Source: Eledone cirrhosa (lineage: Eukaryota). Taken from it: a DNA stretch of 64,000 nt. The notes under the pieces were generated by a model. It was given only the letters and a program-made list of their open reading frames with translations. It was not told the origin of the DNA and did not search any database. Location of the stretch: contig OZ024747.1 of assembly GCA_964016885.1 (NCBI GenBank), positions 70,246,001 to 70,310,000 on the forward strand. The letters are read 5' to 3'. Of the stretch, positions 1 to 64,000 are shown piece by piece. The translations under genes and the position numbers were made by a program. How positions within the stretch are numbered: position 1 is the first letter of the stretch; every line of letters starts with the position of its first letter.

Positions 1-3000
1 ACCATTATCAACATTATTAACATCACTACCACTATCTCCACTATCAGCACTATCAACATTATTAACATCACTACCACTATCAGCACTATCAGCACTATCA
101 ACATTATTAACATCACTACCACTATCAGCACTATCAGCACTATCAACATTATTAACATCACTACCACTATCAGCACTATCAACATTATTAACATCACTAC
201 CACTATCTCCACTATCAGCACTATCAATATTATTAACATCACTACCACTATCAGCACTATCAGCACTATCAACATTATTAACATCACTTCCACTATCAAC
301 ACTATCAGCACTATCAACATTATTAACATCACTAACACTATCACCACTATCAACACTATCAATATTATTAACATCACTACCACTATCAGCACTATCAACA
401 TTATTAACATCACTACCAATATCAGCACTATCAACACTATCAACATTATTAACATCACTACCACTATCACCACTATCAACACTATCAACATTATTAACAT
501 CACTACCACTATCACCACTATCAACACTATCAACATTATTAACATCACTACCACTATCAGCACTATCAACATTATTAACATCACTACCACTATCAGCACT
601 ATCAGCACTATCAACATTATTAACATCACTACCACTATCAACACTATCAACATTATTAACATCACTACCACTATCACCACTATCACCACTATCAACATTA
701 TTAACACCACTACCACTATCACCACTATCACCACTATCAGCACTATCAACATTATTAACATCACTACCACTATCACCACTATCAGCACTATCAACATTAT
801 TAACACCACTACCACTATCACCACTATCACCACTATCAGCACTATCAACATTATTAACATCACTACCACTATCACCACTATCAGCACTATCAACATTATT
901 AACATCACTACCACTATCACCACTATCAACACTATCAACATTATTAACATCACTACCACTATCACCACTATCAACACTATCAACATTATTAACACCACTA
1001 CCACTATCACCACTATCACCACTATCAACATTATTAACATCACTACCACTATCACCACTATCAACACTATCAACATTATTAACATCACTACCACTATCAC
1101 CACTATCAACATTATTAACATCACTACCACTATCACCACTATCAGCACTATCAACATTATTAACATCACTACCACTATCAGCACTATCAGCACTATCAAC
1201 ATTATTAACATCACTACCACTATCACCACTATCAACATTATTAACATCACTACCACTATCACCACTATCAGCACTATCAACATTATTAACATCACTACCA
1301 CTATCAGCACTATCAGCACTATCAACATTATTAACATCACTACCACTATCAACACTATCAACATTATTAACATCACTACCACTATCACCACTATCAGCAC
1401 TATCAACATTATTAACATCACTACCACTATCAGCACTATCAGCACTATCAACATTATTAACATCACTACCACTATCAACACTATCAACATTATTAACATC
1501 ACTACCACTATCACCACTATCAACACTATCAACATTATTAACATCACTACCACTATCACCACTATCAACACTATCAACATTATTAACATCACTACCACTA
1601 TCAGCACTATCAACACTATCAACATTATTAACATCACTACCACTATCACCACTATCAGCACTATCAACATTATTAACATCACTACCACTATCAACATTAT
1701 CAACATTATTAACATCACTACCACTATCAGCACTATCAACACTATCAACATTATTAACATCACTACCACTATCACCACTATCAGCACTATCAACATTATT
1801 AACATCACTACCACTATCAACACTATCAACACTATCAACATTATTAACACCACTACCACTATCACCATTATCAACATTATTAACATCACTACCACTATCT
1901 CCACTATCAGCACTATCAACATTATTAACATCACTACCACTATCAGCACTATCAGCACTATCAACATTATTAACATCACTACCACTATCAGCACTATCAG
2001 CACTATCAACATTATTAACATCACTACCACTATCAGCACTATCAACATTATTAACATCACTACCACTATCTCCACTATCAGCACTATCAACATTATTAAC
2101 ATCACTACCACTATCAGCACTATCAGCACTATCAACATTATTAACATCACTTCCACTATCAACACTATCAGCACTATCAACATTATTAAAATCACTACCA
2201 CTATCAGCACTATCAACATTATTAACATCACTACCACTATCAGCACTATCAACACTATCAACATTATTAACATCACTACCACTATCACCACTATCAGCAC
2301 TATCAACATTATTAACATCACTACCACTATCAACATTATCAACATTATTAACATCACTACCACTATTACCACTATCAGCACTATCAACATTATTAACATC
2401 ACTACCACTATCACCACTATCAGCACTATCAACATTATTAACATCACTACCACTATCAGCACTATCAACATTATTAACATCACTACCACTATCACCACTA
2501 TCAGCACTATCAACATTATTAACATCACTACCACTATCAACACTATCAACATTATTAACATCACTACCACTATCAGCACTATCAACACTATCAACATTAT
2601 TAACATCACTACCACTATCACCACTATCAGCACTATCAACATTATTAACATCACTACCACTATCAACACTATCAACATTATTAACATCACTACCACTATC
2701 AGCACTATCAGCACTATCAACATTATTAACATCACTACCACTATCAACACTATCAACATTATTAACATCACTACCACTATCACCACTATCAGCACTATCA
2801 ACATTATTAACATCACTACCACTATCAGCACTATCAGCACTATCAACATTATTAACATCACTACCACTATCAACACTATCAACATTATTAACATCACTAC
2901 CACTATCACCACTATCAGCACTATCAACATTATTAACATCACTACCACTATCAGCACTATCAACATTATTAACATCACTACCACTATCAGCACTATCAGC

Positions 3001-3050
3001 ACTATCAACATTATTAACATCACTACCACTATCAACACTATCAACATTAT

Positions 3051-6000
3051 TTACATCACTACCACTATCACCACTATCAGCACTATCAACATTATTAACA
3101 TCACTACCACTATCAGCACTATCAACATTATTAACACCACTACCACTATCACCACTATCAGCACTATCAACATTATTAACACCACTACCACTATCACCAC
3201 TATCACCACTATCACCACTATCAACATTATTAACATCACGACCACTATCACCACTATCAGCACTATCAACATTATTAACATCACTACCACTATCACCACT
3301 ATCAACACTATCAACATTATTAACATCACTACCACTATCACCACTATCAACACTATCAACATTATTAACATCACTACCACTATCAACACTATCAACATTA
3401 TTAACATCACTACCACTATCACCACTATCAACACTATCAACATTATTAACACCACTACCACTATCACCATTATCACCACTATCAACATTATTAACATCAC
3501 TACCACTATCAACACATCAACACCACTATCAACACTATCAACACTATCAACATTATTAACATCACTACCACTATCAACACTATCAACACTATCAACATTA
3601 TTAACATCACTACCACTATCAACACTATCAACATAATTAACATCACTACCACTATCACCACTATCAACACTATCAACATTATTAACATCACTACCACTAT
3701 CAACACTATCAACATTATTAACATCACTACCACTATCAGCACTATCAACATTATTAACATCACTACCACTATCAACATTATTAACATTATTAACATCACT
3801 ACTACTATCACCACTATCAACACTATCAACATTATTAACATCACTACCACTATCACCACTATCAACACTATCAACATTATTAACATCACTACCACTATCA
3901 GCACTATCAACACTATCAACATTATTAACATCACTACCACTATCACCACTATCAGCACTATCAACATTATTAACATCACTACCACTATCAACACTATCAA
4001 CATTATTAACATCACTACCACTATCAGCACTATCAACACTATCAACATTATTAACATCACTACCACTATCACCACTATCAGCACTATCAACATTATTAAC
4101 ATCACTACCACTATCAACACTATCAACATTATTAACATCACTACCACTATCAGCACTATCAGCACTATCAACATTATTAACATCACTACCACTATCAACA
4201 CTATCAACATTATTAACATCACTACCACTATCACCACTATCAGCACTATCAACATTATTAACATCACTACCACTATCAGCACTATCAACATTATTAACAT
4301 CACTACCACTATCAGCACTATCAGCACTATCAACATTATTAACATCACTACCACTATCAACACTATCAACATTATTAACATCACTACCACTATCACCACT
4401 ATCAGCACTATCAACATTATTAACATCACTACCACTATCAGCACTATCAACATTATTAACATCACTACCACTATCAGCACTATCAGCACTATCAACATTA
4501 TTAACATCACTACCACTATCAACACTATCAACATTATTTACATCACTACCACTATCACCACTATCAGCACTATCAACATTATTAACATCACTACCACTAT
4601 CAGCACTATCAACATTATTAACACCACTACCACTATCACCACTATCAGCACTATCAACATTATTAAAATCACTACCACTATCAGCACTATCAGCACTATC
4701 AACATTATTAACATCACTACCACTATCAACACTATCAACATTATTAACATCACTACCACTATCACCACTATCACCACTATCAACATTATTAACATCACTA
4801 CCACTATCACCACTATCAACATTATTAACATCACTACCACTATCACCACTATCAGCACTATCAACATTATTAACATCACTACCACTATCAACATTATTAA
4901 CATTATTAACATCACTACCACTATCAACATTATTAACATTATTAACATCACTACTACTATCACCACTATCAACACTATCAACATTATTAACATCACTACC
5001 ACTATCACCACTATCAGCACTATCAACATTATTAACATCACTACCACTATCACCATTATCACCACTATCAACATTATTAACACCACTACCACTATCACCA
5101 CTATCAACACTATCAACATTATTAACATCACTACCACTATCACCACTATCAACACTATCAACATTATTAACATCACTACCACTATCAACACTATCAACAT
5201 TATTAACATCACTACCACTATCAACACTATCAACATTATTAACATCACTACCACTATCACCACTATCAACATTATTAACATCACTACCACTATCAACACT
5301 ATCAACATTATTAACATCACTACCACTATCAACACTATCAACATTATTAACATCACTATCAACACTATCAACATTATTAACATCACTACCACTATCAACA
5401 CTATCAACATTATTAACACCACTACCACTATCACCACTATCAACACTATCAACATTATTAACACCACTACCACTATCACCACTATCACCACTATCAACAT
5501 TATTAACATCACTACCACTATCAACACATCAACACCACTATCAACACTATCAACACTATCAACATTATTAACACCACTACCACTATCACCACTATCACCA
5601 CTATCAACATTATTAACACCACTACCACTATCACCACTATCAACACTATCAACATTATTAACATCACTACCACTATCACCACTATCAACACTATCAACAT
5701 TATTAACACCACTACCACTATCACCACTATCACCACTATCAACATTATTAACACCACTACCACTATCACCACTATCAACACTATCAACATTATTAACATC
5801 ACTACCACTATCACCACTATCAACACTATCAACATTATTAACACCACTACCACTATCACCACTATCACCACTATCAACATTATTAACATCACTACCACTA
5901 TCAACACATCAACACCACTATCAACACTATCAACACTATCAACATTATTAACATCACTACCACTATCAACACTATCAACACTATCAACATTATTAACATC

Positions 6001-9000
6001 ACTACCACTATCAACACTATCAACATAATTAACATCACTACCACTATCACCACTATCAACACTATCAACATTATTAACATCACTACCACTATCAACACTA
6101 TCAACATTATTAACATCACTACCACTATCAGCACTATCAACATTATTAACATCACTACCACTATCAACATTATTAACATTATTAACATCACTACTACAAT
6201 CACCACTATCAACACTATCAACATTATTAACATCACTACCACTATCACCACTATCAACACTATCAACATTATTAACATCACTACCACTATCAGCACTATC
6301 AACACTATCAACATTATTAACATCACTACCACTATCACCACTATCAGCACTATCAACATTATTAACATCACTACCACTATCAACACTATCAACATTATTA
6401 ACATCACTACCACTATCAGCACTATCAGCACTATCAACATTATTAACATCACTACCACTATCAACACTATCAACATTATTAACATCACTACCACTATCAG
6501 CACTATCAGCACTATCAACATTATTAACATCACTACCACTATCAACACTATCAACATTATTAACATCACTACCACTATCAGCACTATCAGCACTATCAAC
6601 ATTATTAACATCACTACCACTATCAACACTATCAACATTATTAACATCACTACCACTATCAGCACTATCAACACTATCAACATTATTAACATCACTACCA
6701 CTATCACCACTATCAGCACTATCAACATTATTAACATCACTACCACTATCAACACTATCAACATTATTAACATCACTACCACTATCAGCACTATCAGCAC
6801 TATCAACATTATTAACATCACTACCACTATCAACACTATCAACATTATTAACATCACTACCACTATCACCACTATCAGCACTATCAACATTATTAACATC
6901 ACTACCACTATCAGCACTATCAGCACTATCAACATTATTAACATCACTACCACTATCAACACTATCAACATTATTAACATCACTACCACTATCACCACTA
7001 TCAGCACTATCAACATTATTAACATCACTACCACTATCAGCACTATCAACATTATTAACATCACTACCACTATCAGCACTATCAGCACTATCAACATTAT
7101 TAACATCACTACCACTATCAACACTATCAACATTATTTACATCACTACCACTATCACCACTATCAGCACTATCAACATTATTAACATCACTACCACTATC
7201 AGCACTATCAACATTATTAACACCACTACCACTATCACCACTATCAGCACTATCAACATTATTAACACCACTACCACTATCACCACTATCACCACTATCA
7301 CCACTATCAACATTATTAACATCACGACCACTATCACCACTATCAGCACTATCAACATTATTAACATCACTACCACTATCACCACTATCAACACTATCAA
7401 CATTATTAACATCACTACCACTATCACCACTATCAACACTATCAACATTATTAACATCACTACCACTATCAACACTATCAACATTATTAACATCACTACC
7501 ACTATCACCACTATCAACACTATCAACATTATTAACACCACTACCACTATCACCATTATCACCACTATCAACATTATTAACATCACTACCACTATCAACA
7601 CATCAACACCACTATCAACACTATCAACACTATCAACATTATTAACATCACTACCACTATCAACACTATCAACACTATCAACATTATTAACATCACTACC
7701 ACTATCAACACTATCAACATAATTAACATCACTACCACTATCACCACTATCAACACTATCAACATTATTAACATCACTACCACTATCAACACTATCAACA
7801 TTATTAACATCACTACCACTATCAGCACTATCAACATTATTAACATCACTACCACTATCAACATTATTAACATTATTAACATCACTACTACTATCACCAC
7901 TATCAACACTATCAACATTATTAACATCACTACCACTATCACCACTATCAACACTATCAACATTATTAACATCACTACCACTATCAGCACTATCAACACT
8001 ATCAACATTATTAACATCACTACCACTATCACCACTATCAGCACTATCAACATTATTAACATCACTACCACTATCAACACTATCAACATTATTAACATCA
8101 CTACCACTATCAGCACTATCAACACTATCAACATTATTAACATCACTACCACTATCACCACTATCAGCACTATCAACATTATTAACATCACTACCACTAT
8201 CAACACTATCAACATTATTAACATCACTACCACTATCAGCACTATCAGCACTATCAACATTATTAACATCACTACCACTATCAACACTATCAACATTATT
8301 AACATCACTACCACTATCACCACTATCAGCACTATCAACATTATTAACATCACTACCACTATCAGCACTATCAACATTATTAACATCACTACCACTATCA
8401 GCACTATCAGCACTATCAACATTATTAACATCACTACCACTATCAACACTATCAACATTATTAACATCACTACCACTATCACCACTATCAGCACTATCAA
8501 CATTATTAACATCACTACCACTATCAGCACTATCAACATTATTAACATCACTACCACTATCAGCACTATCAGCACTATCAACATTATTAACATCACTACC
8601 ACTATCAACACTATCAACATTATTAACATCACTACCACTATCAACACTATCAACATTATTAACATCACTACCACTATCACCACTATCAACACTATCAACA
8701 TTATTAACACCACTACCACTATCACCATTATCACCACTATCAACATTATTAACATCACTACCACTATCAACACATCAACACCACTATCAACACTATCAAC
8801 ACTATCAACATTATTAACATCACTACCACTATCAACACTATCAACACTATCAACATTATTAACATCACTACCACTATCAACACTATCAACATAATTAACA
8901 TCACTACCACTATCACCACTATCAACACTATCAACATTATTAACATCACTACCACTATCAACACTATCAACATTATTAACATCACTACCACTATCAGCAC

Positions 9001-11640
9001 TATCAACATTATTAACATCACTACCACTATCAACATTATTAACATTATTAACATCACTACTACTATCACCACTATCAACACTATCAACATTATTAACATC
9101 ACTACCACTATCACCACTATCAACACTATCAACATTATTAACATCACTACCACTATCAGCACTATCAACACTATCAACATTATTAACATCACTACCACTA
9201 TCACCACTATCAGCACTATCAACATTATTAACATCACTACCACTATCAACACTATCAACATTATTAACATCACTACCACTATCAGCACTATCAACACTAT
9301 CAACATTATTAACATCACTACCACTATCACCACTATCAGCACTATCAACATTATTAACATCACTACCACTATCAACACTATCAACATTATTAACATCACT
9401 ACCACTATCAGCACTATCAGCACTATCAACATTATTAACATCACTACCACTATCAACACTATCAACATTATTAACATCACTACCACTATCACCACTATCA
9501 GCACTATCAACATTATTAACATCACTACCACTATCAGCACTATCAACATTATTAACATCACTACCACTATCAGCACTATCAGCACTATCAACATTATTAA
9601 CATCACTACCACTATCAACACTATCAACATTATTAACATCACTACCACTATCACCACTATCAGCACTATCAACATTATTAACATCACTACCACTATCAGC
9701 ACTATCAACATTATTAACATCACTACCACTATCAGCACTATCAGCACTATCAACATTATTAACATCACTACCACTATCAACACTATCAACATTATTTACA
9801 TCACTACCACTATCACCACTATCAGCACTATCAACATTATTAACATCACTACGACTATCAGCACTATCAACATTATTAACACCACTACCACTATCACCAC
9901 TATCAGCACTATCAACATTATTAACACCACTACCACTATCACCACTATCAACATTATTAACATCACGACCACTATCACCACTATCAGCACTATCAACATT
10001 ATTAACATCACTACCACTATCACCACTATCAAAACTATCAACATTATTAACATCACTACCACTATCAGCACTATCAACATTATTAACATCACTACCACTA
10101 TCAGCACTTTCGACATTATTAACATCACTACCACTATCAACACTATCAACATTATTAACATCACTAACACTATCAGCACTATCAATATTATTAACATCAC
10201 TACCACTATCAACACTATCAACATTATTAACATCACTACCACTATCAGCACTATCAACATTATTAACATCACTACCACTATCACCACTATCAGCACTATC
10301 AACATTATTAACATCACTACCACTATCACCACTATCAGCACTATCAACATTATTAACATCACTACCACTATCACCACTATCAACATTATTAACATCACTA
10401 CCACTATCAACACATCAACACCACTATCAACACTATCAACACTATCAACATTATTAACATCACTACCACTATCAACACTATCAACACTATCAACATTATT
10501 AACATCACTACCACTATCAACACTATCAACATTATTAACATCACTACCACTATCACCACTATCAACACTATCAACATTATTAACATCACTACCACTATCA
10601 ACACTATCAACATTATTAACATCACTACCACTATCAGCACTATCATCATTATTAACATCACTACCACTATCAACATTGTTAACATTATTAACATCACTAC
10701 CACTATCACCACTATCAACACTATCAACATTGTTAACATCACTACCACTATCAGCACTATCAACACTATCAACATTATTAACATCACTACCACTATCACC
10801 ACTATGAACACTATCAACATTATTAACATCACTACCACTATCACCACTATCAACACTATCAACATTATTAACATCACTACCACTATCAGCACTATCAACA
10901 TTATTAACATCACTACCACTATCAGCACTATCAGCACTATCAACATTATTAACATCACTACCACTATCAACACTATCAACATTATTAACATCACTACCAC
11001 TATCACCACTATCACCACTATCAACATTATTAACACCACTACCACTATCACCACTATCACCACTATCAGCACTATCAACATTATTAACATCACTACCACT
11101 ATCACCACTATCAGCACTATCAACATTATTAACATCACTACCACTATCACCACTATCAACACTATCAACATTATTAACATCACTACCACTATCAACACTA
11201 TCAACATTATTAACATCACTACCACTATCAACACTATCAACATTATTAACATCACTACCACTATCACCACTATCAACATTATTAACATCACTACCACTAT
11301 CACCACTATCAACATTATTAACATCACTACCACTATCAACACGTCAACACCACTATCAACACTATCAACACTATCAACATTATTAACACCACTACCACTA
11401 TCACCACTATCACCACTATCAACATTATTAACACCACTACCACTATCACCACTATCAACACTATCAACATTATTAACACCACTACCACTATCACCACTAT
11501 CAACACTATCAACATTATTAACATCACTACCACTATCACCACTATCAACACTATCAACATTATTAACACCACTACCACTATCACCATTATCACCACTATC
11601 AACATTATTAACATCACTACCACTATCAACACATCAACAC
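3051..11640. repeat. Satellite sub-domain with ~0.3-4 kb internal duplications marked by an 11-bp out-of-phase junction (CACATCAACAC)
   Basis: Junction at ~3513, 5525, 5905, 7599, 8771, 10411, 11340 (variant CACGTCAACAC) and 11630. Identical ORF translations at 3051-3515 and 7137-7601 (offset 4086), and at 3509-4534 and 8767-9792 (offset 5258). Confidence 0.85.
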
Positions 11641-12199
11641 CACTATCAACACTATCAACACTATCAACATTATTAACATCACTACCACTATCAACACTAT
11701 CAACACTATCAACATTATTAACATCACTACCACTATCAACACTATCAACATAATTAACATCACTACCACTATCAGCACTATCAACATTTTTAACATCACT
11801 ACCACTATCAGCACTATCAACATTATTAACATCACTACCACTATCAGCACTATCAACATTTTTAACATCACTACCACTATCAACATTATTAACATTATTA
11901 ACATCACTACTACTATCAGCACTATCAACACTATCAACATTATTAACATCACTACCACTATCACCACTATCAACACTATCAACATTATTAACATCACTAC
12001 CACTATCAGCACTATCAACACTATCAACATTATTAACATCACTACCACTATCACCACTATCAGCACTATCAACATTATTAACATCACTACCACTATCAAC
12101 ATTATCAACATTATTAACATCACTACCACTATCAGCACTATCAACACTATCAACATTATTAACATCACTACCACTATCAACACTATCAACATTATTAAC

Positions 12200-15100
12200 A
12201 TCACTACCACTATCACCACTATCAGCACTATCAACATTATTAACATCACTACCACTATCAGCACTATCAACATTATTAACATCACTACCACTATCACCAC
12301 TATCAGCACTATCAACATTATTAACATCACTACCACTATCAACACTATCAACATTATTAACGTCACTACCACTATCAACACTATCAGCACTATCAACATT
12401 ATTAACATCACTACCACTATCACCACTATCAACACTATCAACATTATTAACACCACTACCACTATCACCATTATCAACATTATTAACATCACTACCACTA
12501 TCTCCACTATCAGCACTATCAACATTATTAACATCACTACCACTATCAGCACTATCAGCACTATCAACATTATTAACATCACTACCACTATCAGCACTAT
12601 CAGCACTATCAACATTATTAACATCACTACCACTATCAGCACTATCAACATTATTAACATCACTACCACTATCTCCACTATCAGCACTATCAATATTATT
12701 AACATCACTACCACTATCAGCACTATCAGCACTATCAACATTATTAACATCACTTCCACTATCAACACTATCAGCACTATCAACATTATTAACATCACTA
12801 ACACTATCACCACTATCAACACTATCAATATTATTAACATCACTACCACTATCAGCACTATCAACATTATTAACATCACTACCAATATCAGCACTATCAA
12901 CACTATCAACATTATTAACATCACTACCACTATCACCACTATCAACACTATCAACATTATTAACATCACTACCACTATCACCACTATCAACACTATCAAC
13001 ATTATTAACATCACTACCACTATCAGCACTATCAACATTATTAACATCACTACCACTATCAGCACTATCAGCACTATCAACATTATTAACATCACTACCA
13101 CTATCAACACTATCAACATTATTAACATCACTACCACTATCACCACTATCACCACTATCAACATTATTAACACCACTACCACTATCACCACTATCACCAC
13201 TATCAGCACTATCAACATTATTAACATCACTACCACTATCACCACTATCAGCACTATCAACATTATTAACACCACTACCACTATCACCACTATCACCACT
13301 ATCAGCACTATCAACATTATTAACATCACTACCACTATCACCACTATCAGCACTATCAACATTATTAACATCACTACCACTATCACCACTATCAACACTA
13401 TCAACATTATTAACATCACTACCACTATCACCACTATCAACACTATCAACATTATTAACACCACTACCACTATCACCACTATCACCACTATCAACATTAT
13501 TAACATCACTACCACTATCACCACTATCAACACTATCAACATTATTAACATCACTACCACTATCACCACTATCAACATTATTAACATCACTACCACTATC
13601 ACCACTATCAGCACTATCAACATTATTAACATCACTACCACTATCAGCACTATCAGCACTATCAACATTATTAACATCACTACCACTATCACCACTATCA
13701 ACATTATTAACATCACTACCACTATCACCACTATCAGCACTATCAACATTATTAACATCACTACCACTATCAGCACTATCAGCACTATCAACATTATTAA
13801 CATCACTACCACTATCAACACTATCAACATTATTAACATCACTACCACTATCACCACTATCAGCACTATCAACATTATTAACATCACTACCACTATCAGC
13901 ACTATCAGCACTATCAACATTATTAACATCACTACCACTATCAACACTATCAACATTATTAACATCACTACCACTATCACCACTATCAACACTATCAACA
14001 TTATTAACATCACTACCACTATCACCACTATCAACACTATCAACATTATTAACATCACTACCACTATCAGCACTATCAACACTATCAACATTATTAACAT
14101 CACTACCACTATCACCACTATCAGCACTATCAACATTATTAACATCACTACCACTATCAACATTATCAACATTATTAACATCACTACCACTATCAGCACT
14201 ATCAACACTATCAACATTATTAACATCACTACCACTATCACCACTATCAGCACTATCAACATTATTAACATCACTACCACTATCAACACTATCAACACTA
14301 TCAACATTATTAACACCACTACCACTATCACCATTATCAACATTATTAACATCACTACCACTATCTCCACTATCAGCACTATCAACATTATTAACATCAC
14401 TACCACTATCAGCACTATCAGCACTATCAACATTATTAACATCACTACCACTATCAGCACTATCAGCACTATCAACATTATTAACATCACTACCACTATC
14501 AGCACTATCAACATTATTAACATCACTACCACTATCTCCACTATCAGCACTATCAACATTATTAACATCACTACCACTATCAGCACTATCAGCACTATCA
14601 ACATTATTAACATCACTTCCACTATCAACACTATCAGCACTATCAACATTATTAAAATCACTACCACTATCAGCACTATCAACATTATTAACATCACTAC
14701 CACTATCAGCACTATCAACACTATCAACATTATTAACATCACTACCACTATCACCACTATCAGCACTATCAACATTATTAACATCACTACCACTATCAAC
14801 ATTATCAACATTATTAACATCACTACCACTATTACCACTATCAGCACTATCAACATTATTAACATCACTACCACTATCACCACTATCAGCACTATCAACA
14901 TTATTAACATCACTACCACTATCAGCACTATCAACATTATTAACATCACTACCACTATCACCACTATCAGCACTATCAACATTATTAACATCACTACCAC
15001 TATCAACACTATCAACATTATTAACGTCACTACCACTATCAAAACTATCAGCACTATCAACATTATTAACATCACTACCACTATCACCACTATCAACACT

Positions 15101-17350
15101 ATCAACATTATTAACACCACTACCACTATCACCATTATCAACATTATTAACATCACTACCACTATCTCCACTATCAGCACTATCAACATTATTAACATCA
15201 CTACCACTATCAGCACTATCAGCACTATCAACATTATTAACATCACTACCACTATCAGCACTATCAGCACTATCAACATTATTAACATCACTACCACTAT
15301 CAGCACTATCAACATTATTAACATCACTACCACTATCTCCACTATCAGCACTATCAATATTATTAACATCACTACCACTATCAGCACTATCAGCACTATC
15401 AACATTATTAACATCACTTCCACTATCAACACTATCAGCACTATCAACATTATTAACATCACTAACACTATCACCACTATCAACACTATCAATATTATTA
15501 ACATCACTACCACTATCAGCACTATCAACATTATTAACATCACTACCAATATCAGCACTATCAACACTATCAACATTATTAACATCACTACCACTATCAC
15601 CACTATCAACACTATCAACATTATTAACATCACTACCACTATCACCACTATCAACACTATCAACATTATTAACATCACTACCACTATCAGCACTATCAAC
15701 ATTATTAACATCACTACCACTATCAGCACTATCAGCACTATCAACATTATTAACATCACTACCACTATCAACACTATCAACATTATTAACATCACTACCA
15801 CTATCACCACTATCACCACTATCAACATTATTAACACCACTACCACTATCACCACTATCACCACTATCAGCACTATCAACATTATTAACATCACTACCAC
15901 TATCACCACTATCAGCACTATCAACATTATTAACACCACTACCACTATCACCACTATCACCACTATCAGCACTATCAACATTATTAACATCACTACCACT
16001 ATCACCACTATCAGCACTATCAACATTATTAACATCACTACCACTATCACCACTATCAACACTATCAACATTATTAACATCACTACCACTATCACCACTA
16101 TCAACACTATCAACATTATTAACACCACTACCACTATCACCACTATCACCACTATCAACATTATTAACATCACTACCACTATCACCACTATCAACACTAT
16201 CAACATTATTAACATCACTACCACTATCACCACTATCAACATTATTAACATCACTACCACTATCACCACTATCAGCACTATCAACATTATTAACATCACT
16301 ACCACTATCAGCACTATCAGCACTATCAACATTATTAACATCACTACCACTATCACCACTATCAACATTATTAACATCACTACCACTATCACCACTATCA
16401 GCACTATCAACATTATTAACATCACTACCACTATCAGCACTATCAGCACTATCAACATTATTAACATCACTACCACTATCAACACTATCAACATTATTAA
16501 CATCACTACCACTATCACCACTATCAGCACTATCAACATTATTAACATCACTACCACTATCAGCACTATCAGCACTATCAACATTATTAACATCACTACC
16601 ACTATCAACACTATCAACATTATTAACATCACTACCACTATCACCACTATCAACACTATCAACATTATTAACATCACTACCACTATCACCACTATCAACA
16701 CTATCAACATTATTAACATCACTACCACTATCAGCACTATCAACACTATCAACATTATTAACATCACTACCACTATCACCACTATCAGCACTATCAACAT
16801 TATTAACATCACTACCACTATCAACATTATCAACATTATTAACATCACTACCACTATCAGCACTATCAACACTATCAACATTATTAACATCACTACCACT
16901 ATCACCACTATCAGCACTATCAACATTATTAACATCACTACCACTATCAACACTATCAACACTATCAACATTATTAACACCACTACCACTATCACCATTA
17001 TCAACATTATTAACATCACTACCACTATCTCCACTATCAGCACTATCAACATTATTAACATCACTACCACTATCAGCACTATCAGCACTATCAACATTAT
17101 TAACATCACTACCACTATCAGCACTATCAGCACTATCAACATTATTAACATCACTACCACTATCAGCACTATCAACATTATTAACATCACTACCACTATC
17201 TCCACTATCAGCACTATCAACATTATTAACATCACTACCACTATCAGCACTATCAGCACTATCAACATTATTAACATCACTTCCACTATCAACACTATCA
17301 GCACTATCAACATTATTAAAATCACTACCACTATCAGCACTATCAACATT
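12200..17350. repeat. Higher-order tandem duplication, period 2664 bp (296 x 9); a third copy lies at 1-~2500. Boundaries approximate.
   Basis: Rare variants recur at a fixed offset: ACATCACTTC at 12747/15411 and 14610/17274, AACGTC at 12359/15023. The same ACATCACTTC markers occur at 281 and 2144 (offset 12,466). Confidence 0.9.
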
Positions 17351-18349
17351 ATTAACATCACTACCACTATTACCACTATCAGCACTATCAACATTATTAA
17401 CATCACTAACACTATCACCACTATCAACACTATCAATATTATTAACATCACTACCACTATCAGCACTATCAACATTATTAACATCACTACCACTATCACC
17501 ACTATCTCCACTATCAGCACTATCAACATTATTAACATCACTACCACTATCACCACTATCAGCAATATCAACATTATAAACATCACTACCACTATCACCA
17601 CTATCAGCACTATCAACATTATTAACATCACTACCACTATCACCACTATCAACATTATTAACATCACTACCACTATCAACACTATCAGCACTATCAACAT
17701 TATTAACATCACTACCACTATCACCACTATCAACACTATCAACATTATTAACATCACTACCACTATCACCACTATCAACACTATCAACATTATTAACATC
17801 ACTACCACTATCACCACTATCAACACTATCAACATTATTAACATCACTACCACTATCACCAATATCAGCACTATCAACATTATTAACATCACTACCACTA
17901 TCACCACTATCAACATTATTAACATCACTACCACTATCAACACTATCAACATTATTAACATCACTACCACTATCAGCACTATCAACATTATTAACATCAC
18001 TACCACTATCAGCACTATCAACACTATCAACATTATTAACATCACTACCACTATCACCACTATCAGCACTATCAACATAATTAACATCACTACCACTATC
18101 AACACTATCAACATTATTAACATCACTACCACTATCAGCACTATCAACACTATCCACATTATTAACATCACTACCAGTATCACCACTATCAGCACTATCA
18201 ACATTATTAACATCACTACCACTATCAGCACTATCAACATTATTAACATCACTACCACTATCACCACTATCAGCACTATCAACATTATTAACATCACTAC
18301 CACTATCAACACTATCAACATTATTAACGTCACTACCACTATCAGCACT

Positions 18350-21300
18350 ATCAACATTATTAACATCACTACCACTATCAACACTATCAGCACTATCAAC
18401 ATTATTAACATCACTACCACTATCACCACTATCAACACTATCAACATTATTAACACCACTACCACTATCACCATTATCAACATTATTAACATCACTACCA
18501 CTATCTCCACTATCAGCACTATCAACATTATTAACATCACTACCACTATCAGCACTATCAGCACTATCAACATTATTAACATCACTACCACTATCAGCAC
18601 TATCAGCACTATCAACATTATTAACATCACTACCACTATCAGCACTATCAGCACTATCAACATTATTAACATCACTACCACTATCAGCACTATCAACATT
18701 ATTAACATCACTACCACTATCAGCACTATCAGCACTATCAACATTATTAACATCACTACCACTATCAGCACTATCAGCACTATCAACATTATTAACATCA
18801 CTACCACTATCAGCACTATCAACATTATTAACATCACTACCACTATCTCCACTATCAGCACTATCAACATTATTAACATCACTACCACTATCAGCACTAT
18901 CAGCACTATCAACATTATTAACACCACTACCACTATCAACACTATCAGCACTATCAACATTATTAACATCACTACCACTATCATCACTATCAACATTATT
19001 AACATCACTACCACTATTACCACTATCAGCACTATCAGCACTATCAACATTATTAACATCACTACCACTATCAACACTATCAGCACTATCAACATTATTA
19101 ACATCACTACCACTATCAACACTATCAACATTATTAACATCACTACCACTATCAACACTATCAACATTATTAACATCACTACCACTATCTCCACTATCAG
19201 CACTATCAACATTATTAACATCACAACCACTATCAGCACTATCAACATTATTAACATCACTACAACTATCAACACTATCAACATTATTAACATCACTACC
19301 ACTATCAGCACTATCAACATTATTAACATCACTACCACTACCAGCACTATCAACATTATTAACATCACTACCACTATCACCACTATCAACATTATTAACA
19401 TCACTACCACTATCACCACTATCAGCACTATCAACATTATTAACATCACTACCACTATCACCACTATCAACACTATGAACATTATTAACATCACTACCAC
19501 TATCACCACTATCAACACTATCAACATTATTAACACCACTACCACTATCACCATTATCAACATTATTAACATCACTACCACTATCTCCACTATCAGCACT
19601 ATCAACATTATTAACATCACTACCACTATCACCACTATCAACACTATGAACATTATTAACATCACTACCACTATCACCACTATCAACACTATCAACATTA
19701 TAAACATCACTACCACTATCACCACTATCAACACTATCAACATTATTAACATCACTACCACTATCAACACTATCAACATTATTAACACCACTACCACTAT
19801 CAACACTATCAACATTATTAACATCACTACCACTATCAACACTATCAACATTATTAACATCACTACCACTATCAGCACTATCAACATTATTAACATCACT
19901 ACCACTATCAGCACTATCAACATTATTAACATCACTACCACTATCACCACTATCAACATTATTAACATCACTACCACTATCACCACTATCAACACTATCA
20001 ACATTATTAACATCACTACCACTATCACCACTATCAACACTATCAACATTATTAACATCACTACCACTATCAACACTATCAACATTATTAACACCACTAG
20101 CACTATCAACACTATCAACATTATTAACATCACTACCACTATCTCCACTATCAACACTATCAACATTATTAACATCACTACCACTATCACCACTATCAAC
20201 ACTATCAACATTATTAACATCACTACCACTATCTCCACTATCAACACTATCAACATTATTAACATCACTACCACTATCACCACTATCAGCACTATCAACA
20301 TTATTAAAATCACTACCACTATCACCACTATCAGCACTATCAACATTATTAACATCACTACCACTATCACCACTATCAGCACTATCAACATTATTAACAT
20401 CACTACCACTATCAGCACTATCAACATTATTAACATCACTACCACTATCAACACTATCAGCACTATCAACATTATTAACATCACTACCACTATCACCACT
20501 ATCAACACTATCAACATTATTAACACCACTACCACTATCACCATTATCAACATTATTAACATCACTACCACTATCTCCACTATCAGCACTATCAACATTA
20601 TTAACATCACTACCACTATCAGCACTATCAGCACTATCAACATTATTAACATCACTACCACTATCAGCACTATCAGCACTATCAACATTATTAACATCAC
20701 TACCACTATCAGCACTATCAGCACTATCAACATTATTAACATCACTACCACTATCAGCACTATCAACATTATTAACATCACTACCACTATCAGCACTATC
20801 AGCACTATCAACATTATTAACATCACTACCACTATCAGCACTATCAGCACTATCAACATTATTAACATCACTACCACTATCAGCACTATCAACATTATTA
20901 ACATCACTACCACTATCTCCACTATCAGCACTATCAACATTATTAACATCACTACCACTATCAGCACTATCAGCACTATCAACATTATTAACACCACTAC
21001 CACTATCAACACTATCAGCACTATCAACATTATTAACATCACTACCACTATCATCACTATCAACATTATTAACATCACTACCACTATTACCACTATCAGC
21101 ACTATCAGCACTATCAACATTATTAACATCACTACCACTATCAACACTATCAGCACTATCAACATTATTAACATCACTACCACTATCAGCACTATCAACA
21201 TTATTAACATCACTACCACTATCAACACTATCAACATTATTAACATCACTACCACTATCTCCACTATCAGCACTATCAACATTATTAACATCACAACCAC

Positions 21301-22500
21301 TATCAGCACTATCAACATTATTAACATCACTACAACTATCAACACTATCAACATTATTAACATCACTACCACTATCAGCACTATCAACATTATTAACATC
21401 ACTACCACTACCAGCACTATCAACATTATTAACATCACTACCACTATCACCACTATCAACATTATTAACATCACTACCACTATCACCACTATCAGCACTA
21501 TCAACATTATTAACATCACTACCACTATCACCACTATCAACACTATGAACATTATTAACATCACTACCACTATCACCACTATCAACACTATCAACATTAT
21601 TAACACCACTACCACTATCACCATTATCAACATTATTAACATCACTACCACTATCTCCACTATCAGCACTATCAACATTATTAACATCACTACCACTATC
21701 ACCACTATCAACACTATGAACATTATTAACATCACTACCACTATCACCACTATCAACACTATCAACATTATAAACATCACTACCACTATCACCACTATCA
21801 ACACTATCAACATTATTAACATCACTACCACTATCAACACTATCAACATTATTAACACCACTACCACTATCAACACTATCAACATTATTAACATCACTAC
21901 CACTATCAACACTATCAACATTATTAACATCACTACCACTATCAGCACTATCAACATTATTAACATCACTACCACTATCAGCACTATCAACATTATTAAC
22001 ATCACTACCACTATCACCACTATCAACATTATTAACATCACTACCACTATCACCACTATCAACACTATCAACATTATTAACATCACTACCACTATCACCA
22101 CTATCAACACTATCAACATTATTAACATCACTACCACTATCAACACTATCAACATTATTAACACCACTAGCACTATCAACACTATCAACATTATTAACAT
22201 CACTACCACTATCTCCACTATCAACACTATCAACATTATTAACATCACTACCACTATCACCACTATCAACACTATCAACATTATTAACATCACTACCACT
22301 ATCTCCACTATCAACACTATCAACATTATTAACATCACTACCACTATCACCACTATCAGCACTATCAACATTATTAAAATCACTACCACTATCACCACTA
22401 TCAGCACTATCAACATTATTAACATCACTACCACTATCACCACTATCAGCACTATCAACATTATTAACATCACTACCACTATCAGCACTATCAACATTAT
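18350..22500. repeat. Higher-order tandem duplication, period 2070 bp; boundaries approximate
   Basis: TCATCACTAT at 18981/21051; CCAGCACTAT at 19341/21411. Confidence 0.9.
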
Positions 22501-24449
22501 TAACATCACTACCACTATCAACACTATCAACACTATCAACATTATTAACATCACTACCACTATCACCACTATCAGCACTATCAACATTATTAACATCACT
22601 ACCACTATCACCACTATCAACATTATTAAAATCACTAACACTATCACCACTATCAGCACTATCAACATTATTAACATCACTACCACTATCAGCACTATCA
22701 ACATTATTAACATCACTACCACTATCAACACTATCAACACTATCAACATTATTAACATCACTACCACTATCACCACTATCAGCACTATCAACATTATTAA
22801 CATCACTACCACTATCACCACTATCAGCACTATCAACATTATTAAAATCACTACCACTATCACCACTATCAGCACTATCAACATTATTAACATCACTACC
22901 ACTATCACCACTATCAGCACTATCAACATTATTAACATCACTACCACTATCAGCACTATCAACATTATTAACATCACTACCACTATCAGCACTATCAACA
23001 TTATTAACATCACTACCACTATCACCACTATCAGCACTATCAACATTATTAACATCACTACCACTATCAACACTATCAACATTATTAACACCACTACCAC
23101 TATCAACACTATCAACATTATTAACATCACTACCACTATCTCCACTATCAACACTATCAACATTATTAACATCACTACCACTATCACCACTATCAACACT
23201 ATCAACATTATTAACATCACTACCACTATCACCACTATCAACACTATCAACATTATTAACATCACTACCACTATCAACACTATCAACATTATTAACACCA
23301 CTACCACTATCAACACTATCAACATTATTAACATCACTACCACTATCTCCACTATCAACACTATCAACATTATCAACATCACTACCACTATCAGCACTAT
23401 CAACATTATTAACATCACTACCACTATCACCACTATCAACATTATTAACATCACTACCACTATCACCACTATCAGCACTATCAACGTTATTAACATCACT
23501 ACCACTATCACCACTATCAACACTATCAACATTATTAACATCACTACCACTATCACCACTATCAACACTATCAACATTATTAACATCACTACCACTATCA
23601 ACACTATCAACATTATTAACACCACTACCACTATCAACACTATCAACATTATTAACATCACTACCACTATCAGCACTATCAACATTATTAACATCACTAC
23701 CACTATCACCACTATCAACACTATCAACATTATTAACATCACTACCACTATCAACACTATCAACATTATCAACATCACTACCACTATCAGCACTATCAAC
23801 ATTATTAACATCACTACCACTATCACCACTATCAACATTATTAACATCACTACCACTATCACCACTATCAGCACTATCAACGTTATTAACATCACTACCA
23901 CTATCACCACTATCAACACTATCAACATTATTAACATCACTACCACTATCTCCACTATCAACACTATCAACATTATTAACATCACTACCACTATCACCAC
24001 TATCAACACTATCAACATTATTAACATCACTACCATTTTCAACACTATCAACACTATCAACATTATTAACATCACTACCACTATCACCACTATCAGCACT
24101 ATCAACATTATTAACATCACTACCACTATCACCACTATCAGCACTATCAACATTATTAACATCACTACCACTATCACCACTATCAGCACTATCAACATTA
24201 TTAAGATCACTACCACTATCACCACTATCAGCACTATCAACATTATTAACATCACTACCACTATCACCACTATCAGCACTATCAACACTATTAAAATCAC
24301 TACCACTATCACCACTATCAGCACTATCAACATTATTAACATCACTACCACTATCTCCACTATCAACACTATCAACATTATTAACATCACTACCACTATC
24401 AGCACTATCAACATTATTAACATCACTACCACTATCAGCACTATCAACA

Positions 24450-27400
24450 TTATTAACATCACTACCACTATCAACACTATCAACATTATTAACATCACTA
24501 CCACTATCACCACTATCAACACTATCAACATTATTAACATCACTACCACTATCACCACTATCAACACTATCAACATTATTAACATCACTACCACTATCAA
24601 CACTATCAACATTATTAACACCACTAGCACTATCAACACTATCAACATTATTAACATCACTACCACTATCAACACTATCAACATTATTAACACCACTAGC
24701 ACTATCACCACTATCAACATTATTAACATCACTACCACTATCACCACTATCTACACTATCAACATTATTAACATCACTACCACTATCTCCACTATCAACA
24801 CTATCAACATTATTAACATCTCTACCACTATCACCACTATCAACACTATCAACATTATTAACATCACTACCACTATCAACACTATCAACACTATCAACAT
24901 TATTAACATCACTACCACTATCACCACTATCAGCACTATCAACATTATTAACATCACTACCACTATCACCACTATCAGCACTATCAACATTATTAACATC
25001 ACTACCACTATCACCACTATCAGCACTATCAACATTATTAACATCACTACCACTATCACCACTATCAGCACTATCAACATTATTAACATCACTACCACTA
25101 TCAGCACTATCAACATTATCAACATCACTACCACTATCAGCACTATCAACATTATTAACATCACTACCACTATCACCACTATCAACATTATTAACATCAC
25201 TACCACTATCACCACTATCAGCACTATCAACATTATTAACATCACTACCACTATCACCACTATCAACACTATCAACATTATTAACATCACTACCACTATC
25301 ACCACTATCAACACTATCAACATTATTAACATCACTACCACTATCAACACTATCAACATTATTAACACCACTACCACTATCAACACTATCAACATTATTA
25401 ACATCACTACCACTATCTCCACTATCAACACTATCAACATTATTAACATCACTACCACTATCACCACTATCAACACTATCAACATTATTAACATCACTAC
25501 CATTATCACCACTATCAACACTATCAACATTATTAACATCACTACCACTATCACCACTATCAGCACTATCAACATTATTAACATCACTACCACTATCACC
25601 ACTATCAGCACTATCAACACTATTAACATCACTACCACTATCACCACTATCAGCACTATCAACATTATTAACATCACTACCACTATCTCCACTATCAACA
25701 CTATCAACATTATTAACATCACTACCACTATCAGCACTATCAACATTATTAACATCACTACCACTATCAACACTATCAACATTATTAACATCACTACCAC
25801 TATCAACACCATCAACATTATTAACATCACTACCACTATCACCACTATCAGCACTATCAACATTATTAACATCACTACCACTATCACCACTATCAACACT
25901 ATCAACATTATTAACATCACTACCACTATCACCACTATCAGCACTATCAACATTATTAACATCACTACCACTATCACCACTATCAACACTATCAACATTA
26001 TTAACATCACTACCACTATCACCACTATCAGCACTATCAACATTATTAACATCACTACCACTATCACCACTATCAGCACTATCAACATTATTAACATCAC
26101 TACCACTATCACCACTATCAGCACTATCAACATTATTAACAGCACTACCACTATCAACACTATGAACATTATTAACATCACTACCACTATCAACACTATC
26201 AACATTATTAACATCACTACCACTATCACCACTATCAGCACTATCAACATTATTAACATCACTACCACTATCACCACTATCAACACTATGAACATTATTA
26301 ACATCACTACCACTATCACCACTATCAACACTATCAACATTATTAACATCACTACCACTATCACCACTATCAACACTATCAACATTATTAACATCACTAC
26401 CACTATCAACACTATCAACATTATTAACACCACTACCACTATCAACACTATCAACATTATTAACATCACTACCACTATCAACACTATCAACATTATTAAC
26501 ATCACTACCACTATCAGCACTATCAACATTATTAACATCACTACCACTATCAACACTATCAACATTATTAACATCACTACCACTATCACCACTATCAACA
26601 CTATCAACATTATTAACATCACTACCACTATCACCACTATCAACACTATCAACATTATTAACATCACTACCACTATCAACACTATCAACATTATTAACAC
26701 CACTAGCACTATCAACACTATCAACATTATTAACATCACTACCACTATCAACACTATCAACATTATTAACACCACTAGCACTATCACCACTATCAACATT
26801 ATTAACATCACTACCACTATCACCACTATCTACACTATCAACATTATTAACATCACTACCACTATCTCCACTATCAACACTATCAACATTATTAACATCT
26901 CTACCACTATCACCACTATCAACACTATCAACATTATTAACATCACTACCACTATCAACACTATCAACACTATCAACATTATTAACATCACTACCACTAT
27001 CACCACTATCAGCACTATCAACATTATTAACATCACTACCACTATCACCACTATCAGCACTATCAACATTATTAACATCACTACCACTATCACCACTATC
27101 AGCACTATCAACATTATTAACATCACTACCACTATCACCACTATCAGCACTATCAACATTATTAACATCACTACCACTATCAGCACTATCAACATTATCA
27201 ACATCACTACCACTATCAGCACTATCAACATTATTAACATCACTACCACTATCACCACTATCAACATTATTAACATCACTACCACTATCACCACTATCAG
27301 CACTATCAACATTATTAACATCACTACCACTATCACCACTATCAACACTATCAACATTATTAACATCACTACCACTATCACCACTATCAACACTATCAAC

Positions 27401-28700
27401 ATTATTAACATCACTACCACTATCAACACTATCAACATTATTAACACCACTACCACTATCAACACTATCAACATTATTAACATCACTACCACTATCTCCA
27501 CTATCAACACTATCAACATTATTAACATCACTACCACTATCACCACTATCAACACTATCAACATTATTAACATCACTACCATTATCACCACTATCAACAC
27601 TATCAACATTATTAACATCACTACCACTATCACCACTATCAGCACTATCAACATTATTAACATCACTACCACTATCACCACTATCAGCACTATCAACACT
27701 ATTAACATCACTACCACTATCACCACTATCAGCACTATCAACATTATTAACATCACTACCACTATCTCCACTATCAACACTATCAACATTATTAACATCA
27801 CTACCACTATCAGCACTATCAACATTATTAACATCACTACCACTATCAACACTATCAACATTATTAACATCACTACCACTATCAACACCATCAACATTAT
27901 TAACATCACTACCACTATCACCACTATCAGCACTATCAACATTATTAACATCACTACCACTATCACCACTATCAACACTATCAACATTATTAACATCACT
28001 ACCACTATCACCACTATCAGCACTATCAACATTATTAACATCACTACCACTATCACCACTATCAACACTATCAACATTATTAACATCACTACCACTATCA
28101 CCACTATCAGCACTATCAACATTATTAACATCACTACCACTATCACCACTATCAGCACTATCAACATTATTAACATCACTACCACTATCACCACTATCAG
28201 CACTATCAACATTATTAACAGCACTACCACTATCAACACTATGAACATTATTAACATCACTACCACTATCAACACTATCAACATTATTAACATCACTACC
28301 ACTATCACCACTATCAGCACTATCAACATTATTAACATCACTACCACTATCACCACTATCAACACTATGAACATTATTAACATCACTACCACTATCACCA
28401 CTATCAACACTATCAACATTATTAACATCACTACCACTATCACCACTATCAACACTATCAACATTATTAACATCACTACCACTATCAACACTATCAACAT
28501 TATTAACACCACTACCACTATCAACACTATCAACATTATTAACATCACTACCACTATCAACACTATCAACATTATTAACATCACTACCACTATCAGCACT
28601 ATCAACATTATTAACATCACTACCACTATCAACACTATCAACATTATTAACATCACTACCACTATCACCACTATCAACACTATCAACATTATTAACATCA
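24450..28700. repeat. Higher-order tandem duplication, period 2079 bp; boundaries approximate
   Basis: TCTACAC at ~24750/26829; AGCACTACC at 26141/28220. Confidence 0.9.
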
Positions 28701-31700
28701 CTACCATTATCACCACTATCAACATTAATAACACCACTACCACTATCAACACTATCAACATTAATAACACCACTACCACTATCAACACTATCAACATTAT
28801 TAACATCACTACCACTATCTCCACTATCAACACTATCAACATTATTAACATCACTACCACTATCACCACTATCAACACTATCAACATTATTAACATCACT
28901 ACCACTATCTCCACTATCAACACTATCAACATTATTAACATCACTACCACTATCACCACTATCAACACTATCAACATTATTAACATCACTACCATTATCA
29001 CCACTATGAACACTATCAACATTATTAACATCACTACCACTATCACCACTATCAGCACTATCAACATTATTAACATCACTACCACTATCACCACTATCAG
29101 CACTATCAACATTATTAACATCACTACCACTATCACCACTATCAGCACTATCAACATTATTAAGATCACTACCACTATCACCACTATCAGCACTATCAAC
29201 ATTATTAACATCACTACCACTATCACCACTATCAGCACTATCAACACTATTAACATCACTACCACTATCACCACCATCAGCACTATCAACATTATTAACA
29301 TCACTACCACTATCTCCACTATCAACACTATCAACATTATTAACATCACTACCACTATCAGCACTATCAACATTATTAAAATCACTACCACTATTACCAC
29401 TATCAACACTATCAACATTATTAACATCACTACCACTATCAACACTATCAACATTATTAACATCACTACCACTATCACCACTATCAGCACTATCAACATT
29501 ATTAACATCACTACCACTATCACCACTATCAGCACTATCAACATTATTAACATCACTACCACTATCACTACTATCAGCACTATCAACATTATTAACATCA
29601 CTACCACTATCACCACTATCAGCACTATCAACATTATTAACATCACTACCACTATCACCACTATCAACACTATCAACATTATTAACATCACTACCACTAT
29701 CACCACTATCAACACTATCAACATTATTAACATCACTACCACTATCAACACTATCAACATTAATAACACCACTACCACTATCAACACTATCAACATTATT
29801 AACATCACTACCACTATCTCCACTATCAACACTATCAACATTATTAACATCACTACCACTATCACCACTATCAACACTATCAACATTATTAACATCACTA
29901 CCACTATCTCCACTATCAACACTATCAACATTATTAACATCACTACCACTATCACCACTATCAACACTATCAACATTATTAACATCACTACCATTATCAC
30001 CACTATCAACACTATCAACATTATTAACATCACTACCACTATCACCACTATCAGCACTATCAACATTATTAACATCACTACCACTATCACCACTATCAGC
30101 ACTATCAACATTATTAACATCACTACCACTATCAGCACTATCAACATTATCAACATCACTACCACTATCAGCACTATCAACATTATTAACATCAGTACCA
30201 CTATCACCACTATCAACATTATTATCATCACTACCACTATCACCACTATCAGCACTATCAACATTATTAACATCACTACCACTATCACCACTATCAACAC
30301 TATCAACATTATTAACATCACTACCACTATCACCACTATCAACACTATCAACATTATTAACATCACTACCACTATCAACACTATCAACATTAATAACACC
30401 ACTACCACTATCAACACTATCAACATTATTAACATCACTACCACTATCTCCACTATCAACACTATCAACATTATTAACATCACTACCACTATCACCACTA
30501 TCAACACTATCAACATTATTAACATCACTACCACTATCTCCACTATCAACACTATCAACATTATTAACATCACTACCACTATCACCACTATCAACACTAT
30601 CAACATTATTAACATCACTACCACTATCAACACTATCAACATTATTAACATCACTACCACTATCACCACTATCAGCACTATCAACATTATTAACATCACT
30701 ACCACTATCACCACTATCAGCACTATCAACATTATTAACATCACTACCACTATCACCACTATCAGCACTATCAACATTATTAAGATCACTACCACTATCA
30801 CCACTATCAGCACTATCAACATTATTAACATCACTACCACTATCACCACTATCAGCACTATCAACACTATTAACATCACTACCACTATCACCACTATCAG
30901 CACTATCAACATTATTAACATCACTACCACTATCTCCACTATCAACACTATCAACATTATTAACATCACTACCACTATCAGCACTATCAACATTATTAAC
31001 ATCACTACCACTATCACCACTATCAACACTATCAACATTATTAACATCACTACCACTATCAACACTATCAACATTATTAACATCACTACCACTATCAACA
31101 CTATCAACACTATCAACATTATTAACATCACTACCACTATCAACACCATCAACATTATTAACATCACTACCACTATCACCACTATCAGCACTATCAACAT
31201 TATTAACATCACTACCACTATCACCACTATCAACACTATCAACATTATTAACATCACTACCACTATCACCACTATCAACACTTTCAACATTATTAACACC
31301 ACTACCACTATCAAAACTATCAACATTATTAACATCACTACCACTATCACCACTATCAACACTATCAACATTATTAACATACACTACCACTATCACCACT
31401 ATCAACACTATCAACATTATTAACATCACTACCACTATCACCATTATCAACACTATCAACATTATTAACATCACTACCACTATCACCACTATGAACACTA
31501 TCAACATTATTAACATCACTACCACTATCACCACTATCAGCACTATCAACATTATTAACACCACTACCACTATCACCACTATCACCACTATCAACATTAT
31601 TAACATCACTACCACTATCACCACTAACAGCACTATCAACATTATTAACATCACTACCACTATCACCACTATCAGCACTATCAACATTATTAACATCACT

Positions 31701-33239
31701 ACCACTATCACCACTATCAGCACTATCAACATTATTAACATCACTACCACTATCACCACTATCAGCACTATCAACATTATTAACATCACTACCACTATCA
31801 CCACTATCAGCACTATCAACATTATTAACATCACTACCACTATCACCACTATCAGCACTATCAACATTATTAACATCACTACCACTATCACCACTATCAG
31901 CACTATCAACATTATTAACATCACTACCACTATCACCACTATCAACACTATGAACATTATTAACATCACTACCACTATCAGCACTATCAGCACTATCAAC
32001 ATTATTAACATCACTACCACTATCACCACTATCAACACTATCAACATTATTAACATCACTACCACTATCACCACTATCAGCACTATCAACATTATTAACA
32101 TCACTACCACTATCACCACTATCAACACTATCAACATTATTAACATCACTACCACTATCAACACTATCAACATTATTAACATCACTACCACTATCAACAC
32201 TATCAACATTATTAACACCACTACCACTATCAACACTATCAACATTATTAACATCACTACCACTATCACCACTATCAGCACTATCAACATTATTAACATC
32301 ACTACCACTATCACCACTATCAACACTATCAACATTATTAACATCACTACCACTATCAACACTATCAACATTATTAACATCACTACCACTATCAACACTA
32401 TCAACATTATTAACACCACTACCACTATCAACACTATCAACATTATTAACATCATTACCACTATCAACACTATCAACATTATTAACATCACTACCACTAT
32501 CAGCACTATCAACATTATTAACATCACTACCACTATCACCACTATCAACATTATTAACATTACTACCACTATCACCACTATCAGCACTATCAACATTATT
32601 AACATCACTACCACTATCACCACTATCAACACTATCAACATTATTAACATCACTACCACTATCACCACTATCAACATTATTAACACCACTACCACTATCA
32701 CCACTATCAACACTATCAACATTATTAACATCACTACCACTATCACCACTATCAACACTATCAACATTATTAACATCACTACCACTATCACCACTATCAA
32801 CACTATCAACATTATTAACATCACTACCACTATCAACACTATCAACATTGTTAACACCACTAGCACTATCAACACTATCAACATTATTAACATCACTACC
32901 ACTATCTCCACTATCAACACTATCAACATTATTAACATCACTACCACTATCACCACTATCAACACTATCAACATTATTAACATCACTACCACTATCTCCA
33001 CTATCAACACTATCAACATTATTAACATCCCTACCACTATCACCACTATCAACACTATCAACATTATTAACATCACTACCACTATCACCACTATCAACAC
33101 TATCAACATTATTAACATCACTACCACTATCACCACTATCAACACTATCAACATTATTAACATCACTACCACTATCAACACTATCAACATTATTAACATC
33201 ACTACCACTATCACCACTATCAACACTATCAACATTATT

Positions 33240-36200
33240 AACATCACTACCACTATCTCCACTATCAACACTATCAACATTATTAACATCACTACCACTA
33301 TCACCACTATCAACACTATCAACATTATTAAATTCACTACCACTATCACCACTATCAACACTATCAACATTATTAACATCACTACCACTATCACCACTAT
33401 CAACACTATCAACATTATTAACATCACTACCACTATCAACACTATCAACACTATCAACATTATTAACATCACTACCACTATCAACACTATCAACACTATC
33501 AACATTATTAACATCACTACCACTATCACCACTATCAGCACTATCAACATTATTAACATCACTACCACTATCACCACTATCAACACTATCAACATTATTA
33601 ACATCACTACCACTATCAACACTATCAACATTGTTAACACCACTAGCACTATCAACACTATCAACATTATTAACATCACTACCACTATCTCCACTATCAA
33701 CACTATCAACATTATTAACAGCACTACCACTATCACCACTATCAACACTATCAACATTATTAACATCACTACCACTATCTCCACTATCAACACTATCAAC
33801 ATTATTAACATCACTACCACTATCACCACTATCAACACTATCAACATTATTAAATTCACTACCACTATCACCACTATCAACACTATCAACATTATTAACA
33901 TCACTACCACTATCAACACTATCAACACTATCAACATTATTAACATCACTACCACTATCACCACTATCAGCACTATCAACATTATTAACATCACTACCAC
34001 TATCACCACTATCAGCACTATCAACATTATTAACATCACTACCACTATCACCACTATCAACACTATCAACATTATTAAATTCACTACCACTATCACCACT
34101 ATCAACACTATCAACATTATTAACATCACTACCACTATCAACACTATCAACACTATCAACATTATTAACATCACTACCACTATCACCACTATCAGCACTA
34201 TCAACATTATTAACATCACTACCACTATCACCACTATCAGCACTATCAACATTATTAACATCACTACCACTATCACCACTATCAGCACTATCAACATTAT
34301 TAACATCACTACCACTATCAGCACTATCAACATTATTAACATCACTACCACTATCAGCACTATCAACATTATTAACATCACTACCACTATCACCACTATC
34401 AACATTATTAACATCACTACCACTATCACCACTATCAACATTATTAACATCACTACCACTATCACCACTATCAGCACTATCAACATTATTAACATCACTA
34501 CCACTATCAGCACTATCAACATTATTAACATCACTACCACTATCAGCACTATCAACATTATTAACATCACTACCACTATCAGCACTATCAACATTATTAA
34601 CATCACTACCACTATCACCACTATCAGCACTATCAACATTATTAACATCACTACCACTATCACCACTATCAACACTATCAACATTATTAACATCACTACC
34701 ACTATCACCACTATCAACACTATCAACATTATTAACATCACTACCACTATCAACACTATCAACATTATTAACACCACTACCACTATCAACACTATCAACA
34801 TTATTAACATCACTACCACTATCTCCACTATCAACACTATCAACATTATTAACATCACTACCACTATCACCACTATCAACACTATCAACATTATTAACAT
34901 CACTACCACTATCTCCACTATCAACACTATCAACATTATTAACATCACTACCACTATCACCACTATCAACACTATCAACATTATTAAATTCACTACCACT
35001 ATCACCACTATCAACACTATCAACATTATTAACATCACTACCACTATCACCACTATCAACACTATCAACATTATTAACATCACTACCACTATCAACACTA
35101 TCAACACTATCAACATTATTAACATCACTACCACTATCAACACTATCAACACTATCAACATTATTAACATCACTACCACTATCACCACTATCAGCACTAT
35201 CAACATTATTAACATCACTACCACTATCACCACTATCAACACTATCAACATTATTAACATCACTACCACTATCAACACTATCAACATTGTTAACACCACT
35301 AGCACTATCAACACTATCAACATTATTAACATCACTACCACTATCTCCACTATCAACACTATCAACATTATTAACAGCACTACCACTATCACCACTATCA
35401 ACACTATCAACATTATTAACATCACTACCACTATCTCCACTATCAACACTATCAACATTATTAACATCACTACCACTATCACCACTATCAACACTATCAA
35501 CATTATTAAATTCACTACCACTATCACCACTATCAACACTATCAACATTATTAACATCACTACCACTATCAACACTATCAACACTATCAACATTATTAAC
35601 ATCACTACCACTATCACCACTATCAGCACTATCAACATTATTAACATCACTACCACTATCACCACTATCAGCACTATCAACATTATTAACATCACTACCA
35701 CTATCACCACTATCAACACTATCAACATTATTAAATTCACTACCACTATCACCACTATCAACACTATCAACATTATTAACATCACTACCACTATCAACAC
35801 TATCAACACTATCAACATTATTAACATCACTACCACTATCACCACTATCAGCACTATCAACATTATTAACATCACTACCACTATCACCACTATCAGCACT
35901 ATCAACATTATTAACATCACTACCACTATCACCACTATCAGCACTATCAACATTATTAACATCACTACCACTATCAGCACTATCAACATTATTAACATCA
36001 CTACCACTATCAGCACTATCAACATTATTAACATCACTACCACTATCACCACTATCAACATTATTAACATCACTACCACTATCACCACTATCAACATTAT
36101 TAACATCACTACCACTATCACCACTATCAGCACTATCAACATTATTAACATCACTACCACTATCAGCACTATCAACATTATTAACATCACTACCACTATC

Positions 36201-36550
36201 AGCACTATCAACATTATTAACATCACTACCACTATCAGCACTATCAACATTATTAACATCACTACCACTATCACCACTATCAGCACTATCAACATTATTA
36301 ACATCACTACCACTATCACCACTATCAACACTATCAACATTATTAACATCACTACCACTATCACCACTATCAACACTATCAACATTATTAACATCACTAC
36401 CACTATCAACACTATCAACATTATTAACACCACTACCACTATCAACACTATCAACATTATTAACATCACTACCACTATCTCCACTATCAACACTATCAAC
36501 ATTATTAACATCACTACCACTATCACCACTATCAACACTATCAACATTAT
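33240..36550. repeat. Higher-order tandem duplication, period 1656 bp; boundaries approximate
   Basis: AATTCAC at 33331/34987; TTGTTAACACCACTAGC at 33631/35287. Confidence 0.9.
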
Positions 36551-39500
36551 TAACATCACTACCACTATCACCACTATCAGCACTATCAACATTATTAACA
36601 TCACTACCACTATCACCACTATCAGCACTATCAACATTATTAACATCACTACCACTATCACCACTATCAGCACTATCAACATTATTAACATCACTACCAC
36701 TATCACCACTATGAGCACTATAAACATTATTAAGATCACTACCACTATCACCACTATCAGCACTATCATCATTATTAACATCACTACCACTATCACCACT
36801 ATAAGCACTATCAACACTATTAACATCACTACCACTATCACCACTATCAGCACTATCAACATTATTAACATCACTACCACTATCTCCACTATCAACACTA
36901 TCAACATTATTAACATCACTACCACTATCAGCACTATCAACATTATTAACATCACTACCACTATCAACACTATCAACATTATTAACATCACTACCACTAT
37001 CTCCACTATCAACACTATCAACATTATTAACATCACTACCACTATCAACACTATCAACATTATTAACATCACTACCACTATCAACACTATCAACATTATT
37101 AACATCACTACCACTATCACCACTATCAGCACTATCAATATTAATAACATCACTACCACTATCAGCACTATCAACATTATTAACATCACTACCACTATCA
37201 ACACCATCAACATTATTAACATCACTACCACTATCACCACTATCAGCACTATCAACATTATTAACATCACTACCACTATCACCACTATCAACACTATCAA
37301 CATTATTAACATCACTACCACTATCAACACTATCAACACTTTCAACATTATTAACACCACTACCACTATCAAAACTATCAACATTATAAACATCACTACC
37401 ACTATCACCACTATCAGCACTATCAACATTATTAACATCACTACCACTATCACCACTATCAGCACTATCAACATTATTAACATCACTACCACTATCAACA
37501 CTATCAACACTTTCAACATTATTAACACCACTACCACTATCAAAACTATCAACATTATAAACATCACTACCACTATCACCACTATCAACACTATCAACAT
37601 TATTAACATCACTACCACTATCACCACTATCAACACTATCAACATTATTAACATCACTACCACTATCACCACTATCAACACTATCAACATTATTAACATC
37701 ACTACCACTATCAACACTATCAACACTATCAACATTATTAACATCACTACCACTATCACCACTATCAGCACTATCAACATTATTAACATCACTACCACTA
37801 TCACCACTATCAGCACTATCAACATTATTAACATCACTACCACTATCACCACTATCAGCACTATCAACATTATTAACATCACTACCACTATCACCACTAT
37901 CAGCACTATCAACATTATTAACATCACTACCACTATCACCACTATCAGCACTATCAACATTATTAACATCACTACCACTATCAGCACTATCAACATTATT
38001 AACATCACTACCACTATCAGCACTATCAACATTATTAACATCACTACCACTATCACCACTATCAACATTATTAACATCACTACTACTATCAACACTATCA
38101 ACATTATTAACATCACTACCACTATCACCACTATCAGCACTATCAACATTATTAACATCACTACCACTATCACCACTATCAACACTATCAACATTATTAA
38201 CATCACTACCACTATCACCACTATCAACACTATCAACATTATTAACATCACTAACACTATCAACACTATCAACATTATTAACACCACTACTACTATCAAC
38301 ACTATCAACATTATTAACATCACTACCACTATCTCCACTATCAACATTATCAACATTATTAACATCACTACCACTATCACCACTATCAACACTATCAACA
38401 TTATTAACATCACTACCACTATCTCCACTATCAACACTATCAACATTATTAACATCACTTCCACTATCACCACTATCAACACTATCAACATTATTAACAT
38501 CACTACCATTATCACCACTATCAACACTATCAACATTATTAACATCACTACCACTATCACCACTATCAGCACTATCAACATTATTAACATCACTACCACT
38601 ATCACCACTATCAGCACTATCAACATTATTAACATCACTACCACTATCACCACTATCAGCACTATCAACATTATTAAGATCACTACCACTATCACCACTA
38701 TCAGCACTATCAACATTATTAACATCACTACCACTATCACCACTATCAGCACTATCAACACTATTAACATCACTACCACTATCACCACTATCAGCACTAT
38801 CAACATTATTAACATCACTACCACTATCTCCACTATCAACACTATCAACATTATTAACATCACTACCACTATCAGCACTATCAACATTATTAATATCACT
38901 ACCACTATCAACACTATCATCATTATTAACATCACTACCACTATCAGCACTATCAATATTAATAACATCACTACCACTATCAACACTATCAACATTATTA
39001 ACATCACTACCACTATCAACACTATCAACATTATTAACATCACTACCACTATCAACACCATCAACATTATTAACATCACTACCACTATCACCACTATCAG
39101 CACTATCAACATTATTAACATCACTACCACTATCACCACTATCAACACTTTCAACATTATTAACACCACTACCACTATCAAAACTATCAACATTATTAAC
39201 ATCACTACCACTATCACCACTATCAACACTATCAACATTATTAACATCACTACCACTATCACCACTATCAACACTATCAACATTATTAACATCACTACCA
39301 CTATCACCACTATCAGCACTATCAACATTATTAACATCACTACCACTATCACCACTATGAAGATTATTAACATCACTACCACTATCACCACTATCAGCAC
39401 TATCAACATTATTAACATCACTACCACTATCACCACTATCAACATTATTAACATCACTACCACTATCACCACTTTCAGCACTATCAACATTATTAACATC

Positions 39501-42299
39501 ACTACCACTATCACCACTATCAACATTATTAACACCACTACCACTATCACCACTATCAGCACTATCAACATTATTAACATCACTACCACTATCAACACTA
39601 TCAACATTATTAACATCACTACCACTATCAACACTATCAGCACTATCAACATTATTAACATCACTACCACTATCACCACTATCAACACTATCAACATTAT
39701 TAACACCACTACCACTATCAACACTGTCAACATTATTAACACCACTACCACTATCACCATTATCAACATTATTAACATCACTACCACTATCTCCACTATC
39801 AACATTATTAACACCACTACCACTATCAACACTGTCAACATTATTAACACCACTACCACTATCACCATTATCAACATTATTAACATCACTACCACTATCA
39901 ACACTATCAACATTATTAACATCACTACCACTATCTCCACTATCAGCACTATCAACATTATTAACATCACTACCACTATCAGCACTATCAGCACTATCAA
40001 CATTATTAACATCACTACCACTATCAGCACTATCAGCACTATCAACATTATTAACATCACTACCACTATCAGCACTATCAACATTATTAACATCACTACC
40101 ACTATCTCCACTATCAGCACTATCAACATTATTAACATCACTACCACTATCAACACTATCAGCACTATCAACATTATTAACATCACTAACACTATCAGCA
40201 CTATCAACATTATTAACATCACTACCACTATCAACACTATCAGCACTATCAACATTATTAACATCACTACCACTATCAGCACTATCAACATTATTAACAT
40301 CACTACCACTATCTCCACTATCAGCACTATCAACATTATTAACATCACAACCACTATCAGCACTATCAACATTATTAACATCACTACCACTATCAACACT
40401 ATCAACATTATTAACATCACTACCACTATCACCACTATCAGCACTATAAACATTATTAACATCACTACCACTATCACCACTATCAACATTATTAACATCA
40501 CTACCACTATCAACACTATCAACATTATTAACATCACTACCACTATCAGCACTATCAACATTATTAACATCACTACCACTATCAACACTATCAACATTAT
40601 TAACATCACTACCACTATCACCACTATCAGCACTATCAACATTATTAACATCACAACCACTATCAGCACTATCAATATTATTAACATCACTACCACTATC
40701 AACACTATCAACATTATTAACATCACTACCACTATCACCACTATCAGCACTATCAACATTATTAACATCACTACCACTATCACCACTATCAACATTATTA
40801 ACATCACTACCACTATCACCACTATCAGCACTATCAACATTATTAACACCACTACCACTATCACCACTATAAGCACTATCAACATTATTAACATCACTAC
40901 CACTATCAGCACTATCAATATTATTAACATCACTACCACTATCACCACTATCAGCACTATCAACATTATTAACACCACTACCACTATCACCACTATCACC
41001 ACTATCAACACTATCAACATTATTAACACCACTACCACTATCACCACTATCAACACTATCAACATTATTAACATCACTACCACTATCAGCACTATCAATA
41101 TTATTAACATCACTACCACTATCACCACTATTAGCACTATCAACATTATTAACACCACTACCACTATCACCACTATCACCACTATCAACACTATCAACAT
41201 TATTAACACCACTACCACTATCACCACTATCAACACTATCAACATTATTAACACCACTACCACTATCACCACTATCAACACTATCAACATTATTAACATC
41301 ACTACCACTATCAGCACTATCAATATTATTAACATCACTACCACTATCACCACTATCAGCACTATCAACATTATTAACACCACTACCACTATCACCACTA
41401 TCACCACTATCAACACTATCAACATTATTAACATCACTACCACTATCACCACTATCAGCACTATCAACATTATTAACACCACTACCACTATCACCACTAT
41501 AAGCACTATCAACATTATTAACATCACTACCACTATCAGCACTATCAATATTATTAACATCACTACCACTATCACCACTATCAGCACTATCAACATTATT
41601 AACACCACTACCACTATCACCACTATCACCACTATCAACACTATCAACATTATTAACACCACTACCACTATCACCACTATCAACACTATCAACATTATTA
41701 ACACCACTACCACTATCACCACTATCAGCACTATCAACATTATTAACACCACTACCACTATCACCACTATCAACACTATCAACATTATTAACATCACTAC
41801 CACTATCACCACTATCACCACTATCAACACTATCTACATTATTAACACCACTAACACTATCTCCACTATCAGCACTATCAACATTATTAACATCACTACC
41901 ACTATCACCACTATCAGCACTATCAACATTATTAACATCACTACCACTATCACCACTATCAACACTATCAACATTATTAACACCACTACCACTATCACCA
42001 CTATCAACACTATCAACATTATTAACATCACTACCACTATCACCACTATCAACACTATCAACATTATTAACATCACTACCACTATCACCACTATCAACAC
42101 TATCAACATTATTAACATCACTACCACTATCACCACTATCAGCACTATCAACATTATTAACATCACTACCACTATCACCACTATCAACACTATCAACATT
42201 ATTAACATCACTACCACTATCACCACTATCAGCACTATCAACATTATTAACATCACTACCACTATCACCACTATCAACACTATCAACATTATTAACATC

Positions 42300-45200
42300 A
42301 CTACCACTATCAACAATATCAACATTATTAACATCACTACCACTATCACCACTATCAACACTATCAACATTATTAACATCACTACCACTATCACCACTAT
42401 CAGCACTATCAACATTATTAACATCACTACCACTATCACCACTATCAACACTATCAACATTATTAACATCACTACCACTATCAGCACTATCAACACTATC
42501 AACATTATTAACATCACTACCACTATCACCACTATCAGCACTATCAACATTATTAACATCACTACCACTATCACCACTATCAACACTATCAACATTATTA
42601 ACATCACTACCACTATCACCACTATCAGCACTATCAACATTATTAACATCACTACCACTATCACCACTATCAACACTATCAATATTATTAACATCACTAC
42701 CACTATCAGCACTATCAGCACTATCAACATTATTAACATCACTACCAATATCACCACTATCAGCACTATCAACATTATTAACATCACTACCACTATCAGC
42801 ACTATCAGCACTATCAACATTATTAACATCACTACCACTATCAGCACTATCAGCACTATCAACATTATTAACATCACTACCAATATCACCACTATCAGCA
42901 CTATCAACATTATTAACATCACTACCACTATCAACACTATCAACATTATCAACATTATTAACATCACTACCTCTATCAACACTATCAACATTATTAACAT
43001 CACTACCACTATCAGCACTATCAGCACTATCAGCATTATTAACATCACTACCACTATCAGCACTATCAGCACTATCAACATTATTAACATCACTACCACT
43101 ATCACCACTATCAGCACTATCAACATTATTAACATCACTACCACTATCAGCACTATCAGGACTATCAACATTATTAACATCACTACCACTATCACCACTA
43201 TCAGCACTATCAACATTATTAACATCACTACCACTATCACCACTATCAGCACTATCAACATTATTAACATCACTACCACTATCAGCACTATCAGCACTAT
43301 CAACATTATTAACATCACTACCAGTATCAGCACTATCAGCACTATCAACATTATTAACATCACTACCACTATCAGCACTATCAACATTATTAACATCACT
43401 ACCACTATCAGCACTATCAACATTATTAACATCACTACCACTATCAGCACTATCACCACTATCAACACTATCAACATTATTAACACCACTACCACTATCA
43501 CCACTATCACCCCTATCAACACTATCAACATTATTAACACCACTACCACTATCACCATTATCAACATTATTAACATCACTACCACTATCTCCACTATCAG
43601 CACTATCAACATTATTAACATCACTACCACTATCAGCACTATCAGCACTATCAACATTATTAACATCACTACCACTATCAGCACTATCAGCACTATCAAC
43701 ATTATTAACATCACTACCACTATCAGCACTATCAACATTATTAACATCACTACCACTATCTCCACTATCAGCACTATCAACATTATTAACATCACTACCA
43801 CTATCAGCACTATCAGCACTATCAACATTATTAACATCACTACCACTATCAGCACTATCAACATTATTAACATCACTACCACTATCAGCACTATCAACAT
43901 TATTAACATCACTACCACTATCACCACTATCAGCACTATCAGCACTATCAACATTATTAACATCACTACCACTATCAACACTATCAGCACTATCAACATT
44001 ATTAACATCACTACCACTATCAGCACTATCAACATTATTAACATCACTACCACTATCAACACTATCAGCACTATCAACATTATTAACATCACTACCACTA
44101 TCAGCACTATCAACATTATTAACATCACTACCACTATCTCCACTATCAGCACTATCAACATTATTAACATCACAACCACTATCAGCACTATCAACATTAT
44201 TAACATCACTACCACTATCACCACTATCAGCACTATAAACATTATTAACATCACTACCACTATCACCACTATCAACATTATTAACATCACAACCACTATC
44301 AGCACTATCAACATTATTAACATCACAACCACTATCAGCACTATCAACATTATTAACATCACAACCACTATCAACACTATCAACATTATTAACATCACTA
44401 CCACTATCACCACTATCAGCACTATAAACATTATTAACATCACTACCACTATCACCACTATCAACATTATTAACATCACTACCACTATCACCACTATCAG
44501 CACTATCAACATTATTAACACCACTACCACTATCACCACTATAAGCACTATCAACATTATTAACATCACTACCACTATCAGCACTATCAACATTATTAAC
44601 ATCACTACCACTATCAGCACTATCAATATTATTAACATCACTACCACTATCACCACTATCAGCACTATCAACATTATTAACACCACTACCACTATCACCA
44701 CTATCACCACTATCAACACTATCAACATTATTAACACCACTACCACTATCACCACTATCAACACTATCAACATTATTAACATCACTACCACTATCACCAC
44801 TATCAACATTATCAACATTATTAACATCACTACCACTATCACCACTATCACCACTATCAACACTATCAACATTATTAACACCACTACCACTATCACCACT
44901 ATCAACACTATCAACATTATTAACACCACTACCACTATCACCACTATCAACACTATCAACATTATTAACATCACTACAACTATCAACACTATCAACATTA
45001 TTAACATCACTACCACTATCACCACTATCAACACTATCAACATTATTAACATCACTACCATTATCACCACTATCAGCACTATCAACATTATTAACATCAC
45101 TACCACTATTACCACTATCAACACTATCAACATTATTAACATCACTACCACTATCACCACTATCAGCACTATCAACATTATCAACATCACTACCACTATT

Positions 45201-46800
45201 ACCACTATCAACACTATCAACATTATTAACATCACTACCACTATCACCACTATCAGCACTATCAACATTATCAACATCACTACTACTATCTCCACTATCA
45301 ACACTATCAACATTATTAACATCACTACCACTATCAACACTATCAACATTATTAACATCACTACCACTATCACCACTATCAACACTATCAACAATATTAA
45401 CATAACTACCACTATCACCACTATCAGCACTATCAACATTATTAACATCACTACCACTATCACCACTATCAACACTATCAACATTATTAACATCACTACC
45501 ACTATCAGCACTATCAACACTATCAACATTATTAACATCACTACCACTATCACCACTATCAGCACTATCAACATTATTAACATCACTACCACTATCACCA
45601 CTATCAACACTATCAACATTATTAACATCACTACCACTATCACCACTATCAGCACTATCAACATTATTAACATCACTACCACTATCACCACTATCAACAC
45701 TATCAACATCATTAACATCACTACCACTATCAGCACTATCAGCACTATCAACATTATTAACATCACTACCAATATCAGCACTATCAGCACTATCAACATT
45801 ATTAACATCACTACCACTATCAGCACTATCAGCACTATCAACATTATTAACATCACTACCACTATCAGCACTATCAGCACTATCAACATTATTAACATCA
45901 CTACCAATATCACCACTATCAGCACTATCAACATTATTAACATCACTACCACTATCAACACTATCAACATTATCAACATTATTAACATCACTACCTCTAT
46001 CAGCACTATCAACATTATTAACATCACTACCACTATCAGCACTATCAGCACTATCAACATTATTAACATCACTACCAATATCACCACTATCAGCACTATC
46101 AACATTATTAACATCACTACCACTAACAGCACTATCAGCACTATCAACATTATTAACATCACTACCACTATCACCACTATCAACACTATCAACATTATTA
46201 ACATCACTACCTCTATCAACACTATCAACATTATTAACATCACTACCACTATCAGCACTATCAGCACTATCAACATTATTAACATCACTACCACTATCAG
46301 CACTATCAGCACTATCAACATTATTAACATCACTACCACTATCACCACTATCAGCACTATCAACATTATTAACATCACTACCACTATCAGCACTATCAGG
46401 ACTATCAACATTATTAACATCACTACCACTATCACCACTATCAGCACTATCAACATTATTAACATCACTACCACTATCACCACTATCAGCACTATCAACA
46501 TTATTAACATCACTACCACTATCAGCACTATCAGCACTATCACCATTATTAACATCACTACCAGTATCAGCACTATCAGCACTATCAACATTATTAACAT
46601 CACTACCACTATCAGCACTATCAACATTATTAACATCACTACCACTATCAGCACTATCAGCACTATCAACATTATTAACATCACTACCACTATCAGCACT
46701 ATCAACATTATTAACATCACTACCACTATCAGCACTATCACCACTATCAACACTATCAACATTATTAACACCACTACCACTATCAGCACTATCAACATTA
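42300..46800. repeat. Older, imperfect duplication within the array (offset ~3240 bp)
   Basis: CACTATCAGG at 43151/46391; CCAGTATCAG at 43321/46561; intervening monomer order is only partly conserved. Confidence 0.75.
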
Positions 46801-49106
46801 TTAACATCACTACCACTATCAGCACTATCACCACTATCAACACTATCAACATTATTAACACCACTACCACTATCACCACTATCAACACTATCAACATTAT
46901 TAACATCACTACCACTATCACCACTATCACCCCTATCAACACTATCAACATTATTAACACCACTACCACTATCACCACTATCAACACTATCAACATTATT
47001 AACACCACTACCACTATCACCACTATCAACACTATCAACATTATTAAGATCACTACCACTATCACCACTATCAGCACTATCAACATTATTAACATCACTA
47101 CCACTATCACCACTATCAACACTATCAACATTATTAACATCACTAGCACTATCAGCACTATCAGCACTATCAACATTATTAACATCACTACCACTATCAC
47201 CACTATCAACACTATCAACATTATTAACATCACTACCACTATCAGCACTATCAGCACTATCAACATTATTAACATCACTATCACTATCACCACTATCAAC
47301 ACTATGAGCACTATCAACATTATTAACATCACTACCACTATCACCACTATCAGCACTATCAGCACTATCAACATTATTAACATCACTACCACTATCACCA
47401 CTATCAGCACTATCAGCACTATCAACATTATTAACATCACTACCACTATCAGCACTATCAGCACTATCAGCACTATCAACATTATTAACATCACTACCAC
47501 TATGACCACTATCAGCACTATCAACATTATTAACACCACTACCACTATCGCCACTATCAACACTATCAACATTATTAACATCACTACCACTATCACCACT
47601 ATCAGCACTCTCAACATTGTTAACATCACTACCACTATCACCACTATCAGCACTCTCAACATTATTAACATCACTACCACTATCACCACTATCAGCACTC
47701 TCAACATTATTAACACCACTACCACTATCAGCACTATCAACATTATTAACACCACTACCACTATCACCACTATCAGCACTATCAGCACTATCAACATTAT
47801 TAACATCACTACCACTATCACCACTATCAACATTATTAACTCCACTACCACTATCAGCACTATCAGCACTATCAACATTATTAACATCACTACCACTATC
47901 AGCACTATCAACATTATTAACACCACTACCACTATCAGCACTATCAGCACTATCAACATTATTTACATCACTACCACTATCAGCACTATCAGCACTATCA
48001 ACATTATTAACACCACTACCACTATCACCACTATCAGCACTATCAGCACTATCAACATTATTAACATCACTACCACTATCAGCACTATCAACATTATTAA
48101 CACCACTACCACTATCAGCACTATCAGCACTATCAACATTATTAACATCACTACCACTATCAGCACTATCAACATTATTAACACCACTACCACTATCAGC
48201 ACTATCAGCACTATCAACATTATTTACATCACTACCACTATCAGCACTATCAACATTATTAACACCACTACCACTATCAGCACTATCAACATTATTAACA
48301 TCACTACCACTATCAGCACTATCAGCACTATCAACATTATTAACACCACTACCACTATCAGCACTATCAGCACTATCAGCACTATCAACATTATTAACAT
48401 CACTACCACTATCAGCACTATCAGCACTATCAGCACTATCAACATTATTAACATCACTACCACTATCAGCACTATCAGCACTATCAGCACTATCAACATT
48501 ATTAACATCACTACCACTATCAGCACTATCAGCACTATCAGCACTATCAACATTATTAACATCACTACCACTATCAGCACTATCAGCACTATCAGCACTA
48601 TCAACATTATTAACACCACTACCACTATCAGCACTATCAACATTATTAACATCACTACCACTATCACCACTATCAGCACTATCAACATTATTAACATCAC
48701 TACCACTATCACCACTATCAACATTATTAACACCACTACCACTATCACCACTATCAGCACTATCAGCACTATCAACATTATTAACATCACTACCACTATC
48801 AGCATTGTCAACACTATCAACATTATTAACACCACTACCACTATCACCACTATCAGCACTATCAGCACTATCAGCACTATCAACATTATTAACATCACTA
48901 CCACTATCAGCACTGTCAGCACTATCAACATTATTAACACCACTACCACTATCACCACTATCAGCACTATCAACATTATTAACATCACTACCACTATCAC
49001 CACTATCAGCACTATCAATAGTGAAGGTGACGAGGAGGATAATGGAGACGTCTGCTGCGGTACCAGCGACGATGTGGGTTGATGATGATGTTCATAATGA
49101 TAATAA

Positions 49107-49293
49107 TTATTTATACTTTCGGCACAAAGCCAGCAATTATTCCAGTGCATTACTGGTACTTTATTGTATCAACCCTGTAAGGATGAAAGGCAAAGTTAAC
49201 CACGGCGGGATTTGAACTCAGATCATAAAGGGAATAACTATGCTTGAAAGCATGGCGTCTGACCCTCTACCGATACTGTCAATTCACCACCCT
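49107..49293 (-). mobile_element. tRNA-derived SINE, family 1, with a 3' internal deletion
   Basis: Minus strand reads GGGTGGTGAATTGACAGTATCGGTAG ... GAGTTCAAATCC (B box) ... GCCTTTCATCCTTACAGGGTTGATACAATAAAGTACCAG; similar to the copies at 49.7, 52.0 and 55.1 kb. Confidence 0.85.
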
Positions 49294-49411
49294 AAGTTAA
49301 TAATTGTTTCTAAGTTAATAATGATGATAAACATTATATTATAGATGCAGATGATTAGAGCAGTGGAGTTGGAGCAGGCCGATGTTCAAAAGTATTCTAG
49401 TTGTTACCATC

Positions 49412-49577
49412 CAGTGGTTCCCAAAACGGTTTCCGCAAAGGAGTATCTGGTGTTCCGTGAAAATAGTAGAGGAGTATATTTATATTACGACCATATAACA
49501 GTATTAGACTTTGGGGTTTCCCCAAAAGTTTCTGAATCAAAAAGGGTTCTGCGTTTGGAAAACTTTGTGAAACCCTG
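49412..49577. mobile_element. Degenerate hAT-like (Charlie/Tip100-style) non-autonomous element (MITE)
   Basis: Ends CAGTGGTTCCCAAA ... TTTGTGAAACCCTG are an 11/14 inverted match and resemble the CAG(T/G)GGTTCCCAAA termini of hAT elements; no 8-bp TSD recognisable. Confidence 0.5.
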
Positions 49578-49628
49578 GACTACACAATTGAGATATTTCC
49601 TTTTAAAAACGGTAACGTAATATTTGAT

Positions 49629-49678
49629 CTGGATTTAGCTGCTATATCAAGCAATTCGAGTGACTACGTAGAAACTCT
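49629..49678 (+). repeat. Short dispersed repeat (consensus-like GAGATTTGGCTGCTATTTCTAGCAGGTCGAGCGACCAC); further copies at ~57802-57850, ~57961-58015 and ~59776-59806
   Basis: Four diverged, same-orientation copies recognised by eye. Confidence 0.55.
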
Positions 49679-49711
49679 TATTTTTTTGGCTCACCTTTGA
49701 TAATGTATAAT

Positions 49712-49924
49712 GGTTACTGATTTAGGCACAAGGCCAACAATTTGAGAGGAGGAGTCGATTAAATCGACCCCAGTGCATTACTGGTACTTTATTTTGTCGA
49801 CCCTGTTAGGATGAAAGGCAAAGCTAACCTCGACAGGATTTGAACTCAGGTCGTAAAGGGGCGTAACCCTGTGCCATAAAGCATGGTGACCGATGCTCTA
49901 ATAACACTGCTAATCTACCGCCCT
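49712..49924 (-). mobile_element. tRNA-derived SINE, family 1, full length
   Basis: B box GAGTTCAAATCC on the minus strand, GCCTTTCATCCT core, GTCGATTTAATCGAC hairpin. 19-bp TSD ACCTTTGATAATGTATAAT (49693-49711) / ACCTATGATAATGTACAAT (49925-49943). Confidence 0.92.
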
Positions 49925-50738
49925 ACCTATGATAATGTACAATCACAGGTAAACCTTGATAGAGTAGATCTATTATTAAAAGTATTACAGTTATGTCCAC
50001 CCTGATTTTTTGGATGTTTCTACGTGTGCATTTGTCGATAATTTTTCTAAAGAAAGTAAGGTTTCATTTGAGCTATAGTTGTTATTCTTTAATCCCAGAG
50101 GAACCCGCATTTAGCAGGCCTATCTATGATCATTCATGAAACCCTCATCGTATTTTCATAGAATGTCAACGGACTATTATCGAAACTGGGACCTTCTTTT
50201 TTATACATAATAGGAATGGGTTTAAGGGATATTTGACTCTTTTATCCAGCTGGTTGAACAACCACGTTGCTCGTTGTTGTTGTTGCTGGTGTGGGTACGT
50301 GATAATGAATGTATTGGCATTGTTATTGTTTAGCTCCAGGTCATGATAAATCAAGAAGACCTATCCGTGACCATCTCGTCTTTTCCGTACGTGAAAGGAA
50401 CTCGTGATCACATCAAACGTGTTTTTTAAAGATTGTTGGGTGCAATTTGAGCAGTGGTTGAGCTGATGATGACAGTAGCCGTAGCGGTGGTAGCTGTGGC
50501 AGCGGTGGTAGTGGTGGTAGTGGTTGTAGTGGTCGCGGATTTGAAACTCAGGTGGACTTGCAATGACCTTCACCAAATTATGCCAAAAGAACCTCAGGGC
50601 TCATTGGAAAGATGCAAGTAGAGAATCGGAAAAACTGAACTTCGAATTCCGAGGTCGGTAGGTCGATGAGTAAATATTTGGTGGCGGTGTCGGGGCTAGA
50701 ATTTAGTAGTAGCATTGCTAAATGTTGGAGTGTGAGAC

Positions 50739-50742
<4 letters not shown>

Positions 50743-50793
<51 letters not shown>

Positions 50794-50802
50794 GAGAGAG
50801 AG
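50743..50802. repeat. (AG)n microsatellite followed by a purine-rich low-complexity tract to ~51,350
   Basis: Read directly. Confidence 0.95.
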
Positions 50803-52018
50803 GAGCGGGAGAGATGAGAGAAGCAAGGTTTAGGGAATAACATAGAAAGTTTGATGGGGGTGGGTAAAGAAGTAAGGCAGGTGGGAAGTGTGCGTTGGTA
50901 AAAGAGAAGGGAGACAGTTTGATGAGGCGGTAGGAGATGAAGACACAGGCAAGAAAGACAGTGAGATTGAAGTTGTGGGTTGAGTGGGAGATGTATAAGA
51001 TGAAAAATACGAAGTAAGAATTAAGAATTAGGTAGTGAACATTTGGGGGAGAAAGAGGGTGAGAACGAGAGAGAGAGAGGAAGAGAGAGAGGGGGGGGGG
51101 AGAGATTGATGAGAAATGGAGATTCATGAAAGGCTGACAAAGTATGTAAAGAAATAACACGAGAGAAAGAGAGAGAGGAGAGAAAATGATGGTGAGAGAG
51201 ATAGATAGATAGGTATGCGTGAAAGAGAGTGATAATGTGTGTAGGAAAATCAGAGGAAGGATTAGAGCGAAGGAGAGGAGGGACATACTTAATGAGAAAC
51301 TTCCAGTGAGAAGACAAAATAGGTGAAAAGCTTTTAAGAAAGGGAGGCAGAGAAGCTTATACATCATCACCACGAACCAGAATACCACCATCGATATTTT
51401 TGGTGCTGGAGTGCAGGAAGGACTGTTATTGGGAAGTGACGAGGTTGGTGGTTAGTGATGGATCAAACGTGGGGGGAAATGCATTGTAAGGAGGGAAAAA
51501 AGGAAATTGAAGCGGGCATAGGGGTCGGGGTGGGAATGTAGTTGCTACTAGTTCGGAATTTTATGGCCAAGGATTGGTTGGTTATACAAGCTATTAGCAA
51601 TCTATGTTGGTGTAAGAGTGCAAAGAAGAAGGGTAGTATAATGGCGAATAGACTGGTTATATAGTAGTAGAAAAGGGAAACAAGTGATGGTGGCAGCTGC
51701 GACGGAGGTGACGTTAGTGCTGTTCCTAGTTGTAATGGTGGTGGTAGACGTTAGTGTTTCAGGGAAGACGGTCAAACAAAGCCACTAAAATCACACACTA
51801 ATATTAATATCACCAACAACACTATCCTTATACTTTTTAACTAGCAATACTTACCACGACAACTACCACTGCTGACACCAACGTCAACTTTCAGAAGCTA
51901 CTAGCAACACCACTACCAACAATACAAATATCAACACAACTGTCAAGTCCACCAAAACAGTAATATTAACAACAAGGCACACACTAATCTCGTCACCAAT
52001 CAGACTGATATAGAAATT

Positions 52019-52234
52019 GTTTTTACTTTAGACACAAGGCCAGCAATTTGAAGGGGAGTGGAAAGTCGATTAAATCGACCCCAGTGCATTACTGGTGCTT
52101 TATTTTATCGACCCCGTAAGGATGAAAGGAAAAGCTGACCTCGGCGGGATTTGAAGTCAGGAAGTAAAGGCCGTAATTCTATGCCACGAAGCATGTTATC
52201 TGGCGCTCTACCGACACTGCCAATCCATTGCCCT
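52019..52234 (-). mobile_element. tRNA-derived SINE, family 1, full length
   Basis: Same head, core and tail as 49712-49924; perfect 17-bp TSD AGACTGATATAGAAATT (52002-52018 and 52235-52251). Confidence 0.93.
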
Positions 52235-52347
52235 AGACTGATATAGAAATTAAAAACAATTGCTACTAATACTAATATTAGTTTTACTGTTTTTCACCAA
52301 CCTACTACAATATCACCACCACCAATAACAGCAGCAGCATCGCTGCC

Positions 52348-52432
52348 ACTACTACTAAAACTACTACTACAACAACTACTACTACTACTACTACTATTAC
52401 TACTACTACTACTACGACTACTACTACTACTA
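52348..52432. repeat. (ACT)n microsatellite
   Basis: Read directly. Confidence 0.95.
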
Positions 52433-53096
52433 TATTTCTTCTATAATATTTTAGCAGAAAGGACAAGAAATCTGACACTCATATTTTTTTCACAAGTGAA
52501 AACAGCTATGATTGAGAATTGAATGTGGACCCAATTAATTCAATGGGATGTTACAACTGTACTGTTCTGATGATAATATTGCTGTTATTTTTATAACTAC
52601 TGAGTTAGTTGAGTCTATCATTTATGTCCTGGGGTAAAATCAGAAGGAGGATATTTTTGTCTTTCATCCTTCTTGGTTTGGTAAAATAAATATTAGTTAC
52701 GTACTAGGCACAGATACGTCTGTGTAGCAGAGACATCTAATCAAATAAGCAAATGGTCTAGAATTGCTCTATAAAATAACTGAGTAAATAAACAAGTAAC
52801 TAAACAAGTAACTTTTATACATTTTCTCCTGTATAGTTTGAATTATAAATTTATACATCTGCTTAACATTGTTTCAATATGTTAAATATTTCCATAATGA
52901 CTATGTGTTTATTCCGTAATTAATGTTGTAGGATGCATGACTGGTTTCTATATATTAAAGATTTCTATTATGTCGCCAATTTTGTTTAAGACGTAAGTTT
53001 AACCTCAAACTTGATTTCAATAATGCCTTAAATTCTATCAATCCTAATGTCACCCTCTACTCAGGAGAGAGAGGGAGAGGGGAAAAGGCCTTACAA

Positions 53097-53545
53097 CTCT
53101 ACCACGCTGTTCGGGAGGCTTATGAGGAGCACGTCTTCCTCTCCTATGGTGAGCACTTCATCATATCCACCTCAGGTGTCAAACAAGGGGATCTGCCCGG
53201 ATCTGCATTATTCGATGACGTAACTAAGATAGTGGCTGGCATGGATTTGAATGTCTAGTATGTTGATGATGCTTCTTTGGAGGGATCTCAAATAAGATCC
53301 ATGCAACTGTGAAGACGATGATTGAGTGCCTTGTTTGTAGGCCTCCATATCAACAGTTCCAAATGTGAACTCTGGCTTCACAACCACCCAGCTTCACATA
53401 AGCTGTAAACTTGATCGCAGAAGCCTTTCCCTCTATCACAACCCCCCCCCCATCGGCATGGTGCGCCCTAGAAGCCACAATTACCGACTTATATTTCAAG
53501 CCTATCTTTCTATCCAAGATCGCTGACCTCGACTAAAATCCAATC
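53097..53545 (+). pseudogene. Decayed non-LTR retrotransposon reverse transcriptase fragment, CRE-clade-like
   Basis: Hand translation from 53097: LYHAVREAYEEHVFLSYGEHFIISTSGVKQGDLPGSALF...DLNV*YVDDASLEG...VGLHINSSKCELW. This matches the RT motifs GVxQGDPLGPxLF, WYLDD and GLxLNxxKCE; in-frame stops are present. Confidence 0.85.
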
Positions 53546-54488
53546 AGAGCCTGCGTTTCCATTGCACTCAGAGTAGAGCTGGCTGCCTGGGTGTAGATTG
53601 TGTCGTTCGCCATACCGATCTAAGCTTAACTATGAGAGTAAATTTGGTATGTTAAGCAATCAGTGAAAACAATACACATGATTCTGTCTTCTTAGACCTA
53701 CTCAGCGAAGCATATTCTAATCAGTGTGTTTGACTAAAAGTGATCAATATATAGAGAACTAGAAGGAAGTGACGCTGATGAATAAACCAATACGGCTGTC
53801 GTTCTCCATACTATATACAAATGCGGTAGTGGTCTACATATTTAGTATAGTCATTTGTAAAACATCAATTAACTGATATTTTGCATGTAATTACAAGACA
53901 AAACATCTCTTAGATTAAAATCTAAAACTAACAAGCAGGGGAAAGAACTCCAGTAAAATAAATTAATTTAAAATCTTTATGTCCGACGCTTTAACATTTC
54001 TATCAATCTATAGCCTAGTAACAGGTACTTTATTAATTTGTAAGAGGCAAAAACCAAGACGCCATCAATGAGGCGCGAAATTGTAAACACTACATAGCAA
54101 ACGACTGTAATAAGTATCTTATATTGAACATAACAATTGGCTACCATTATTAGCTTTTACTAGTGATAATTTCGAACAAATTCTGTCTTATATTCTGATC
54201 AATCAGAACTAAGCGATTCTGCACAACAATAACAACATTGGCGTTGGATTTCCAAAAACATTTGTTTGTCATAAAAATCCTGCTGAATATGGTTAGTCTT
54301 TTATTGTTAAGCAATACCGAAGTCAAATTTGGTGTTCATAATTTCGTAGCCGATAAGAAAATTTATCATTCAAGCACTGTGATTGATTTGATATTTCTAT
54401 AAAGCATTTTAGATGTTAATAGAATTATGATAGAAGACTATCAGCTCAACACGATTTCACATCAATAATCCTGCTACATACATAAATG

Positions 54489-54659
54489 AGAAATAGAAGC
54501 TTTCGCCGTATTTTTTTTTCTAAAGACATTTTAGCCTGATAATGGGGTTTAGAACCCGCAAAGAAATGCAAAAAGATGATTATTGACATGGAAGTCGAAC
54601 CCACATCTTTGGTTATCCAGATTATTGCGCTACCATTACACCAACACATCACCCATCTC
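54489..54659 (-). mobile_element. Element with tRNA-like Pol III head; inverted copy of 54751-54923
   Basis: Minus strand has TGGTGTAATGG (A box) ... GGTTCGACTTCC (B box); ~170 bp aligns by eye to the reverse complement of 54751-54923. Confidence 0.7.
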
Positions 54660-54707
54660 CTTCCAAATAAATTATAAACAACATTCTTAGCAAGTATAAT
54701 GACCAGT

Positions 54708-54959
54708 AAGTATGTTTTGAAAAAGAGAGCGAGTTTAAAAATTAGAAATAGAGATGGGTAATGTGCTGGTGTAATGGTAGCACAGTGGTCTGGATAACCA
54801 TAGATGTGGGTTTGACTCCCATGTATGTCAATACTCATCTTTTTCCATTTTTTTAGTGTTCTAAACCCCACTATCTGGCTTAAATTTCTTCAGTCAAAAA
54901 TTACGGCGAACACTTCTATTTCTAATTTTCAAACTCGCTTGTTGTTTCAAAATATACTT
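54708..54959 (+). mobile_element. ~250-bp element with ~45-bp terminal inverted repeats enclosing a tRNA-like head
   Basis: AAGTATGTTTTGAAAAAGAGAGCGAGTTTAAAAATTAGAAATAGA (54708-54752) matches the reverse complement of 54915-54959; internal TGGTGTAATGG ... GGTTTGACTCC. Confidence 0.7.
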
Positions 54960-55072
54960 TTCATATATATATGTATGTGTATTAATTTCATGAGCAAGCT
55001 GTTCCATTGTTCAAACACCCAAAACACTCCTCGCATGAATCGATGGAGATCTAAACAATATTTGTAAGAGTG

Positions 55073-55240
55073 GTGGATTGGCAGTATCAGTAGAGAGTCG
55101 GACGTCATGCTTTGCAGCAAAGAGTTACAGCCCTTTATGGTCTGAGGTTAACCTTGCCTTTCATCCTTACGGGGTCGATAAAATAAAGTACTAGTAATGT
55201 ACTGGGTAATTGCTGGCCTTGTGCCAAAAGTAGAAACAAT
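55073..55240 (+). mobile_element. tRNA-derived SINE, family 1, lacking the B box and the 3' hairpin segment
   Basis: TGGATTGGCAGTATCAGTAG ... GCCTTTCATCCTTACGGGGTCGATAAAATAAAGTAC ... GCTGGCCTTGTGCC; 14-bp TSD TATTTGTAAGAGTG (55059-55072 / 55241-55254). Confidence 0.88.
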
Positions 55241-55974
55241 TATTTGTAAGAGTGTCCTTCTTCAATACTATTAACGCTGCTTCTTTTAGTTGGCAAAATT
55301 TCTTGCAGCAAATTCCATGTCATCAGTATACTAGTTTACAGAGAGACTCAGTTTTAATAGCAGCACAAAAGCAGGTTTTAGAATTCTGAAAGTTTGTAGA
55401 CTAGCTGATGATTGTAATGTGTTAGGAGATAGTAGGAGATAGATGTTTGCTAGTTTAGAACATGCTGATGAAATCAAACAGGAAAGAGGCTAGCAATAAT
55501 ATATATCTCATTAGACTATTATAGTTATTTTATTTTAACATCAATTTCCTAGCATCCTGAATTTTATCTTATACTCCAAGCACCTGCTTTTAAAATTAAG
55601 CTTTAAGCTTTAAAAAAACGTTTTGTAACGTGGCGTAGAGTAAGTGTTCAACATATATTAAATATGGTTGGATGTATTTACAATTTTCTTCATATAATAA
55701 TTGTTACATTGTGTACTTGGTGTTTTTAAAGTGTTAGCACGCAGTCGTTAGTTGAGTGAACTTAAAAATATTTCGATGGTCCAGTCTGTTATAACATGCT
55801 CTTATTAATATTAGCTATGCCATAATATGTCATGGACCCTTAACTCCTAATGGATGCGTCGGAAGCCGTCGTTGCTTACGTCTTTGGCATTTAAACGTAC
55901 CGGAGCCAATTTCTTTCTAGGCCGGAACACAGCCGATTCCTTCTGAATATATATATATATAGAGAGAGAGGGTG

Positions 55975-56131
55975 AGTCGACACCAGCAGTGAACTAGTAC
56001 TTTATTTATTAACCTCGACAGAATGAAAGGCAAAGTTGATCTCAGCGATATTTGAACGCAGAGTCCAGAGAACCGGAACAAATACTGAAAGCATTCTATC
56101 CGACGTTTTTAACGACTCTGCCATTTCGCCC
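55975..56131 (-). mobile_element. tRNA-derived SINE, older relative of family 1
   Basis: + strand GTACTTTATTTATTAACCTCGACAGAATGAAAGGCAAAGTTGATCTCAGCGATATTTGAAC ... AACGACTCTGCCATTTCGCCC is the reverse complement of the family core and head. Confidence 0.8.
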
Positions 56132-56574
56132 ACTTAATTGTAGCCATACCCAAAATAATCTTCATAAAACAAATTCTTGCGCACATCAAGTTCCATCTAT
56201 AATCTATAGTATAATACGTTGTTACGTCTATTTTACTGCAAAGAATCATTATCTATGATACATATTACTATTTTACTCATTGTATTTTTTAACTATTCCA
56301 TTAAAATTTGTTGTTACACCAGTCATACAATATAATTATTTCATTAGCAATCATACGGTGTATTCTTTTCTAAGTTATTCAACATAGTGTATTTATTATT
56401 ATTCACACTTCTTGAGTTGACTCTCTCTTGTTGTGGACGATGTTTATTCCAGTTATTTGACCAAATGTACTGAATAATTTTGGATCATACGAAAAGTAGT
56501 TGAATATTTCACAAAAAACTTGTTCGATAAATTTAAGTTTTAAGTCATATCACTGTACACAATCTATCCGACAG

Positions 56575-56725
56575 ACCTCCACATAGTTTCCTTCTCTCAA
56601 ATGTCCCTTATAAAGCATGAGTCACTCAGAGAGTGTGGTAGACTTTCCTAACATGCCGAGGAGTGAGATTGAACTTAAGACTTCATGATTATGAAGCGAA
56701 TTCCTTAACTATTCAGTTATACCTG
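56575..56725 (-). mobile_element. Degenerate tRNA-derived SINE, second family; possible + strand remnant at ~57100-57165
   Basis: Minus-strand head CAGGTATAACTGAATAGTTAAGGAATTCGCTT ... AAGTTCAATCTC with weak A/B boxes; body resembles a common cephalopod SINE recalled from memory. Confidence 0.5.
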
Positions 56726-58144
56726 TACCAAAGTCACACGATATGCTGCAGTAACAATATGACACAATTTGTCAAAGAACGACCTCACATATAGCTATTC
56801 CCTTGCTATATTGATAAATTAATTCATTTGTAACTTATTTCCTTTATTCATGTAACACAACGAAATCATTTGTGTTCCACCGTGCAGTTATTGCAACTAA
56901 AGGTCATATACTGCAGCTAACCTTTTCACACGTTTGAGTTATTCCATTTACACCTCGTATAGTTAATTTATTCAAGTAGCGCAGCACAACTATAAGACTC
57001 ACGTTGTTTTAAGTAGTATATTGTATGATTCCAAGCATAAGCAAGGCTGTATAATTTAAAATTTTGTTTAAAAACTGCATAGTTTTTACTTTATTCCAAA
57101 TGCACAGCACCTTGAGTATTTTCAACCATAGATTTGAATTAGCCAACGCCTTGTGAGTTGAAACTTTGTTCGTCTTTGGTAAACTTACTCTGTGACCCTA
57201 TTTAACACCATCACCTGGACCCTGTGTGTCTTTCAAAGGGTACTGTGCAGCAAGCATTCGTATCGTAGTATAACTTGGTTACTTATCCTAGACACCGTCG
57301 GAGGCTCTGAAAAAGATCATTGACATTGATCTCTTTCAAATTCATTGGAACAAAATAGGAAAAACAAATCAGTCACACATTGAAGCAACTTCATTCTCAT
57401 TAAGTGGTCATTTCACTGACATGCCGAGTAACTATTCCGCTAAATGGCTACAAACGTTCCCTCTTACATTATTAATTTTAAACCATTCTACATTACATTT
57501 ATTGCTGTCTAACTGTTAGTTACATATTGTGGATGTTATTTACCGTCACGCCTCTTCACTATTCCACGCTCACAATGACTAGCAATTCCATTAACGTAGT
57601 ATATTTCGATCAAAAGCGTGTATAACGGTATAACTGTATATTCCCTGTCACAATCCCTACAACAGTAACATTGTCAAGCCTGACAACATTACTTCACAGT
57701 ATCAAAGCAATGTTGCTTTTTGTTATTATTTAGAACTGTTTCAAACTGTACCACGTATTCATTTATTAGCTCTATATTCTTTTTAAGACATCATGTTTTC
57801 TGGGGCATTTTGCTGCAATTTTTAGCATGTCAAGCGACCACATAATGCCTAATTCAATGGCTGGTCTTAGTCGCCAGCATATTGTTATTTAGTTATTATG
57901 CAACTAGATCTAAATTATCCAATAAGTTATCTTTTTGTAAGGTGATAAGGTGTGAATTGAGAGAGATTTTGGCTGTTATTTTTACCAGATCGAACGCCCA
58001 TATAAAAGCTTCCACGTTGCTTTGTATAATGTAATGTGTTAACTATTGTGTTAATTGCTGACTGCAACGTCACCATTAAAGTAGGTTCTGATCATTATCA
58101 ATAAATAACCTTGAAATATTAGCAGTAGCAACAATTTGATAATC

Positions 58145-58362
58145 ATGATGATGATGACGACGACGACGATGATGATGATGATGATGATATTGATGACGGT
58201 GAAGACGATGATGATGATGATGATGGGGCGTAGGAGGAGCAGGGGGAAGATGAGTAGTAGGAAGAGGAGGAAGAGGATGTGGTGTATAAGGAGGTGGAAG
58301 ATAAACATTAAGGTAAAGATAAATGAGGTTGACGGTGATTGATGATGATAGCGGATGATAGA

Positions 58363-58399
<37 letters not shown>

Positions 58400-58720
58400 T
58401 GTAATAATAGTAATAATAATAATAATAATAATAGTAATAATAATAATAATTATCCTCATCATCGCCATCATCATCATCATTATGGTGTGGTGAGTTTGTG
58501 AAAATGATGGACACATGATGATACAGCAAAATTCAATAAGATGTGGGAAGGTATTGGAATATGAAAACAATGAATACGATATAATAGTGATGGTGGCGGT
58601 TGGACTAGTAGTAGATATTTTTGTTGGTAGTGATGTTGATGAGAGTAGAATTAGTGGCTATGGTGATAGTAGTGGAGATAGTGATGGTGGTTGTGGTGTT
58701 GGTGGTGAATGTTATAAATA
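58145..58720. repeat. Compound trinucleotide low-complexity region: (GAT/GAC)n, (AAT)n at 58364-58451, (CAT)n, (GGT/AGT)-rich
   Basis: Read directly; explains the poly-I/M/H/Y ORFs in the track. Confidence 0.92.
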
Positions 58721-58789
58721 TTGATATTATGAAAGGTCTTAGGGGTGTTGTGGGCTTCGCTGCAGTTGATTTGAATGCATATATACACA

Positions 58790-58808
58790 CATGTATATAT
58801 ATATATGT

Positions 58809-58856
<48 letters not shown>

Positions 58857-59027
58857 ATGTGTGTGTGTGTGTATGTGTATATATATATGTATATATGTAT
58901 ATGTTTGTGGGGGCGTATATATGTGAGATTTAACATAATGTTGGTCGTGGAAATGAAGGGGCGATAGTGACAGTATGCACATGTACATATATGCATGCAT
59001 AAATGTCTGGATGTATATATATATATA

Positions 59028-59063
<36 letters not shown>

Positions 59064-59266
59064 GAGAGAGAGACACACATATCAATGTGCATGAGATTCT
59101 ATGCATTTAAGTTAGAAGAATTAAGTGAAAGTTATGAAGAGATATGATGGGAAAACAGAGAAATAAAGAAATACAGAAAGGAAAAGGAGAAATGGAGAGG
59201 GAGAAGAAGACAACGAATGAAAAAGAGAGAGAGAGAGAGGGGGAGAAGAGAGAGCGAGAGGGCGAG

Positions 59267-59344
<78 letters not shown>
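58790..59344. repeat. Cluster of (TA)n, (TG)n, (AG)n and (AGAT)n microsatellites
   Basis: Read directly. Confidence 0.95.
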
Positions 59345-59347
<3 letters not shown>

Positions 59348-60020
59348 TCATGTAATAAGGAAATGAAGCCCTTAAATAATTATGATTTCTCGAATTCTTA
59401 TAAGAGATAAAATGTAGCTGATGTAGTTATGTTCAAATAATACAAGATTGCTACCACTGTAGTCCGACATTGACCAGTTCTTGGCAAGTTAACTTACATG
59501 TACTGACGTCATCTGCAATATTGTAATGGAGGTGTTGACATCAAAGATGTGACGTAGTAGAAGGCGTGGAGAATGACTTCTACATATTAACCGGGAAAAA
59601 ATTATTTTAATAAATTTTACTCAAGTAGATTAGTGTCAGTCGTTTGGGTATTAGTCTGTACTCGTTGTTGTTGGTATTGTTGATGTTGATGTTAACCTTA
59701 GGTGACAACTAGTCAGGCGGATTTATGATCAAACACATTCAATCATCCTAGATACCCATATTTCTCCTTTCATTTAGGAGATTTGGCTGTTATTTCTAGT
59801 AGATCTTATCACTATAATATAAATCGAAACTAAAATATTTGGAAAAATATATGACAAAGAATCCTGATAATCATAATTTTTTTATCTTATTTTTTGGTGA
59901 CAAGTCACGATTGTCTGATCTCCACTAGACTTTTGAAGAAACTCTATTTCTCTCGTATATGTAATATTTCCAAACTTTCCTCTACCATGTGCGGGCTTGT
60001 TTCTAGCTGTAAGACCCCAC

Positions 60021-60053
<33 letters not shown>

Positions 60054-60081
60054 ATCAAAAGATGGTTAAAGGAGTTCCATG

Positions 60082-60152
60082 TATTTTATTATGCGCATTT
60101 CAAAAACAAACATCATCATGCAATAATATTTGTGTTTTCATCAGATAAAACA
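60082..60152 (-). ncRNA. Type I hammerhead ribozyme (identical mirror copy in the left arm)
   Basis: Exact reverse complement of 60267-60337. Confidence 0.75.
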
Positions 60153-60266
60153 GGAGAACATGATATGAAGGCTAAAAAACACTTGTGGATAGTGCAGTTT
60201 TAAATCAATGTTGATTTAAAACTGCACTATCCACAAGTGTTTTTTAGCCTTCATATCATGTTCTCC

Positions 60267-60337
60267 TGTTTTATCTGATGAAAACACAAATATTATTGCA
60301 TGATGATGTTTGTTTTTGAAATGCGCATAATAAAATA
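60267..60337 (+). ncRNA. Type I hammerhead ribozyme (predicted fold)
   Basis: Stem I TGTTTTAT (60267-74) / ATAAAATA (60330-37); core CTGATGA (60275-81); 16-position stem II with one mismatch and a GCAT loop (60282-60317); GAAA (60318-21); minimal palindromic stem III TGCGCA; NUH triplet AUA, predicted cleavage after 60329. Confidence 0.75.
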
Positions 60338-60466
60338 CATGGAACTCCTTTAACCATCTTTTGATTTTTTGATCTTATATTATGTATACTCCAGTCCTAC
60401 AAACTGTAGAGTGCTTCTTATCCGATATCTGCATTGCTTTATTGTACTACAATAAAACTCACCTCC

Positions 60467-60528
<62 letters not shown>

Positions 60529-60529
<1 letters not shown>

Positions 60530-60729
60530 CGAAGGAAATGTGGTAAGGAACCAGGTGGACCATAACGCACCAAAGTACTCAATACTTGAGGTAGTAGAGT
60601 GGGTAATAGGAACCAGTAAGACCCCGACAGCTGAGCTCAAGCCGTTTCGACGGCTAATTCTGGACTCAATCAGTCCAGAATTAGCCGTCGAAACGGCTTG
60701 AGCTCAGCTGTCGGGGTCTTACTGGTTCC

Positions 60730-60732
<3 letters not shown>
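60529..60732 (-). mobile_element. Second insert between (TA)n tracts ending in a 61-bp-arm palindrome with a partial hammerhead; Penelope-like pseudo-LTR candidate
   Basis: Arms 60606-60666 / 60672-60732, loop CAATC. Each arm has CGAAAC-GGCTTGAGCTCAGCT-GTC-GGGG (GAAA, stem III, GUC). Flanked by (TA)n at 60470-60528 and 60730-60750. Confidence 0.6.
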
Positions 60733-60772
<40 letters not shown>

Positions 60773-60780
60773 ATGACTGT

Positions 60781-60863
60781 GAAGGTACATGGCTTAGTGG
60801 TTATAATGTTGATCTAGCAATCGAGAGATTGTGAGTTCGATTCTCGGACCAGGTGATGTATTG
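60781..60863 (+). mobile_element. tRNA-derived SINE head (third family), interrupted
   Basis: A box TGGCTTAGTGG and B box GAGTTCGATTC with tRNA-like spacing, but no intact cloverleaf. Confidence 0.7.
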
Positions 60864-60900
60864 TAGGCATGTCAAACTGAGGGTCCCCCGACGGCCTCAT
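60864..60900 (+). mobile_element. Possible hAT-type left terminus
   Basis: TAGGCATGTCAAACT...GGCC resembles the CAGGCATGTCAAAC termini of hAT elements; no matching right terminus found. Confidence 0.35.
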
Positions 60901-62352
60901 GGGTCACATATGTGTTGTCTGAGGGCCACACACGACAACTAAGTGTTCCACAACATATATGTTCCTGAGCATGACATTTTATAATTAAATAATGAAATAA
61001 ATCAGGTAAAGTATCGTTTGTGACGAGAAAATAGTGGACGGAATGATCTGCGGGTAATCAAACAACGCATCTCCCGTACGGACGCGTCTCTGTAACCTTT
61101 TTTCTTTTTTTCTACGTATTATCTTGCAGGGTAACATTATTCATGAACAGTAAGTCAAATATTAAAAAAATAAATGATTTCTCTTCGTAACCTTTCCAGA
61201 GATTTGCCGGAGGCCAAAGCACATGGCGACAGTCGGGAACAAGAAAATTCTGGAAGCATTATTATTAATATGAACAACGCGGGGGAATTTTAGACAACAT
61301 TTTATATTATACATTAATATTACTTCAGTTGTTCTCAGTCGTGTTTAGACAAATACTCTTTTGTTGTCGCATGCAATATATTCAGCGATTAGCATACGTT
61401 TCCTTTCTCCTTTCTTCTTTTTTTTTATATCAAGTAGTTGGTCAGAAATCCTCTGCCATAACTGAATTGAAGTAACCTTCAAATTCTAATGATCTTACGC
61501 ATATACAATGCTTTATTCTAGGCTTTTAGCAGGTTTATACCATTTTTATGTGTATTTTTCCCAATTAAAGTCCCTTTTCGGAATTTTGTCTCTGTATCAT
61601 TACTTCGATATTTCTCTTAAGTTTTGCCGGTGTTGCTTCGAGTAACACGATTGTCCGCTTTTATTTCATACATTTTTTCGTGTTGAGCAGTTATTCTATC
61701 AAGTCTTGTCCATTTCATGGTCATAAATCACAACAAGTTCGATGTTTGAAATGTTTCCCTGCCGAGGTGTTATTTCAATGTTATAACCGTGCCCTTGCAT
61801 GCATTTCTTTAGAATTAATTCTGTAATAATTTCCTTATGTCAGAAATAAAATATATTGACATATCTGCGTGAACGGATCATTTCGCAAATAGTTAACAAT
61901 CATCAACATTTTAGATATATTTACACGAATGCTTGGTGAGTTCAACCTAATACACTATATATTAATATCCATATTCAGAATAAACGTGACGTTTAATGTT
62001 TTTGTTGTTGTTGTTTTGGTCTTCATTAAATTCATGTTGAAAGCGCTCCGCTTTTGCCTGTAACCTCTTTTTATCAAGCAGTGAATAACTACGACTACAA
62101 AAAGTTTCCCGATAGGACCATTCAGTCTTTGTAGAACAATGTTACCAAATGTGTGCATTCCATGAGACCTATTATGAAAAACGTAACGTACAGAGAGAAA
62201 TAAAGAAAGAAAGAGAGAGAGAGAGAGTGTGGAGGAGTGATGTAAATACATATATATAATGTAGACAATGATATGTTTAAGAAGATGTTTGGCCTTCATT
62301 TTACCTCCCATTTCGCATTGTCTTACCCTTCTTTTGCCACATTATATACTAT

Positions 62353-62356
<4 letters not shown>

Positions 62357-62422
<66 letters not shown>

Positions 62423-62634
62423 AATGAATACATTGCAAATGACCAAGTTAGCTAGGTTGAAAAATACTAAGTTAAAATAATATGGTTTGCCTGTCTCGAT
62501 TTAAAATAATAAATTAATAAAAATAACAAACCTATATTGGCATTGGCCGTGATACTCGCACAAATTCTAACGGCTCGGAAATATTCCCTTCTTTGAGCTA
62601 TTTAATTGTAAAAGACTATTTCGAGTTTATAACT

Positions 62635-62714
<80 letters not shown>
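62357..62714. repeat. Two long (TA)n microsatellites (62357-62416, 62638-62714)
   Basis: Read directly. Confidence 0.95.
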
Positions 62715-62716
<2 letters not shown>

Positions 62717-63167
62717 CAGTGTACTGGTACGATGAATAATAAAATTTATTATGTAGGAGATAATGCGATATTATTTGAAAAATTCTTCTATAACCAGACT
62801 CACTCATTAAAAATTAAAAATACCAGATTTCACCTCCCGTGCCGAGACCGTCTGGAAAATACGGAAGGACTGTATAGATTACACACTGAAAGGGCCAGAA
62901 ATTAGAACACCTTAAAATTGATTGGTGGGCAGCATCAATTCAATTGCACTTAATTACGCCATATACATTTATATCTCTACTAGCCGAACTACTCATCAGT
63001 GATATAATTTATGGAGAAAACTGCATTTCAATATTACTCAATGTAAAATGTAATGCATGAAAATTGGAAAACATTATTTTTGTAATATATCAAATCAATT
63101 ACAATATTAAATCTTATTCTTATTTTGTTTCTTGTAAATAATTTTTTTCAAAATATCAATTCAAAAC

Positions 63168-63419
63168 TTTTGTGAATAGGCATCATATCTTGTCATTTAC
63201 ATTCATATAAATCGAAGGGAAAAACTTTTCAGCGGGGATTTGTGCCCCTGGGGAACCCTAATAGAGGGGTTTAACCCTTATTAGGGTGTCTTAATATTAT
63301 TGAAATTTGCTGATATTTTGTGAATAGGCACTATATCTTCTCATTTACCTATGATTTAAATTTCATATAAATCGATGGGAAAACATTTTCAGCGGGGGTT
63401 TTTGTACCTGGGGAACCCT
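63168..63419. repeat. Imperfect direct repeat of ~92-104 bp (63168-63259 and 63316-63419)
   Basis: Both copies run TTTTGTGAATAGGCA...TTCATATAAATCGA.GGGAAAA...TTTTCAGCGGGG...CCTGGGGAACCCT. Confidence 0.85.
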
Positions 63420-63548
63420 TTGATTAAAATGAAAATTACTTATCCAAGTACCCTGGGAAATGTAGTTTCTAAAATATATATAGTTATGGGGGTCTATATC
63501 CAAAATCATAGGAGGAGTTCGTGAACAAACAGGAAACAATAGGAGTAT

Positions 63549-63621
63549 AGAGTTATGGCCCTTTACGTTCTGAGTCCAAATCTCGCCGAGGTCATGCTGG
63601 CCATGTGCCTAAATCAGAAAT
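63549..63621 (+). mobile_element. Family 1 SINE fragment, 5'-truncated and with the core deleted
   Basis: AGAGTTATGGCCCTTTACGTTCTGAGTCCAAATCTCGCCGAGGTC is joined directly to the tail TGCTGGCCATGTGCCTAAATCAGAAA. Confidence 0.7.
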
Positions 63622-64000
63622 AAGTTTATTATATTATGATATGGTATGGTCACATAGTGTCGTATGGTTTATATACTATACTGATTGTTTATATATTATT
63701 TATCTTACATTTAATATCATTATACACTTAATATCATAGTCTTTGCAATGGCGCATGTGTCCCTTTTATCTAGCCCTTAACACGGTATTTGTTCTCACTT
63801 GACATATAATCATATGATCTATAGCTATCTAATCACTTTCGATACCACCTAGATCACAAACGGGACCATTACAGTGATTTCTCATCCCGTACACATTGGG
63901 TCTACATTTTTAGAGCTATCCTGCCTGAAATAATAGTATACATACAACAAACCGAATTACAAGGAATCGAGTGGCCATGCATATATAAGAATAAAATAAC

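Follow-up and report, generated by a model that had tools for sequence, protein, structure and literature searches.

A palindromic insertion in (TA)n of Eledone cirrhosa as a 5'-truncated, head-to-head end of a hammerhead-bearing Penelope-like element, likely twin-primed

The palindromic insertion and its surroundings

The window, a stretch of 64,000 nucleotides of Eledone cirrhosa DNA, contains a perfect palindrome of 312 bp, the longest at the locus, in which arms of 155 nt each (60054-60208 and 60211-60365) match with 0 mismatches around the spacer TG, reproducing the mismatch-free arms and 2-nt spacer described in an earlier note on this DNA. The arms reach 158 nt when a 99% match is allowed, and the adjacent (TA)n mentioned in the same note is present as tracts at 60023-60051 and 60470-60528. 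The extent given there, 60047-60380, stops short on the right, as the insertion continues to ~60471. The perfect match stops after 60365 because the right arm carries an 8-nt duplication (60366-60373), and a tail of ~88 nt then follows to ~60471. Comparison with a longer copy of the same family (locus L031), matched over 5097-5256 in inverted and over 5092-5347 in direct orientation, likewise brings the insertion to about 60471. The outer boundary of the tail-less arm, near 60047, is blurred by TA-like sequence. The parts of the locus are as follows (PLE, Penelope-like element).

60023-60051, no strand: (TA)n target microsatellite, left, from the repeat scan
60047-60208, minus strand: tail-less arm; from the fold site the element end runs leftwards to a fixed short end; matches L031:5097-5256
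60082-60152, minus strand: type I hammerhead motif, the plus-strand one in mirror image, with the cut predicted 3' of 60090
60202-60217, no strand: fold junction at the family-wide stop site, the putative RNA 5' end
60208-60383, plus strand: tailed arm, the portion common to both arms, including the 8-nt duplication
60267-60337, plus strand: type I hammerhead motif, predicted cut after 60329
60384-60471, plus strand: PLE 'tail' (~88 nt), on one arm only
60470-60528, no strand: (TA)n target microsatellite, right
60529-60732, no strand: adjacent but separate stub from a second Hydra-type PLE family

Elsewhere in the window, a 49-kb tandem array of a 45-bp unit (6-49018, 1,151 copies), likely a satellite, contains frames without a stop codon that reach 10,165 codons on the minus and 6,690 codons on the plus strand. 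A broken reading frame at 53000-53660 contains GVKQGD and YVDD, which we take to be RT-like motifs, probably in the remnant of a non-LTR retrotransposon, and a decayed inverted repeat at 54484-54959 (arms of 30-74 nt, 77-90% complementarity) is possibly an old element. The neighbouring second-family stub (60529-60732) has 61-nt arms at 60606-60666 and 60672-60732, with the tail on the left arm and only the 3' half of the hammerhead. Its family, with 24,864 exact matches of a 22-mer and an ORF in L141 and L143, shows the same tailed and tail-less ends; full copies carry a hammerhead-like motif with a long helix III and the core UUGAGAA, which belongs to the U3-A8 type named in the available text of PMC4209133. 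In this second family, ~80 of the 100 arms listed end within loop II, at a TTTTCAT motif resembling the stop site of the window's family, so that the stubs hold only half of the hammerhead motif. At L142:2194-3549, an unrelated Hydra-type ORF is nested between two ends of the second family, and at L047:3190-5419 a broken PLE with a DKG motif lies beside a stub of the window's family.

The parent element and its hammerhead

Copies of the window's family were found by exact sequence patterns in the 3.0-Gb genome. A 22-mer across the arm core gave 14,832 exact matches (7,427 + 7,405), compared with 0 for the reversed control. Among the first 100 matches listed, neighbours within 8 kb made up 36 pairs, of which 32 were head-to-head, 3 same-strand (all more than 3 kb apart) and 1 tail-to-tail; 15 of the 32 head-to-head pairs listed were spaced by 140-160 bp, like the window copy, and 13 by 1-5 kb. 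Copy length varies continuously between stubs and ORF-bearing insertions of 5 kb, all with the same ends. Eight sampled arms are identical to the window arm over 150 columns, and the description of the window copy as young is upheld.

The parent unit, mapped on L031, is 3,733 bp long and consists of the 5' start, an ORF, a 3' UTR of ~1.1 kb, the hammerhead and the tail. The ORF, present in the longer copies, encodes 800 aa from its first ATG in L031 and appears intact there, with the motifs YRDD, DKT, RW, CxCx5C, CxxC and CxH, and IY..YFG. In tandem copies L035, L036, L149 and L150 the tail end is joined to the element's 5' start ahead of the ORF, which is the partial tandem typical of PLEs (pLTR). 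Eighteen homologues of the L031 ORF were retrieved at E ≤ 1e-20 (29-38% identity), and some members of its language-model neighbours (0.95-0.98) carry GIY-YIG, RVT_1 or HTH_animal families. Pfam found neither an RT nor a GIY-YIG family in the L031 ORF or in 7 aligned relatives, and a solved-structure search with the L031 ORF returned nothing. We regard it as almost certain that the palindrome arms are the end of an autonomous PLE. One of the two options offered earlier, an inverted pair of PLE pLTRs, is thereby borne out: the arms are the hammerhead-bearing end of a PLE with an RT/GIY-YIG-type ORF, and this 800-aa ORF is found within the long copies of the arm, where such a neighbour had been suggested as a check.

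On motifs alone, the parent would be assigned to the Hydra clade, for which the available sections of PMC8557442 give DKT, RWK-like, CxCx5C, CxxC and CxH motifs, a C-terminal endonuclease and (TA)n targeting. The resemblance to that account extends to a single ORF with the RT followed by a C-terminal endonuclease, the CxCx5C linker, CxxC and CxH flanking the conserved E and N, insertion in (TA)n, a hammerhead near the end, an inverted copy truncated on its 5' side, and a tail confined to one end. The window's family differs from the same account in having RWT rather than RWK, a unit of 3.7 kb (mostly <3 kb in the Hydra clade), a tail of ~88 nt (30-40 bp given for PLEs) and about 15,000 end copies, and its hammerhead is unlike all five Hydra hammerheads compared from the supplement of that paper. 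The Naiad clade was rejected because the endonuclease is C-terminal and a hammerhead is present.

As the earlier note had claimed, each strand of the palindrome carries a type I hammerhead motif, the two being mirror copies in the two arms. On the plus strand, stem I (60267-60274/60330-60337) encloses CUGAUGA (60275-60281), stem II (60282-60317) and GAAA (60318-60321), followed by UGCGCA and UA; the palindromic stem III occupies 60321-60328 and A17 is 60329. On the minus strand, the core lies at 60144-60138 and GAAA..UA at 60101-60090. The closing of stem II by A-U was also seen. Rfam hammerhead models, proposed at the time as a check, gave a blank: no hammerhead family was among the 56 matches at E ≤ 10 in 58000-62500, and the matches at the locus were hairpin-type miRNA models only, with scores under their thresholds. 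As the 96-nt hammerhead fold was also not more stable than its shuffles (z −1.14), the ribozyme call is based on motif and covariation instead.

A motif scan of the sampled loci yielded 54 distinct hammerhead variants, including 9 from diverged relatives whose stem II sequence is unrelated, and 22 sequences (the window, 12 family variants and the 9 diverged relatives) were aligned for covariation. The motif used to pick them fixes the core and part of stem I, and thus only the helix covariation is informative. In this alignment 95.9% of cells are paired (33-56% in slid controls), two-sided change occurs in 10 of 27 pairs, with 59 such cells against 20.8 in shuffles, and helix III changes from G-C to A-U in 9 of the 22 sequences with its self-complementarity kept. 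Two of the five covariation measures did no better than the shuffles: the number of pairs with two-sided change (123/500) and the pair types (494/500). The covariation sought among genomic copies is accordingly present in the hammerhead helices across diverged relatives. A two-copy cofold forms an 8-bp intermolecular helix III at −34.7 kcal/mol, compared with −11.3 kcal/mol per monomer, and, together with the helix III covariation, it supports the minimal self-complementary stem III and dimer-type folding put forward previously. The earlier note expected transcripts starting near the centre to be free to self-cleave; for such a transcript, the predicted fold of 60208-60469 gives stem II a pair probability of 0.97-0.99 and stem I only 0.03-0.04. 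Cutting is predicted to need a dimer or the element's own protein. We read the hammerhead as a component of the parent PLE kept by selection.

Compared with the minimal PLE hammerheads in the text available from PMC4209133, the motif is alike in its type I topology, small palindromic helix III, predicted dimer and long helix II. It differs in that helix II comprises ~15 bp with an internal mismatch and closes with A-U (G-U in older copies) in place of G10.1-C11.1, in the lack of an extra nucleotide between 9 and 10.1, and in a helix I of 8 bp. The same source reports dual hammerhead motifs on opposite strands, 100-700 bp apart, in Schistosoma. Next to diverged hammerhead relatives at L062:1882-1953 and L090:113-182 there are likewise perfect fold junctions, and these relatives terminate in (TA)n whether or not a tail is present. 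A relaxed scan recovered many more hammerhead-like motifs (in L012, L016, L017, L060, L061, L068, L081, L116, L121, L128 and L148), several with a palindromic helix III (CTAG, CCGG), and the genome therefore likely holds many more PLE families.

Outer ends, cut site and fold point

The ends of the family were surveyed at 160 loci, all from one contig (C1) and picked by patterns independent of end type, which merged into 104 segments; with the window, these provided 163 arms and 73 head-to-head pairs. A tailed end is combined with a tail-less end in 66 of the 73 pairs (66 of 71 classifiable, p = 1e-14); the others comprise 3 pairs tailed on both sides, which contain an internal tandem join, 2 pairs tail-less on both sides and 2 with other ends. 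Of 143 outer ends, 140 lie directly against TA repeats. PLE copies that are inverted and truncated, and PLE tails present on one side only, are already in print (PMC8557442, in part), as are palindromes at inverted PLE junctions (PMC3846280, in part). Among the 51 pairs in which both arms are near-complete, the median difference between two arms is 1 base when they belong to one insertion and 7 when they come from different insertions, and in 38 of these pairs no other arm is closer than the partner. Of the 66 tailed/tail-less pairs, 13 have a tailed arm whose start falls 9 nt or more later in the element than that of the tail-less arm, 4 have the opposite arrangement, and in the other 49 the arm starts are equal or extend beyond the query. 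As neither arm contains the other in those 13 pairs, they point to two passes rather than a fold-back copy.

Arms beginning at the predicted hammerhead cut site are rare: the 42 matches comprise 26 junctions and 16 substitutions or short deletions, as judged by eye, compared with 7-8 junctions among 56 matches (also by eye) at a control site 3 nt upstream. With this one control, and with microhomology differing between the two sites, the excess at the cut site may be taken as a weak genomic hint of self-cleavage. The scarcity of such arms indicates that insertion templates were essentially uncut, and hammerhead cutting would not be part of the insertion route. Folding at the cut site itself was rejected, since the fold point lies ~120 nt upstream of the cut.

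Genome-wide, 1,889 palindromic junctions lie at the fold site of the window copy, with varied centres; 18 of the 50 junctions listed have the same perfect palindromic form and the rest vary, the junction in the window being 4 nt shorter than the commonest one. Past the fold site, 2,602 arms continue with C, 2,855 with A/T and 5,266 read on into the 3' UTR, counts that leave out other G-starting sequence; 3 of the 100 non-G arms listed are read-through of an older subfamily. Arms also stop at the fold site where the partner is cut elsewhere or where (TA)n follows, a pattern more readily explained by an RNA 5' end than by a pause site. Among the 73 pairs, a single one combines a stopped arm with a read-through arm, a proportion affected in part by locus picking, which favours matching pairs. 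In contigs from six public runs, which are of unspecified kind, do not bear on expression or start sites and may derive from the sample that was assembled, 10 of the 15 joints listed end at 60208, and in public run X2 the summed depth, a rough measure, drops from 1.07 million to 0.47 million across the fold site.

In L1 products, an extra G from cap copying has been described (PMC4038843, in part). The base after the stop site, read by eye in 100 listed junctions, is C in 44, A in 44 and T in 12, with only ~6 clearly untemplated C; most of the C can be explained by templating from the partner arm or from a TATC close by, making the cap signature weak. Joining at the stop site could be favoured by its own sequence, a short palindrome. 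We take the context of the site, TC|A, to resemble an initiator. The Drosophila Penelope element has an internal promoter with Inr and DPE (PMC2377424, in part). From the way the arms stop, we lean, by a little, towards the fold point being the element's transcription start, i.e. the RNA 5' end, within the pLTR. The literature covered on PLEs (mainly titles and abstract openings, with subscription journals thinly represented) describes neither a start-site fold point nor twin priming.

Twin priming and alternative origins of the palindrome

The window feature is, with good confidence, a 5'-truncated, head-to-head insertion of the end of a hammerhead-bearing Hydra-type PLE in (TA)n, likely twin-primed on one uncleaved RNA. 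The element's endonuclease would cut both strands within (TA)n, after which one target strand would prime at the tail end and the other ~90 nt upstream on the same RNA. Both cDNAs would extend as far as the 5' end of the RNA, which is probably where transcription starts within the pLTR, and their 3' ends, finishing in the self-complementary ATAT, would anneal or be end-joined and then fill each other in. The palindrome would thus be rebuilt at every insertion, likely as a dead-end by-product. Twin priming from both target strands is probable, judged from the arm geometry and from in vitro data on another PLE clade. In those experiments, as presented in the available text of PMC11167929, the protein of an anole PLE cuts the two target strands and extends each of them, and its RT starts at two sites bracketing the tail, with insertion that does not need hammerhead cleavage. 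The Anolis Poseidon element resembles the window's family in these two fixed, tail-bracketing ends, in its AT-rich target and in an apparently uncleaved RNA template; it belongs to another clade, its ORF starts inside its hammerhead (here, ~200 nt past the cut site across the tandem join), and the sections available mention neither inverted copies nor a fixed fold point (PMC11167929). The fuller proposal, in which the fold point is a capped start and the stubs also record twin priming from two fixed sites with 3'-end joining, is nearly an even call that falls slightly on the doubtful side.

A mirror arm could also arise from the same PLE by self-priming, with the cDNA or an antisense template folding back at the junction palindrome and copying itself, a route put forward for rotifer PLEs on the basis of palindromes at their inverted junctions (PMC3846280, in part). 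The perfect palindromic form of the commonest junction (the 18 of 50 listed), the variants shared by the arms of one insertion and the short templated duplications in several centres are all compatible with such copying. Simple fold-back, however, cannot yield arm-private sequence on both sides, which is held by 13 of 66 pairs and by long copies such as L034, and many stopped arms are joined to non-palindromic partner positions or to (TA)n; we consider self-priming unlikely.

Less probable still is that the palindrome is a non-autonomous unit, MITE- or retrozyme-like, moved whole by the PLE; the retrozyme/MITE-like unit that was the second option of the earlier note is not supported. Near-identical short palindromes do number ~1,900, with the eight identical arms among the sampled ones, and animal retrozymes are reported to derive from PLE pLTRs (bioRxiv 10.64898/2026.07.22.740005, in part); the non-LTR retrozymes described there share with the window feature a short, non-coding, PLE-derived sequence with a type I hammerhead, but are head-to-tail tandem units where the window holds a head-to-head pair. 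The arms, in contrast, belong to an autonomous PLE, the centres differ between copies, the lengths grade from stubs up to ORF-bearing insertions of 5 kb whose ends are unchanged, and the outer ends are asymmetric, with a tail on one side only. The fixed length, symmetric terminal inverted repeats and conserved interior of a MITE were not found, nor were head-to-tail short units each with a hammerhead among the 36 listed pairs, or tandem short hammerhead units among the 100 matches listed. Perfect palindromes are a known class of artefact, and none of the listed public-run contig pieces spans the window copy, but a fold-back read or assembly error is highly improbable given flanks and ends that differ between the sides, an 8-nt duplication confined to one arm, the recurrence of this geometry in 66 of 73 pairs, public-run contigs joined at 60208 and the 1,889 same-site junctions with varied centres.

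The twin-primed insertion of a PLE end thus remains our preferred reading, and the window palindrome as an object is an ordinary stub of a known retrotransposon class. Its family adds hammerhead variants missed by Rfam, with helix III covariation that fits the dimer model. It is young, and its ~15,000 end copies and ~1,900 same-site stubs provide large counts and sharp predictions on PLE ends; the origin of the inverted ends and tails of PLEs is named as an open question in the available part of PMC8557442, for which the family can serve as a test system. If the proposal is true, the long-puzzling inverted-repeat-plus-tail structure of PLEs would be explained, and PLE start sites would be readable from genome sequence alone.
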